This document shows positions 1 through 64,000 of a stretch of 64,000 nt of DNA, piece after piece. The notes below the pieces were generated by a model, which had not been told where the DNA came from, searched no databases, and saw only the letters and a list, made by a program, of their open reading frames with translations. Location of the stretch: positions 1 through 64,000 of the forward strand of contig CDRNXO010000001.1 in assembly GCA_977018835.1 (NCBI GenBank), written 5' to 3'. The number at the start of each line of letters is the position of its first letter. Positions within the stretch are counted from its first letter, which is position 1. This stretch comes from Minutocellus sp. GHC0000111. Lineage: Eukaryota. The position numbers and the translations under genes were made by a program.

Positions 1-3000
1 GCGGTGGAGTAAGTGGGTATGCCGCTTGGTGTCTCTATCGTGGGGAAACTTGTACGCGCCAATACCAACTTGGCTCAGCATCCCCTCAAGCGTCAAAATC
101 TTGAGGAGCATTTCTCTCTCCATCACGTCTTTCTCGGCGAAAAGATCGAGCTTGCTCAGAGTTGATACCTTGCATTCAAATCCAATACAGGCAATCAGCT
201 TGAGAAGATCTTGGGCTCTCACATCAAGTCCAATCATCTTCGAGGTGAGAAGGTCAGCGACAGACTCTGTCACTTCCTTGCTCTGGATGGCAACTGCATC
301 CCAATACCACCGGCGAGCACTTGCTGAATACTTACTTCAGCAGCCCCTCGTCACTTAGAGAGACGAGGAACTGCTTCATGAACAAAATGTTTCCACTCGT
401 CTTGGCGGACACGCAGTCTGCCAGCGAACGGGTGATTCTTTTCGGCAAATGCAAGAGGTCTGATATCATTTCATTGGTCTCCATCTTGTCAAAGGCTCCC
501 AAAGATATGTCACTCGCGAAGATGCCAGCTTCTAGCAGATCATGGCGATGCTTCTTTAGAGGATGCATTTCGCTGATCTCTTCATCTCGATAACATCCAA
601 CGAAGAGAAACGATGCGAGGGACCGCTCTGAGATGATTCTGGTGAAAATGTCGAATGCAGCCTCGTCGCACCTGGTGCGAAAAAATCACGCATGTAATTA
701 AAAAGCGACAGCAGGAAAGAGAGAGAGAGAGTTACCTGAAGTAAGAAAGAAGTAGCAAAGAAAAAGTTATCATCACGCAAGTCAAGTCATACCACATACC
801 ACTGAAGATCGTCGAAGAAGAATAGGATTGGCGTCGTGGTAGTTGATATTGCTGTGATGAATAGGTTCAGGTAATAGAACAACTGATTTACACCATCTAA
901 TCCAGAACTTCTTCTCCCGAGCCGTCTCTGCTGGACAATTTCGGGGGGCAAAATGACTTGTAGGCTCGGCATTAAGCCAGACAGCGCGCTTAGTCCTTCG
1001 GCATCGATTGCGTTTACAATAGACGCGCGGATACCAAAGGAGGCTCCATCAGATGCTGTGGATAGACTACTGCAGAAGTCGTCCAATGCCTGACAAATCA
1101 CCTCACAGGGCTGTCGCTGTCGAAGGGCATCAACCTTTCCTGATATAACTCGGCCATTGAGAGAATGCATGGACGTTGCGATCTGCGAATAGACTAGTGA
1201 GGATTTTCCGGTGCCCGAGGCGCCGGAGACATACACGGCCTCTCTCGGACCTCCGCTCTGGAGGACACGTTGAAACGGCCCTGCTAGTTGCTTATGCTGC
1301 AGCTCCCGACCGTAAAATTTGTTATTGTTGTTTTCGAATAGGCACCCGGTTTGATGCTGTGGAGGTAGGTCAAAAAGATGCCTGTCAGGATTTACAACCA
1401 TTGCAAGAAGATCTCGCTCCAGCTCATCAATCGATTGGTATCGATCGGCACATTTTGCATTGTTGGAATTGATGAGGCTCGATATAAGTATAGAGAGCTG
1501 CACAGGTAGATCAGCTTCTCGCATCTTACTCTCGAGGATACCCATGCATGGAGCAGGAACCGGCCGCTTCGATGCCGTGTGGGCGACGTTTCTTTGCCGT
1601 TTTTGCTGCGCACTCCCCGCCAAGCTGCTACACTCAAACATTTCTTCATTTTCCAAGGCAGCACGCGCAAATGACTCGCGAGTTTCTTCGACCATAGTTG
1701 CAGACTGTCGGCCCTTGGTGCACCCATTTGAGTCTGGTGGCGGTGCACTGTTAGGCGGCGGCTCACTGCCTACAAAGGCACTGTATATCATTCGACCAAA
1801 ATCTACTAGGCTCGGGCAGGGATTCGATCTCTTTGACGTTTGTACCAGACTGAGCGCTGTTTGGCAAGCCAATATATGCTGGTTTCGGATCATAGAGGCC
1901 AACGAGGCTGCGTTTTCAATACTACATGAATTGGATGCACTGTTGTTCATGTAGCCATCGGACGTTGCCGAGGTGTAAGGTGTGAGGTCTGTAGTTTCGC
2001 TCATTTGAGATCTTCGGCTCCTTTGCATCGCAAAGTTAGAGTAGCTTGCCTGGAGTTCTCCCCCTTCTGCCGATTCATGCAGCATTTTGAGGAGATAGTC
2101 CGAAGAAGAATTGATCCCAAAATCTCCCGACGAACAATTCAGATTACTTACAGGCTCGAGAAGTGATGCTCTGATAGACGAACGTCTGTGGTCAAGAGCA
2201 ATTGCGGCCTTAGCTCCCACGACACCGGCACTATCGGCAACACTGGGTTCTGCCACTGCGGCTATTGACGATGCTGCCGCTGCGGTTGCACAGTCGCTCG
2301 ATAGTTGCTTTGCACTGCTGTCGAGCAAGTCGTCAATGCGTTGATCAAACTCGACGCCCTCGATCCCATCAAGTGCCGAGAATGAGAAATCTGATGATTC
2401 ATCCGAGAAGCCCCTCGGCCGGCGACGATCTGCTGTCGCTACGTCGCCTGAAGGAACATCACCCAAGCGAGAAGTTGATTTCTGCACAGTGCTCTCCTGC
2501 ACTCCCACTGTGCAGTCATCTCCCATGGCCGTTGGTTCCATCGGTGTCAATGTCGGATCATAAACCCACCCGTCACGGAATCGAATATGCATACGACTCG
2601 CCATTTTCTCCGCGGCACCGGCGCCTGCTACATCGACCATCCCAAACGCATCGCGGCAGCTGTCGATCCAGTATTGATTTGCATTTCTCTTACTCTGAGC
2701 CTGCTTGGGCTTGAACGACTTCATCTTTGACTTGATCTCCTCGGGTATTTTGGGGCAGGAGAAGAAGTGGTACCTGTATTCCCACCAGATCCCGCGATTG
2801 GGGCATAAGACATAAGCATGGCAATGATTAGCACGAACAGATAAATGGAATACGTAACGATGATCAGAGAAATGACCCACCAACAACAACGAACAAACAA
2901 GTACGATCGTTACAATTGATGTGCCTCACCTCTGGAAATTCCGAACTGCCTGATGAACATGGGAGGTTGACTTGGGAAACATGACAGCTCCCTTGCTCTT

Positions 3001-3354
3001 GTTGGGGTCAGTCGCGCAATGGCGACATCGAATGCCGACGGCGCCCAGAAGGGGCTTGCTGCCGCTCTTCTTCTCGGCAATGTCCTGAGGAGTCGCGGCG
3101 AAGACCTCGAGCTGCTCCCGGAGAAGGCAGACGGGCGGGGCCAGCCACTCGGCATCGTTGGGGAGGGCAAAGGGGATGGAACCGGTGGTGGATGGCGGCG
3201 AACGATCCACTGCACTTGTCGAGGTCGGATGCGGATCTTTCGTCCCTTTCGCACTGGGGCATGATGGAGACGACGCCGACGATGCGACGCCATCCGGTGC
3301 CGGTGCCGGAGATGGCGTTGGGTTGCTCGGGGAAGATGTGGACAGTGTTTGCAT
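1..3354 (-). pseudogene. Multidomain protein: N-terminal Cys/His 'GIRCxHC' domain plus STAND-type (AAA_16-like) P-loop NTPase; 3' part frameshifted and running off the window
   Basis: GT-AG intron 2774-2929 joins ...VRNFQR to YHFFSCPK. Walker A GASGTGKS. Walker B FFFDDLQW, with an intron from ~799 to 672 giving DDLQWCDE...FVGCYRDEE. TSGNILF motif. A 4-bp AAGT duplication near 330 creates a stop, and further shifts lie below ~110. Confidence 0.75.
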
Positions 3355-3907
3355 CTGCCTGGTTCGAATGAATTGAAGATAAGAACAAAGAGTTGTTTAT
3401 GAGAGAGCAGCGGGCCTATTTTTGCTTGGCGTTATCTCTATTGGGGTGCGGCGGTGTTCAGAACTGAATGCATATTATTGAAACATGCCGGTTGCAGCTA
3501 TCCCACACAATCAATCAAGCAAGGTGTGAGTGTGAGGCTCGTGAGGGAGGGAAACTACTATGCTCGGGCTTTCCGGATGAAGATTAGGCCTTTTACATGT
3601 ATGTAGGGTTAGCTACGTGACACGGCGGCTATAGTCGCTCTTATGCAATTTTTCCACTTTGGTGATGCTGCATTTGGCCGTGAGGCAACGAGATGCTGCT
3701 CAAAGTGCTTCGGGGCAAGGGAAGGGAGGATGGGTCGGGTTGGACGAGAGACCGACCGAGCAGATGCCATCATTTTTCGCAAGGCAGGGTGGGCCGGCTC
3801 GCAGTTTGCTAGATGTTTCCCTTTTTATTTTTCACCGACCCCGATATATTTATATTGTCTCTAAATGACAGGGCGCTCAAAAAGGGCATAAGTAGCTAGG
3901 CCTATGC

Positions 3908-5182
3908 CTACGAGTCCAGAAGATATGACGGAGTCGAGTCACCACTTTTCAACGATGAGTGGCGCTGCAGCTCTTCGGCATAGAAGAACTTGAGGCAGTG
4001 TTCTCGTTGTTTCTCGGCCGTCTTGGCTGTACTGTCCCACCTCCAATCCAGACAATGCGTCTCTCGTCGTCGGGCCTTTGCAACAAGTGGATGCTGCGTC
4101 AAATAGTCATAAAGGCTGGTCGTTCCGGCCTTTTGTGCGCCCAGAATCATGAAACTCAGCGTTGGGGTCTTGCCAAAATCAGCCGCTCGGTCGATGCTTC
4201 GACGGGTTTGGAGCAACCTCTCTCCCGGTTGTAGTTGGATCCGCCTCTTGATGACAAACTCCGGGTCCACATAGTCCAATATCATGTGAATGCGATGTTC
4301 CTCTGAGCAATTCGACACGGCATGCTTGCCCTGATTATTAATCTCAAAGACGTGGCCGGGATGACACGAAAGTCGGTCCATGTTGTCTTCGGTGGGTCCG
4401 CATCGGAACAGAATCTGCTCTGGATGTGACACAATCACTGGGATGTGGACACGATGAGTGTGACGCACCCACTCACCGGTATCGTGATGGACTGGAATGG
4501 TCACACCCGGTGGAAGCGCGGCCAACAAACACCTCACTACTCGTTCCCGATTCACATTGAGTGCCTCCAATATGGGATCAATTGCCTGCTGCATTTGCAC
4601 CGATCTGTGATACCAGGGCATTTCGTATACGTCTTGCAAAAAGTCGTCACAAAAGATGAGTGCAATCTTTTTGATGCCCCGCGCATCGTGAGACGGTCTG
4701 ATGATGTGAACGTTGTTTTGTGCCGCGTTGGCAGGATCCCACAGGTCCGTCGCCGAGGCAACTGGTTGCGTCTTGCAATGTTTGTACAGCTCTTCGGGGG
4801 TCTTGAATTTGGACGGTATTGGTGGTAGGGGCGAATTGTACCCCTCGCTAACGAGACTACTTAGAGCAGCGACAGATACAGTCCCCCGAGACGATATGCA
4901 CACCGGCTTCGATGGGCCACTGCCATCGCCGCCTTCGTTGCAGTCCTTCTTCTCCTCAGCCGAGTCGCACGCTGACTGACCACCACGCGAACCGCTGGAA
5001 CTTGAACTGTTGGTGGCGTTCTGCGCAATGTAGTCGGGACTTTCCACCGTCGGCGTCAGCTTCCATTTGAGAGGAATTTCTCCATTCTCAATGTCACTGG
5101 CACAAAGCAGGCCTTCCTTGACCAGCGACACAGCAATGCCGTGCTGCCGATCGATCTCTTCCTTTGGTGTAGGTCCTCCCAT
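3908..5182 (-). CDS. Aspartyl/asparaginyl beta-hydroxylase-like 2OG-Fe(II) domain fused to a truncated sulfotransferase domain
   Basis: LAALPPGVTIPVHHD...HRVHIP...FEINNQGKHAVSN...RIHMILD, then the PAPS-binding motif ILGAQKAGTTSLYDYL and DSTPSY just before the stop. The true N-terminus may lie upstream (~5321) in another frame. Confidence 0.75.
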   Translation of the reverse strand: MGGPTPKEEIDRQHGIAVSLVKEGLLCASDIENGEIPLKWKLTPTVESPDYIAQNATNSSSSSGSRGGQSACDSAEEKKDCNEGGDGSGPSKPVCISSRGTVSVAALSSLVSEGYNSPLPPIPSKFKTPEELYKHCKTQPVASATDLWDPANAAQNNVHIIRPSHDARGIKKIALIFCDDFLQDVYEMPWYHRSVQMQQAIDPILEALNVNRERVVRCLLAALPPGVTIPVHHDTGEWVRHTHRVHIPVIVSHPEQILFRCGPTEDNMDRLSCHPGHVFEINNQGKHAVSNCSEEHRIHMILDYVDPEFVIKRRIQLQPGERLLQTRRSIDRAADFGKTPTLSFMILGAQKAGTTSLYDYLTQHPLVAKARRRETHCLDWRWDSTAKTAEKQREHCLKFFYAEELQRHSSLKSGDSTPSYLLDS

Positions 5183-5429
5183 TGGCTTGGCCCTGCTTGT
5201 GCTGGAATGAGTGGTTCCGCGCTTCTTCGTCGAGATGCGCTTCTTCGTCGAGATGGTCGAGAGCGGGACCGAGGACCTTCAGGAAGAAATGGGGGTGTTG
5301 TTTTGAGAAAGATGCGGCCATCGCCACGGCCACGGCCACTGCGGCCACACGCCACACGCCACACGCGGCCACCAACCATCTTTCGATTTCAGGAGCTCGC
5401 CATTCATTTCAGAACAAGAGCAGCCAGCC

Positions 5430-6191
5430 ATGGCAACGTACAAGGAGCAGGTCCTTATTCGATACCATTATCAAGGCGTCGAAGAGTTATTTGACGATTA
5501 TGCTGCCACCTTCGAGAAGCATCTTACGCAGAGGCTTCGATACAAGACCCCCGAGATCATGAAGCAACAGATGGATTTGGCATTCGCTACCGAGGCGTTG
5601 GCAGGTGCAGACCTTGGCAATAATGAGGTAGAAGATGACGACGAGGGATGTACCAGCAAAAGTGATGGAGAATTTTCGTCTAAGAAGTGGAAACGATGTC
5701 TTGATCTGGGATGTGGTAGTGGCTTGGCCGGTGACGTATATCGAAGCGACTGCGCATATCTTGAGGGGTGTGACATCTCCAAGGAAATGGTTAAAATATG
5801 TAAGAAGAAGGAAGGAATTTACGACAAGGTGCTTCACAACAATTTGATGAACCACTTGCGAACGCATAAGGACGGTTCCTTTGATTTGATTGTTAGCGCC
5901 GACGTCGTCATGTATCTGCACGACAACGATCTGGATGCGATGATCAAGGAGTGTGCACGAGTTTTGGAGAGCGAGGGTGTGCTCTGTTTTTCAACAGAAT
6001 CCCTCGATGCCGATTCTGAGGACGAGCATTTTCGCCGTCTTGAGTCGGAACGATTCGCTCATTCTCGCAGATATGTCCTTGATGTCGCCAAGAAGTACGG
6101 ATTTGAATGCAAGAGTGTGGAGAATATTTGCGTGAGGATGGACGATAAGCATCCGATAATGGGCGACATATTTGTGCTCATAAAGTTATAG
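5430..6191 (+). CDS. Class I SAM-dependent methyltransferase (COG4976-like)
   Basis: LFDDYAATFEKHL, motif I LDLGCGSG, FDLIVSADVVMY, RFAHSRRYV; intact 253-aa ORF. Confidence 0.85.
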   Translation: MATYKEQVLIRYHYQGVEELFDDYAATFEKHLTQRLRYKTPEIMKQQMDLAFATEALAGADLGNNEVEDDDEGCTSKSDGEFSSKKWKRCLDLGCGSGLAGDVYRSDCAYLEGCDISKEMVKICKKKEGIYDKVLHNNLMNHLRTHKDGSFDLIVSADVVMYLHDNDLDAMIKECARVLESEGVLCFSTESLDADSEDEHFRRLESERFAHSRRYVLDVAKKYGFECKSVENICVRMDDKHPIMGDIFVLIKL

Positions 6192-6297
6192 AAATAAGAG
6201 TTGAGAAAGCAATTGCCTTCCAACTCATTTCAATTTCTTATCAAAATCTACAACGTACATGTAGCTCCAATTATCCTAGACTAGCTCTATAGAGCCG

Positions 6298-6813
6298 TTA
6301 CTTCTTTGTCGACGGAGGTGGGAAGATCGGGGCAAAGTAATGTCCTGGACGCTCGTCTCTCATGCGTTGAATGGCACCCCGCCATACAGAAGTACTGCAT
6401 GGGATTACCGTCCCATCCGCTAATAGTCTTGCGTCTTTTGAATACTGTTCGTACTGACTTTCAATCTTCTTCCTCAGAGACGATGCAGAGGCCGAGTCGT
6501 TGACCCCATATTTATCGAACTTGTTGTGAATGTCAGGGTCGAGCCGTGCCAAGTCGATCAGTATCATGGGATTGCCGCCATCATCTGAGATCCTGTATGG
6601 GGTTTTTGTATCAGTGTCTTCAGATGGATTGGATGTTTTTGCTTTTGGCATCCACTCATCGTCATCACCGTCATCCGCAGCGGCGGCGGCTTGCAAATGT
6701 TTCCCCTTAACATCCAAGTCGTCATCACCGTTGTCTTTACCATTGTTTCCCTCTGACTTGCTTGGTATGTCAAGTTCAGCGGTCCCCCACTCTTCGTCGG
6801 AGGACGACGACAT
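6298..6813 (-). CDS. Hypothetical protein, 171 aa
   Basis: ATG-initiated ORF with an acidic N-terminus and globular-looking C-terminus, followed by an AT-rich 3' region. Confidence 0.6.
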   Translation of the reverse strand: MSSSSDEEWGTAELDIPSKSEGNNGKDNGDDDLDVKGKHLQAAAAADDGDDDEWMPKAKTSNPSEDTDTKTPYRISDDGGNPMILIDLARLDPDIHNKFDKYGVNDSASASSLRKKIESQYEQYSKDARLLADGTVIPCSTSVWRGAIQRMRDERPGHYFAPIFPPPSTKK

Positions 6814-7230
6814 TGGCTCTCACCACTCCTATTCAATACAGAGTATTGTCCGTGTGCGTCGTGGTCTTTTGAGGGCTTTGTCCGTTGTGGCTTGGCCGGC
6901 GCGCGTACTGTATGGGAACAAGCTAGCAAGTCATGTTGTGTCAGTTCCCGCTCCCCGCCACACGGATCACAAGGCCGCGGCCGGCCCCGCGGGCCGCGAA
7001 GCGGGGCGGGCAGAGCGAGAGACACCACGCATCACACATCCGTGGAACGCAACCCACACTTTCAAAGACCAGCAGCTTGAAGTGGCCCCAAGCGAAGACT
7101 TCGCTGAAAGACCTTGCCGATCGGCAAGAGAGCATTTGTTTTGTGTTTTGCAGCGCATCTTGCTTTTGGCCTGCAAGTTATCCTCATTCTCGATCCCTTG
7201 CAGCCCCGGATCCGATCGACCGAGAAAAGC

Positions 7231-9082
7231 ATGATGCGGCAGATTTGTGCAGTGTCACCTACCGTGATCATAAAGGCTGCGTGCCTTTTGGCTGTGTACC
7301 TCGTGCCCTCGGTGATCGGCGCTAGTGAACTGCGTGATCACCAAAAAGCAGGCATCAGCGTAGCAACGTTGGCCGCTGAGCATCGGCGTGCTCATCACGA
7401 ACACAGATATCTTCGCGAACCGGCTTCACTGCCCACCTCGGGCGGTGCAGACATCAACCTACCATCACCTCCTATCCCACGTGAACGCCGAGAAAGTAGC
7501 ACCGTCTGTGCCGAATGTAACCAAGCTGCTACCACTCGTGCGGCGGGTCCATCTCATGGCAATGGTCAGGCGGCAACAAATTTTTACGATCGATCTGACG
7601 AAAAGCAAGGTGCGACAGCTTCGGGTGCTGAACCACAGCAAGAAAACACGGGACAAGATGACGAAGAAAACGCCGATGGTTCCCCAACGTGGTCATACTT
7701 TGAGCCAACGCTACAGCCGACTGTCGAGGCCGACATTCCCGATGCGTCAACGTATTGGACTCAGACGAAAGAAGATGTGCACAAGGTGGCTGAGTCACTC
7801 GAAGAAGAGATTGATTGTCCGTGGTGTCACGATGTTGAATTGGACCGCGGTCCCGATGGAACGTCCAGCGGCGATGGTGGATTCCCCGACAAAAGCTTCC
7901 CCGATGACCCGTACGACTATCCCAAGGCCAGCCCCGACTCCTACCGAGACAACAACCAAGGCTATGGTAACGCTGCCGATCATCGCCTAATCGATGATAT
8001 GGTGGCCCCATTCTTTCTGCTGGCGGCCGTCCTACTCATTCTAGCCCTCGTTTACACCCTCCTCTTCCTCTGTGTGGTGCGTTTGGGCACCATCCGCATC
8101 GACGAAGATCGCTACCCTCGAGGCAGAGTGTACTTCTGTGGCAGCTTCTGTTTCGTGCCGCTTTGTTGGTTCTACCGTCTCTACGCAGCCGATCCGTCCG
8201 GCAGTGTTGGCATCGCCTCAACGTCCGATGCCAGAGTAATGGGGTTGAAGCGAGAGGAGCGCAAGGAGGCAGTCACCGAATTGCTCAAGCAATATAGTGC
8301 TACTGTGGGAGAGGAGGGTGATGGTGGTCTTTTGGATAATGCTGGTGTCGCTTCTCACTCTGATGCACCCACTGGGAATCCCGCGAGTCCTGATGATACT
8401 GAACCAGCTGTCACTACGACTACGCCGTCATCTGGGGAAGACGCAGGCAATATAAATCCCACGTACGCTGATGAAAACCAGTGCTCAATCTGCCTGGATG
8501 GATATGGTAAGTGGGCAGTACGTGGCATTTTGCATTAAAAGGTGTTAGGGGTTTTCATCCTTCTCTATTATTATCACCGTCGTCGACTCAACTCATTTTC
8601 CTCTCAACACTTACTTGTTGTGCACCTTCGCAGAACCTGGGGACATTTACGTTACTTCTCCCACTACGTGCCCGCATCGTTTCCATCACGATTGTTTACT
8701 GGACTGGCTTACCCGGCGCTGCAATACGGCTTGTCCGTGCTGCCGTCGCGACTTGATCTCGAACGACGATGTGTGGGATATTCATCAGGAAAAGGGCAGG
8801 GAGCGAAGACGAAAACGAAGAAAAGAGCAGGGAGGTATAAGAAATCGTTTTGGTGGATTCAGAAGAGGGGGTCGAAGACAAGATGGTGTGAGTGCAGAAG
8901 GAGGCGCTGAAGCTGCAGGAACGACTTTGAATAGTGTTGATAGGCCTGCTCCTCAAGCCCAGGAGGAGATTCCCTCTTCTACCACCTTGACTTCACCTAC
9001 TACATCAACTGCAGGTGCTTCTGATGTTGAAAGCGGACATCTTGATGCCGGTGAGACGTTTGAAAGTGAAGAGCGAGTGTGA
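7231..9082 (+). CDS. Single-pass membrane RING-H2 E3 ligase-like protein
   Basis: Signal peptide and TM helix (FFLLAAVLLILALVYTLLFLCVV). GT-AG intron 8507-8633 restores CSICLDGYEPGD...CPHRFHHDCLLDWL...CPCCR. Confidence 0.85.
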
Positions 9083-9498
9083 TATGTGCAAATTATGAAT
9101 CTGCAAGTCTTCAAGAGAATATATCTCTGAGTACTTGTACAATAAATGTTGACAATAATAGTACCCTCTAGAACGTAACACCGAGGTAGAGTCTAGATCT
9201 ACTCTGGTGGTACATGTGCACAGCAAGTCCTCGTTTATGATTTGTGCTGCACTTTTTAGACTACCATGAAAGACTGGTTGGTAGGAATTCCTATCAATCT
9301 ACGAGCTACTTTTCTACTTGCGGCTTGTTACGCTTACCAATTGGGGATAGAGAGGAGATCTATCGCATAAGAGTGTCTAATGGTGGTACCAATTGTTGGG
9401 AGACTCGACTCGAAATCTGAACATTCCGGCAAAAGCCACACACGCCCGCCCCTACTACGTAGCCGGAAGACGGACAGACAACGCCCATCTCGCGAAAG

Positions 9499-10930
9499 AT
9501 GCTCGCATATGCATACGGATGGGGGAAGAGCAACTCATATCTATCGAATCTGGAGAAGGTGGCGAAGAAAAGGAGCGGCGGTGGACCGGTATACTGCTTC
9601 CCAACGAGTGCCGATGATTCATCTGATTCGGCCGCCTTCCGTTCTGTCATCGACGATCTTGCAACGGCGACCCGGCGGTATGCTGCACCATATCTCTTTG
9701 CAATTGCCAAGTGCAGGGAGCAGGCAAAGGTGGACTATTCGGTGCTGTCCAGCGCAGAACATGGTGCACGATTTTCGGGATGGATGAAGGCGTATGGTGC
9801 TCTACCTGCATCCGAGAAGGCGATGTGGGAGATGAAGAGGAGATCTCATCTGGCTATGCAGCCATACATTCGAGATGTTATTGTTGATGCTCTGATACGA
9901 AATCCTCGGGAATCTTGGCGGGAGCTGGAGGTTGATGTCAACTTTTGGTGTTCCTACTCGGCAATACGGCGGTGGATAATGTCGCGGGAAGGGTTCCGGT
10001 ACTATGCCGAAAGGATCATCCCTCTCCTTACTACCCATCAGATGGAGAAACATTTGGTATTTGCGCGGAAATTCCGAAACAATTGGGGGCTCGGCGGTGG
10101 CAAGTTTCTCCTTATTTTGTTCGATGAGAAGTGGTTTTGGGGCTTGGTTCTTCGATCGTATGCCAAGCAAGTTGCAGAATTGGGTATTGATCCTCGGTCC
10201 TTCTCGGCATATCACCGAAATCACATCAACAAGTGCATGGTGGTGGCTGTCACTGCCTTGGCTTTTATTGACAGCATTGAGAATGGCGGCATCATTGCGT
10301 TCAAGCTTGGACTTTTTCGGGCTCAGGCGCATAAAATTGCGAGGCAGATGGTAAGGGAGGCGGTGCGGCAGGCAGATGGTAGAATCAAATATTGCGGCCC
10401 GGTGGTTCGGAAGAAAGACGATCTATACCTTGTGGATTGCGCGGTGACTGGATGCAGCCATGGCACCCTTGCTTGATAATCCCAAGTTCCCACTGAAAGC
10501 TTTATTTGAGAACAAGATGTTTCCGGATGTTGAGGCTTTGGTCGGACCTGGTGGAAAGTTTGAAGGCTATGTCCCTATTTTTCAGGGCGACAATGCTGGG
10601 CCCCATGCCGAGACTGAATTTGTGGAACATGTGGAAGGATACTGTCGGGACAAGGGATGGCGTTGGGAACCTCAGGCCCCGCAAATGCCCCATATGAATG
10701 TTCTTGATCTGTCTGTTTTCCCTTGCATGTCAAAGCGGCATACAATGTTGAGCCGCGATCGGGAGGGGCTGAAGGTTTTGACAGAAGATCAGACTTGGGA
10801 TGCAGCGGAGGAAGTTTGGATGGGGCTGGAAAACTGGAAGATCGCATCGGCATGCATCCAGGCTCATAGAATTGCAAAGAAGGTAATCGTTGCAAAAGGC
10901 AACAATGATTTTCTTGGAAACGGTGATGAT
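9499..10930 (+). mobile_element. Degraded Tc1/mariner-superfamily transposase (DDxD type, plant-mariner-like motifs)
   Basis: LFDEKWF, FQGDNAGPH and QAPQMPHMNVLDLSVF motifs. Frameshift near 10470. 3' end runs into unrelated sequence. No TIRs found. Confidence 0.75.
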
Positions 10931-11410
10931 CGAAGCTATATTCCGCACCAGTGGGCGGCGGCAGTCATACACTTCGATGAGGTGCAGAGGTCCGTTGGTT
11001 TCATTCTGAAGATGTATCATTATAACATTGAAGCCAGGTAGTCTGAAATCGTACTCAAATCGTCGAACAATCCTAAATTGTGATATGTCAGCCACGTTGG
11101 CTTGCGTCGCCACGTATTGCAGGGCTTCCAATGACACCGATATCGAATCGTTCCTCATCGACGTGAGAAGAGGGGAAAGCTGACCATCCTTCATTAACAC
11201 CGCCTGATCCTTTCCCTCAATCTCTCGGCAATCAACAATGTCCGTCAGACCTCGCTGGGTGGATAACGTGGTGCAACTCAGGGCACACAATATGTAGTAT
11301 GTGACGATGCTCAATTTGTCGGTCGAATCCGAGAGGGATGCCGGCGTGTTGGCCGGCATGAAAACTATCTGTCCATCGAAGGATTCACAGCATGCCTTTG
11401 CTGTCGGAGG
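10930..11410 (-). pseudogene. Fragment of an unidentified protein-coding gene abutting the transposase
   Basis: Open frame with protein-like composition (ORF 10730-11461) and no clear termini of its own. Confidence 0.3.
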
Positions 11411-11776
11411 CATGCAGAGCATGGAATGGAAACAGTTGTATTGGGCTAGCGTTGGCGGCATCTTGCTGCTACGTGTATGCTGCTATGCATACTATCTCTA
11501 TGCTCGTTTGACGAGACTTGTTGAGCGAGCTGAAAAGCTGAAAAATAACCAACCAATCCGGATTGTGGGGAACACCCGTGCACCCGATATTGGTTGTCCC
11601 CCCGTATTCTCGCAAGCGGTCCATCTGCTTTTTCTGCGACCCGAATTCTGCACAGCCAGAATTGATCCGATTGGATGCGCCAAAGAACCTTCATCAATGC
11701 CATTCATACACGCAATAGTAGATAGACCCGCACCAACCTGAAATACGCCATAACAACGAGCAGACTCTTGGCCACC

Positions 11777-12886
11777 ATGCTGAGTGCTGACCACATTCGA
11801 TTGCAGCGTCAAGCTGCTGAAGGCAAGAGATCTGCTTTCTCTCGACAATTCTCGTTTGGCGCCAAAAAAGATCCATTGGCATCATCGTCAGTATGGTTCA
11901 CATTGCTACTCTTGATATCCTTGCGAACCATCGAAGGCTTCTCTGATTCCAAAGTAAGGCGCCGATTCAAAACATCTCTCGACTGTCAGCTTCTGGGCAT
12001 CAATTCCTGCTCACCGTATGATTGTACCACTTCATTTCAGAAACTGGCACGACGAGGGGGCGACACTGACATCCACTCACATGGATGGGGCTTGGCCTAC
12101 TACTGCGACAAGAGCAAGGCATTGCGTGATGCAGAAGCTGCCGCGTCCTCTCCCATTGCCAAGTCGATCTCAGAATTGATGTCACAAAACGTAATATCTC
12201 ACATTCGATTTGCTACCGAAGGTTCGGTTTGTATGGACAATGTCCATCAATTCTCACGACAGTTATTTGGGAAGGATTGGGTATTCGCGCATAACGGAGA
12301 CGTCCCAATGTTCAAGGGCACTCACAAAGCAAATGTTTGGCTTGGTGGCACTGCACGAGGGAAAGGGGTATTTGAGCCGATTGGTGATACGGACTCTGAG
12401 GCGCTTTTTTGCGCCATTCTCAATAGCGTCAATGCCAGGTTTAGCTCAATGCCTCCTTTGCCGGTACTTCATGACTACATCAACAAGCTTTGCCAAGAAA
12501 TTGTATCGTACGACAGCAAATCAACAATATTGAACTTTCTACTGGGATTTGGAGGAGAAATACAGATCGCATACTCTTGGCCAGGGCGGCGGGAAGGAAG
12601 TAGAACATGGAATGGGCTTCATTACAAATTGAAGGAGCGAGGTCAAGGCCAAGTAGCAGTGATTGCTACCAAGCCTCTGGTCGATAGCGGTGAAGAAGAA
12701 GCTGGTTGGGTTGAGTTGAAGCGTGGCGAATGTCTTCTATTTGAGAATGGAGAGGTACATTCCGCGCCTGGGGATAGCATCGACGCCGAACTTTATGGAT
12801 TGAATTTATTCGACGAATCATTACTACAATTTTCTCAGATTTGGGAGGCGGATGCCTTATCAAATTCGTTCGATGCGCACTTGTAG
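11777..12886 (+). CDS. Class II glutamine amidotransferase (YafJ/EgtC-like Ntn hydrolase) with N-terminal presequence
   Basis: CQLLGIN...GGDTDIHSHGWG, SHIRFAT, FAHNGD, GDTDSEALF, IATKPL. Confidence 0.88.
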   Translation: MLSADHIRLQRQAAEGKRSAFSRQFSFGAKKDPLASSSVWFTLLLLISLRTIEGFSDSKVRRRFKTSLDCQLLGINSCSPYDCTTSFQKLARRGGDTDIHSHGWGLAYYCDKSKALRDAEAAASSPIAKSISELMSQNVISHIRFATEGSVCMDNVHQFSRQLFGKDWVFAHNGDVPMFKGTHKANVWLGGTARGKGVFEPIGDTDSEALFCAILNSVNARFSSMPPLPVLHDYINKLCQEIVSYDSKSTILNFLLGFGGEIQIAYSWPGRREGSRTWNGLHYKLKERGQGQVAVIATKPLVDSGEEEAGWVELKRGECLLFENGEVHSAPGDSIDAELYGLNLFDESLLQFSQIWEADALSNSFDAHL

Positions 12887-12915
12887 CATAACAAATGAGA
12901 AGCAGCTGCTATTAG

Positions 12916-13977
12916 TTATTCATCGAAAGATTGGTGTATGTATTCATCAACCCATTCTGTCCTCAAAAGCCCCCTGCCACCCCCTCGCCCATAAATTATG
13001 GGGTAGAAACTCTCGTCAACTTCAACAGAATTGTACTTTCGATATCTACCATAGATGTAGCTCGTATTTCCAAATGGGCCATTGTCACTGCCCTTACTCT
13101 CGGCAAATGTTACATTACCACGAATATAGTGCCCCACCAAGGCACGGCGATGTTTCGAAAACGATGAATTTGGCCCACTGCCATGCCACGCATCTTGATG
13201 ATGGAAGATTGCACGACCCTCTTTCACTGGTGCTGTTTCAATCAATTCTTGGGCATTGTCACATCCAGCAAGACTCGCAGCTGCAGATATACCCTTGCGA
13301 TACGAAGTTTCATCTGCCGAGTGAAAAGATGATATCTCAGATCCGTTATCATCAGTTTCTCCCTCTTTTTGGGAAGTGGTCCCAGCGCAATGTAGAAGCG
13401 GCCTCCACTTGTGAGATCCAACCGCATATTCAACACACCCATTCTCTTCGTCGGCATCGTCCAAGGCCATCCATACGGTGACTGAATTGTTTTCATATGG
13501 TTCGAACTGAGCTGATATGTACACAGAATCTTGGTGAAATCCCACAGTATCAATACGTTGCGTCTTTTGTGGCCGGTCCTGATGATGAGCAGATGGTGGT
13601 TTCCACACCACGTCGTCTTGTGCGATACGAACACTATCCCAGCCCATCACATTGGCCACCAATCGACCCAAGTCTTCATTCAGCACAACCGATGCGATGT
13701 TCCTATCGGACTTCCACGCGTTGCAGATTTCTCGTGCCGCATTCTCCCTGCTAATTCCCTCTCTCCAGTGCCATTCGTCGGGATAATTCCCCGTGTCGAA
13801 TTCGCCTCGGAATAATCGAGGGAGACGAGCTCTCACTTCCGCGCAGGTCTCTTTTGTCAGCAGCCTTTGACTCGTGGGAGCAAATCCCTTCTCGGAGAGT
13901 TTCGATGTGATCGATGGTGCATCGTGTAGGTGGCGCTCGAGAGAAGCGAGGATAGCACGGGAAGTTCGGTGCATCAT
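12916..13977 (-). CDS. Phytanoyl-CoA dioxygenase (PhyH) family 2OG-Fe(II) oxygenase
   Basis: FHQD, VTVWMALDDADEENGC..Y..GSH, WHGSGPN...RRAL. Confidence 0.88.
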   Translation of the reverse strand: MMHRTSRAILASLERHLHDAPSITSKLSEKGFAPTSQRLLTKETCAEVRARLPRLFRGEFDTGNYPDEWHWREGISRENAAREICNAWKSDRNIASVVLNEDLGRLVANVMGWDSVRIAQDDVVWKPPSAHHQDRPQKTQRIDTVGFHQDSVYISAQFEPYENNSVTVWMALDDADEENGCVEYAVGSHKWRPLLHCAGTTSQKEGETDDNGSEISSFHSADETSYRKGISAAASLAGCDNAQELIETAPVKEGRAIFHHQDAWHGSGPNSSFSKHRRALVGHYIRGNVTFAESKGSDNGPFGNTSYIYGRYRKYNSVEVDESFYPIIYGRGGGRGLLRTEWVDEYIHQSFDE

Positions 13978-14124
13978 GCTGGTCCGGCAAAAATGAGGGG
14001 CAGGCCCAGGTTGGCTATGCGTGGCGGGCCCGCCATCGCCATCGCCACAGCCACAGGCAGCCAGGCCACAGGCGCAAGACGGCACACTTGGCTGACTTCA
14101 ACCACACCAACAGCAACGCCGACC

Positions 14125-15094
14125 ATGTCGACCTCAAGCTCCTCACCGGCATCCGCGTCCAGCCACGACGATGCAGTTGCCAACTGGTGGGAATATGGCT
14201 CGGTACCTCTGATGAAGCGCTGTATTCGCGAGTACGGCTGGTCTGACAAGTTTGCCACACGAGTCTTGGAGTCTGGGTACAAAAAATTCCTCCAACTCAA
14301 GAAAGACCTCTCCGATTGGGACCACAAGATTCTATCGCCCTCCATCCCCGTTGATAAGATGTGGCATATGCACATCCTGGACATTGCCAACTACATCAAG
14401 GATTGCGAATTGCTCTGCGGTCACCTGGTGGGCCACGACCCGGATGGTATGCTCAATGACGACGCCCGGAAACGCAGGGTGGAGACGACCAAGCACATCC
14501 TCCGAAACCAGCTAGGTGGAGAGATGGACGAGGAGGTGTGGAATTTTGGTAGTGGAGGTGATACTAGTAGTGCTGGGGGCTGCGAAAACAAAGTAGGGTC
14601 AGATAACGAGTCCCCATTTCGAAAGCGCCGACGGATAAAAGAGGATACTACAGACGATGATGATGGTGATGATAATGATGATAAGTCCGATGATGGTCAT
14701 TTTGGCGAGTCTAAGGGTAATGCTACTGGAGATAGCGAAGCCACTTGTCACTTAGATGACAGCTCGTGGGATCGTAAGCGACGACAAGAGGGTGAGAATA
14801 CTGGAAAAATGGCTACTCTGGGTCTAACAGGCAGCAGGCTGAAAACGCAGGAGAACGGATCACAATTATATCAGAGACGAAAAACTGGCGGAAACCCATT
14901 TCAAAGTGTCGCCCTCGACAAAAATGAGAAAGATTTTCAAGACGTATACCGATCGAACAGGCATCGATATAGGAGCTCTCCGATTCTTTTTCAGCGGAGG
15001 AAGAATCAGTCATTTTTCTACCCAGACAGTCCAGATGCTGGAATTGGAGGACGGCGATGTGATCGTGGCGATGCTTGAACAGACTGGATGTTGA
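14125..15094 (+). pseudogene. GRDP/DUF1399-like domain plus C-terminal SUMO-like domain; frame broken between the domains
   Basis: YKKFLQLK...LSPSIPVDKMWHMHIL...HDP. In another frame, FKVSPSTKMRKIFKTY...LRFFFSGGRI...LELEDGDVIVAMLEQTGC-stop. Confidence 0.7.
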
Positions 15095-15340
15095 AAACAC
15101 ACAGTGCTTACACGTGGGATGTCTTCTCATTATTGTAATTCACACAAAACACTCTCCATCATTTCAATACTTGTAAATTTGTATATATCTACTTGTCAAT
15201 ATCCAATTTTTCCCTCCCGTTGGTGAGATAGTGACGATGAAACTACTAGTAGAAGACGAGTATATTTTATTGAAACAATTTGCAAATTTGCGTGGCGAAT
15301 TTTTTATGAATAACACGCAAGCAACAAATCACAACCACAA

Positions 15341-15724
15341 CTACCTCCCCTCAGCGTCTTCAAACAATGCTCCATGTTCATCTTTCCGATCTACATACCC
15401 CGCATCCACATTCCCTAAACAAGCTGACGATGTACAGGAACCAAAAACCTTTTGATACGTCTTTTGTGCATCTTCTTCAAATGACGATAACCGATAGCCC
15501 GGCGGCAAGCACATCTCCACCAATGGTATTAATCGCTTCGGTAGCTTGGATTGTTTTCGATCTTCTTCAGCCTGCACTATCTTTGCTCTAGCCTTCTGCA
15601 AAACAGAGTCGCTCAACCGTTGGGATGAAGTAGATGTTGCTGATTCATCCAACAGAGACCGCTTGGCCACGCCGGGATTATTGTTGTTGGTAGTCTGAGA
15701 CGTTGAAGCGGTTATCGTCGTCAC
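15341..15724 (-). CDS. Hypothetical protein; start uncertain
   Basis: 127-aa open frame without an ATG start and without recognisable motifs. Confidence 0.35.
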   Translation of the reverse strand: MTTITASTSQTTNNNNPGVAKRSLLDESATSTSSQRLSDSVLQKARAKIVQAEEDRKQSKLPKRLIPLVEMCLPPGYRLSSFEEDAQKTYQKVFGSCTSSACLGNVDAGYVDRKDEHGALFEDAEGR

Positions 15725-16318
15725 AAAACTATCTTCTCTTCTTTCTTGGCTCTACATATTATTTATTTTTTGCTTGTTGAAATCGCTGCTGTGTATTACA
15801 ATTGCAGTAGCAGTAGTGCGCGTCTCTTCCAAGTCACAGGCGAGCAGGTCATGTAAACGCCAAAATTCTTTCCACGCTGAAACGACGCCTTGGCTTTTAG
15901 TCGACTAGCAATATGTGAGTTGCCGACGAGTAATCCGATCGATCACCGGCCGAATTTATTGTAATAACAATGCAACGTGCCGCGGTGATCACCTGCACCC
16001 TTCCAATGATATACAACGTGTACTTCGTCTACTTTCCAACAACAGCACCGGCAGATTGTGTGGTCGTTTTTCGTGTTTTTGAAGTTTTTGTGTGGTCGTT
16101 TTTCGTGAAGTTTCTTCGCCGTCGGCGACGTTTGCGGCGGCGTGCCGCCGCCCGCGCCGGTACTCTAGGCCTAGCTACGTAGGCCTAGCTAGTCTAGTAG
16201 CGGTGGAAGCATGCGAGGCAACCTGGCGGTCACTTGCGTGTCGGAGCTCCGGCTTGCTACTGACGTACTACGTAGTAATAGCTAGCTCGGCGCTCTACGT
16301 AGTAGGAGGCATTCCGCC

Positions 16319-18328
16319 ATGAGAAGGAAGCGGCCCTTGATTGGCAAAGGGGCGAGCAAAGCAAACGGCACATCCCACAAATCATCCGCTGATGTCACGG
16401 ACAGACCTTCCGCGGAAGTGTCACCGAACCGCCCATGGCCGGTGGAGGCAACCGTTCTTACTGGTATTTCGATGTGGGCGGCGGACGAAGCCTGCCGATA
16501 CGATCAGGATCATTTGAACGACGCTGGTGCTCACAAGTACCGCATGTGGTCGGTCGCATCTCTCCTGACTGCTGCATCATCTCTCGTCAGTTGTTGCTTT
16601 GTCTGGTGGAAGTGCCGGATGACGTCGACGCTCTCCCCTGCTCCCATTGGTGCCGATCCAGATGGCTTGGTTATTGGTTCGACCTTGGTGCCACTTGTAT
16701 TCTGCTCTATGGACTTATTTGCGGAGAAATGCGGTTTGAGAGACATCCCAAGAATCGACTTTCTTGAGCCGTTTGCACTTGCATCATCGACGACGAGCCT
16801 GATTTTTGCCATGAGTGCAGTATTACTGCAGAGGAACAAGAGGGGCGGCAGTGCTACGAATCATGCGTTACTTACCTCATGCATTCTATTCGTCATCATG
16901 AAAGTTATGATGATCGCTAAGAATGATGTTGTGCTTCTCGTCGGGGAAACCATGACCACCGTGGTGGTGCCTTGTGTCGTCCTACAGGCAATATTGATCT
17001 ACCTCTATTCCCGACAGAATCCCAGTTCCAGTTCTGTATACGCTGCATTCACACCAGGGGAATGGTGTTGTGTTGCGCAGTTGTTATCCTTCCTAGTGCT
17101 TGGATTTCTTTTTATAAATATTGAACCAACTCGACCGAAGCTGGATGATTCAGACATGCATCTTGCGATTTCTCATGGTGGTATCGTTGGGTGCATAATC
17201 GGTTGTGTTCTATCAAGTGTTGTCAATGTGGTTGCCAAAAAGAGAATTCACGGCAAATCTGTAATGTTTGTGTGCGCCACAAAACTCTTCGTCATAGTTT
17301 CGGTGACTGTGACATGTGTTGAAATCGTGGCTCGACGATGGAATGCAGAAGATGCAGCATACTCCAATCGACAATTTATCCCGACATCGCTATGGTGGTT
17401 GTTTTTCTTCTTGCGCACACCCGATAGGTCCATGCCAAAGTCCTTTCAAAACGCACCAAGATTTGTGTTCTTGGTATACTGGCTAATAGTTCTATCATTG
17501 GCTGCATTCCCAGCGCATCGGATGGCATCATACCTCCGAAATTTGCCAGAATCCACGAAAAGGCGCAAACTCGTTGTGGTATCAAGAAAATATTTCCATT
17601 TCGTTGCAGTGCTGCTCTTTTTACCGCCGACAGTACTGGCTCCTACCATGATGTCACTTTCCTATGCTGTGGCGCTTTCAGTCCTTCTCTTGGTGGAAAG
17701 TTTGAGGGCGACAATCCTATCGAATGATAATCAGCTGAGAGATTCTTCATTGTATCAATTTTACGAGGCTTTTCTTGATGAGAAGGATGCGATGGCGCGT
17801 TCAATTAGCCAACAAAGTCAAGGTAAACGAACTGGCGGTGTATTCGTGGTTACTCACATGGCAATGATCTTTGGCTGTGCCTTCCCGTTATGGGTGAATG
17901 AAGTGCTACAGAAAGTCACTGGTCCTGATCATGTCGCCGGTACAGGAGCAGGGGACATTCTTAGTTTACTACCTGCAATGGGCATCATTGTGCTGGGGGT
18001 TGGCGATGCCGTTGGTGCCATTGTAGGGGTGTACTTGGGATCTCACAAGTGGCCAGGAACGAAGCGTACCATTGAAGGATCTTTGGGGATGTTTCTATCA
18101 ATGGTTTTGAGCTTGGTGATGATTTCTTACCTCGATCCAACTTCAGATACCGGTACAAATGCAACATGGGATGCTGCACTGGCCGGGCTTTATGCCATTC
18201 CACAACTGCTTGTACTCACCCTATTGGAAGCTTTTACGTGCCAAATTGATAATTTATGCCTGCCCATTGCTGCCTCGATTTTATGTTTGGTTGGTGGAGG
18301 GGGGGGGGGGGAATATGAAAATGAATGA
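16319..18328 (+). CDS. DOLK: Dolichol kinase (SEC59/DOLK)
   Basis: Multi-TM protein with RKYFHF, FLDEKD, HMAMIFGCAFPLW, LGVGDAVGAIVG..LG.HKWPGTKRTIEGS and QIDNLCLP. Confidence 0.92.
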   Translation: MRRKRPLIGKGASKANGTSHKSSADVTDRPSAEVSPNRPWPVEATVLTGISMWAADEACRYDQDHLNDAGAHKYRMWSVASLLTAASSLVSCCFVWWKCRMTSTLSPAPIGADPDGLVIGSTLVPLVFCSMDLFAEKCGLRDIPRIDFLEPFALASSTTSLIFAMSAVLLQRNKRGGSATNHALLTSCILFVIMKVMMIAKNDVVLLVGETMTTVVVPCVVLQAILIYLYSRQNPSSSSVYAAFTPGEWCCVAQLLSFLVLGFLFINIEPTRPKLDDSDMHLAISHGGIVGCIIGCVLSSVVNVVAKKRIHGKSVMFVCATKLFVIVSVTVTCVEIVARRWNAEDAAYSNRQFIPTSLWWLFFFLRTPDRSMPKSFQNAPRFVFLVYWLIVLSLAAFPAHRMASYLRNLPESTKRRKLVVVSRKYFHFVAVLLFLPPTVLAPTMMSLSYAVALSVLLLVESLRATILSNDNQLRDSSLYQFYEAFLDEKDAMARSISQQSQGKRTGGVFVVTHMAMIFGCAFPLWVNEVLQKVTGPDHVAGTGAGDILSLLPAMGIIVLGVGDAVGAIVGVYLGSHKWPGTKRTIEGSLGMFLSMVLSLVMISYLDPTSDTGTNATWDAALAGLYAIPQLLVLTLLEAFTCQIDNLCLPIAASILCLVGGGGGGEYENE

Positions 18329-18859
18329 GACGAGGGTGGGCGAATGAGAAAAGAAAACTCTTCGGTCGGACTCTCCAGATCTACTAGATTAGCCTACTAC
18401 GTAGCTTCTAAGCTACGTAGCTAGACTCTATTGCGCACATTATGTACACCACGCGCAGCCTCGGAGGGCTTGGGGGCTCCTGTGGGAGCCCAGCCATGTC
18501 GGCTCGGCAGCTCGCCATCGCCATGGGCTGCCATGCCAAAGCAACGTTTACGACGTCATTTTTCGTCATACAGAATTAGCCCGCATCCCGTCCACCCGTC
18601 CATCCCGCCCGCCACATCTCGCTCGGTCATATTGTGCTCATATTGCTTGCGAGAGTGCGAGAGCTGGGTGACTACCATACCAGGTACTACCGGTAGTAGG
18701 AGCCATTGCGCAATCTGTGTGTGGATTCACGTCCATTGCCCCCCGTGTGCGATGCGATGTCGAGCATGAAAAAAATCAAAGAAGAGGAAGCGAATCGTCG
18801 GCAGCGGCACTCCTCGGATCTTAGGATCCAATGGCCGCTTCCATCTCGAAAGGGACGCC

Positions 18860-20803
18860 ATGGGCGTACCAGGATTTCACGTAGCTGCCAATGTGTTCAG
18901 CCCTTCGGTCCATCGGCGTCTGTTTGAGGAGAAGGCCTTTGAGACAAATCCTCAACCCTTTGTCACGCAGCAGAGCGTGCCAATCCAGCAGACGATCCTG
19001 CACCCGACGAAGGCGGGGATCAATGGACCGTGGCCCGACAACTGGCATCGCATCATCAATGCCGTGCGAGACTCTGGTCTCTTCGAGCAGGCGACAATCC
19101 CAGATTGTGGCTATGGCTTGACGTACAATCCTGGGTCACAATTTCCATGCCACTGGGATGGCAGGGGAAAGTGGGGCGAATACGTCATTGTCGCGACTCT
19201 CGGTGCCCCCTGTACCATAACCATTCAGCATTGCGCTCCCAAGGGCAAGCCCGTGGATCCATCTCGGCCTTGGGATTGGACTCCGTCGGATCCGACGATC
19301 GTATCAGACGATCCGTATTGGACCCGCTCGATGACTGCCGAGGAGGTTCAGCTGGGCAGTTATGGCAACAATAAGCGTCGGCTGTGGCAGGTGACTATGA
19401 CCTTGCCTCCAAATAGTATGTACGTGATGAGTGGACCCTCGCGGTACGATTGGCAACATGGTGTCAACTGCGATCCGAATCACCCTGTGCCCAAATCTAC
19501 ATCGTCGTACATATCGGCAGGTGGGCGAGCTGTGCAAGTGCCTGCCGAAGAATGGCTGTTTCCTTCGTGGAACAAGTTCAAAGCCCGTCGGGGTGTCATC
19601 TACCGCTCCACAAAGTGCTTCAGTGATCTTTGCCTTCAGCAGGAGCGAGAGAAGGCCTATACAGACCGAGACTTTGGGGCCGTCACGGCCGTCAATGCTC
19701 GTATCGATGCGTCCCACCGCTTCAAGCCGCAGGATCAGCATGCCAGTAGAGAGCTGACGGAGGACGAGATTGAAGCGCAGGAGAAGATGGGATGTGCACT
19801 CATTAAGGAGCTGAAGAGAAGTGGCGTCCATCGGCTGCGATTCGCCAAGTCCGAGGTGCTCTTTGAATCGGACAATATGACCAGGGCGGCTGGTGATATT
19901 GATGCTCCCGCAGCATCGATCAAGTTCGATGAGGATGGTAACGTCGAAGAAGATGAGGACGAGAAGAAGGAAGATGATACTACTAGTATTGAGAATATTG
20001 TGGCATTTTCTGGTCAGGGGCGTCGACTTGGGCAAAGCTGGGAAGACCAAGCTACCGCCAAGGGAGGCAACCCTAAAAAGGCTGCATGCGAACCAGAAGT
20101 GATTGATCTTCTTGATTCTGACGACGAAGACGACGACCAAGATATGAAACCAGCGGCTGAGAAACAAGCTCCGGTGCCGGCACCTACGAGCAGGGCGCGT
20201 TCAGGCAGCCAGCAGTCCCACGGAATGAGCAATGCGGGAAGAGCTGCACTGCTGCGTTTTGAGTCGTCAAAGAATGGCGACACAGGAGCATCGGCGGCAG
20301 CCGCGGGTGCGATGTCTTCCCTTACGAACCCAACTGCTTCGTGGCAATGCCATCGGTGTACATTGATCAACAAGCCGAGCGCTCTACAGTGCATCTGCGG
20401 GACCGAGCGTCACGCGAATGCTGCACCAAAGCCCATGCCAACGCAAAATATTGGACCAACGGACCAAGCAGTGGCCCCGATGATTGGCCCGGGCGCTCTT
20501 TCGGCTGCATTGTTTGGTGCAATGGCGGACAGCAAGTCAGCATCTATTCAAATACCATCGACGCAGTATTCTGGCAGCGGTGGCTCGAGCGTGGCGCCCG
20601 GCCATGTTGGCAGCTTGAGGAACAAGCACGCGTACCTACGCAGCAGTGGTAGTGATACCGGTACATCCATCGTCGACAGCAGCAAGCGCCAGAGACCTGA
20701 TGGTGATGACGACAATGATGCGCAAGATTGTTTCTTGATGGGATCGCTACTTGTCGACAACAATCCTGGCGCCTACAGTAGCGGTGGATGGATCTGGACT
20801 TGA
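18860..20803 (+). CDS. AlkB-like 2OG-Fe(II) dioxygenase with SHP-box-like, SIM-like and RanBP2-type zinc-finger motifs; C-terminus probably chimeric
   Basis: YNPGSQFPCHWD, LPPNSMYVMSGPSRYDWQHGV, RRGVIYR; FSGQGRRLG; EVIDLLDSDDEDDD; WQCHRCTLINKPSALQCICGT. Confidence 0.75.
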   Translation: MGVPGFHVAANVFSPSVHRRLFEEKAFETNPQPFVTQQSVPIQQTILHPTKAGINGPWPDNWHRIINAVRDSGLFEQATIPDCGYGLTYNPGSQFPCHWDGRGKWGEYVIVATLGAPCTITIQHCAPKGKPVDPSRPWDWTPSDPTIVSDDPYWTRSMTAEEVQLGSYGNNKRRLWQVTMTLPPNSMYVMSGPSRYDWQHGVNCDPNHPVPKSTSSYISAGGRAVQVPAEEWLFPSWNKFKARRGVIYRSTKCFSDLCLQQEREKAYTDRDFGAVTAVNARIDASHRFKPQDQHASRELTEDEIEAQEKMGCALIKELKRSGVHRLRFAKSEVLFESDNMTRAAGDIDAPAASIKFDEDGNVEEDEDEKKEDDTTSIENIVAFSGQGRRLGQSWEDQATAKGGNPKKAACEPEVIDLLDSDDEDDDQDMKPAAEKQAPVPAPTSRARSGSQQSHGMSNAGRAALLRFESSKNGDTGASAAAAGAMSSLTNPTASWQCHRCTLINKPSALQCICGTERHANAAPKPMPTQNIGPTDQAVAPMIGPGALSAALFGAMADSKSASIQIPSTQYSGSGGSSVAPGHVGSLRNKHAYLRSSGSDTGTSIVDSSKRQRPDGDDDNDAQDCFLMGSLLVDNNPGAYSSGGWIWT

Positions 20804-23800
20804 CCGGAACAACGATGGTATATGTCTGATGATCCCCCGTCTCACAGCTGATTTCGTTAATACAGGCGATACACACGTCCAAATGGAGGGATTGATTCAA
20901 GCGGCGCTTCTTGATATCGACTATGCCTCGTTTTACGACGGGCAGCTCTCCTCGAGTTACTCTCTGGATGATTTTGGGGAAGCAGTCAAGCAGTCAAAGC
21001 TTGCGATCACGCCGTCGGTACTTTTGCTGCAGCAAACGGCATCGGCGATGCTCTGAGAGCCTTTGATGTGGCACCAGACCTGGAAAACGAATATGTATGT
21101 TCCTCGCATGACGACGAAGCCGCGCACGTCATTTTAACCGTCTTCAACAGTGGGCTAGAAACATTTCGGCACTTGATTCCGTATTTGTGGTCGATAGGAT
21201 TGATGTGTTGAGCACGCCGCTCCACAAACTCATGGCAGTTGCTCGCCAATCAAGCGACAGACAGAGTTTTTTGGCCCAAAGTCGCAACTCTTCACATCAC
21301 TCCCTTTCTAGTATTGGGCGACGGCCTCTTTGGCATGAGACCCAGACGCCTTGGACTGTTCTTGTCGGCGGGCTCAAGATTCTTTGGACTCTGGAGATTA
21401 GGGATGCCCTCCTTTCATTGTCACAAGATCTTATTTTTACCCTGGACTACATGAAGCTTGCTTTGAGAACAATGCCTTCGAAACACAAGGGATCGAACGA
21501 GGACGACCGCTCTTTTATACACCAAAACGGGGCAACGAATGGTGCGGTATTGACTGATAGCGTTCGAACTCAGGCCACTGCGCACGACGTTGACGAAGAT
21601 GGTGCGTCTCAGTCGAGCGATGACCTGGATTTGGATTATCTGCTTGGCGATTCTTCGCTCGGTCACCTCATTGAAGATGAGAAAGACAATAGTTCGAATC
21701 TTCAGAAGCCAAGGCTGAGTCGAAACATTTCTGTGCAGGAGGCCCGCCAGGCTTCCGGGGATTCGAATAGATCTATCGGCGGCGGCGGCGGCGGCGTCAA
21801 GGCATCAAAGAACGCTAGTATCTCCACTCTTGATGTCCATTTATCGAACCCTCAGTTCCAGCTTCACAGTGACCAAACGGGTGGAAGCGTGATCTTGGCA
21901 ATGAGAGGTGCATACATTGATGGGCAGCGATATCTCAATCTGATCGACCCGGATAACTTGTTGAATGCAGCATCGACGTCGATTGATAGCTCAAAGCTTG
22001 CGATCACGCCGTCGGTACTTTTGCTGCAGCAAACGGCATCGGCGATGCTCTGAGAGCCTTTGATGTGGCACCAGACCTGGAAAACGAATATGTATGTTCC
22101 TCGCATGACGACGAAGCCGCGCACGTCATTTTAACCGTCTTCAACAGTGGGCTAGAAACATTTCGGCACTTGATTCCGTATTTGTGGTCGATAGGATTGA
22201 TGTGTTGAGCACGCCGCTCCACAAACTCATGGCAGTTGCTCGCCAATCAAGCGACAGACAGAGTTTTTTGGCCCAAAGTCGCAACTCTTCACATCACTCC
22301 CTTTCTAGTATTGGGCGACGGCCTCTTTGGCATGAGACCCAGACGCCTTGGACTGTTCTTGTCGGCGGGCTCAAGATTCTTTGGACTCTGGAGATTAGGG
22401 ATGCCCTCCTTTCATTGTCACAAGATCTTATTTTTACCCTGGACTACATGAAGCTTGCTTTGAGAACAATGCCTTCGAAACACAAGGGATCGAACGAGGA
22501 CGACCGCTCTTTTATACACCAAAACGGGGCAACGAATGGTGCGGTATTGACTGATAGCGTTCGAACTCAGGCCACTGCGCACGACGTTGACGAAGATGGT
22601 GCGTCTCAGTCGAGCGATGACCTGGATTTGGATTATCTGCTTGGCGATTCTTCGCTCGGTCACCTCATTGAAGATGAGAAAGACAATAGTTCGAATCTTC
22701 AGAAGCCAAGGCTGAGTCGAAACATTTCTGTGCAGGAGGCCCGCCAGGCTTCCGGGGATTCGAATAGATCTATCGGCGGCGGCGGCGGCGGCGTCAAGGC
22801 ATCAAAGAACGCTAGTATCTCCACTCTTGATGTCCATTTATCGAACCCTCAGTTCCAGCTTCACAGTGACCAAACGGGTGGAAGCGTGATCTTGGCAATG
22901 AGAGGTGCATACATTGATGGGCAGCGATATCTCAATCTGATCGACCCGGATAACTTGTTGAATGCAGCATCGACGTCGATTGATAGCCTCTTGCAGAAGA
23001 CTGAATTTCAATACACGCTTGATAGAATGGAGATCTATGCAATTGCCCCAGGAGTGGACGTCGATGCAGGACTTCAGTGGCTTGACTATCACGAGAATGT
23101 CAACAGCGGCGATGGGGACACTTTTGAGGCTGACGACTATTCACAAGATGGAGATAATTACAACAGTGATGAAGACGAACTCCCGAGTATTTTGCCTTCG
23201 CTCTCGGTTCAGGGAGGAAGTATACGAGAGATGCCAGATGTAAAGGCATTTTCGCGAAGGCATTTTCAGCCTCGATTTGCCCAGTATGATCCCAAGACAT
23301 TCCGCAAGCCGCCTCTTATGCAACTCATCATGAACAGATGCACCTTCGACTCACGCCAAGTCTTTCACCGGAGCCCGCACCATCTATCAAGTGACGAATT
23401 GGCAGCATATATCAGAAGAGGCTACTTGGAGCCCTTGCTTGAATCAGCCTTGGACCAAGTTGACCTACACATCGACGAGATGTCGTTCATGTTGGACTCG
23501 CACCAGTACATCACCACGTTCGATTTGATACGAAACGTCCTTCTCGAGCCGCCCAAAGTTTCCAACAAGAGAGAAAGGCGACTGTTTGCCGAAGCAAAGG
23601 AGGAGCCATCGGACCAGGAGGAAGAGCTGCAGGAGATATCTGACGAAGCTGAGCAAGATGAGGCAACTGCCAATGTCGAAGCAATTGTCGAGGAATGGAA
23701 CACAAAGTTCCCTAGGCTCAAAGACGGAGTCCATCGACAGCGGAAAAGAATTCGCCAGCAGCTTCGAAATGCCAGTCAAAAGCTCATGGCGCCGCTTGAA

Positions 23801-25171
23801 CAGCAGCATCTGTTGAGTCGAAATACTTCCAATAGGAAAATCAAGTACACTCTTGGCAAACTCAAATGGCAAATTCGCAGTCCAGATTATTATGATGAGG
23901 TGACAATTGATTTCACTGGATTCAGAGGCCAACACGAATTCATTGCCGACGGAGCTGTCATTTCCAATATCTCACTGGAGGATGTCCAAGTAACGACAGC
24001 ATCTCCAGGTCCCGATGCGTTGGCATTCTACGATCCGTTTGTTATCCTTGCTTGCGAGGTCCAAGGCGAAAATCCTTGCACCAGATGCGGAAAAGCCTTC
24101 AATCGAGCGACCAATTCTGCTCGCTCTTGCATTCACCACGCGGGTTCCTTTGCGGCCGGATCGGATGGTATCAAGTATTGGACCTGCTGTGGCGCAAGAT
24201 TGCAGGATGCTCCCGGTTGTGTCGCACGCCCCCATAGCGGCAGAGAAAAAGCGGCCGTTGTTAGGATGGAGACTCTTCCTAGTCCTGTAAAAGGTCTTCG
24301 CCTATACAAGCACATCGAGATCAATTTTTACCCCAATGTCCAGCATACCATTGTCGTCCAGATTACGAAGGACTTATCAAATCTATTCATGGCATATTTC
24401 TTGGGGGCCGACGACCAATCGGTATATGGTGATGGTGAGTACGGCGGTGACTCTGATGACGAGGAAGACGACAATTCAATATTAGAGGTACCCAGCGATG
24501 ACATTTTGGACGATACTTCTAGTGTCAGCCAAAGCCAAGCTTCTTCGGTGGCCTTGCCGAAGGCAACCTCAAGTTCAAGGTCCAGAAGGAGTAAAAGGTC
24601 TGCTCTTCTCGGTAGTTACCGAAGTAGCGATCGGGATAGTGGTGGCAGGAAGAGACGATCTTCTCGGCACCAAGAAGGTGTGGTGGTTGTTGGTGAGCCC
24701 AAAGACTTCGACACTCCCGCATCGCATCCTCCACAAGAGATCGCCTTCATCAAATACTGGCGAATTGGAAACATCGATGTTTCGCTATCAGTGTCTGGTT
24801 TTGCTATCGATACAATCGACCTGGGTATCCTAATCCCCGCCTACTCCAAGGCATACAAGTGTGGGCGGAGCAATTATCTGGGCAGAAAATATATCTCGCA
24901 TTTGGTCCATGAGATCGTTCGAAGTGCTGCAAGTAGCAGTATGCAAAAAATGAAGCGCAAGTTCAGTAGGCATGGCAAGAGCCGAAGCAGCGTGGACGAC
25001 CAGAGCTCGCGGAGGGCCAGGACGGCATCCGGTGCAGCCGCTGCTGCTCGTGCGGGGTCCCTTGAGGCGGCTCGCGAGGACTTTCTCCTTGGAGGTGGGA
25101 GCATCGGCGGAGGTGGTAGGAAGCAGCCGCCTTCCAACAGGAACAATCGTCGGAGACTCTACACAACTTGA
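20720..25171 (+). pseudogene. C-terminal part of a bridge-like lipid transfer protein (BLTP2/FMP27/Hobbit-like); 5'-truncated, frameshifted, internally duplicated
   Basis: LKILWTLEIRDAL, HLSNPQFQLHS, LDSHQY..FDLIRNVLL, YKHIEINFYP...VQIT, FIKYWRIGNIDVSLS. Final 995 codons open. No promoter or start upstream. Confidence 0.65.
20994..22987 (+). repeat. Tandem direct duplication, 2 x 997 bp (20994-21990 and 21991-22987)
   Basis: Both copies begin TCAAAGCTTGCGATCACG and end GATTGATAGC. The ORF track repeats at an exact 997 offset. No differences seen by eye. Confidence 0.97.
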
Positions 25172-25635
25172 GAGAATGAATTTTTATTATCAGAGAGGTG
25201 CACTCGATAATTACATAAACATAGAATATACCTAGCTAGATACATACAGCGTTGGAAGACGTATCGATACAAGATAGCCTTTTCTAATGACAATCCCTCT
25301 ATGTATCATTTCTACCGAGACATATCCGCCTCGCAGTGGTAGTCTCAAAAGAGATATCACGTCGTCTTACGTCCGAACCGCCCGAGTAAAGCAGCAGCAT
25401 CATAGGTCCAAACCGCCCGAGCAACGTGGCCGAGACCAAAACTTGCAATTCATAATAAGTATAGCCATGGTCTCGAATCCTTTATGCCAGCACCGAAAGA
25501 GCGAACCCTCACCAATCGTCACCACCGCTGCGGCGCATGTCGCTTGGTTAAAGCAAACAACTTTGTTTCAGCGCCTCCTGCCAATCCGACCGGCAAGAAA
25601 TATTTAATACTTCCATTCCATAGTAGTGCCAACGC

Positions 25636-26193
25636 TTATTCCTCCTTCTTCTCTTCGTCGCCGTCGGCCTTCTTGTTGCCGAGGAACGAAAGGAAAATAT
25701 TGTAACCAATCTGGATCGAGTTGATGTAAAGGAGACGCTGAGACGGGGGGATGAAGGCGAAGTTGATGGTGTGGGCAGGGACCCAAACTGCCCAACTTCC
25801 CATAACGGCTGTCTTGAGATCGGACTTGATCTTGGTAACATACTGATCCCAGCTCTTTCCTTCGACGGCGTTGAGGTAGCCGAAGAACATGCATCCGAAA
25901 ATCGGGTTCCACATGGTCTGATCGATGAGGACCTTGGTAGCGACAGTGACAGGCTTGGTTCCGGGGAGCTTGGAATCGAGGAATCCATAGAAGAAGTGAC
26001 CCGTCGAACCGTGGAGGAGGAAACCGAAGGAACCCAGGCGGATGGTGCGCATGGGGTCGTAGGGGGCACCGTCGTCGTTGATGAACTTCTGTGCAAGAAT
26101 ATCACCGACGGAGAAACCGACCAACGAGGTGCTCATCTTGGTCAGGAGAGGTTGAGCCTCGAGGATGGCGTTGTATCTGGCCCAAAGTCCCAT
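25636..26193 (-). CDS. Mpv17/PMP22 family membrane protein
   Basis: QPLLTK...GDILAQ, KVLIDQ, WAVWVPAHTINFAFIP..QRLLYIN. Confidence 0.95.
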   Translation of the reverse strand: MGLWARYNAILEAQPLLTKMSTSLVGFSVGDILAQKFINDDGAPYDPMRTIRLGSFGFLLHGSTGHFFYGFLDSKLPGTKPVTVATKVLIDQTMWNPIFGCMFFGYLNAVEGKSWDQYVTKIKSDLKTAVMGSWAVWVPAHTINFAFIPPSQRLLYINSIQIGYNIFLSFLGNKKADGDEEKKEE

Positions 26194-27163
26194 TTTTATG
26201 TGCTATTTATAAAAATGTAAACGGATGAGGTTCAACCTACACTTCCAGGAAGCGAATGCAGAGAAAGCAAATGGATGAAAAGCTCAATTAGACAGCCATA
26301 CCAGAGAAATGGTGAAATGAAATGAGCGCAGACCGCAATTGTGCCGAGGCTTATCGAAAAAGTAAGCAAAGGCATACTCAAAAAGGTCGCGCCAACGAAA
26401 AGAACGCTGTCACTATTGCGATCCCTTAGTAAGAGTAACTGCCACCATTGCGTTTAGCCACTGTGTCGCAAAACCGTCCCCTAAGCGCTTGCATACTGAA
26501 ATGCTCGTCAGGTTTGCCCGAACCCTGCCCCATTTCAGCCAAATGACAGTACCAATCCCAAGGGAACCTCCCCCCGGAGGGAGTGGCTGCAACCAAGGAA
26601 TCGAACGCCACGTGACAAAACAGGGTGGGCTCAAAGGCAGGTTAGACACGCCAAGGGAAACAGCTCCGCGGCGGGACTTGGGTGGGTCTCTGTCGCAAGT
26701 TAGGGCGCGTATCTGCACATGCACATAATTGCAACGGGGCAATTCAAATAATCCAACCAAATAGCCGAGGAACACCGCTTGCTCGTTGTGTTGCTTGGCA
26801 GGTTCCGCGCTGACATCAGAAAGTAGATGTCATTTCGCTCGACGATCGATGACTCGATTGTCCAAGAAGCCCAGAAAAATCACGCGAGGCACAGAAAATA
26901 TGTATCGGACCACCTACACACCTTCAGAGTCTCCCTTGGTGGTTCGACGGAACGAAAAGTGCCGATAAAAGGCATGGATGAGGAACGTGCCGTCTCGTCA
27001 ACAGACGGCGTCAAGGCCAACTTGAAGTGTGGTGGGAACTCCCAACCTGAGAGATTTTACAAACATTGAGGATAATCTCGACAAGAAGGAGTACATGTAC
27101 AAGTATGATGACGGCCAGACGAAAAATGTAGCTCTTTTTTTTTTAATTAGAGCAGGGCCAACG

Positions 27164-28015
27164 ATGAGCAAGAAGGCCGAAGCTCACGGCAACCGAAGGA
27201 TGACGACCTCGGCATCCAATTTACTAATCATTCTCTTGGGCACATCCTGCTCGAAGCATGTGTCGTCTTTTCTTCTGACGACGGGTCCACCAAGCTCCCT
27301 CAACAACAGCAACAAGCCTCATTCTTCGTCAAGCGGCAGTAGCAGCAGCTGTCTCTTCGTCAGCAGCGTGGGCTATGAGAATGACGACTCGGAGGCCCGA
27401 TCGCAATTCGGTACCAAGGACTATTGGGATGACATGTATCAGGGATTTGGTGACTTTTCCAAGGACGAGTACGAGTGGTACTTTGGCTGGTCCGAAATCA
27501 AACCGTATTTCCAAGACCATGTGCCGATTCCAGAAGCCAATGCCGACGACGACACATCCACCACCAAAATTTTAATACCTGGCATGGGCAATGATCCGTT
27601 GCTTCTTGATCTGGTTGGTGCCGGATACAGAGACATAACCGCCTTTGACTACAGTGAGGGGGCGGTGGAGCGCCAGACCGAGCTGCTATCGTACGATCCC
27701 AACGCAGAGGATGCCGTTACCTTGCTCTGCAGAGACGCCAGGGCGTTGGATGATGCATGGACCAATGCGTTCGATGCCATCCTCGAAAAGGGTTGTTTGG
27801 ATGCCCTGTATCTTTCCGATGAGACCGATGGAAATGCTGCTAGGGCCGCCGAGGAGTTACATCGTGTATTGAAGCCCGGTGGTATCTTCATGTCGGTCAG
27901 CGGTGTTGTCCCTGCTGAATTCCGACGAGAGATTTTTAGCACAGAAAAATACGAGTGGCTACGAGATGGCACCGATGATTTGAAGGCTGGATGCTTTGTT
28001 TGGAGGAAGAGATGA
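27164..28015 (+). CDS. Class I SAM-dependent methyltransferase (EEF1AKMT4/METTL13-like), with likely organelle presequence
   Basis: FGTKDYWDDMY, YEWY, ILIPGMGN, FDAILEKGCLDAL, HRVLKPGG. Hydrophobic leader ending VSS-F plus a Ser-rich stretch. Alternative ATG at 27200. Confidence 0.88.
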   Translation: MSKKAEAHGNRRMTTSASNLLIILLGTSCSKHVSSFLLTTGPPSSLNNSNKPHSSSSGSSSSCLFVSSVGYENDDSEARSQFGTKDYWDDMYQGFGDFSKDEYEWYFGWSEIKPYFQDHVPIPEANADDDTSTTKILIPGMGNDPLLLDLVGAGYRDITAFDYSEGAVERQTELLSYDPNAEDAVTLLCRDARALDDAWTNAFDAILEKGCLDALYLSDETDGNAARAAEELHRVLKPGGIFMSVSGVVPAEFRREIFSTEKYEWLRDGTDDLKAGCFVWRKR

Positions 28016-28131
28016 TAACAAATCATATTGATTCTCTCTACTAGCTAGCTATCATGTCTATAATAAGATAAGGGGGTTATTCGCACCTGTTCATTCGTGT
28101 CTTCGAGCTGGCTAGCTAGCAACCTCTATCT

Positions 28132-29209
28132 CTATTCTTCTATTTCTTCTTCTTTGCTTGAATCTGCTTCTGCTCCGAGGCAATTTTCAGCGCCGCCTTG
28201 ACCTTGCCATCGCGCAACCTCTCGTGTCCCCACAGCATCAGGCCGACACTGGCACCGGGCCCGATGATGGGGGAAATGAGCAAAGCCGCCACGGAATCGA
28301 TGGGATCGACACTGGCCACGTAGGCCAGCGAACAGAACGACGGCATCGATGACCATGAACCGCACGGAGGGGTCGGCGTCGAACCACAGCCCGGCCTTCA
28401 TGACGTCCGAGGATAGGCCGTACTCCTCTAGGATGGCCCGGAGGACGGTGCCCCACACGGCCATGGAGACGAAGGAAACGATGAGGTAGCAGTTCGAACT
28501 TGCGATGGCGCCGCGAGACACATCCTGCGGAGTGACGTCAGCGGCAGACTTGGGTTTGAGACGCCACAGCAGCAGAGAGAGCATGGGGAGGAGAGGACCG
28601 CCCAGAGTGCCCGCCGTCAGGGTCCACTCGTACGATGCGGGGTCGAGATTGAAGGCCAGGTACGTGAGCGCAATGATGGGGGGGAGGAGGTAGACGGCAA
28701 CATACGGCCGAAGGGACGGCACAGCACTGGTCCGACTTCCACCCAGCAAGAGGTAGCCGGGAACCCAAATCACGGGAAAGGATACGGAAATTCCGAGGAA
28801 CTGCGCCAGCAGGCCAATGATGGTGGGGTACAGCACGTGTCCCTTTGCACCCGACCGACCACTTTCCACACTCATGAGCATACCGAGGGGAAGGGACGCC
28901 ACGATGGTGGTGGTCCATGCAATAAAGCCCGCGGGACCGTTTTGCGTCAATCGGTAGATGAATTGCGTAATTATACCCACGAGCCACCCACCGAGCCTGG
29001 ACTCGTAGGGCATGGCGTCGTATCCGGCCAGCTGAATGGGTCCCTTGGCCTTGTTGGAGGCGGCATAGGCTTCGGCGCTTGACGCAGTAGTCCATGGTGG
29101 GTTCCATCATCTCCTTGGTTTGGATCTGGCACTGGATGAATGCGAGGATGCCCAGGGCCGCCGAGATGGCGGCGCACAGCAGGTCGCGCCTCTTGCTTCG
29201 CTGGGCCAT
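28132..29209 (-). pseudogene. Multi-pass membrane hypothetical protein with frameshifts
   Basis: Hydrophobic helices spread over ORFs in different frames; shifts near 29010-29070 and ~28320. Confidence 0.55.
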
Positions 29210-29588
29210 GGTGGTGCACTTGTCGTTGTATCTGTCGATTGATACAAACTGCCGCCAACCTGGTGGAGGTTTTGACGAGCGATGCGATGTGAGATCGCAT
29301 CGAGAGGCGTTGGAAAAATCCAGCACAAAGTCAGTCGACAAATCCCGCATTTTGCATACCTAGGTACAGGAGTACTCCAACCTTTCATTGAAAGAGTACA
29401 ATCGCCCTCATCTGAGTTGTGCCACTTCGTGATGCCCCAAAATTCTCAGAACTCTTGTGGGCGCCGAAAGATCTTCGCTGGCAGCTGTTGCCTGCCTCAT
29501 CATCATTGGCTCATTGGCACTTGCTCATTTCATTCTTTGGCATAACAACGCCATAACAAAGCGAAGCACATATTTATCCAATAACACC

Positions 29589-31260
29589 ATGAAGTCCTCA
29601 ACTCCCTCCTCTGCCGCTCTGGCGCTGGTATCTGCCGCCGCCATCGCCTCTTGTTCTTCTACTTCTTCGTCGTGCCTGGTTTCGGCGTTCGTGACGCCCA
29701 GCAGCAGCACGAACCAGAACCAGAACCTGAATACTTATGCCAGCGCCAGAACCAATGCTGCCTCTGCCTCCACTTCTTCGACTTCTCTGGCCTTTGGAGT
29801 CGGCGGCGACGACCTCGCCGACCTCACCCCCTCGGCCCGCAAGAAGCGCGCCCAAAAGGGCGACATCAACCCGGCGTACAGCATGCAGCAGTATCTGACC
29901 AGCCTGCTCGATCTGCAAGAGTTGGACGTCCCACCGCCCTCTTCGACCCGAGCCGATCTGGGCTCCACGGTCCTGGTCAGCGGCTTCGTCGATCCCGCCA
30001 GTCCGACGCTGGGCAGGGATTCCGACCAGGCCATCTTCGATCTGCTCAACGTCGACACCCACCCGGACGAGCCCGACATGTTTGGCATGAACTTTGACCG
30101 CATCGTGGCCTTCGTGCCCGATGCGGCATTCGCCAAGAAGCGCCTCGTCAGCCGCTCGGCGCGGTATTCGGGTCTGCTCAACAAGCTGGCCTTTGAGCAG
30201 CCCGTCGTCACTCCCACCCCCGCTTCCAGCACCGTCGTGCCCACCGCCCAGCAGCTCGAGGGGGTCACCTCGTGGGTGGCCCGGATCGAGGGTGCCGACC
30301 GGATGGGGCAGATCCAATCGATCGTGGAATTGGCCCGATCCTCGCCGAGCATTGCCAACGTGGCCTTTCTCCTGACCGATGCCCCGACCATGGATATGGA
30401 CGCGGTCCTCAACGTCATCCAGACCATGAAGGACGAAGCCGGCCTGACCAAGAAGTCCTTCACGGTCGTGGCGGTCGGGGCCACCGACGACGAGGTGCCC
30501 GAGGCCACCTACCCGTATGCCGTTGCGGATTTGCTTTCTTCCAATGACGCCGATGCTGCCACCAGCTCCTCCTCGTCGTCCATGGACTACTCCACCACCA
30601 CCCCCCAGACCACCAATGCCGGTGCTTCCCCCAACACCGGCTCCATCCCCGCCGACGCCACCTACAGCCGCGAGGAGTCCTTCCGCCTCGTCGCCACCTG
30701 CCTCGGGTTGGAGTGCGCCCGCAACAAGGCCCTGGCCTTCACGGCCATTGACAACGTCAACGCCACGTCGTACAAGCTCGTCAAGGGACTGCGCGAGGCC
30801 GGATACGGGTGGGATCAGGAGGTCCAGTTCATGATCGACGGTGGGGCCAAGGTATGTTTCATAATTTGATGGATTGTCCAAATGAATTGGTTTTTGTTTT
30901 TGTTTGCATTGATTCAATTGCAATTTGCAACTATGCAATTGTGTTCCGCATTATGGTATCTATCCGCAAATCGCAAAATATCCTAACTTGTCCTATAATT
31001 GTTTCATCATTCTCCTCCCCCAACAACAACCGCAGAACTACGACCAGGCCGTCGAGGACTACAAGGCTCGTCACCCCGAGGAGGAGCGCATGATGATGTC
31101 GGCCGACGAGAAGCTCGAGGAGGCCATCGCCGACGCCATGAAGCGCCAGAAGGCCGAGAACGAGGAGGCCCTCCGCCGGATGGAGACCAAGGCCGCCATC
31201 AACTCGGAGTTCATCCTGGAGATGTCCGAGGACAGCATCACGGCCGGGGACTGGGCTTAG
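29589..31260 (+). CDS. Hypothetical protein with bipartite plastid-targeting presequence
   Basis: Signal peptide ending VSA-FVTP and a Ser/Thr-rich transit peptide. GT-AG intron 30852-31035 keeps frame (GGAK/NYDQ). Strong C-ending codon bias. Confidence 0.8.
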
Positions 31261-31611
31261 AGAGTGATAATCATTTTGGCAAGAAGGTGTAAGCGGGATG
31301 TTTGCGCATTGTGGTGCCAAGTGAAAAACGGGCAGCACTTCTTTTTGTACCTAGGTACATACAAATGCTCTCAGTGTTCAATTTTGTTTGGATTCTTGGA
31401 GGGGGGAGAAGAAGTGCGGCTCTTGTCGCTCAAGCCCAACAATGGCCGATAAATCTTTGACATCTGCAAGCAACACCGTGCACCCCGTGCCAAGCAGTGA
31501 GCTCGGAAACGCAGCATAATTGCATGTAAATATGTGTACCTAAAAAATGAATTGATATCGAGTGTTATTTGGTGGCCTATCCTTTTTGGAGTCTACAGAT
31601 GCACAATCATG

Positions 31612-32941
31612 TCAAGCAATGTGCTTGTGATGCAAAGGCACTTTCCCTCCAGATCCCATCAGGTCTTCCTTCTTGCTCGCCGGTGCATCATCATGCAAAG
31701 AGTAGCCACCGAATAAAATTAGGTTGCGATTCGTTATTCGTTGGTCGATTGCAGATATGAGATGGGCTCCGTATTGCCCAGCTACTATTCCAACCATGAC
31801 AGTATGTCGGGTCGCGTCGTCGACCTGAGCTACTCGGCTTACACTTCCATACAAGCCATCTCTGATACAACAAGGCATGAATGCGTATCCAGCCCCATGC
31901 TTCTGTGCCATCTCAATCGCAAGTTTTGTAGCCTCGTTACAACCATGAATCATGGTAATGAAAGAGCTGGCCCCACCAATATCCTCCGCCCTCAGGGCTG
32001 TAAAATCTTGCTCCAGAAATTCAAGGTTGGACAATGGATGGTCTTCACCCTTGGCAGCTTTGCCATGGAACTTGAATCCCTCGATGTAGTGATCAAAGCA
32101 GTTTCGTCGTTCCATATCGACGCAGACCACTCGAACATCGGCAAAGCGGTAGGCCAGCACAACCCCCAACAGTCCATGGCCACACGCCAGATCGTATATC
32201 GTTGTCACCTGGTTTTCCTCCTTCTGCTCCTCTCGCCGACGCGCCATTAGCAATGATATCAGTTTCTCAATCAACCGAAAGGCCTCCAGAGTCTCAAACA
32301 TTTCCTTGACGCGCAGACTTTTGGGGTGGGTCGTCCACACATGCTTCAATGCACCACCTCGGCGCGGCAGCTCTTGGGAAACAGATAGGGCAAATATACG
32401 TGTTCGACCAGGTGCAATCGTTCCTCGTCAAGATCAGCAACGAATGCATGTGGATCGAGGGAATGATCCCGTGCATCGAACTTGTCCAACAATTCTGGCT
32501 GCCATCTGGGTCGTTTGGCCATGGCCCGTTCCACGGCCCGTCGTTTGCTTTCTTTGTTGTGCTCATTCTGGGCGATGCGATCTCGTTTCGGTGGACGCCG
32601 TTTCTTCACCCTGCACTTGGTGTCGTTTATGCATAGCCCCTCGGTGAGGAGAGATTGTTCCAAATGTTTAGCCCAAGATGGATAGTAGTCTTCTCTCAGC
32701 CACAACGGAGTAACAAATGCATACGAGGCGGTTGGATCGCAAGGGTTTGGTGAATGTCAAAGCTGGAGGGTGGTGGTGTGCTCGAGTTGGAGACGCCAGA
32801 TTGTGCCATTGATGCTGCGGCCTTTTGCATCGCATTGGCTATACTTGTTGAAGATACGTCGGGAGGTAGCTTGGATACGATGTATCCTCCTCTGATGCTC
32901 TTGATGGCGTCGTCAACGGCAGCATCTTCTGGTGGTGCCAT
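31612..32941 (-). pseudogene. SAM-dependent methyltransferase (Methyltransf_32-like), split over three frames
   Basis: KSLRVKEMFE, IYDLACGHGLLG, IHGCNEAT, MPCCI. Upstream parts lie in ORFs 32346-32705 and 32696-32941, with shifts at ~32700 and ~32350. Confidence 0.7.
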
Positions 32942-33074
32942 GGTCGTGGCAAAAAATGAGAAAATGAGCAGGCAGACGGCCAGACGTTTTTCGTCTGGCC
33001 GTCTCCGATCGGGAGACCGACGCGACCATGAGATTTCATTATCTCTTTGCCGTCGTATCTCATAGCAGCATAAC

Positions 33075-34123
33075 ATGCCCCCCTCGATCAAATCAACCGC
33101 TGGCACAAAGCGCGGGGCGTCCTCGTCCGCCAAGGGCTCAGCCACCGGCGCCAAGCGTGCCCGAACGACCATCAAGGCGGGTGCCACTTCTCGTGCACTC
33201 AAAGCTGATCCCGATGCCGCCTCCTCTCCCTCTCCGTCTCTTGCTAATGCCAGATTGTCCGGCGGCGGTGGCAACCTCGAAGCAGAATTCATTGCCATGT
33301 TCAGCACTCCCCAGGCTGCGGCGGCCGGTGGGGGCGTAACCAACACGGCCCTCAAAACCAAGTTCGGCGACGACCGGCTTCCCCAGCTCGCCACCGTCAT
33401 CAATGCGCTCACCACCAAGGGCCGGCTGACCATGTCCCGTCACGCCGCGACCAACGAACTGGTGTACAGCCTCATCAGCGAGGATCAGGCTAGCAAGTTC
33501 GAGGGTTTGGACACGTCGGCCCGCCTCGTGTACCAAATCATCGAAAAGTCCGGCAACATGGGCATCTGGACCAAGGACATACGGACCCAGTCCAACATCC
33601 AGCAGCTGGCCCTCAACAAGATCTTCAAATCGTTGGAAAGCCGCCGGCTGATCAAACCCACGAAATCGGTCACCGCCAAGGCCAAGAAGCTGTACATGCT
33701 GTACGACCTCCAGCCCGCCAAGGAGCTGACCGGCGGGCCGTGGAATTGGAGTTCAATCACGAGTTCATCGCCGAACTCCGCCATTTCATCCTGCACTGCG
33801 TCAAGCGCCTCAACGGTGGCAAGGGCGTGAGTTTGCAGACCATCATGGACAAGATGAAGGAGGCCAACGTGAGCAAGGTCAACCTGAGTTTGGACGAGAT
33901 TCGACAGCTCGTGCAGACCTTGGTGTACGATTACATGGTGGAAACGACGGCGGGAAGTGGTGACGATGGCGGGGAGGAGCTGTACATCGCTGCCAGGAGG
34001 GTTAGCAGCATGTGCGACTTCAAGTGGTGGGACGTCTTGTCGGATGACTTTCAGTACCGGCAGGTGAAGTTTGAGGATGGCGTTACGCTGTCGGCTCACG
34101 AACCTCATCATCATACGGCGTAA
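33075..34123 (+). pseudogene. RPC6: RNA polymerase III subunit RPC6/C34 with a frameshift
   Basis: VYQIIEKSGNMGIWTKDIR, LESRRLIK..KSV...KKLYMLYDLQPAKELTGGPW. The frame breaks at 33743/33744 and continues ELEFNHEFI. Confidence 0.9.
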
Positions 34124-34154
34124 ATCATAATGAAGTGTTCATAAAATAATAATA

Positions 34155-35459
34155 CTATAAATAGTCCATCGGACGAGAGTTGTGAGTGCTCATTACATCC
34201 ACTCTGTCTTCCTTTGCCAAGTTTTGATTCACGCCAAAAGTGATGAAAGATCCACTTTGCGCCATCCAAATTTCATTGATCTTTGCATCTGACGCCGACT
34301 GTGTTGGAAGTGATTCAATCATTTTCCTGCACCCCGTCCCACTCATAAGGTACGCAACAGCGCCATTGGACCCACCATCAGTCTGCAGACATAGCTCCCG
34401 GTTGATGGGTTTACACTTATATGCAGGGTGCGGTGTAGCAAGAAAAATGCTGGACCAGTCGTCTTCGGTAGCAGCCGATGCGCATACCACCTTTGAAAGA
34501 TTCTCCCCAAAATTTTCATTGAAGAATACATCATCCTCAAGTATTGCGACGACGCCATAATTGTTTTTCAGGGCATCATAGTAGGCATTATAATGCTTGG
34601 CAGCAACGCTCATAATTCCCGTCGAGAGCCCGGTAAACTTCTCCTTCCCAGTCAGCGTCGTCATATCTTTTTTGCTGAGAGCCTCTCGATCCAGCGCATC
34701 GATGAAAGACACAAAGTTGGTTTCGAAGCAATCGTCCCCAAATACTTGCTTCGTTCGATTGGTCATTGTTGCCCTTCTGTTGGCCAATGGTGTGTAATGC
34801 ACAATGTAAACTTTGTCCACACCAAAAAGAGACCTTGTTGACTTGGGAAGGACATGCTTGCCCCATAAGGAATGATATTTGTCGTCAAAAGTCTGGAATT
34901 CACTTGAGTCACTCGGTGAAGATGCATTCTCATTGTCTTTCACTGCAGGGCAATCGCTTGGTATCGAGTCAAACTGCTTCACCAGAGATTCCAGTACCTC
35001 CTTGGAATGCCTTGAAGGCATATCGCTATGCGTCGGTACTTGTGCTCCCGTGATACGAAAACCTTTGGGTAGGTTGAGCTTATGGACCACTCTATCCCCC
35101 TTGTTTTGTTGGACTGCGGCATTCACTTGTAGGCCTACATTGCTTACATTACCGGTACCCCCTCCTACAAAAGATTTATCGTCTGCAAAATTTACTCGTA
35201 ACATCCCTCTTACTTTCCCACGTTGCTGTTGACGGCGGCCGCTGTTATCATTTGTGCTGATCTCATCTTGCGTTGGATGGACATCTCCAAACGCATCCAT
35301 TTGATGCGTAGTATTGAGAACATCAACCGGCGCCTGGCGAAGATTGCCAAGAGACTTGGACATTAGCTGCCAATAGTTGCCCATACCCGCCCAAGCAACA
35401 GTGGCGAGAGCGATGATGAAAGGCGTCGACTTGGCGAAAAGTCGAAGACCCCCTCCCAT
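34155..35459 (-). CDS. Glycosyltransferase family 25-like type II membrane protein
   Basis: N-terminal TM helix; VYIVHYT...RR, KHYNAY, AILEDDV, AVAYLMS..G. Confidence 0.8.
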   Translation of the reverse strand: MGGGLRLFAKSTPFIIALATVAWAGMGNYWQLMSKSLGNLRQAPVDVLNTTHQMDAFGDVHPTQDEISTNDNSGRRQQQRGKVRGMLRVNFADDKSFVGGGTGNVSNVGLQVNAAVQQNKGDRVVHKLNLPKGFRITGAQVPTHSDMPSRHSKEVLESLVKQFDSIPSDCPAVKDNENASSPSDSSEFQTFDDKYHSLWGKHVLPKSTRSLFGVDKVYIVHYTPLANRRATMTNRTKQVFGDDCFETNFVSFIDALDREALSKKDMTTLTGKEKFTGLSTGIMSVAAKHYNAYYDALKNNYGVVAILEDDVFFNENFGENLSKVVCASAATEDDWSSIFLATPHPAYKCKPINRELCLQTDGGSNGAVAYLMSGTGCRKMIESLPTQSASDAKINEIWMAQSGSFITFGVNQNLAKEDRVDVMSTHNSRPMDYL

Positions 35460-35720
35460 TGTTCTGTCTGTTAGTTATTCATGGAGCCGGGGAGAAGAGA
35501 TACGGAGGTGGAAGTGATTGCGGCCATGACGTACGCAAGGCCAACATCTATCTCGCGATCTTGCTGGATCGGAACAAACATTTATGCCCCAAGCAAGAGT
35601 TGGCAGATGGCTGCCTCCCGCGCGCGTTGCCGGTAGCTGATACATGTAGATCTAGCTAGCAGCTGCTTAACTCTAGCTAGACAGACTACCGGTAGGCTGC
35701 TAAAATGCTTACCTTTATCC

Positions 35721-38700
35721 CTATACCATCTCCATTTCGCTGGTAACCACAGATGTGCCTGAATCCCCAGCGAAGCCAAGCGATGCCTGGGAGGAGTAAG
35801 CTTTGGAGGCACTGCTCTGTCCTCGCGAACAGAACAAGCAGCAGCATATCCTTCTTACCACATAAGCAACACAGCCTCCGCTGTCCAATGTTCCGTCGTC
35901 ATTAATGATGGGTTTTGAATATGTTTTGAGCAACAAGCTGCTTGTAACGACGCTTACAGAACTGAATGCCATCATCAAGCCAGCAAATGCAGGAGGCAGG
36001 CGCCAGTCCGTCCAAGGATAGAAAACTCCGGCGGCGAACGGAAGAGCAATTATGTTGTATGCCAGTGCCCAGCCAAAGTTGAGCTTGATTCGATCAAATA
36101 CCACACGGGATAGGTGCAGGGCCACCACAACATCGTGAAGCGATGAGCGGACCAAGACTACGTCAGCGGCCTCAACTGCAACCTCTGTGCCCGCTCCGAT
36201 CGCAATGCCAACGTCTGCCCTGGCCAGGGCAACAGAATCGTTGATACCATCACCAACCACAGCCACTCGCCCGGGCTTGTTGCTCCCAGCACGCCGCCGC
36301 TTCTGCAACCGAGAAACCAAGTCAGCCTTCTCTTCCGGAGTACAGCTGGCAGTCACATTGTCGATGCCGACCTCTCCGGCGACGGCTTGGGCAGTCAGCT
36401 CATGGTCTCCGGTGCACATCCATACATCGACACCCATGTTTTTCAGAGCGGCAACTGTTGATCTGGACTCGGCATTGATTGAATCTGCAATACCAAGTAC
36501 GCCTATTATACGGCTGCTTTCTTGGTCTTTTGATTTGACGCTAACAAATACACTGACCTGTCCCCGACGTCTCATATCTTCTGCTTCCGGTGCGGCAATC
36601 GCATCTTTCGGCGGAGGCTGTGTGGAAACGCCACTGCTTTCGTCAGTAAAATTGGCCCAAATCCAGTTGCCAACCCTCACATTCCAGGAACCCCAGCCCT
36701 GGCGTGAGACGGTACACTCGACGCCGCGTCCCGGAACAATATTGAAATCAGTTACAGCAACTCCATCTGATGATAGCGTCACGTCGCCGCCCCATTTGCC
36801 TCGTGCAGAATTGACAATAGCCTTGGCTAAAGGGTGTTCACTGTTGGTCTCTGCACAAGATGCAAGCCAAAGTGCCACATCTTCCTTCTGTACCTTGGAG
36901 GGAAGCCCGGCCAAAAGAGGGTCCGATTCGGCATCAGCTGCATGAGAAACAAATTCCTTCTTTTCCGCGAGGACGGCCCGGCCGGAGGTTATAGTGCCGG
37001 TCTTATCGAAGATGACAGTATCAACACTGTGAGCTGCTTCCAGAACAGCACCACCCTTGATGAGCAATCCATTGGTTGCGCCAACTCCAGTTCCAACCAT
37101 CACAGCCGTGGGCGTAGCAAGACCCAAAGCACACGGGCAGGCCACAACCACAACACTAATTGCGCTCATCAAGGCAACGAAAAATCGTTCTTGAGTGTCA
37201 ACACCAGTATTGAATGTCGCCCAAGCTCCAAAGGTGATGAGAGCAAGGGTGAGGACGGTCGGGGCAAATATCGATGCGACATAATCTGCCACGGCTTGGA
37301 CTGGGGCTTGGTTTCCCTGGGCTTCCTCAACGAGGCGTACGATTCGCGCCAAAACAGTCTCACATCCCGTCGCTGTGACCCGAACAAGCAAGACGGACAA
37401 CTGATTGACGGATGAACCGTAGAGAGAGTCACCCGGTGATTTCGCAATGGGAAACGGCTCACCAGTGAAGGCACTTTCGTCGACATAAGACGACGTGCCA
37501 GGTCCATCTCGTGCCACAAGAATACCATCGGTAGGGACGCGTGACCCAGGCAGTACCAGTAGATAATCACCAACCTTGACCTCGGCAAGCTCAACCTCTT
37601 CTGTTCTGAGACTGTTGACGTTTGTATCGGCATCAATTTCCTTGTCGTTTTCACCATCGTCTTCCACAATAACTCTGGAGGCGGATACCGGCTGAAGCTC
37701 CATAAGTCTCTGCAAGGCCGACGCCGTCTTGCCCTTGGCATATGCTTCAAGAAATTTTCCAAGCGTCACGAAGGTTAGTAGCATGGCGCCTGTCTCGAAC
37801 GTGGGCTTCAAGTGGTGCTGCGAACTAAGTGTCGATGATCCTTCTTCGGCGGTACCAGGACTAATATCTGCATTGGTATCGACAATATCTGACCCACTTT
37901 GGATCGAATCAAACAATTGGATACAGAACACAATCAGAGAGTACACATAAGCGGCAGTCGTTCCCATCACTACCAAAAAGTCCATGCCCAGGACGGGAAA
38001 TGAGTGGTAGGCGGCCAAATAAAATCTCTTTCCGACACCAAACTGCACCGGCGTTGCGAGTAGAAACACAACCCATTCGTCCCACGTTAGCGTTGCCGGG
38101 GTAGAACCATGCGGCGGGGTGTGCATGGTGCCAAAGTGAATGGCCGCAATGGGAATTGTAAGTATCGATGCAATGATCAGCAAATTTCTCCACGAGCGCA
38201 GTTCTGACTCCCTCGCTTCTTCCATTCTGGCAGCATTATCAGCTAATGACAAACCGACCCCGCCACTGCCATTGCCAGCATCTCCGTCCGATGTCGGTGG
38301 TGTGACATACAGAATGGAACATTCATAAGATGCCTTCTTGATGGCACTTCCGCACGATTCTGCCAAAAACTCTGCTCTTGCCTTGCCATCGGAAAAGGCT
38401 GCCTCCATTGCATTTGCAGCTGTCAACTTTTCGTCGTCTTGAAACATTTCTTCCTCTTCGTCGTCGCCATCACTATCGTTATCGGTGAATGGCGTAAAGG
38501 TCACCGTGGCTCTGCCGGTCGGCAAACTGACCGATGCTTTGTCAACTCCCTTGACCGACAGGAGCGCCCGTTCCACCCTGCCAGTACAAACGGCGCAGGA
38601 CATTCCCGATACCTGCAATGTCACCGAACCACCCCGATGGAATGCAATGACTTTGTTGCTATTGATTGCTTCGGAGGATTGTGGAGGGTCCGACGATGAC

Positions 38701-39237
38701 GATGGCGCCGCCAATGCCGTCAGAGGTTCGGGATCAGCAGACGCAGGAGCGGAAGATACAGCTAGCTCCAAGTCTTCCTCGTCGTCCAAAACCCGCGCAT
38801 CGAATCCCACGCATTCCACCTCATCGACGGCATCCTCCTCCACCTTCCGTCGTAGCAGCTCGGCCTGCGATCCATCCACGTCGCATGGGTCGTACTTGGC
38901 CTCGAGTGTGCTTTCCCCATATGTCGGCAGATGGACGGTAATGACCGCTGATGATGTGGCATGAGTTGACACAGCGCTGGTCGCTCCGGGTATCGACGAG
39001 AGTGCCTGCTGGACCGTTGATCCTGCGCAAAAGAGATGGGGAGAGGGGAGAAGAGTTGAATATGAGGAAAGGTCTTTTATCTTTCTTTCATGGGACCCAA
39101 CTAACTGAGAAAAAGAAGCGGCGCATAAAAACAACACGTGCTGGTCTTGAAATTGAACGAAACTTACCGCAATTCTTCTGGCACATCATACCCTCCACCC
39201 GAAGGCGGACCGTATGGTGCATGTTGTCATCAGTCAT
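35721..39237 (-). CDS. P1B-type copper-transporting ATPase (CopA/ATP7/HMA5-like)
   Basis: Exon 1 39168-39237 (GMMCQKNC), GT-AG intron 39023-39167; GMSCAVC, TGEP, CPCALGLATP, DKTGT, SEHP, GDGINDS, YN and MAFSS motifs. Confidence 0.96.
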
Positions 39238-39403
39238 GGTTGTTGTTGTTGGTGGTGGTGGTGGGATATGCCGGCCAGGGTTGGCCGTTCACAGCCCCAT
39301 CTCGTCTTGTTTCGCCGGTCGGATGAAGCGTTTTTCGGCAGAAGACGAACACGTCACGAAGAAACCCACCAAAACCCAATCTCGTTCGTCACCCATTCTT
39401 TGA

Positions 39404-42090
39404 CCGTCCAACACCATGGTGGTCCGTCGGCGTTGCGCCGGCGTATAACTATATTTTCGTACCAAACACGCATTCATTATCATGTTTGGATATAGTTGAA
39501 GCTTACTGTATCCTCAGATTGGCCTCCGCTGCGTATCAACGCCACGAACCATCGGCCTGCTTTTCCTCCATCTGTCGGCCGTTCGTTTCTCTGGGGTGGT
39601 GCCATTGCTCCATCTTTGTGCTCGTCGTGCTCCCGTTGTGATGCCCCAGACCCTCTGGTACTTTCCCACGTTGTTGTTGATGATAAACTGCCGGGATTGC
39701 GCCGCACCCCCCGTATGACCGACTCTCGCTGATCCCGACCGATCGCATCCCCACTCGACCTCCCGGAATTCCGACAACAATTTTGCGCCCGAGGAGAGAC
39801 AGATAGCATTGGGATAAGTTTATGCAACAATCAACCCGACAAAGGGACTTTTTGGTCTGGGAGATAAATGGGTGAGTTAAGAAGGACGTGATGTGTTTGT
39901 TTGGGTGCACTATTTACTTTTTTGCTCAATCGCGATGCTGTTTGTAAAAGTTGGACTGTTGTGCAATTCATTTGTCATTGTGTAGCAGTGGTGTGATTTC
40001 ATTTTCTAATTTTACACATGCCCTGCTCCCATCTCTACATCCTCATCTCCATCGGTGGCCATCATGATCATTTGTTGGCGCTTGTCATCAGTTTCTGCTT
40101 TAACAGCTTCGGTCCTTGTCCTTTTCCTTGTTCTTGCCACCCGAGAGTTTCGCTCCCGCCTCTCCTCGACCTTTGGATTGGATGCCCTCTCCTCAGCCTT
40201 GAACTGCGCCGTCTGTTGGGCCTCATGTCCCTTGACGCCCTGAGTCCGACGATCTTCCTTAACGCCCTCTTGGTGGGCTCGCTCTACAAACGATTCGTCG
40301 AGCCAACAGATGCCGCCCCATCCATTCTTCACTAGCCAAATGTGTTGGTCCAAGATGTGATCTTCGAGTAAGTGCCACTTGGGCGTTGTGCTAAAACACC
40401 GATTGCCCGTGCTTGCTTGAGGGCACTTGCAATCAATGCTTCAAGCTCTCTCACAGCCTTCTTTGCCTCATCATCCCATTTCATGCACCATTTCAGAAAC
40501 GTGGAATGTGTTGCGTCAAGAGTGTGGAGCAAATTAGAGCAAGCTTTGCAGAGCTCTTTGATGTCGTCATCCGTCATGCCATCTTCCTCGCGATTGTGCT
40601 CTAGGAGAGCTCCTTTGGTGGAGGTGTTATGGTGGGGATGAACTCTGTTGTCCTTGGTTTCTTCTTGTTGTTGCCATCAGAAATATTAATAGATAAAGCT
40701 CTCCAGCATTCTGCCAGCACTGCCCTTATTTTACCTGAGTCGGCCGCCTCAATGCCGGCCTTTTTCAGGAAATGGAAGTGAGGGGCATCGTCATCCTCGG
40801 CATCATCGACAGCTCCCATCTCTGGCTCGCCATCACCGTGCTTCTGACGACTCTTCTCAAAGTGCTGCTGCATGCATGTTTCATGTGCAGCGTCCTCTCT
40901 TGCAACATCAGCTTCGTCCTCATAACAGGGCACACAGTCCTCGTCTTCGTCGTCATCGTCCTCACTGATCTCGCCGGCCTCCGTCGTGGTCAGGGTGCCC
41001 ACCGTCCCAACATCGTCGTCATTGTCCCACCCATCGTCCTGGCCATTACACCCACCAGGGAACTTCTGGGCCTCGAGCAACATCTGCCTGTTGATTTCGT
41101 AGTCCATCGCCACATATCCCACCGATGTGTGTGGTGCGACCGACTTGAGGAATGCATTGCATGCCTTCGTCAAATTGAGCCGCGGCGGCGGTGTTTCGAG
41201 GCGAAATTGTTGCTCGACCGTGACCATGTCGAAAGCCATCCATCCATCATCATGGAGAGCGTCGGCTGCACGAGGATTGATAGAACCGAGGCGAACAAAC
41301 ATGCTCTTTTTGCATGGGGTTCGCTGAACGTCGTCGGCAAGGCAGTGTCTTGATACCATTTCATCCCATCCATTCTGGTTGTCTGTCCTCTCACAAAAAA
41401 CACATCGCAGTCTTCGTGTTTCTTCTTCTTCAAACCCAAGATGCCCGCAGTGCACATGACGGCGCCGTACATGATGGGACTGCATCCCAACACATTCATC
41501 AAGGAGTCGTTGTTGTTGCCGATGAAATTGTAGTAATGAAGTTCCTTTCTGCGAAGACGGACGAGCAGTTCAGCCAGGGCGTCCTGCACCGCAACTCTGT
41601 CTGCGGTGTTGACCGCGGGATTGCGGCCGTTGTTTGTTTTGCTCATGGAGAATTATGGATCGAGACCAACGGGAATATCACCAGGATGTCGGGAGTACCT
41701 GGTTGGTCTCGTGCCGTAATTCTCCCACACCAGCGCGAGATATCGCCTTCGTTCTGCACGTAGCGGCGGCAATTTGAATTTTTGCCGCCATGGTGGCTCA
41801 CGTTGGGCGCGCCGGTCGGTTGCTTCGCGCGCCGGCCGGCCACCGAAAGTGCGACCAAAAGTATGCGAGTCATCCGGCTGGCAGATGGTGCTGTGCGTTG
41901 AATGAAGCAACAAAGGCGTTTTGCACAATTTGCACATGAAATATTTTTCATTCAAAAGAGCTCGAAAGACCCCCCTGAAGATGAAAGGCAACTACCATTG
42001 AAGAGTTTCGAGGTCCGGAGGACACAAAGTATCAAAAGGATCAAATTAAACCTAATGACTATGTATTTTGATTACCACCATGTTGGAAGG
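39404..42090 (-). mobile_element. Decayed DNA transposon with a Transib/RAG1/Chapaev-type transposase C-terminus; internally deleted and frameshifted
   Basis: Reading 40386->40270 gives TPKWHLLEDH...GGICWLDESFVERAHQ. Fragmented ORFs 40012-41646. Imperfect inverted termini at 39404-39423 and 42074-42090; boundaries tentative. Confidence 0.55.
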
Positions 42091-42120
42091 AACGACCATA
42101 CCAAGATGACAGCACCGCAT
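42088..42120 (+). rRNA. 5S rRNA: 5S rRNA gene, 5' fragment (about nt 1-33)
   Basis: AGGAACGACCATACCAAGATGACAGCACCGCAT has the conserved CATACC and GCACC.CAT. GGAACGAC pairs with GTTGTTCT, and AAGATG pairs with CATCTT of the 3' fragment. Confidence 0.9.
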
Positions 42121-44423
42121 ATTTCCATTCGATGACATCCACAGCCAGGATATTGTTTTGGAGTCGTGGGCAGACTTGCGCGAGGTAGTGAGCAACAATC
42201 CGGGAGCCATTGATGATTGCCTGTTTCCAATTAGCGGGATGAACTACGGAAACGGAGTTGACACCATGACCAATATTTTTTTTATGGACGGCAGAGATCC
42301 GCGACAGCCCAACCGAATCATGGTATCGGCCGATTACGAAGAAAGAGGGTACGACGAAACAATACAGAGCAAAGTGGCTCGGGTTGGGATGTATTCGTAT
42401 CATTTATGCGAACCAGCGTGCTTTCAGTGCCGCCCATGTAAAGACGGTGGGCTAGAACCATTGATGGAATTGGGAGTCGAGGTATGGAAGATGATTCGGC
42501 CCTACCTGTACGATAATGGGTGCATGTCAACGCCTGCCCTCCCAACACATGTCAGGGGGTAGTGCATTTTGGTAACAGTGATATTGCGGCACATCAAGAC
42601 ATGAATCCATTGATGGGAATAGATCTTCACGATAACAGCCAGTGCGTGGGATCGGCAGTCATTGGCATTTCTCTCTATGCAGAACAGATATTTGCTTTGT
42701 TGAACAAGCCATTTCCGTACCACAAAACGGCAAGGTACACCCACGAGAACATGGCAAAGGATGCGAGTGGAAAATACATTGCTTTCCAGACCAATCATGG
42801 TCAGATTTACGTCCTCCTTCCAGATGCAGACATCAAGTACTATCACCACGCTTCTACCCAAGTGGTGAGACGGCAGAGATTGGCCGTGTGAGAATATCTC
42901 TGACCTACCGATGGTCGGGAAAGAATGGGTTTGTCTGCACCGATCTGACGAAGGAGCTGGGAAGGGCACAAGTCCGACCTGACCCAATTGGAGATCTCAG
43001 AGGGATGGGCCCCATGCTGTTTCTCCCGGTCTACTTACTTTCCTCACCACCCCCCTATTTGATACGGACATCTTCCCTCCGTACCTCAAGAAAAGATACA
43101 ATGCCTACTGCAATCGTCGCCCAGGAGTGGGATTCACTCTCGAGCAATTTGCCACACTTATATTGACCTGCAACTGCTTCGCGTGCGGTGCCAGCCCAAT
43201 GGATGTAATGATGACCATTGACCGGTACAACAATGCCATCAGGTACACCGGTCAGGACGAAGTAGTGCTGTGCATTTGCTGCCAGAACCATAAGAGCAGC
43301 GATAGTATGCAGACTCTCCTCGATCACTCCCGCTCCATTGCAGCTCATGTTGAGGCAACTCCAGCTCTCTTGGAATTATCCCAGACAACATTCTTCCAGC
43401 CCTTCACTGAGGAACAAGATGAGGCTCTTCTTCGGATCTGTCGTTCTCTCAGGGTCGATGTCGAGCAAGGATACAGCAATGCTCTCGCAAGGAGGATGAG
43501 AGAGGGCGGACATGGTCTCCGCAGTAGAGAGGAGGTCATGATGAGGCTGCAGTATCTTGTATCAAGGTGGGATGGTAAGCTGTGCCTTTATTGCGACAGC
43601 AAGGGTGTCACTGTCAAGTTAGCGAACGACAAGGGTCCACTCGGGGAGACTATTGGCCAGCTCGTCGAGGAGGAGAACAACATCGTCGCTGAATGTCTTG
43701 CAGCCAACAACATTGATACAAACAGCATTTCGGTAGACGTCCAGTGCCTCATTGTATCGACCCTAGAGCAATCCGGTTTCTCTCGTACCATTTCGCAGAT
43801 CAAGCACCATGTCCGTCGCTACTTTGATGGTGAGGTGCTGACAATGCCAGAACAGAGGGTGCGGTACACCAAGTATCGCCACGAGGAGATAGTAGGAGGC
43901 ATCAATGAAGCTGGCATACGTGATCGGGGATATGCCGCCAGCATTGTTGGCGTTCCCAGGGCCGAGTTGACTGCCTTCCTCGAAGGCCACAGGAGCGTAG
44001 CTGAAAATGTCTTTCATTCCATCGGATACGAGCAGAAAGTGTTCAATGCAAACAGGGACGAGTACATTCGACTTTGTGGACCCGAATTCTACACCTTTTC
44101 CAAGTGCAATACTTGCGACCACTACGGATGCTTGCCAATCAAGCGATTGGATGGCTGGGGCAATATCAAGGCCAAACCGGGGAAAAAGCACTCTCGTTGC
44201 ACAGTGGACGAAAAGGGTAGGTACGAGGAGGTTCAGGACGTGTCGGACATTACGCCCAGCACCTATAAATGCACAATTAAGTTTTAGAAAATTAATTTGT
44301 ATTGCCTTTTGGATCTTATGTGTAGGAATTCCTATGCCTGTAACATGGCATCGACAGCACCGCATACCAATTTAAGCAATACAATAGCATCAGGTTTAGC
44401 ATTAGCGTCTACCCTTACCTTCA
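42121..44423 (+). mobile_element. ~2.3 kb insertion interrupting the 5S rRNA gene
   Basis: Lies exactly between the complementary 5S halves. GACAGCACCGCATA occurs at 42108-42121 and again at 44353-44366. Confidence 0.8.
42122..44287 (+). pseudogene. 5'-truncated, frameshifted ORF: AlkB-like 2OG-Fe(II) domain, HNH-like nuclease domain, two Myb/SANT-like repeats and a Cys-rich tail
   Basis: AHQD...VIGISL...HGQIYVL...YYHH...RISLTYRW; CFACG...TIDRYNN..Y...VVLCICCQNHK; FTEEQDEALL...RSREEVMMRLQYL. Shifts near 42555, 42885 and 43000. Last frame open 42983-44287. Confidence 0.65.
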
Positions 44424-44509
44424 CCGTTCGCTCTGCGAAGTTAAGCATCTTCGGGCTCAGTTAGTACTGCGGTGGGGGACCACGTTGGAATCCTGAGTGT
44501 TGTTCTTTT
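44424..44509 (+). rRNA. 5S rRNA: 5S rRNA gene, 3' fragment (about nt 35-end) with oligo-T Pol III terminator
   Basis: CCGTTCGCTCTGCGAAGTTAAGC...GTTAGTACT.CGGTGGGGGACCACGTTGGAATCCTGAGTGTTGTTCTTTT; box A (AGTTAAGC) and box C region recognisable. Confidence 0.95.
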
Positions 44510-45050
44510 GTTTTTGCCGCTTTTGGAAGTCCCAACGTGCCCCTGGATCGTTCTTGGGCCTGACTTTTGTTCTGTTGTGTCTGGGAGGTGTTTATTTTTA
44601 TTCATACCAATTGGTATTTGTTGACATGCAGATTATCTGGAAATGCTCAGTTATGTTATGAACGTCTTCCACTTTCAATTCATATTCTATCATCGCCTCT
44701 GCTATCCTGTTTCCTGTTTTACCGGTGCTGCACACTGAATCCATAGCAAGGTATTCCCTGAGTGTTGTTCTTTTGCTCTTTTGATGGACGAGACGACGAG
44801 ACGGTGGTTGGACTGTTTTTTGCCTTTTGTAAGTGATTGGAGGTCCAGGCCTTTCACGGGGTTCCGTTTAGCGGCCTTCAAGTCAGAGATGGCGGCAAGG
44901 GAGCCCGGCACATCTAGCTAGTCTAACAATTCATGGAATTCCAATTCATGCCTCACAGTTGTATTCTACTTAGATCTATGTACATGTCATGTATGTGCAG
45001 GCTTCGAAGCTAGTGGCCAATCCCCCTCTCCCCGATCTCCCCAGAAAATC

Positions 45051-46886
45051 TCATAATTCAAACCGAGGAGATCGTTCCTTCATCAGCCTGGTCTTTTTGG
45101 TTTCGTCATCCTTCTTTCGCCGCTTGAATTCATCGTAGTCTTGTTTCTTGGTGCTCTTGGATGTCTCATCGCTGGCAGATCGTCTCCGTACTCTCTTTCG
45201 AAGCCAGGCTTCTGGATACAGGTCCGATGGCACACCAATCTCGTGGCGAAATGCCTGATATAGGAATGTATTAGTCGTCAGGGGTCGATCAACAATTAGA
45301 ATGGCATCCCATGGTACATCGGTGGCAATATGTCTGCCACCGGTGAGGTTGCAAATCTCTTGAGGTCCATCGAATGGCAACATTTCAGCAGTATAGAACC
45401 ATTCGCCTTCGGATCGCTCGTCGTCGTCCACATCGCTGGCATATCGCTGTAATATTCGACACGGCCTCATGCACTCATGTGGCCAGTCTTCCTCCGTTGT
45501 CCATGTAGTGTAAACCATTTGCTTTTGCTGGTCAAACTTGATTATTGTCGCATCGTTGTCATAGAAACAAACCGTTTCCAAGTTATCCGGGTAAGGGTTT
45601 GTTTTTTGCTCCTCAATGGTTCGAACGTCCTTCTGGAAGCATTCCGTCTCGCGACAAAATCGATCAGCTGACTTGTAGCTCTTGGCCCCATCTGTAGGCT
45701 TCCAACGTCGCACGTGATTATCCCAAGCCTTGCGCCATGCGTCTCCGTAATCAAGATAGATTTCCTCACCATTTGCAATGTCACCAAGAGCGACGTAATC
45801 AATCATTAGACCCTTGCCATGCGTATAAATCACGTCGTTTGCAGATAGTTCCAATAGCTCCGAATGATGAAACTGCTGCCGTCGTGGGAGGTCAGCATGA
45901 GCATCTTGATCCAACGAGTGCCAACGGATAATTGCGTTGGCCTTCTTTCCCGGTGGCGGATGGTTGATGTAACCAGTGAGAGGCCCATACGGCAACAACA
46001 ATATATCCGAATCTTCGTGCCCGAGCACAAAATTCAACAGCATTTGATATGGCTGACCTTGAACAGTAGAACCGGTGTCATCGCCAAAAAGTTCCCTACG
46101 ATGGATTGGAATGACTGGGGAGGAGGAAATAACGTCCCCGCTGAATATTTGCCGCGTTGCCATCAACCCCATTCCCCCAATGCTACTATCGGATGCTGGT
46201 CCTGGTTTGCCAATGTCATCCACACAAATGAATCTGGAATCCTTTGGATCGAAAGCTGAAGTTTGGTGCGCATTCCCATCAAAGTCGTCATCGGGACACT
46301 CCACCACCAATTCTTCTCCAGCACGGATATCACGAGTAGCCAAGTAGGAGAGATTATGCCGATAGGAATAAGCACCAGCGTGATGACCATCCCTGGTCGG
46401 ACTATCCGCATCGTCGGCGACGTTTTGTCGAGATACGCCCGTGAAGACTCCGGCGCCAGAGAGTTGCAAATTGTAGTTGTTGATTGTACAGGGAGCGATG
46501 CTGGAGAGCCCGGGGCTGAACCACAGGGCATTCCTCGTCTTGCTCCCAACCAGTGCCACCTCCGGTAATTCACCCCCGCCCCAAAGGTACTCGCGGATGA
46601 CAGGATCGAGATCAGAGTCGAGTGTTGCAGAATCATAAATTGGGATCAACACCTCACTCAAATTGGACAGGACCGTTCCAGCCGCAATGTCCTTGCCGGC
46701 GAACATCCCCAGCCCAAACCCTTGTTGTTCCTTCTCCTTGATGATGGAAGGTCCAAGAAAGATGGAACAGTCACTTTCGTCATTGCTATTGATTCGTCGC
46801 GAATGCACATAATTCTCATCAGTCGAACCAAAGAAGAGGGCGAGGTAGCCCAGTCCTTTTATCACTGCTGGCCGCCGCCTCATCAT
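45051..46886 (-). CDS. Protein with two SET-like domains and an N-terminal signal/TM segment
   Basis: GLGMFAGKDI...ATRDIRAGEEL; GMGLMATRQI...GYINH...ALGDIANGEEIYLDYG. Confidence 0.85.
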   Translation of the reverse strand: MMRRRPAVIKGLGYLALFFGSTDENYVHSRRINSNDESDCSIFLGPSIIKEKEQQGFGLGMFAGKDIAAGTVLSNLSEVLIPIYDSATLDSDLDPVIREYLWGGGELPEVALVGSKTRNALWFSPGLSSIAPCTINNYNLQLSGAGVFTGVSRQNVADDADSPTRDGHHAGAYSYRHNLSYLATRDIRAGEELVVECPDDDFDGNAHQTSAFDPKDSRFICVDDIGKPGPASDSSIGGMGLMATRQIFSGDVISSSPVIPIHRRELFGDDTGSTVQGQPYQMLLNFVLGHEDSDILLLPYGPLTGYINHPPPGKKANAIIRWHSLDQDAHADLPRRQQFHHSELLELSANDVIYTHGKGLMIDYVALGDIANGEEIYLDYGDAWRKAWDNHVRRWKPTDGAKSYKSADRFCRETECFQKDVRTIEEQKTNPYPDNLETVCFYDNDATIIKFDQQKQMVYTTWTTEEDWPHECMRPCRILQRYASDVDDDERSEGEWFYTAEMLPFDGPQEICNLTGGRHIATDVPWDAILIVDRPLTTNTFLYQAFRHEIGVPSDLYPEAWLRKRVRRRSASDETSKSTKKQDYDEFKRRKKDDETKKTRLMKERSPRFEL

Positions 46887-47026
46887 GTGCAGATAAAAAT
46901 GCGTTTGTGGGCATTAATAGAGAGCAGCATATCATTTGCCGGAGCGTATCTTGCGTGTGCAGATTAAATAGCGTTTGTGCGCATGAATGGAGAGCAGCAT
47001 ATCATGTGCCGGAGCGTATCTTGCGT
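46885..47026. repeat. Imperfect ~70-bp tandem duplication at the SET gene 5' end
   Basis: AGAGCAGCATATCAT.TGCCGGAGCGTATCTTGCGT at 46921 and 46991, with similar preceding sequence. Confidence 0.85.
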
Positions 47027-47205
47027 TTTGCTTGGCGTTTTGGCACACTTCGTTGAGAGTTTGCGGGGATTTATTCCTTATGGGTGCTTCCCTTATTTTA
47101 CATGTCAATTCAAATCTGTCGGCCGCTCGACTGTCCCCGAGCACTTTTTCATTTCTCATGTAGATTTGCAATAGATAGATAGCACTCAAAAATCGAACTA
47201 GACAG

Positions 47206-50200
47206 TCAAACTAGATAGTATTGAGATCCACTGACAGTGGTCACGATGGATTCCGATTCCACGACCTCTCCTTTTCGCAATGGGCTGGTAACAATCCTTT
47301 CGCCCTCGACGAAGTTATTGGAGCCTATTACAAATCCGCTGATGCTGCCGTCAAAGTTCTGTTTCCAATCGATTACTTTGGGGATGCCGGGAGGGGGATC
47401 TGTAGGTACATTTGCAGACTTTTTATTAAATCTATTCGGTTGCTTTGTGGATGGTCGTAGCGGTGGTTCGATTTGCTTTTGGCTCGTCTTTTGACCTTCA
47501 CCCAGTCCAAAGAGAGAAAATGTAGCTCGCGATTTTGGTCCGGGGGGAGTGTCTTGGTCGAAGGCATTGAAATCGTTGGTGCTTTCTTCTCGATTTGAGG
47601 AATAGTTGCACTGCGTTTTGGTTTAGTCTGCAGATTCATCTTGTTTTTACCTTGATATTCCTTCAGAATTTTATCCTTGCCAGGGTCAAGAAGGTATTTG
47701 GAGCCAGATGAAGTTTCGACGATGGTACCGGGCGAGATCTTGGCATTGACGGGTGATGTCGTTATCATTTTGCCGTCCTCAAAGCTGGACGAATTGAATA
47801 CGTACGCAGTTATGGATCCATCCCGGTTTCGGCGATATTTCGACAAAGTTGGTATTCCTCGAGGAGCTGTAATGAGTGGCTTCGGCTTAGACGACTCCAG
47901 AGCAGGCGGAGCGTCACTGCGAGTAGGAGCAGCCGATGGCGACTGAAAAGAGAAGAGGCTAGATAGCGATATGGTTGCGCTCTTTTTGACGACCGCTGGA
48001 CCTTTCTTTGGTATGTCTTCCTCGCGCTTCACTGTAGCATCACGTTTCTTTTTTCTTACGATCTCTTTCTTCGCTGCACCCTGTTTTAATTTTTCGTCGG
48101 CGGTATCTTCAACCAGCGTCTGCTTAGCTGATTCTGCTTGGCTCCTTTTCAATGACCGACCGGCACCGAAAAGATTAGAAAAGAAGCTGGTATTGTTGCT
48201 AGGCGTTGATTTGATGACAGGCTGTTCTGGCTCTTTCTTCTCTTCAGCTGCTGCAGATATTACCTCAGCAGCTCGCCGTTGTTCTTCGGTCTGCCGTCGG
48301 CGTTCTTCCGCTGCTTTCTTCTTGGCATCCTCCGCTCGGCGTTTCGTGTCGATACTAGCGGCCCTCCTCTCAGCTTCCTCCCGCGATGGATTTTCTCTGG
48401 CTTCCAGTTCTAATTGCAGTATACGTTCTTCTGCGTTTGCTTTCTTTGCTTCGGCGTCTTCCTTCAGCCTGGCCAGAAACTCTTCGCTGGATGAAGGCTC
48501 TCTTGTCTCTTCAGACTTTCTAGTAGCAGATTTCACTTCCTTCGTTTGAGATGGCCTTGGAGGATCGGCCTTTAAAGAGGGTAAGTTGGGTAGCCCAATC
48601 TTTGGTAGTTCAAATTTTGGCGCAGCAACCTTTTGGGCATCTGTCTTCTTGACTATTGCTTCAGGCCCTTGTAATATTCTTGGTTCGTCGATGAGTTCAG
48701 AATCATCGATCTGCGGCTTTGGCTCCTCGGGCTCCTTGCTCGAGCCGTCTTCATTGTCGGCGGGCATTGAGCTCGTCATCTTGGCATTCTTAGCGAGTTT
48801 GTTTGCCAATGGGCGCGACGAGAATCCAGGGAGGACACTATTTGTGGCATAAAATGTCCCGAAAACACCACCCAACCCATCGGTATTTCCCTCTGTAGGA
48901 TCCATGGCTACCCCCGCCGTCGATCGAGTACAGAGCCCTTCATTGTTGAATGTGAGCGAAATGGCTTCGGGCGACCCTTTGTATCGAAAACCATTGCCCA
49001 ATTTGCCCATGAGAGGTCCTGTCCAAGTGCCACTCTCAAGTCCATCGACCCAAACGCGGTAGGGGTCGAATGGGTCGACGCGAAAGTTGGTGAATTTGGT
49101 CTGCAAATCGGGAAAAGCCTCCTTCAAGTCAAATCCTTCGAACACATCCAGGAAATCCTTCTTATTGATAGGATTGACCAAAGGACTGCAGAATGAAAAG
49201 TATGGATCAAGAACTGACTGGTCTTTGACACCATTATCAGCTGCAATCACACCCTTGGCTAGGGAGATCAATACACCTTCTGGAAAGGGTGCGTCGAGAG
49301 ACTTGGGCTCCTCCAATCGTTGGACGGGGCGACCAAATATCCTGGACAAGACCAATGGCGGTGGAAAAACTTCCCAATCGCTTGGCTGATCCCCGGCAAT
49401 GGTAGCAGCCGCCTGCACACCGCACAAACCATCGGTATTGCCAACAAGTCGATCCATGACGAATCCAGAGCAAAGCTTTGTTATTTTGCCAGTCTTTTTG
49501 TCAAACGTAATGGTGACCGCCTCGGGGGGGCATATCATTTTCGCATTGGTAGGGGGCAACGTCTTTCTTCGGAGGCGCAGCTCATTGGTCATGGTACCAG
49601 TCGTTCGAAGGGTCAATCGAACTGAAACTGTATTATTGTTTTGGCGTTCGCTGCCAATTGCGCCTTCTTCGTCCAGCTCATCAACAAGTCGAAAGTCATG
49701 CGCTCGATAATCCAAGTCTGGAAAGGTGGAGCGCAGATCAAAGAATCTACCCGCCGCAAGATATTCCTTCTTATTCTGTGGGCCAATCTCATCCACCTTG
49801 GGAGTAATATGAACGAACGTGTCGTCGTCGGCAAGTAGAATGGGACTTCTCAGGCCCAGATCAGACTTAACGAACATTCTTGCGTTCTCAAATATTGCCT
49901 CGGGATTCTCAGGGTCGTATGGTCTGGGCACAAAGATCGGCGGAGCTTCGTCGGGTGGATGCGGTTCCATCTTTGGTCTATCCCCCTCGGCTGTTGCGGG
50001 TGCTACGGTCTTGACTTGCCCGCCCATATCTGCCTGATTTGGCGGCGACGATTGTATCTTTGGCATTTTATCCCTCTTGTTCTTGTTCCTCTTGGCCTCC
50101 TCTTCCAAGCGCTTCTTCCTTCTCTTTGCCCTTTCTTCTTCCTCCAGTGCCTCCACATCGAAATATTTGTAGATATCCCCTGGCTCCGAAATCTGCTTGG

Positions 50201-50399
50201 TATCGATGTTCTCTTCTGGCGACCCATCGGCCAAGCGCAGCAGTGAAGGCGAGATGGGTCGTTTCCTACTTTGCACCGGCGCCTTTGCTTGGAAAGCATC
50301 GACCGCCGGCTGCTGCTTCAGCAGGCTTGTTGTGACACATGTTGTGATAACAACGCAAAGGACGATTCGTGCCGATGAGGAAGCCGCTAAAGACGGCAT
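47206..50399 (-). CDS. Large plastid-targeted hypothetical protein with two internally repeated (SnoaL/NTF2-like) domains, a coiled coil and two C-terminal repeats; frameshift near 47500
   Basis: Signal peptide ending VDA-F. Repeated FDL...FPDL...FR / PEA...F....G....G..MD...GNTDGL.GV. IP.L.....N.DGSI...TSP....SGS.Y repeat, with the second copy in another frame ending at TGA 47206. Confidence 0.7.
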
Positions 50400-50860
50400 C
50401 CTTGTAAGGCTTATCTTATCCTGCTGCTGCGCGGACGCGTTGTTGTTGTTGCAGGCAGGTGGCCTGGCTGGTCTGGTATCATTGTTGAAGGCGATCCATG
50501 CGCCCGTCGGCCGGCGGATCTAAAAATCTGTTTTATAAGAATAGGAGACCTCTCATACGAGCATGCCATTTTCGAGATCTTGAAACGCCACATGCATGGC
50601 TGCGCGAACCAGCACCGGCTCTCGCCTGACTCTCTCTCTTGTTGGTATTTTCACACAAAGTCATCGGCGGAGAGCGCAGCTGCACTCTTATCCCATAAAT
50701 TGATCTTCGGTGGTCACTTGTCATTTTGGCTCGCTCGCCTCCGCTCCGTCACATTTTTCATCTGCCGAGCCGTGCACATCATTGCCTTCGTCTCTTCGTC
50801 AAACCTCATCTTTCTCAGCCACGCACACATTTCAAGAATAATTGCACACTGCCAACCAAT

Positions 50861-50948
<88 letters not shown>
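50861..50948 (+). repeat. (CTA)n microsatellite, about 29 units
   Basis: Uninterrupted trinucleotide run ending 1 nt before the ATG at 50950. Confidence 0.99.
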
Positions 50949-50949
50949 A

Positions 50950-52115
50950 ATGAATCTTCCCTTCAACACCGACGTAATCGCAACCATCTTCAATGAGGAC
51001 GCGACGTTCCTCGATCTGCTCGCCCTTGTCCTGGCCCTTGCGGTCTTTTGGTTCGTCATCTTTGCCATAGCCGCCGCCATCATCAAACCCCTAGTAATGG
51101 GCAAGCCTCATCGCTGCCGGCGAACGTGATTATGACCGCGGCGGAAAGGAGCTCTGGGAGAACGTTGGCGCTCCCAAGACCAAGGCAGAATTTGTCGTAT
51201 CCTTCATGGACATGTGGGCCTGGAACCAGACCTTGGCCATCCAGCATCTCATCGGCGGAGCGGTGTGTTTGCCGGCCATCATTCCCAGTCACTTGGGACT
51301 GGATCCGTCCGTGGCGGCCAGTCTCGCGTGTCTGGGCATTCTGTCCGAAATGGGATGGGAGATCGAGGACCAATTGACTTGGATCTACAAGCGCTTCTTC
51401 ACAAAGGGGGGTAAGGAGAAGGTACCGAATGCTCTGCTGATTATCCTGGGTATCCACCACAGCATGACAACCATTCTCGGCCTCCCCATGGTGTTGAATT
51501 ATCGTGATCTCCCTACACTGCACTGGCTGTGTTTTGACTTGCAAGCTGCAGCCGCAATCAGTCTCATGGTCACCGAATACACGAATCTCCTTGACATTAC
51601 CAAGCCCAATCAGCTTCGACAGTTCCAATCGTTGACCTTTTTTGGGCTTGTCGTTATGGTTGCTACTCGAGGATTCCACTGGGTCTTTCTTTGTGGCAGC
51701 CTGCTCGTAATGTGGTATCAGGAGGGAAGATGGTCGTTGGTACCATAATCTCGCACTCTTCTCTATGTTCAACTATGCGTTCTGCATCGAGCCCTACTAT
51801 AAAAGGTTTACCAAATTTGTGAAAGTCTCTGCCGAGTACAAGAAGTTAACCGCGGATGCGCCGGCCCGTGACAGACGCGCCAGCGTCATCAATCTCGAGG
51901 CTGCCGCAGCTGACATTATCAAGCGTGGCAACATCGAGGAAGAACTTGTGGCAAGCTTGTTCGAGGACCGAAAGGTCAATCGCCGAGCTACTTTGCCGCC
52001 ATCTGCCTTCAGTGGCAACAAGGGCAGTAAGAGATCATCGCTGCTTCTGCTTCGAAGCTCAATGGGAGATGTCGCCCATCTTCTGTCGCAGCTCGATACC
52101 ATCAAGGAGGATTAG
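50950..52115 (+). pseudogene. TLC-like multi-pass membrane protein with two frameshifts
   Basis: TM helices; QHLIGG, LSEMGWEIED, GIHHSM. Shifts near 51107 and 51745. Confidence 0.65.
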
Positions 52116-52186
52116 CAGAATACATGTTGCATGTTATACGGAATCTATAATATGAATAAACTCAATTTACTTCTACGCATATCTAA

Positions 52187-53215
52187 CTAGCTAGCCAGTT
52201 TTTGTAGCCTGCCTAACGCCGAAACTGAAGGATTGTCGTTTGTTGTAATTATTTCTTTCAAACTCGTGAAATTAATAGTCCGAAATACAGCCTCCAAAAC
52301 TGCATTGTTTTGTTTGATTCCTCGCAGCAAGGTTCCAGATGCCTCTTCACAAAGAGAAGCAAGACGCTCATCGACGACGGCTGTGCCTCCTTTTGCTCCC
52401 ACAGAAAGCACATTAATGAATGGAGATAGGACCCTGCTGACATTTTCAGATAAGGAATTGCCTGCTTTGACGCCAATATCTTGGTACGGAAATGCCCTTT
52501 CGCTGGCGGCGGTCACAACAAGCAGGGTACGAAGGATGGAAAGCGAATGAAGGTACAGGCAGTGATCGAGGTCAGCAGCTATACCGATTGCGACCATATC
52601 GGTATTATTAGCAGGTGAAGTGCCCGATTTAACGGTTGTTGTCTGGTGATCAGGTCCCTCATTACATATCTGAACGACTGTCTTCAACATCCCTGCTTCC
52701 ACAGCAGCTTTGATGAGTGCGCCCTGGTGGATGAATCGACTGAGCAATGAAAACCATTCGGCATACGGATCGGAAGCTGAGATGGCATGAGCAAGGCTAA
52801 TGCCCCCACATTCCGGTGAGAGTTCCATCACCAAAATCTTCATTATGCTGAGAAGCAAACGATGGCAATCTTCTTCCATCGCCAATTCCAGGGCTGGTGC
52901 CGAACTGATGAGGATGTCGAGCACTATTTGAACGAGGGTGACTATGCCCTCTGTCATATGCACCTCGCCCGAAGCAGTGATTGTGCACCATTTTCCCTTC
53001 AACCGACTGTACATGGCCATGAGGGCATCGGCCATATTGGCGGCTAAAGCAATCCTTTGAGGACCAAAGTCAATGCCCGAGGATGACGACGACGAGCCGC
53101 AAAGCCCATCCAACGTAGAGTGGATGTGAGCATATCTGACAATGACATCCAGCGAGGGTGGTGTTTCAGCAGATGGATCTTCGCCAGTGCTGCCAAGTCC
53201 AAGCCCATTGCGCAG
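52187..53215 (-). pseudogene. C-terminal fragment of a helical (ARM/HEAT-like) protein lacking its 5' end
   Basis: Frame stays open upstream of 53113 to about 53215, where P5CS coding sequence starts on the other strand. No intergenic region. Confidence 0.55.
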
Positions 53216-55027
53216 AACTCGATGTTCTCGGACAATGATTCCTTGGCTGCTCTCTGCGCACGGACCTTCGGCGCGGAGGTATGTCTCCTCCTTACCGATG
53301 TGGAGGGTGTGTACGATCGTCCTCCCAGCGAGGCAGGTGCCAAGAAGCTTTCGATTTTCCGCAAAGAGTCAAGTGTCACCATTGGCGAAAAGAGTTCGCA
53401 AGGTAAGCCTGTTGCATGTGTATGCGATACCCTTCTCTTGTATTTGACGTGCATTGTTCTGTTGCATGTAATACATATATATTGTATATACAGATATAAC
53501 TAATGGAAATGTTCCTTTTGCTTCAATAGGACGTGGCGGCATGCAATCCAAGATTGATGCAGCTCTTGCGGCTGTTGAGCCTGGATCCCAGTGCAGCGCC
53601 TGCGTCGTCGCTTGTGGCAATGATCTGAATGCGATCCGTGGTGTCCTTGGGAGGGAGGCTTTCCCTGGTCCTCCCAGGGGCACTCTCTTCGCCACGCCCA
53701 ACAGTGATCTTTCAATACAGGCCATTCACGAAGTGGAAGAGGCTGACGCCGCTGCCGGTTTATTTGAATCGGAGGTGGCCCGAGCGAGCGCGATCGCGGC
53801 CAAAAATGAGGCACGAAAGCTCCAGGCTCTCTCGTACGGCGAACGAAAGGCAATCCTCAACGCAGTAGCGGATGCATTGGTGGATCGTAAGGAGGAACTC
53901 CTTGCGGCCAATGCCATTGATCTAGAAGCTGCCGCGCGTGATGAAGTTGCCCTCCCTCTCGTCCGTAGGTTGAAGCTGACCGATGACAAGCTATCTACCC
54001 TCGCTGCAGGTATTCGACAGATTGCGGAGCAGCCAGATCCTCTCGGCGTCGTAAAAAGCAAAAGAGAGCTGGCTGATGGGCTAGAGCTTTCCCTTACTAC
54101 GGTCCGCATTGGTGTGCTTATGATCATTTTTGAGTCTCGTCCAGACTCTCTTCCTCAAATTTCTGCGCTGGCCTTGGCCAGTGGCAACGGGCTGCTTCTC
54201 AAGGGTGGCAAGGAGGCCAGTCGCTCAAACGCTGCGCTGCACAAGGTGATTGGCGATGCCATTGAGGCTAGTAGTGGCGGCAAGATCAAGCGTGACATCA
54301 TCGCTTTGATTACCAGCAGAGGTCAGGTAGCCGATATGCTGAGTCTGGACGACGTCATTGACTTGGTGATTCCTCGTGGCTCGAACGATTTGGTTTCGTA
54401 CATCAAGGCCAACACTCGGATACCGGTCTTGGGCCATGCCGATGGTGTCTGTCACGTCTACATCGATCCCTCGGCAAATGCTGATGATGCCTGCAACTTG
54501 AAACGCTCCTACTTCACGAGGACACTCTGACGAATGGTCTTGCGATTACTATTCTCATGAGCCTCAGGACAGCTGGTGTGAAGTGCCTCGGTGGACCAAG
54601 GGCAATAGATTCAGGCCTTTGTGACGTCCCTGCTAAGGAGATGAAGTGTGAATATGGAGATCTGACTTGCATGGTAGAGGTCGTGCCCAATATGGATGAA
54701 GCCATCGATTGGATTCACAAGTACGGCAGTGGTCATACGGAGGCCATCGTTTGCGGCGAAGACACTGATGTTGGTGAGGAATTTCTCCGCCGAGTCGATG
54801 CCGCGTGTGTCTTCAAAAATGCGTCGACAAGATTTGCCGATGGCTACCGCTTTGGTTTGGGCGCTGAGGTTGGTATTTCCACCGGCAGAATTCATTCTCG
54901 TGGTCCCGTTGGGGTAGAAGGACTGCTTACCACCAAATGGCAGCTTCGGTCGTCTGGTCTCAACTGTGTTTCCGAGTATGGAGGAGACGCGCCAACCAAG
55001 CTCTACACGCACAAGGAATTATTGTGA
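53216..55027 (+). pseudogene. P5CS: Delta-1-pyrroline-5-carboxylate synthase (glutamate kinase plus gamma-glutamyl phosphate reductase); 5'-truncated with an internal deletion
   Basis: FSDNDSLAA...LLTDVEGVY. Intron 53403-53529 gives GRGGMQSKI. IIFESRPD, LLKGGKEA, IPRGS, VLGHADGVCHVY, NASTRFADGYRFGLGAEVGISTGRIHSRGPVG. Frame break at ~54495. Confidence 0.93.
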
Positions 55028-55256
55028 AGTGGTTGTGATGATCAAGTACCAAACTTTGTATCGCCATGCAATTGGAGGGAATCTGGAGATATGCAATTTT
55101 AATCATTCGTCATCTGAAGCGGAATGAATCGGCTCAGCAAGTGATGCGTCAAAGGACGAGATCTGGATAGAAGTGCTATTTCGTAATAATGCTAGCTAGC
55201 TAGAAAACAAAAAATCTGAAGTATGGCAAGTAGTAGTTATGTTTTTTTGTATCATG

Positions 55257-56509
55257 TTATGTTTTCTTGTCGCGTCCTTGTAAAGTCGCTATATTATGTG
55301 TTTTGATTGGTTGGACCAAGGTGTAACTTCGATCACAACCGTACAGTGGAGAATCAATCACAGCCGTGCTCAACGCAACAGGAGTGACGCCGCCACAGCC
55401 AAAGATTAGATGTGGTCTCTCCCGTCTGTAGAATGTGTAGAGCTCTCTCCTCGATGATTCTGCATTATCGAAGGGCACAGTTCGTAGGTAAGCACAACCT
55501 CCAAGGTCGGCCTCGGGAAGCAGTGGTGCCACTCTCCATGTTCCAGCTTTGCCATTGGTAGAGAAATAATGCCGTCCGCAGTCACCAGAGGCATTATGAG
55601 CATATGTTTGACCCCTATCACCATTGTGACTCAACATGTGATATCTTCCATCTGCGTCGATCCAAACCGAAGGATCCTCTCCTTCCCAAGGCGTTGGTGG
55701 ATCAGAATCAAAATCAGGGCCTGGTCCCATATTGCGATATGTTTTGGGATCGGTCCAATTGGATGCTTCCCATATTGTCCATCTCGTCCAGGCGAGGAGT
55801 GATCCATCTTCTCTAATGACCGGTGCGAAATTCATATCAATTTGGGGATTGCTCTGGACGTCAGCTAGGCTCGCCAACTTGGACCATGCACTGCCATTTC
55901 CTATCTTTGACATGGAGTATGTAAAGTAGGAATAGACGGTAGCATTCCCACTAATCCCACACTCATTTCCACAGCTTTCTCCCCCTGACCATGATGATCC
56001 ATCGCTACATCGACATATCTTACAAACAACACGGTGGCTCCCGATGCAGGATCTCGTACAGCCACGGGCTCGTGGGAAAACTTTGGCAGAACATCAATGG
56101 CTTCTTGCCTCTCGAATTTCCATCCATCCTTAGCGCCTTGAGAAGTGGCATGCACCACGATGGAATCGCTCAACCAGCGATGGATGCCACAGTGATTGCT
56201 GATCTCGGACGCGTACATATGGTAGAGGCCATCGTTTGCATCATACAACACTGACCCTCCCCAGGTCGGAGTGTAGTGAAGTGGACCAAGCATATTGAGA
56301 CCAGAGGAGTTGGTCGCCGGGAGTAGATCGAACGACTGGCAGTACTTCCCCTTCCACCCTAAGAAGCATCTGCATGTTCCATCAAACTGACAGGCACCAT
56401 TGTAGGAGCAATTGAAAGAGGAGGGAGGGTTGGTCGGCCTGCCGCAGCTTTTGCCGTCGATTCGAGCTGCAAGTAGGAGCGTCGCGATTAGGAGTGCGCG
56501 TGTCTTCAT
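55257..56509 (-). CDS. Secreted EGF-like plus beta-propeller glycoside-hydrolase-like (GH43/32-type fold) protein; frame interrupted near 55900-56020
   Basis: Signal peptide; CSYNGAC...CRCFLGWKGKYC; WGGSV...YHMYASE, HEP, EDPSVW, RERP. Confidence 0.65.
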
Positions 56510-56801
56510 CGTGGTATTGCCATGATACTGCAGTATGCACACATCTCATCATGGTGGATGCGTGATGATGATGGCTGCCGAGCCTCATTTTCTTGTTTGA
56601 ACGGGGCATAAAACGGGGACTGACCCGAAAACATGCACTTTCCTATTGACGCGACACACTTGAAACGACGAGCTTTTCTATCCTCCCCAGGAAAGTAAAA
56701 GTAAAGTAAAGTTGGCATGCAGTTTTCCCATCAATCGTTCCAACCGAAGCTTGTAGTGCATTTCACCACAGCAAATACTCTCTAGAGTCTAAAAGGGAAC
56801 C

Positions 56802-59336
56802 ATGTCTATGAGTGCCCGATCCTTCTCCGTTGTCCGAGGTTCGCTCGTTGGTCAGGGTGATGGCGGAGCGCTCGTCGAACCGCTGATGAAATCGGCATCG
56901 CCGGAAGATGCTAACAATCAGGCGACGGATGACCACATCGAATCGGGTTCCAGTGTCGAAACTGCCAGTAGCATTGCTGGTGATGGCAATACCGATGACA
57001 ATGGTGATAGTGGCGATAGTGGTGATAGAAAGAGCAAGCGTCTCAGTACGTGGCGCGTCAGCTTGGTGGAGCAGGATGCACTGGCAGAGAAGCTCGGCAC
57101 AACCATTGCCGAGGGCGATGATGTCGAGGAGAAGAATCCCTGGTCACGACAATTCATCGGTATTCCCATCAATTACTTCAGTGTCGGCCTCGTCTACGGA
57201 GGTTCCGTCAACTTGCTTTATCCGGTTCTCATCATTCAGAACGGAGTGACCAGCTCCTTCTTCTCGGCGGCCGTCAGCTTAGTCACAGTGTTCTGGTCCT
57301 ACAAAATTTTCTTTGGTATACTCTGTGATTGTCTTCCCATCTACGGCCGGCGTTGGAAGTGGTACATCGTCCTTGGCTGGATTCTTTGCGCCGCCTGTCT
57401 CGTCGGCCTGGCCAGTATGGGCGCTGATGTGGCGCCCATCAACCTGGTAATTGTGCTTACACTAGCTAACCTTGGGTAAGATACAAACGAGCAGGCACAT
57501 GGTGACACCATACCAGAACAAAAGGAGGTGACATTGTCGCTCGATCCCCACTTCATTACAGTACTCACCTCCGCTTGTTCTCATTTACTGATATTTCTGT
57601 CTTTTTGTAGATATGTGATGGCAGATGTTGCAGCCGATGGTAAGCAACTGAGCTGGGCAGAAAATATTGATAGCAATGGGAAGAATACTAGCTACGTAGT
57701 GTTGCAGCTGTAAGAGTTTTCAACGTTTCCTCTATTGCACTTACCTTATCTTTTCTTTCAATTTCCTTCCCTTCTCCAGGATTTATGGTAAGCAACGCAA
57801 CAACACATTTACTAGTAAATAAAAAAGGAAAGGGGCGGTGGGAAGAAAAGCGCTGCTTACTTTTAGCACTGACCTTCTGGTTTACCCTCTTTTCTTTCCC
57901 TTCCCTACTAGGTCTGGATGGCCCACCACGAAGTCATCGAAAGGCGGGGAAAGATCCAAACTCTTATCTACATCATGCGAGAGATTGGTAGACTTTTGAT
58001 TAGTATTGTAATCATATTTGGTTTTAGTGGTCCGGAAACTGCTTGTCCTGGATACGAAGCTGATGCAATTGTCCCTTGCACGACGGACGAGAGCGTGACA
58101 AGTCGTAACGATCAATTTGAATCCAACCCCGACGATTGGTGCCATGCTGTCTGCGATGCTGCCGAATTTCCTTTTGGACTTACCATTCCTCAATTTGTAT
58201 GGATTATTGCTAGCGTCAATATCGTCAGCATCCCGGCCTACTTCCTTTTGTACGAGGAGAAAAGAGCGGCCGAAAAGATCACAGCGGTGCTGGGTGCTTT
58301 TTGGAAGGTAATGAAGAGGAAGGCCGTCTGGATGCTAGTCCTGTACACAATGATCTCAAGTATCACATTCAATGTATTCATCGCTGCAAAGGTACGCGGT
58401 ATTAATTGATTTTGAGAGAATCTTTGAACGGCGGGAAAACTGTTATCGATAAAATCTCTTTTTAATTTTTTTTATCTCACATCCTCTTCTTCTGCAATAC
58501 CATCTCAACATAGAACAACGCCAATTTTGTTTGGCTTGGTTTGAGCAATGCGCAGAACCAAATGCAAGCCATACTTGAGAATTTTGTCTTCTTGGCAGGA
58601 TTGGGACTTATTCGTCGCTACGGTCTCAATTGGTCGTGGAGGAAAATGGTCTGGGCTGGATCACTCCTTGTGACTTTCTTCAATCTTCTATACCTTTTGA
58701 TTGTATTCCACGTTTTGCGCAACCCGTGGTTCTACATATTCACCGACGTAACAGACAACTTCATGTTTACTCTTAACTTCCTTGCGTCGACCTTTGCGAT
58801 TGTGGAGGTATCCGAGCCTGGTTTTGAGGCGATTACATACGCCCTTATTACTACAGCCAACAATGCCACCATTCCGTTGTCGATTGTGATCAGTTATCAG
58901 TTCATGGCCTTCTTCCCGGAGCTCAATACCCAAGAAGGGCTAGCCACGGATACTCCTGAGGTTCGACGTGACATGGCATTACTTATAATCATTGTTGAGG
59001 CTGTGAATCTGTCTTCCCTATTCGCACTACCTATGCTCGTGAGGCAGAAGAAGGAGGCTCAGGCAATGATGAAGGAGGGCAAAGTTCACAATCATCTCGG
59101 CGTCCATCTTTTTGGTTTATAGCACTATCGTTACTTTCCTCACGGTTGCAGGGGCCGATACATATGGATGTCTCAAGATTCTAGGCGGTCCTGGTTGCAC
59201 AGAGGATGAGAGCAGCATTCCAGTCTACTGCTTGATGGGTGCGTGCTTTCTGTATTGTTACTGCGTCAACTTCTATCATACGTTCTGGCCCATCCTCAAA
59301 GGGGAGAAGAAGTTCACGTGGTCCATGTTCTTTTAG
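56802..59336 (+). CDS. BT1-family (folate/biopterin) MFS transporter, five exons; frameshift near 59085
   Basis: WSYKIFFGILCDCLPIYGRRWK, MADVAADG, RGKIQTLIY. GT-AG introns 57476-57610, 57640-57779, 57788-57911 and 58392-58513. Confidence 0.88.
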
Positions 59337-59695
59337 CTTTCTACATGTTATTAGAGATTTTAATTATATTGATTTTTTTCATGAGATGTGTTGATTCGAT
59401 TCGATTCGATTTAGATCTACATGTACTATGTACAGTATCATGGGCCCGAACACGCCGCCTCGTTGCCTTGCGGACTGTGGACGCTAAGTTCATTGAATAG
59501 ATTAGAAGATATATTCCTAAGAGCTGTATTGATTCGATTCGATTCATGGTGGGTCCGTCCACGCCGAAGGGTTGACCTGGCTGGAGCCAAGCTGTGGACG
59601 GTACGGTACCTTTCGAAAGGTAGATACGTACGTACATCCGTACGATGACGAACGGCCCCCCCAGACCCCACCCCACTCACTCCACCTCCATCCTC

Positions 59696-59776
59696 CATCC
59701 AGCAGTCTGCCACCCGGCTCGTGCGTTGCCAAGTGTGCGTCATCCAGCAGTCTGTCACCCTCGTGCGTTGCCAAGT
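59696..59776. repeat. Short imperfect tandem repeat (~45 bp unit, two copies)
   Basis: CATCCAGCAGTCTG.CACCC(GGC)TCGTGCGTTGCCAAGT occurs twice. Confidence 0.85.
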
Positions 59777-60418
59777 AATCGTGAGTGTGCGCTGTGTCAT
59801 AGCGGCCTGTATTATTCTCCGATGAGTAGTAACTCGCAGCAGCACCCATGCGAGGCACCGTCGGCCGCAAGACAATTGTGTCACATGTCAATTGTGTCAC
59901 ATGTACCACGGCATTCAGGGAGAGGAATGTGTCAAGGAGGAGCTACTCGAAAAGCGATGCTTTGCCGAATTGCTGTGCCGGCAGGAGGCCAAGCGCTTTT
60001 ACTACGATCCGATACGGAGGGGTGGTGGTGAGGCGAGCTGCTCAACGCTCGTCGAAAAATTCGCTTTCGAGGAAAATGAGAGTTTGCTGCCGGACGACGC
60101 AGGCAGGGAGGACAGAAAGCATTGCCGGACCATCGTCCATGAGCTGGCCAAGTGTCTGTCCAGGTATCGGGTTGGGCAGAGATAAATGGCAATGACGGGT
60201 CCTGACACATACGTGTTTGTTAGTTGTAGGTGACGCGGTGGCTGGCAAGGGAATGATTGATTGGTCTGGACTGATGCGTTGTCCCTCGGCCCCAACGTGA
60301 TATATGCAATCAGTCGGCCCACATCATTCTTTTCCAAAGACAACTTGTACTGTATGCCGAGGATCGCCCACAAAACTTTTTCGTCGGGAGGATCATAACT
60401 CATCAAATCGCTAACTAA

Positions 60419-62098
60419 ATGCCGAGCGCTACATCAACCACCGGCCAAGCGGCGGGCGTAGGTAACGAGGGGATGGAGGGATATCTTCTCAAGAAGAATA
60501 GACTTGGCATTTGGTCATGGAGGTGGGCGGTGTTGGATCGATCCTCGCAGCCACTGACGCTGTCCCTCTACCTCAAGCGACGGAATAGTACTGAAGGTAG
60601 AAAGGCGAGAGAGACGCTTGAGATCACTGGTGCAACTTCCATCGCAATGCCCCGCCATTGCAGCACATCGAATCGATACTTCACTGTGACGAGTAAACAT
60701 CATTCCAAAGCGTCTGATTCCGGTTGTTCTGCGAATGATGGCAAACGGAAGGAACAGCGTTGGCATCTTTGTGCCGGCTCGATGCAATCGCTGCTCGTGT
60801 GGAAGGAGAAGGTTGACGAGGCCATATCTGATGCAAAGGAACGTGAGATGCTGAGCCGTGTCGAGGTTGTCGATGAATCAAGTTCCAATGATTCGTTTGG
60901 TCTGAGCACCATCAGCGGTGGCAAGTATCAGGCCATCAAGCAGATTGGTAAGGGCTCGTATGGCAGTGTCGTTTCTGCCCTTGACTGTGACAGACAGGCA
61001 AAGGTCGCCATCAAGAAGGTAGATGACGTCTTTGAAGATCTCGTAGATGCAAAGAGAGTGGTCCGCGAGATTCGAGCCCTGAGAAGCTTATCCCACGACA
61101 ACATCGTTCGTCTCATTGATCTGCCCATGCCTCCTGCCCCCGGGAATTTTCGACATATTTACATCGTCACCGAATTAATGGAGCAGGATCTGTATTCCGT
61201 CATTTACCATCATCAAAAGTTGTCGACGGACCACATTCAATTCATCTGCTACCAGATGCTCTGCGCATTGCAGTACATTCACTCTGCCGGCGTCATTCAC
61301 CGTGACCTCAAACCTAAAAACGTGCTTATTTCCTCCGATTGCAAGGTCAAGCTTTGCGGTACGTCGCGTTTGATTGCTTGCGTTGTGGTGTTTTGTCATC
61401 AATTTTTCTAGATTCTCACACTCGTTTCGTGCTACATTTCATTTCGTTGCATTGCTCATTCTCCGCCAGATTTTGGTTTGGCGAGGTGCCTCAACTCCAG
61501 AGGTGGCGATTCCAAGGATAGGAAGTTGACTCAGTACATTGTGACTCGTTGGTATCGAGCTCCCGAAATCTTACTCGGGTGCAATATGTATACCGAGGCC
61601 GTCGATATGTGGGGCCTTGGTTGCATCCTCGGCGAGATGCTCCAGCAACGCCCTCTGTTTCCCGGTAGCGATTACGTATCCCAGGTGCGTAGGATTCTCG
61701 ATTACGTCGGTCGAGCTGCGGTGTGTGGCGAAGGACTCGACTTCATTACCAATGCTCGTGCAAAGAAGTTTGTTGAGTCTCTTGAACTTTCTGTGGCCTT
61801 GGTTGATGATCCCGATGCATTCTTCCCCGAAGAGGAAGAGTCGGTCCGCTACCTGCTGCGCCAGATGCTCATGCTGTGCCCATCCAAGCGAACAACTTGT
61901 GAGGCGGCACTATCTCATGAATTCTTTGTCCCGGTCCGCAATGAAATATCGGAGAAGGTTGCGACGCGAAGGCTAAATTGGGATCGGATCGATGATATTG
62001 AACTCACAAAGAACAATCTCCAATGTTTGGTTTACAACGAAATTGGATCCTTCATGAAGAGCACTCAACAGAGGCATATTCGTCGTAACTCGTACTAA
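60419..62098 (+). CDS. PH-domain-containing MAP kinase-like protein (TQY activation loop)
   Basis: MEGYLLKK...WSWRWAVL (PH); GKGSYG, VAIKK, HRDLKP. Intron 61359-61469 restores DFG. LTQYIVTRWYRAPE. Confidence 0.92.
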
Positions 62099-62350
62099 GT
62101 TTAGCAGCAAGCAATATCGGCCAATAACTACTGCGAAATGAATCCGACGATGAGGACGACTAAGGACTGAGGATGTTGCCGACCTCTAGGCCATTTAGGA
62201 TGCCTTTAATGAGCGCGACGAGGAGATGGCCGACGCGGCTGTCAATGAGAAGCAAACTACACATGCTAGATATAGATTCAATCAGAATTAGATTCGATCT
62301 AAATGAATGATCAAAATGAAAGTAGATCTAGTTGGTCTGTTGGTTGACGC

Positions 62351-64000
62351 TTAGCTTGTTCCATAGATGTATCCACTGTCAAGAGCGTCGTCGTTATCTA
62401 GCAGCGCAGCCGTGGAAGAGGGGCCTTCATCTCCAGCTTCCAGGTCATTGCCACCAGAGTTGCTCGCCGCGCTTGTGGATCTGCTTCCGCCCGCAAGTTT
62501 TGTCACTTGACCCACCAGTGAAAAGAAGCTCGTGGGTGCCTCGGCAAGGCTTGTATCTGCGTTGCCGTCTCCACCTTGCGTCCGAGCTGCTTTCTTCTTT
62601 TTGACAAATCGTTTCCATTTCGATGCGGCCCATTGCGCTCTGCGCATTGACTCCAACTCGTTTCGATCAAGCTCATCCAAAATCTCCTCTTGAAGCAATT
62701 CCTCCAACACATCCTCGAGAGTAATGACTCCCATTATTCCAGCCGACGCAGGAATGGGCTCGCCCTTATCCAGGGCTGCGTTACCTTCACCGGGGTGTGC
62801 ACAGAGTAGGGCCATATGTCCACCCTTTGTTGTGTCTGTGCCGCCGGCCTGGAAGATATTGATGAGGTCGACTAGGTTGGTAGAGGGAGAAATGCAAAAT
62901 GGCTGAAGAAGCGGCATTGTGGAAACGACGCGCTGGTCCGAGGTGTTGACAACGATAAGTTGCTTGGTGATGAGAATACCGCAGATTGCCAGATTGTTAT
63001 CTTCTCCCTCTGTAGATGAAACATAGACGGGAACTCGGGAGTATCCCCGCGAGTAAATCTGCCCTACTACGTTGGCTTCATTCAGAACCATTGTGTTCGG
63101 AATCGTAAAGACTTCGCGCATGGGGGTGTAACAATCGATAGCCCTCTTACTCTTCATCTGAAGGGCTCCTTCAACAAGCGTCACCTCGTCGTGATGCCAA
63201 GATGGCGCGCGTACGAGCGGATGTCTGGAGCCTCCTGCCCCCGCTTTTTCGGAAGGTGATGATCGGAAGGTTTCGTGGTGTTCCAACCAGTGCGCTTCGA
63301 GCCCGTGCTTGACTCCACGCATTCTTAGCGAATCCAAGCTTCGAACACTACTACGGAAGCTCTGTAGACTCTCGGCAGTGATCTCACTTCCACGAAGGGT
63401 AGGCTCAGATACCGCCACGAGCTTGGCCATGTCGGCCTTTCGACGCTGTTTCGACGCCATGCGCTCTTCGAATTGAATCCTCACTAGTGCTGTCAGTTCG
63501 CCGCGGTTATACATGTTCATTCCATGCGATTCCTCTTCGTCGTGCAGAACAATATCTAACATTTTGGCAATGGGGTATGCAAGTGGACTCAAAAGGAACA
63601 TGATCGTCCTCACAAGTGGCACGAGGCTCGATGCAATCTTCAATTGATTTGGCCCGGTGAATACAGCGCTCGGGATGATCTCACCGAAAAAGAGAACGAG
63701 AGTAACCGAAAGAATAACTGCGACGTACGACGGAACGAGCTTGTCGAGAAATAGGGGCAGTGCCTCATTGGCACATGCATTCATCAAAAGTAGGGACACT
63801 AACAAACGATGATGCTGCTGAACAATCGGCAGCAACGAAGCCGCTTGATCACGCTCAGCTTTATTCGCGCCTGCTCTGATCTTTATCAGCAGCATAAGGG
63901 GATCCAGGGAGAGCAAACCCATGGTAAGACCCGCCGCAAGAGCCGCCCTCGTTACGCATATCGCTGCCATTCCTCCATTGACAAGGTAAAAGTTGGCATC
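62351..64000 (-). CDS. CNNM/DUF21 (CBS-associated) metal transporter; 5' end outside the window
   Basis: AGLTMGLLSLD, HHRLLVSLLLMNA.ANEALPLFLD, LFFGEIIP, GYSRVPVY, GVITLEDVLEELLQEEI.DE. Confidence 0.95.
   Translation of the reverse strand, partial: DANFYLVNGGMAAICVTRAALAAGLTMGLLSLDPLMLLIKIRAGANKAERDQAASLLPIVQQHHRLLVSLLLMNACANEALPLFLDKLVPSYVAVILSVTLVLFFGEIIPSAVFTGPNQLKIASSLVPLVRTIMFLLSPLAYPIAKMLDIVLHDEEESHGMNMYNRGELTALVRIQFEERMASKQRRKADMAKLVAVSEPTLRGSEITAESLQSFRSSVRSLDSLRMRGVKHGLEAHWLEHHETFRSSPSEKAGAGGSRHPLVRAPSWHHDEVTLVEGALQMKSKRAIDCYTPMREVFTIPNTMVLNEANVVGQIYSRGYSRVPVYVSSTEGEDNNLAICGILITKQLIVVNTSDQRVVSTMPLLQPFCISPSTNLVDLINIFQAGGTDTTKGGHMALLCAHPGEGNAALDKGEPIPASAGIMGVITLEDVLEELLQEEILDELDRNELESMRRAQWAASKWKRFVKKKKAARTQGGDGNADTSLAEAPTSFFSLVGQVTKLAGGSRSTSAASNSGGNDLEAGDEGPSSTAALLDNDDALDSGYIYGTS

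What the first reader, a model, noticed from the sequence alone, without database searches (positions are those of the whole stretch)
42088..44509. 5S rRNA gene split by a 2.3-kb coding insertion: candidate 5S-targeting mobile element
Seen: 5S nt ~1-33 at 42088-42120 and nt ~35-end plus the T-run terminator at 44424-44509. The halves restore helix I (GGAACGAC/GTTGTTCT) and helix II (AAGATG/CATCTT), so they belong to one gene. The intervening 2.3 kb is coding from the very junction. Known: elements specific for small RNA genes exist (Tx1-clade Mutsu in fish 5S, Dada transposons in U6/U1/tRNA genes). Inference: this is a site-specific element using multicopy 5S as a safe harbour. It shows no reverse transcriptase or DDE motifs, and I know of no described element with this cargo in diatoms.
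Basis: partly seen in the sequence, partly recalled or inferred. Interest (0 to 1): 0.9.

Follow-up and report, generated by a model that had tools for sequence, protein, structure and literature searches.

The report
Derelict cargo element inside 5S gene
A 5S ribosomal RNA gene of a probable diatom is split by the broken remains of a two-gene DNA insert (a 2-oxoglutarate oxygenase gene and a likely DNA-cutting HNH protein gene) set between 13-14-base repeats of the 5S sequence, which is likely the wreck of a mobile element that targets 5S genes much as fungal Starships do, although its moving enzyme was not seen and repeated independent insertion is not shown.

Summary
The split is real: 42088-42120 and 44424-44508 are 5S nt 1-33 and 35-120, and both junctions recur in public contigs (20-29 bases a side, under the tool's 31-base bar). 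An exact 14-base repeat of 5S nt 21-34 (42108-42121, 44353-44366) bounds the insert. The last 57 bases are a separate dispersed repeat, absent in another strain, where the insert runs into intact 5S nt 21-50. The window copy is cut at its 5' end inside gene 1, lacks an inner part and has two frameshifts; longer copies extend at least 1.5 kb upstream. Gene 1 is a 2OG-Fe(II) oxygenase (40 relatives); gene 2 is weakly HNH-like and under purifying selection. No RT, transposase or recombinase is seen. Both visible right ends sit at 5S nt 21, but the copies may stem from one insertion. Best reading (0.45): derelict of a 5S-specific, recombinase-type cargo element, with a Starship-like footprint (Voyager also inserts 20 bp into 5S) outside fungi. 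Main rival (0.25): one chance insertion, passively copied.

The parts
42088..42120 (+). 5S rRNA gene, nt 1-33
   Evidence: RF00001 positions 1-33, truncated hit; pairs with the 3' part; joined to 44424 by one C in 3 of 4 runs
42108..42121 (+). left copy of the direct repeat (5S nt 21-33, plus one A that also belongs to the element's gene 1)
   Evidence: exact 14-base repeat; bases 42120-42121 are shared with the long copy's reading frame (loose end, P0003)
42121..44352 (+). remnant of the element: cut at the 5' end, with an inner deletion at 43014/43015
   Evidence: contigs of X1, X5, X6 run on 1546, 1284 and 1378 bases upstream of 42120 (table 8); branch at 43014/43015 and P0005
42121..43014 (+). 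gene 1 remnant: 2OG-Fe(II) oxygenase (AlkB-like clan), lacking its first ~156 codons, frameshifted near 42529 and near 42855
   Evidence: P0003/P0012; relative P0023 37% identical, E 7.7e-74, passes PF13532; the frame-shifted tail matches P0023, E 8e-10 and P0024
43015..44287 (+). gene 2 remnant: likely HNH/His-Me-finger array with a DNA-binding tail, 5' part lost
   Evidence: PHROG endonuclease VII E 8e-4 on P0005, HNH E 0.043, Atlas leads under 0.9; no Pfam or NCBIfam hit
44288..44352 (+). non-coding right end with a 12-base palindrome (44323-44334); no poly(A)
   Evidence: sequence; fold not better than shuffles, z -0.91; longest A run 4
44353..44366 (+). right copy of the direct repeat (5S nt 21-33/34)
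   Evidence: in run X14 it is followed directly by 5S nt 34-50 (tables 7, 8)
44367..44423 (.). 57-base dispersed repeat ('B'), a later insert in the right-hand 5S piece
   Evidence: pieces that cover only this stretch and run on unlike DNA: 5 of 8 shown for X1, 7 of 8 for X14, 4 of 8 for X15; single in the window; no Rfam family
44424..44516 (+). 5S rRNA gene nt 35-120 and T-run terminator; one substitution (44469) against the other 5S copies
   Evidence: table 3

Best explanation
This is the broken remnant of a gene-carrying DNA insert bounded by a 13-14-base repeat of 5S nt 21-33, and it is likely a mobile element that integrates specifically at this spot of dispersed 5S genes by a recombinase-type reaction whose gene would have been in the lost 5' part or supplied in trans. 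Shown: the repeat, the two cargo genes, the longer copies, the 5S flank at the right end in two strains, the later 57-base insert, the decay of this copy. Inferred: (1) the element carries or duplicates 5S nt 21-33 and inserts as DNA, leaving nt 1-33 on the left and nt 21-120 on the right; (2) spare 5S copies (depth about 8 times the flanks) make the loss cheap; (3) later breaks at the 3' edge of the repeat, from aborted excision or from the element's own HNH protein, were mended once by a 2-base microhomology join that removed the 5' part and once by capture of the 57-base repeat; (4) gene 1 would oxidise or demethylate modified bases of the element's DNA or RNA and gene 2 would bind and nick DNA. 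Neither activity was tested.
For: Repeat of 13-14 bases at nt 21-33 is in the range given for 5S-targeting Starships, 6-16 bp (PMC11162782), and Voyager inserts 20 bp from the 5S start with a 12-bp repeat (PMC9156397). The right end abuts 5S nt 21 in 2 of 2 runs where the flank is visible (X1, X14; 4 runs laid); X14's copy differs by 8 letters and 9 gap positions in 176 and lacks B. No poly(A), and no RT in the retained 3'-most gene. A low-copy family: four gene-2 proteins within 90% on three contigs, one of them cut at about 43700, and a further deleted gene-1 copy P0024; depth in X1 is 1.7-2.0 times the flanks. Gene 2 is conserved against a diverged relative: 8 of 40 changes radical against 47% expected, p 4e-4. 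The left break and the B insert fall within 2 bases of the same 5S position. P0005's N-terminus reads like a 60-base in-frame intron inside an HNH unit (by eye), which favours DNA movement.
Against: No recombinase, transposase or RT was seen, and the long copies' 5' part could not be fetched (scans empty). All X1 copies share B, so they come from one insertion by DNA copying; the long copy P0005/P0012 lies on a contig that also holds a 99% twin of a window gene, so it may be an allele; X14's copy may be the same inherited insertion. Starship recombinases are reported absent outside Dikarya. The Voyager repeat is not the same sequence (best ungapped match 8 of 12). HNH support is weak: no Pfam hit, the three units are not significantly alike, both structure models failed. 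Gene 1's 40 relatives have no known context and may be ordinary host genes. Depth of contigs is a rough guide only.
Confidence: 0.45

Rival explanations
1. One chance insertion of a non-specific DNA element (or captured host genes) into a 5S gene long ago; the other copies are alleles and passive duplications or conversions of that one 5S unit.
For: Shared B in the X1 copies; long copy on the homologous chromosome and the cut copy P0004 on the window's own contig; 5S units share 3' flanks, which eases conversion (tables 3, 5); all three close gene-1 copies share one frameshift.
Against: A chance hit in about 100 bases of a few 5S genes is unlikely for a low-copy family; the site matches a known 5S hot spot; a second event (B) fell at the same spot (about 5% by chance within the right-hand 5S piece; my arithmetic); gene 2 was conserved over longer time.
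Confidence: 0.25
2. A nuclear homing element: the HNH protein cuts empty 5S genes near nt 33/34 and repair copies the element from an occupied 5S; one-sided copying from the right arm gives a fixed right end and ragged left ends, and carries B along.
For: HNH-like gene and no integrase in view; fixed right end with left ends at 42120 and about 43700; B copied with the element; microhomology at the left join.
Against: Homing alone does not make the first 13-base repeat; HNH hits are weak and unit 2 has Q where the metal-binding N is expected (by eye); no self-splicing intron restores the 5S; a review calls repair by end joining unfavourable to homing in eukaryotes (PMC13565253).
Confidence: 0.13
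3. A 5'-truncated retro-insertion made by target-primed reverse transcription at 5S, by an RT in the lost part or in trans (Mutsu/R2-like).
For: 13-14-base repeat, 5' truncation and 2-base microhomology are the usual footprint of such insertions (established knowledge); Mutsu is a LINE in fish 5S (PMC10946416).
Against: In LINEs the RT gene is the 3'-most one, and here that gene is HNH-like with no RT; no tail; no B-bearing empty 5S seen that could have served as target (depth table); likely intron in the long copy.
Confidence: 0.12
4. No element: two host genes lay between two 5S copies and deletions fused them, or the window is mis-assembled.
For: No contig passes the 31-base bar at either junction; X1 shows no piece over the left junction.
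Against: Both junctions recur in other contigs, the left one in a 2018 run of another study; two unrelated deletions would have to leave an exact 13-base overlap; several deleted copies exist.
Confidence: 0.05

Closest known systems
5S-targeting Starships of fungi (Voyager; Enterprise-, Arwing-, Voyager-families; PMC9156397, PMC11162782, PMC10104507, passages read)
   Same: Gene cargo inside a dispersed 5S gene, direct repeat of target sequence of similar length (12 bp for Voyager, 6-16 bp for the group), insertion about 20 bp from the 5S start, derelict copies, mobiliser at the 5' end or in trans.
   Different: Non-fungal host; no DUF3435 captain seen; known length only about 4 kb or more against tens to hundreds of kb; different cargo; repeat sequence differs; no empty/filled pair shown.
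Dada DNA transposons, including Dada-5S of fish (PMC3706591, PMC8869645, passages read)
   Same: Small RNA gene as target, no terminal inverted repeats, deleted derivatives at the same site.
   Different: Dada repeats are 6-7 bp and it encodes a DDE transposase; Dada-5S has another target sequence; a review states that no homing-type endonuclease is reported in Dada (PMC13565253 section 6.3, read whole).
Mutsu and other site-specific non-LTR retrotransposons (Mutsu as 5S LINE from PMC10946416 and PMC3706591; its Tx1 clade is recalled)
   Same: 5S target, 5' truncation, short repeat.
   Different: No RT or APE/REL nuclease in the retained 3' gene, no tail.
KolobokP (PMC9587614, passages read)
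   Same: Eukaryotic DNA element with a His-Me finger nuclease as the downstream gene.
   Different: KolobokP has 450-660-bp terminal repeats, TTAA duplications and no RNA-gene target.
Group I intron homing endonucleases in nuclear rDNA (I-PpoI type; as described in PMC9587614)
   Same: His-Me-type nuclease gene inside a nuclear rRNA gene.
   Different: Those sit in self-splicing introns of the large rRNA genes; here no intron core, the gene is destroyed, and a second cargo gene is present.

Membership tests
Starship | DUF3435 tyrosine recombinase (captain) as first gene at the 5' end | tested here: inconclusive
   None in the retained part; the 5' part is lost here and the long copy's DNA could not be fetched
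Starship | short direct repeat matching the target | tested here: met
   13-14 bases of 5S nt 21-33/34
Starship | cargo of whole genes | tested here: met
   two genes, now broken
Starship | fungal (Dikarya) host, as reported for all Starship recombinases | tested here: inconclusive
Starship | filled and empty versions of the same locus, several independent sites | not testable with these tools
   no genome held; contigs break at the 5S
Dada | 6-7-bp target duplication | tested here: not met
   13-14 bp against 6-7 bp
Dada | DDE transposase with C/DxxH | tested here: inconclusive
   no family hit in the retained part; 5' part unseen
non-LTR retrotransposon (Mutsu/R2 type) | RT-bearing ORF at the 3' end | tested here: not met
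   3'-most ORF has no RT hit or motif
non-LTR retrotransposon (Mutsu/R2 type) | 5' truncation with short target repeat | tested here: met
KolobokP | 450-660-bp terminal repeats and TTAA duplication | tested here: not met
   no repeat over 25 bases in 41500-45200
group I intron with homing endonuclease | self-splicing intron core | tested here: not met
   no Rfam match
Replitron / Helitron | HUH transposase | tested here: inconclusive
   none in the retained part; Replitrons were not found in diatoms (PMC10288648)
2OG-Fe(II) oxygenase, PF13532 (gene 1) | HxD...H iron triad and 2OG-binding Arg in a PF13532 domain | tested here: met
   HxD and H in P0003, Arg strand in the shifted frame; 2 of 29 relatives scanned pass the Pfam cut-off and 2 more hit below it; 27 of 40 relatives keep the HxD pattern
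HNH / His-Me finger nuclease (gene 2) | beta-beta-alpha metal motif with zinc cysteines | tested here: inconclusive
   PHROG E 8e-4, 0.004, 0.043; no Pfam hit; model pLDDT 35

The most novel reading that the evidence does not exclude
A living family of 5S-specific cargo elements in diatoms, convergent with fungal Starships down to the insertion site, that also carries its own HNH homing endonuclease to re-cut empty 5S genes and an oxygenase to erase host base modifications: the pairing of an RNA-gene-specific transposon with a protein-guided homing nuclease that a 2026 review calls possible but unreported.
Probability: 0.2. Interest if true: 0.85.

Novelty: new variant of a known kind. Interest (0 to 1): 0.58.

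Why it matters
Gene-carrying elements that target 5S genes are described in fungi (Starships), and bare ones in fish (Dada-5S, Mutsu). A matching footprint in a marine alga, at nearly the same 5S position as Voyager, would show that this safe-harbour strategy arose again outside fungi and that 5S nt 20-33 is a convergent target. It would point to an undescribed site-specific integrase or nuclease for a sequence that is present in several copies in every genome, of use for gene delivery in diatoms. If the copies stem from one old insertion, it is a curiosity that still reveals an unnamed oxygenase family.

Tried and rejected
No genome held. Scans for the element's DNA context all empty: viral contigs, JGI metagenomes, prokaryote genomes, phage records (one hit at E 0.9; none); one search found no stretch conserved enough to search. 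Word-index protein searches gave only near-identical copies; the HMMER search of representatives was run for gene 1 only, so distant or fused relatives of gene 2 were not searched at that depth. Both AlphaFold models were unusable (pLDDT 31 and 35) and Foldseek gave 0 matches at E 0.001. PDB searches: nothing for P0003 or P0005; only an HA-domain hit at E 0.02 for the family profile. The three HNH-like units are not more alike than shuffles (1279-1556 of 2000 shuffles as good). P0003 is not similar to the host oxygenase at 18770-20800 (E 1.6). No inverted repeat joins the two present ends. An RNA-guide reading of the inner 5S copy was dropped once run X14 showed it is simply the right-hand 5S. 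An intron reading of B (minus strand shows donor- and branch-like motifs, by eye) was not tested. Run X8 laid nothing; RNA runs are contigs and cannot show expression. 9 of 10 proteins looked up exactly were not in the collection, so the homologous-chromosome inference rests on one gene; the window's own gene-2 product differs from P0006 by one residue, unexplained. Earlier-finding look-ups by place, sequence and words were empty. Ten paper searches listed no 5S-inserting element of diatoms; none used the word Starship, and Repbase Reports and most subscription journals are outside the library. The supplement of PMC11162782 was cut when stored, so the positions of all Starship repeats on 5S were not seen.
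Full report
Observation. The 3' piece 44424-44508 is RF00001 positions 35-120 (51 bits, E 1.8e-10) and the 5' piece 42088-42120 is positions 1-33 (10 bits, E 6). A whole-window scan at gathering level misses both, and a relaxed scan forces only the 3' piece. Placed together in a script with N at nt 34 they fold into the usual three arms with 22 pairs across the break. The unsplit gene, with C at nt 34, stands in contigs of 3 of 4 public runs laid. A contig of run X7 (RNA library, 2018, another study) lies on 42101-42885 without other letters, and a contig of run X1 lies on 44395-44450 without other letters. These give 20 and 27-29 bases beyond the joins, under the tool's 31-base bar, so they support the joins without proving them.

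5S nt 21-33 plus one A is repeated exactly at 42108-42121 and 44353-44366; 1 of 3000 control 34-mers reached such a match in the insert. In run X14 a 598-base contig follows the insert's end (8 other letters and 9 gap positions in 176), passes the repeat and goes on as 5S nt 34-50 with no 57-base piece. So the true right end is 44352/44353, at 5S nt 20/21, and 44367-44423 ('B') came later. B is a dispersed repeat: pieces covering only B and running into unlike DNA are 5 of 8 shown for X1, 7 of 8 for X14 and 4 of 8 for X15 (8 pieces and 14 loose ends were not shown). It has no Rfam match and one copy in the window.

The window copy is a wreck. Contigs of X1, X5 and X6 run on 1546, 1284 and 1378 bases upstream of 42120. 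Proteins P0003 and P0012 hold about 156 more residues in front of the junction, which falls inside gene 1 with two bases shared between 5S and gene. Three of 4 runs have one more base behind 42529, which joins the first two frames. At 43014/43015 longer copies hold extra DNA (P0005), while an X7 contig crosses that point as the window does. Four amino-acid changes in gene 2 are private to the window type when P0002 is the outgroup.

Cargo. Gene 1 has 40 relatives at E up to 0.001 among 1.84 billion representatives. The best, P0023 (37% identical), passes the Pfam cut-off for PF13532, 2OG-Fe(II) oxygenase; 2 of 29 scanned pass, 2 more hit below, and 8 of 29 hit the HA DNA-binding domain at E up to 0.05. 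27 of 40 keep the HxD pattern. The last strand with the Arg lies in another frame near 42855 in the window, P0003 and P0012 alike, and matches P0023 (E 8e-10), so all three close copies of gene 1 are broken. The Atlas lead agreed (0.77). Gene 2 is only weakly classed: PHROG endonuclease VII at E 8e-4 on P0005, an HNH family at E 0.043, Atlas leads to HNH and HTH clusters under 0.9, nothing in Pfam or NCBIfam. By eye (motifs recalled) it has three HNH-like units, an HTH-like stretch and a zinc knuckle, but the units are not more alike than shuffles and the fold failed. Between P0001 and P0002, 8 of 40 changes are radical against 47% expected (p 4e-4), so it was under selection. No RT, recombinase, DDE or HUH motif of weight and no poly(A) were found.

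Copies. Gene-2 proteins within 90% lie on three contigs: P0006 and the cut copy P0004 on one of 5,175,589 bases, P0005 on one of 5,317,691, P0001 on one of 264,863. A window gene is exact on the first, and its 99% twin is on the second, so the long copy P0005/P0012 is on the homologous chromosome and may be an allele. Contig depth in X1 is 2.0 times the flanks over gene 2, 1.7 times over the right end and the B/5S join, and 7.7 times over the 5S; the tool warns that depth is no copy number, but it suggests at least two occupied loci among about eight 5S loci. Because the B/5S join is as deep as the element's end, the X1 copies share B and so descend from one insertion. No piece with 5S nt 21-33 and B but without the element adds depth at 44343-44360. 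The flank of the right end is visible in 2 of the 4 runs and is 5S nt 21 in both; no non-5S flank was shown. Independent insertion is therefore not demonstrated.

Mechanism. The best fit (0.45) is a DNA element that integrates at 5S nt 21-33 by a recombinase-type step and has lost the part that would encode the enzyme. The lead came from earlier notes of this scan on fungal genomes and was checked in papers. Voyager always inserts 20 bp from the 5S start with a 12-bp repeat (PMC9156397, passages). 5S-targeting Starships have repeats of 6-16 bp, a 5' captain, at least five separate 5S sites, and are reported absent outside Dikarya (PMC11162782, passages and two supplement rows). Their repeats are carried homology and the captain works in trans (PMC10104507, passages). 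The Voyager repeat is not the same sequence as ours (8 of 12 at best). The left break (nt 33/34) and the B insert (nt 33-36) fall at the 3' edge of the repeat, which suggests a cut there; whether by an integrase or by gene 2 is open. Rivals: one chance insertion copied passively (0.25), homing by gene 2 with one-sided repair (0.13), target-primed retro-insertion (0.12), no element or artefact (0.05).

Comparison. It works most like a derelict 5S Starship but cannot be filed as one: no captain is seen and the host is probably not a fungus. Dada is excluded by repeat length, 6-7 bp (PMC8869645, PMC3706591, passages); a LINE such as Mutsu (PMC10946416, passages) by the lack of RT in the 3' gene; KolobokP by its long terminal repeats (PMC9587614, passages); Replitrons were not found in diatoms (PMC10288648, passages). 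Polinton-like viruses with tyrosine recombinases and HNH genes are a possible source (PMC12220804, passages), but six scans of viral contigs found no relative. A 2026 review says a protein-guided homing nuclease could help a transposon only if it targets a repeated RNA gene, and that none is reported in Dada (PMC13565253, section 6.3 whole and passages). Ten searches of the paper library (listings) showed no such element in diatoms; the library lacks Repbase Reports and most subscription journals.

Verdict. Observation confirmed and refined; interpretation partly supported. New variant of a known kind, interest 0.58. One look at the flanks and the 5' part of the long copies would decide between a specific element and a single old insertion.

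Noticed in passing
window 41300-41895 (left end not seen): A very high-copy repeat ends sharply at 41895, 193 bases upstream of the 5S: summed contig depth 29,000-48,000 against about 110 for the flanks in run X1. It carries minus-strand ORFs without Pfam hit; its end reads CACAG on the minus strand, as in some CACTA-type ends (recalled); no partner end in the window.
   Followed up: partly
window 44367-44423: Repeat B occurs at many non-5S sites in three runs, mostly starting at 44368 and ending at 44412-44424; one site in X1 and X7 is flanked by an 11-14-base duplication. Its minus strand shows donor- and branch-point-like motifs by eye, so it could be a small intron-forming element.
   Followed up: partly
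window 44757-44775 and 44509-44704: A 19-base second copy of the 5S 3' end; other 5S loci share a similar 3' flank with deletions.
   Followed up: no
window 20994-22987: Exact 997-base tandem duplication (100% identity) over the start of a Hobbit/CHORD-domain gene: recent duplication or assembly slip.
   Followed up: no
window 9463-10473: ORF with a Tc1/mariner-type HTH (PF01498, E 4e-6), probably a transposon remnant.
   Followed up: no
P0023-P0062: An unnamed family of 450-775-residue 2OG-Fe(II) oxygenases, 8 of 29 scanned with an N-terminal HA domain; genomic context unknown.
   Followed up: partly
window 46886-47026: Two 71-base tandem copies at 90% identity just upstream of the SET-domain gene.
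   Followed up: no

Follow-up and report, generated by a model that had tools for sequence, protein, structure and literature searches.

The window (the whole 64,000-nt stretch of DNA analysed) is eukaryotic, probably from a diatom to judge by its gene style, has interrupted genes and contains a 5S rRNA locus that is flanked by a P-type ATPase gene and a SET-domain gene and is split by a 2,303-nt insert (42121..44423); the insert is oriented as the 5S gene, and all features of either that are described below lie on the + strand. Nucleotides 1-32 of the 5S rRNA are found to the left of the insertion point (42089..42120; 29 of 32 positions identical to the intact 5S gene of a related locus, L008) and nucleotides 34-118 to its right (44424..44508; 83 of 85 identical to L008); the right-hand part matches Rfam family RF00001 (34.9 bits, E 2.2e-4). 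At the insertion point the CCC run of the 5S gene is one C short, and intact joins of 42120 to 44424 with one C between occur in three of four sequencing runs (X1, X5 and X6). An earlier reading of the sequence alone (the sequence-only reading) had placed the element within a 5S gene, and the Rfam match and these intact joins bear it out. A TATA-like element precedes the gene (42060..42072) at a spacing equivalent to that in relatives' 5S loci; among twelve such loci fetched (L001-L012), four had too little upstream DNA for comparison, and seven of the eight intact loci with enough show a TATA-like motif at similar spacing. In L011, an intact 5S gene adjoins the orthologue of the window's SET-domain gene (79% identity over 188 codons), which indicates that the locus is old and was empty in a relative; with its upstream element kept and an intact syntenic form elsewhere, the interrupted gene is a real, conserved 5S locus. 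The 5S genes of the relatives (L001-L012) appear dispersed, with mostly unique flanks, a shared TATA-like motif and no tandem arrays. The final 19 nt of the 5S gene and its T run recur 265 nt downstream (44757-44775), and length variants between the two 3'-end copies occur in runs X1 and X5.

Contig joins and longer copies show that the insert belongs to a multi-copy family and has lost its 5' part. In X1, X5 and X6, contigs trace the insert to 42120 and then continue for 1,546, 1,284 and 1,378 nt, respectively, of other sequence. Two longer copies on two other contigs, represented by the predicted proteins P0008 (408 aa) and P0012 (411 aa), add 156 upstream codons in frame to the first open reading frame, ORF1; the window copy is therefore cut inside ORF1, exactly at the 5S border, where one T belongs to both sides (a 1-nt overlap). 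A contig of run X7 carries the identical 5' junction with 20 nt of 5S and is not a second locus; the junction is absent among the X1 contigs listed, a set that cannot prove absence. Mean depth of the insert in X1 is 1.6 times that of the flank. Relatives of the second open reading frame, ORF2, at 98% and 89% identity were found on contigs of 264,863, 5,175,589 and 5,317,691 nt, and on short contigs for the 89% lineage; the proteins of the 5.18-Mb contig are identical or near-identical to those of the window, and this contig may be the window's own locus and not independent evidence of a copy. In P0003 and P0004, family sequence is joined to alien N-termini that are not translations of the 5' part of the 5S gene; P0004, on the same contig as P0012, departs from the family sequence at 43016, a point at which X1 contigs are also broken; this would fit a secondary insertion. 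The family's link to 5S genes comes from the one 5S locus seen.

No terminal inverted repeats and no poly(A) were found at the insert, and the parts of the family seen (the 408-aa ORF1 and ORF2) gave no Pfam match to reverse transcriptase (RT), DDE, tyrosine-recombinase or HUH families; a region of at least 0.8-1.1 kb upstream of the P0008 start, outside the sequence seen, could hold an RT or a transposase. Rfam returned no self-splicing intron, either at the gathering score or at E up to 1, for a window copy whose 5' part is truncated away. The viral contigs and phage records searched contained no relatives of the insert proteins. In runs X6 and X7 the insert has a depth of 5-6; the depth ratio of the neighbouring high-copy repeat to the insert is 92 in X6 and 89 in X7, versus 154 in DNA run X1 and 630 in X5, and, being of the same order as in X1, it suggests that this coverage may be DNA carry-over; X6 and X7 coverage gives no evidence that the insert is transcribed. 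The neighbouring repeat itself (39290-41895) is 2.6 kb long, has imperfect terminal inverted repeats starting CACAGC and ORFs without a significant Pfam family, and reaches approximately 250 times the flank depth in X1 over the part covered; one X1 contig joins its right end (41895) to position 44368 in the tail of the 5S element.

String comparison located near the 3' end of the insert a 13-nt copy (44353..44365) of the 5S sequence directly left of the insertion point (42108-42120); the string occurs only at these two places in the 64-kb window, and a match of at least 13 nt anywhere in the insert was obtained in 2 of 2000 shuffles. A 58-nt tail without poly(A) (44366..44423) separates this target copy from the resumed 5S gene. 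The 13-nt copy is spanned by an X5 contig and by an X1 contig whose depth of 185.6, against 118.4 for the flank contig, shows that the tail is common to several copies, about three haploid copies in X1; the X1 contig ends at 44420, 3 nt before the right junction, and the 3' flanks of the other copies lie beyond. By its position within the shared tail, the target copy appears to tie the whole family, beyond the window copy, to the 5S site. A role of the tail in rebuilding a 5S-like fold was considered and rejected as weak (z 0.35); the duplex of 44368-44423 with the 3' part of 5S (-30.8 kcal/mol) is a post hoc observation that 47 of 1000 shuffles match.

ORF2 comprises 434 codons from stop to stop (42983..44287); no start codon precedes its first Cys pair, and the first ATG falls inside a predicted nuclease domain (43073..43354) with a block of the form CxxC..IDR...Y...CxxC..K (Cys at 43175, 43184, 43271 and 43280). 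A search of 1.84 billion proteins gave 14 matches, of which 13 are distant (E 2e-5 to 1e-3), all on query residues 25-132; six short relatives (five matches and a cluster mate) align gap-free over the catalytic core. PacI was the best solved structure by profile (E 4.9e-5), ranked first in Foldseek (E 0.05, prob 0.99) and gave the best VIA-align superposition (Z 8.8, rmsd 3.6, 105 aligned; next structure Z 5.4). The predicted domain has the beta-beta-alpha fold with two CxxC zinc pairs, and D58, R59 and Y66 are invariant in alignment A3 and in register with PacI; sequence and model together confirm the predicted fold as PacI-type, His-Me finger group 20. An HNH-like, His-Me-finger nuclease had been proposed in the sequence-only reading, together with profile and structure searches as its check; all four lines of comparison (protein search, profile, Foldseek and VIA-align) agree with that proposal and sharpen it to the PacI type. 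The PacI group is mainly viral and common in giant viruses, with Tyr in place of the catalytic His (PMC5714182, in part), and PacI itself holds its metal by Asp and Asn (PMC4081073, in part). Like PacI (PDB 3ldy/3m7k; PMC5714182, in part), the insert domain has two CxxC pairs, DR for DH and a Tyr eight residues after the Asp, and its relatives likewise occur in giant viruses and phages; unlike PacI, it has Gln for the metal-binding Asn, is fused to C-terminal helical units and belongs to a nuclear, multi-copy element in a 5S gene. Predicted viral matches to the domain are mostly giant-virus and phage proteins, none of them at E 0.001 or better; ORF2 has weak PHROGs matches (E 0.005 at best) and ORF1 has none, and no part of the insert has a significant Pfam match.

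Two positions of the domain are changed: an Asn is replaced by Asp (43256), and the metal-binding Asn after the second CxxC pair by Gln (43283). The Gln is found in the window, P0001, P0005 and P0007, and the Asn is kept in all six distant relatives aligned. Both changes are present in P0007, which represents the 89%-identical lineage. Comparison of the window with P0007 shows 42 substitutions, of which 22 are conservative (neutral expectation 13-14, the observed value reached in 1-6 of 600 simulations) and nine radical (neutral expectation 19-21, reached in 0-1 of 600); this pattern indicates that ORF2 is under purifying selection and that the nuclease domain, with putative cleavage activity, is maintained. 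Since the two replacements are common to a lineage under such selection, they do not represent recent decay; the earlier description of some nuclease positions as degenerate fits these changed residues.

Downstream of the nuclease domain, the model places two three-helix units with low confidence (pLDDT blocks 46-61), at 43409..43570 and 43652..43825, which resemble Myb/SANT repeats by motif. A trihelix motif, fitted by eye, has two matches in six frames of the 64 kb, both in these units. Neither unit has a significant profile match, and no Myb repeat was found by Pfam or by PDB sequence search; the two units show no measurable similarity to each other (862 of 2000 shuffles reach their score), and the DMAP1 chain aligns with the model at Z 3.6, rank 28, below noise. 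The two Myb/SANT-like repeats of the sequence-only reading accordingly stand as motif and predicted helices, without confirmation by any profile. The CxxC-containing tail that it described was found at 44105..44131, with the Cys kept in P0007, in a region where the model is unreliable. Its single fused AlkB-nuclease-Myb protein is putative: no relative of 761-2170 aa was found, which by itself is weak evidence, and the longer copies end the AlkB-like frame where the window does.

The remnant of ORF1 (42122..42888) carries an AlkB-like 2OG-Fe(II) core with the motifs HQD (42592-42600) and YYHH (42838-42849); RISLTYR, the last AlkB-type strand, lies behind the ORF1 stop in the -1 frame (42891..42911). 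These motifs and three frameshifts had been noted before, and all of them were located: the reading is interrupted near 42530, at 42850-42890 and at 43000-43015, each time by a -1 break. P0008 and P0012 lack the first break. All five sequences (window, P0008, P0010, P0011 and P0012) carry the second and stop before the last strand, so that none holds the AlkB-like domain in one frame; the YYHH spacer before this break varies by 0, 3 or 4 codons, all in frame. The AlkB-like part has no Pfam, PDB or Atlas match. It was compared with a home-made AlkB profile built from segments of 40 of 42 bacterial PF13532 loci (L140, L143 and L144 left out), segments that were picked by their terminal motif, which favours that motif. 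The ORF1 read-through scored 14.5 bits, second of 514 targets (best of 300 shuffles, 3.0 bits); the top target, at 19.2 bits, was the positive control, a host gene assigned to PF13532 by Pfam. This host 2OG-Fe(II) oxygenase lies in the same window (18770-20800, + strand; PF13532 E 7e-7, just under the cut-off) and has a RanBP-type zinc ribbon. P0008 rose from 8.0 to 17.2 bits when the RISLTYR piece behind its stop was included, a score reached by none of 300 shuffled pieces; its single-sequence fold has a pLDDT of 31. With motifs and profile score on one side and the lack of database matches on the other, the AlkB-like assignment of the sequence-only reading receives moderate support, and the insert likely encodes an AlkB-type enzyme.

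With equal score, the second break may fall on the stop, at the overlap of GTG-TGA with GTG-AGA; beneath ORF1 the -1 frame stays open over 84 codons, a length matched in 24 of 5000 random recodings (a post hoc test that assumed uniform codon use). Decay common to the copies, recoding or an in-frame intron could each explain the break. An intron at 42865-43000 (GTGAG...CTGAC...CAG) would join ORF1 and ORF2 in frame and remove two of the breaks; it is ranked lower because it drops RISLTYR (6.3 vs 14.5 bits), because no spliced join occurs among the joins listed, and because contigs of X6 and X7 continue 18-20 nt past the donor. Shorter introns that would retain RISLTYR were rejected for their poor splice sites.

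The flush truncation, the 3' end shared with its target copy and the selected nuclease-like domain together point to a 5S-directed element that was copied from its 3' end. As no RT or transposase was found in the parts seen, homing is ranked first among four readings: the insert, a partly decayed and 5'-truncated member of a small mobile family at nt 32/34 of the 5S gene, would spread in a homing-like manner, a reading held tentatively and at something less than an even chance. The PacI-type nuclease, guided by the two predicted three-helix units as DNA-binding modules, would cleave an empty 5S gene, which the host would then repair from an occupied copy, starting at the 3' side. Copying would be primed by the 85 nt of homology to 5S on the right, and a 5' truncation with 1-nt overlap would result from premature release on the left, where the homology is short (32 nt). 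The AlkB-like gene would be cargo, likely acting on methylated DNA or RNA bases, and would have lost its function in the copies seen unless recoding at its stop completes it. The 5S-directed element of the sequence-only reading is supported to this extent by the multi-copy family, the 5' truncation, the target copy in the tail and the intact syntenic gene. The main weaknesses of the homing reading are the single 5S locus, the Gln in place of the Asn that, together with Asp, binds the metal in PacI, and the 5' part that lies beyond the sequence seen. Also against it, 5' truncation with microhomology is a classic sign of target-primed reverse transcription, and 85 nt is short for ectopic gene conversion; the alien N-termini of P0003 and P0004 and the missing start codon of ORF2 count against it as well.

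Two known systems bear on homing by a His-Me finger nuclease. KolobokP is a eukaryotic transposon with such a nuclease that has been proposed to spread by cleavage and recombination (PMC9587614, in part); unlike the insert, its nuclease has a His-Cys box (I-PpoI-like) and it carries a DDE transposase and long terminal direct repeats. The I-PpoI-type homing endonucleases of nuclear rDNA group I introns (described in part in PMC9587614) similarly place a His-Me finger gene inside an rRNA gene; unlike them, the insert has no self-splicing intron detected by Rfam, belongs to another nuclease group, destroys the gene and occurs in truncated copies.

A second, rather unlikely reading is a 5S-specific retroelement of R2 or Mutsu style. 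Its RT would be encoded in the unseen 5' part or supplied in trans, its endonuclease would be the PacI-type domain, and the 13-nt repeat would have arisen as a captured target duplication or by 3' read-through. The kept target orientation, the fixed 3' end and the mid-ORF 5' truncation with 1-nt overlap speak for this reading, and 5' truncation with a shared 3' end, as in the insert, is the pattern of target-specific non-LTR elements (R2, Mutsu, Utopia). LINEs specific to 5S are known in Mutsu (PMC5340908, in part), which is also multi-copy and inserted within the 5' half of 5S genes; unlike Mutsu, which is about 5.5 kb long with ORF1, an endonuclease-RT and poly(A), the insert has none of these detected in the parts seen. 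Copies of Utopia that are 5'-truncated often lack target sequence on the 5' side (PMC4640811, in part), which could explain P0003. AlkB cargo is known from orchid Gypsy elements (PMC9289625, in part), which like the insert carry a 2OG-Fe(II) dioxygenase; unlike it, they are LTR retrotransposons that are not site-specific, and their AlkB is intact and was shown to be active. Against a retroelement, no RT was found in the 408-aa ORF1 or in ORF2, the search for a relative of 761-2170 aa came up empty (again weak evidence), and poly(A) is absent; the nuclease seen is a His-Me finger, neither APE nor restriction-like; the Myb-like units are C-terminal here, unlike in R2; and coverage in X6 and X7 yields no evidence of transcription.

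Less likely again is an untargeted origin, in which one old insertion with a 13-nt target duplication later received a 58-nt insert and was spread by duplication or as transposon cargo, its proteins being decaying, virus-derived passengers. The single 5S locus would suit this account, as would the frame breaks common to all copies seen, the alien joins of P0003 and P0004 with the X1 contig that links 41895 in the neighbouring high-copy repeat to 44368, and the viral appearance of the closest nuclease relatives; yet it requires two insertions at one base and a deletion starting exactly at the 5S junction, and is opposed by the purifying selection on ORF2 across lineages and by spacer changes of 0, 3 and 4 codons that all stay in frame.

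Least probable of the four is a 5S-targeted element with a dead, DNA-binding PacI-like domain, inserted by an unseen 5' enzyme such as a Dada-like DDE transposase or a recombinase: both replaced Asn positions are conserved under selection, and His-Me fingers have been reused as binding domains, for example MH1 (PMC5714182, in part), but the active-site Asp, Arg and Tyr are kept, the 6-7 bp duplications of Dada contrast with a 1-nt loss and a 13-nt repeat here, and cut-and-paste transposition would leave a mid-ORF truncation flush with the target unexplained. Dada elements, including the Dada-5S family, resemble the insert in targeting small RNA genes, among them 5S, in lacking terminal inverted repeats and in having target-like motifs near their ends (PMC3706591 and PMC8869645, both in part); unlike Dada, the insert shows neither a DDE transposase in the parts seen nor a 6-7 bp target-site duplication, as one C is lost and the 13-nt repeat lies 58 nt inside.

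In location, the insert resembles Mutsu, Dada-5S and the rDNA homing endonucleases, and in the parts seen it shows the full set of defining features of none. No description of this combination was found among literature titles and abstracts, a scope that leaves out Repbase, supplements and most subscription papers. A nuclease with an AlkB-type enzyme would be an unusual toolkit for a parasite of ribosomal genes; the known 5S-targeted elements depend on an RT (in Mutsu) or on a DDE transposase (in Dada-5S), as far as described in the parts of these sources drawn on above. If the homing reading is true, the PacI-type tyrosine nuclease would be a new enzyme class in site-specific eukaryotic mobile DNA, linked to nucleases of giant viruses; the AlkB cargo would hint at a means of countering methylation by the host as a defence, and the element could offer a safe-harbour insertion tool for algae. 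A 5S duplex around nt 20-45 provides a directly testable substrate. A bolder version, speculative and on balance improbable, would make the family a new class of eukaryotic nuclear selfish element without RT, transposase or intron. It would home from one dispersed 5S gene to another by means of a virus-derived, tyrosine-based nuclease of the PacI type, targeted by SANT-like domains, and would carry an AlkB-type demethylase that programmed recoding completes at the conserved GTG-TGA overlap.

Elsewhere in the window, 20994-22987 holds two identical 997-nt units arranged head to tail (100% identity), a duplication that either is recent or was introduced by the assembly, and a long trinucleotide microsatellite at approximately 50860-50955 reads as poly-Thr at the start of an ORF.
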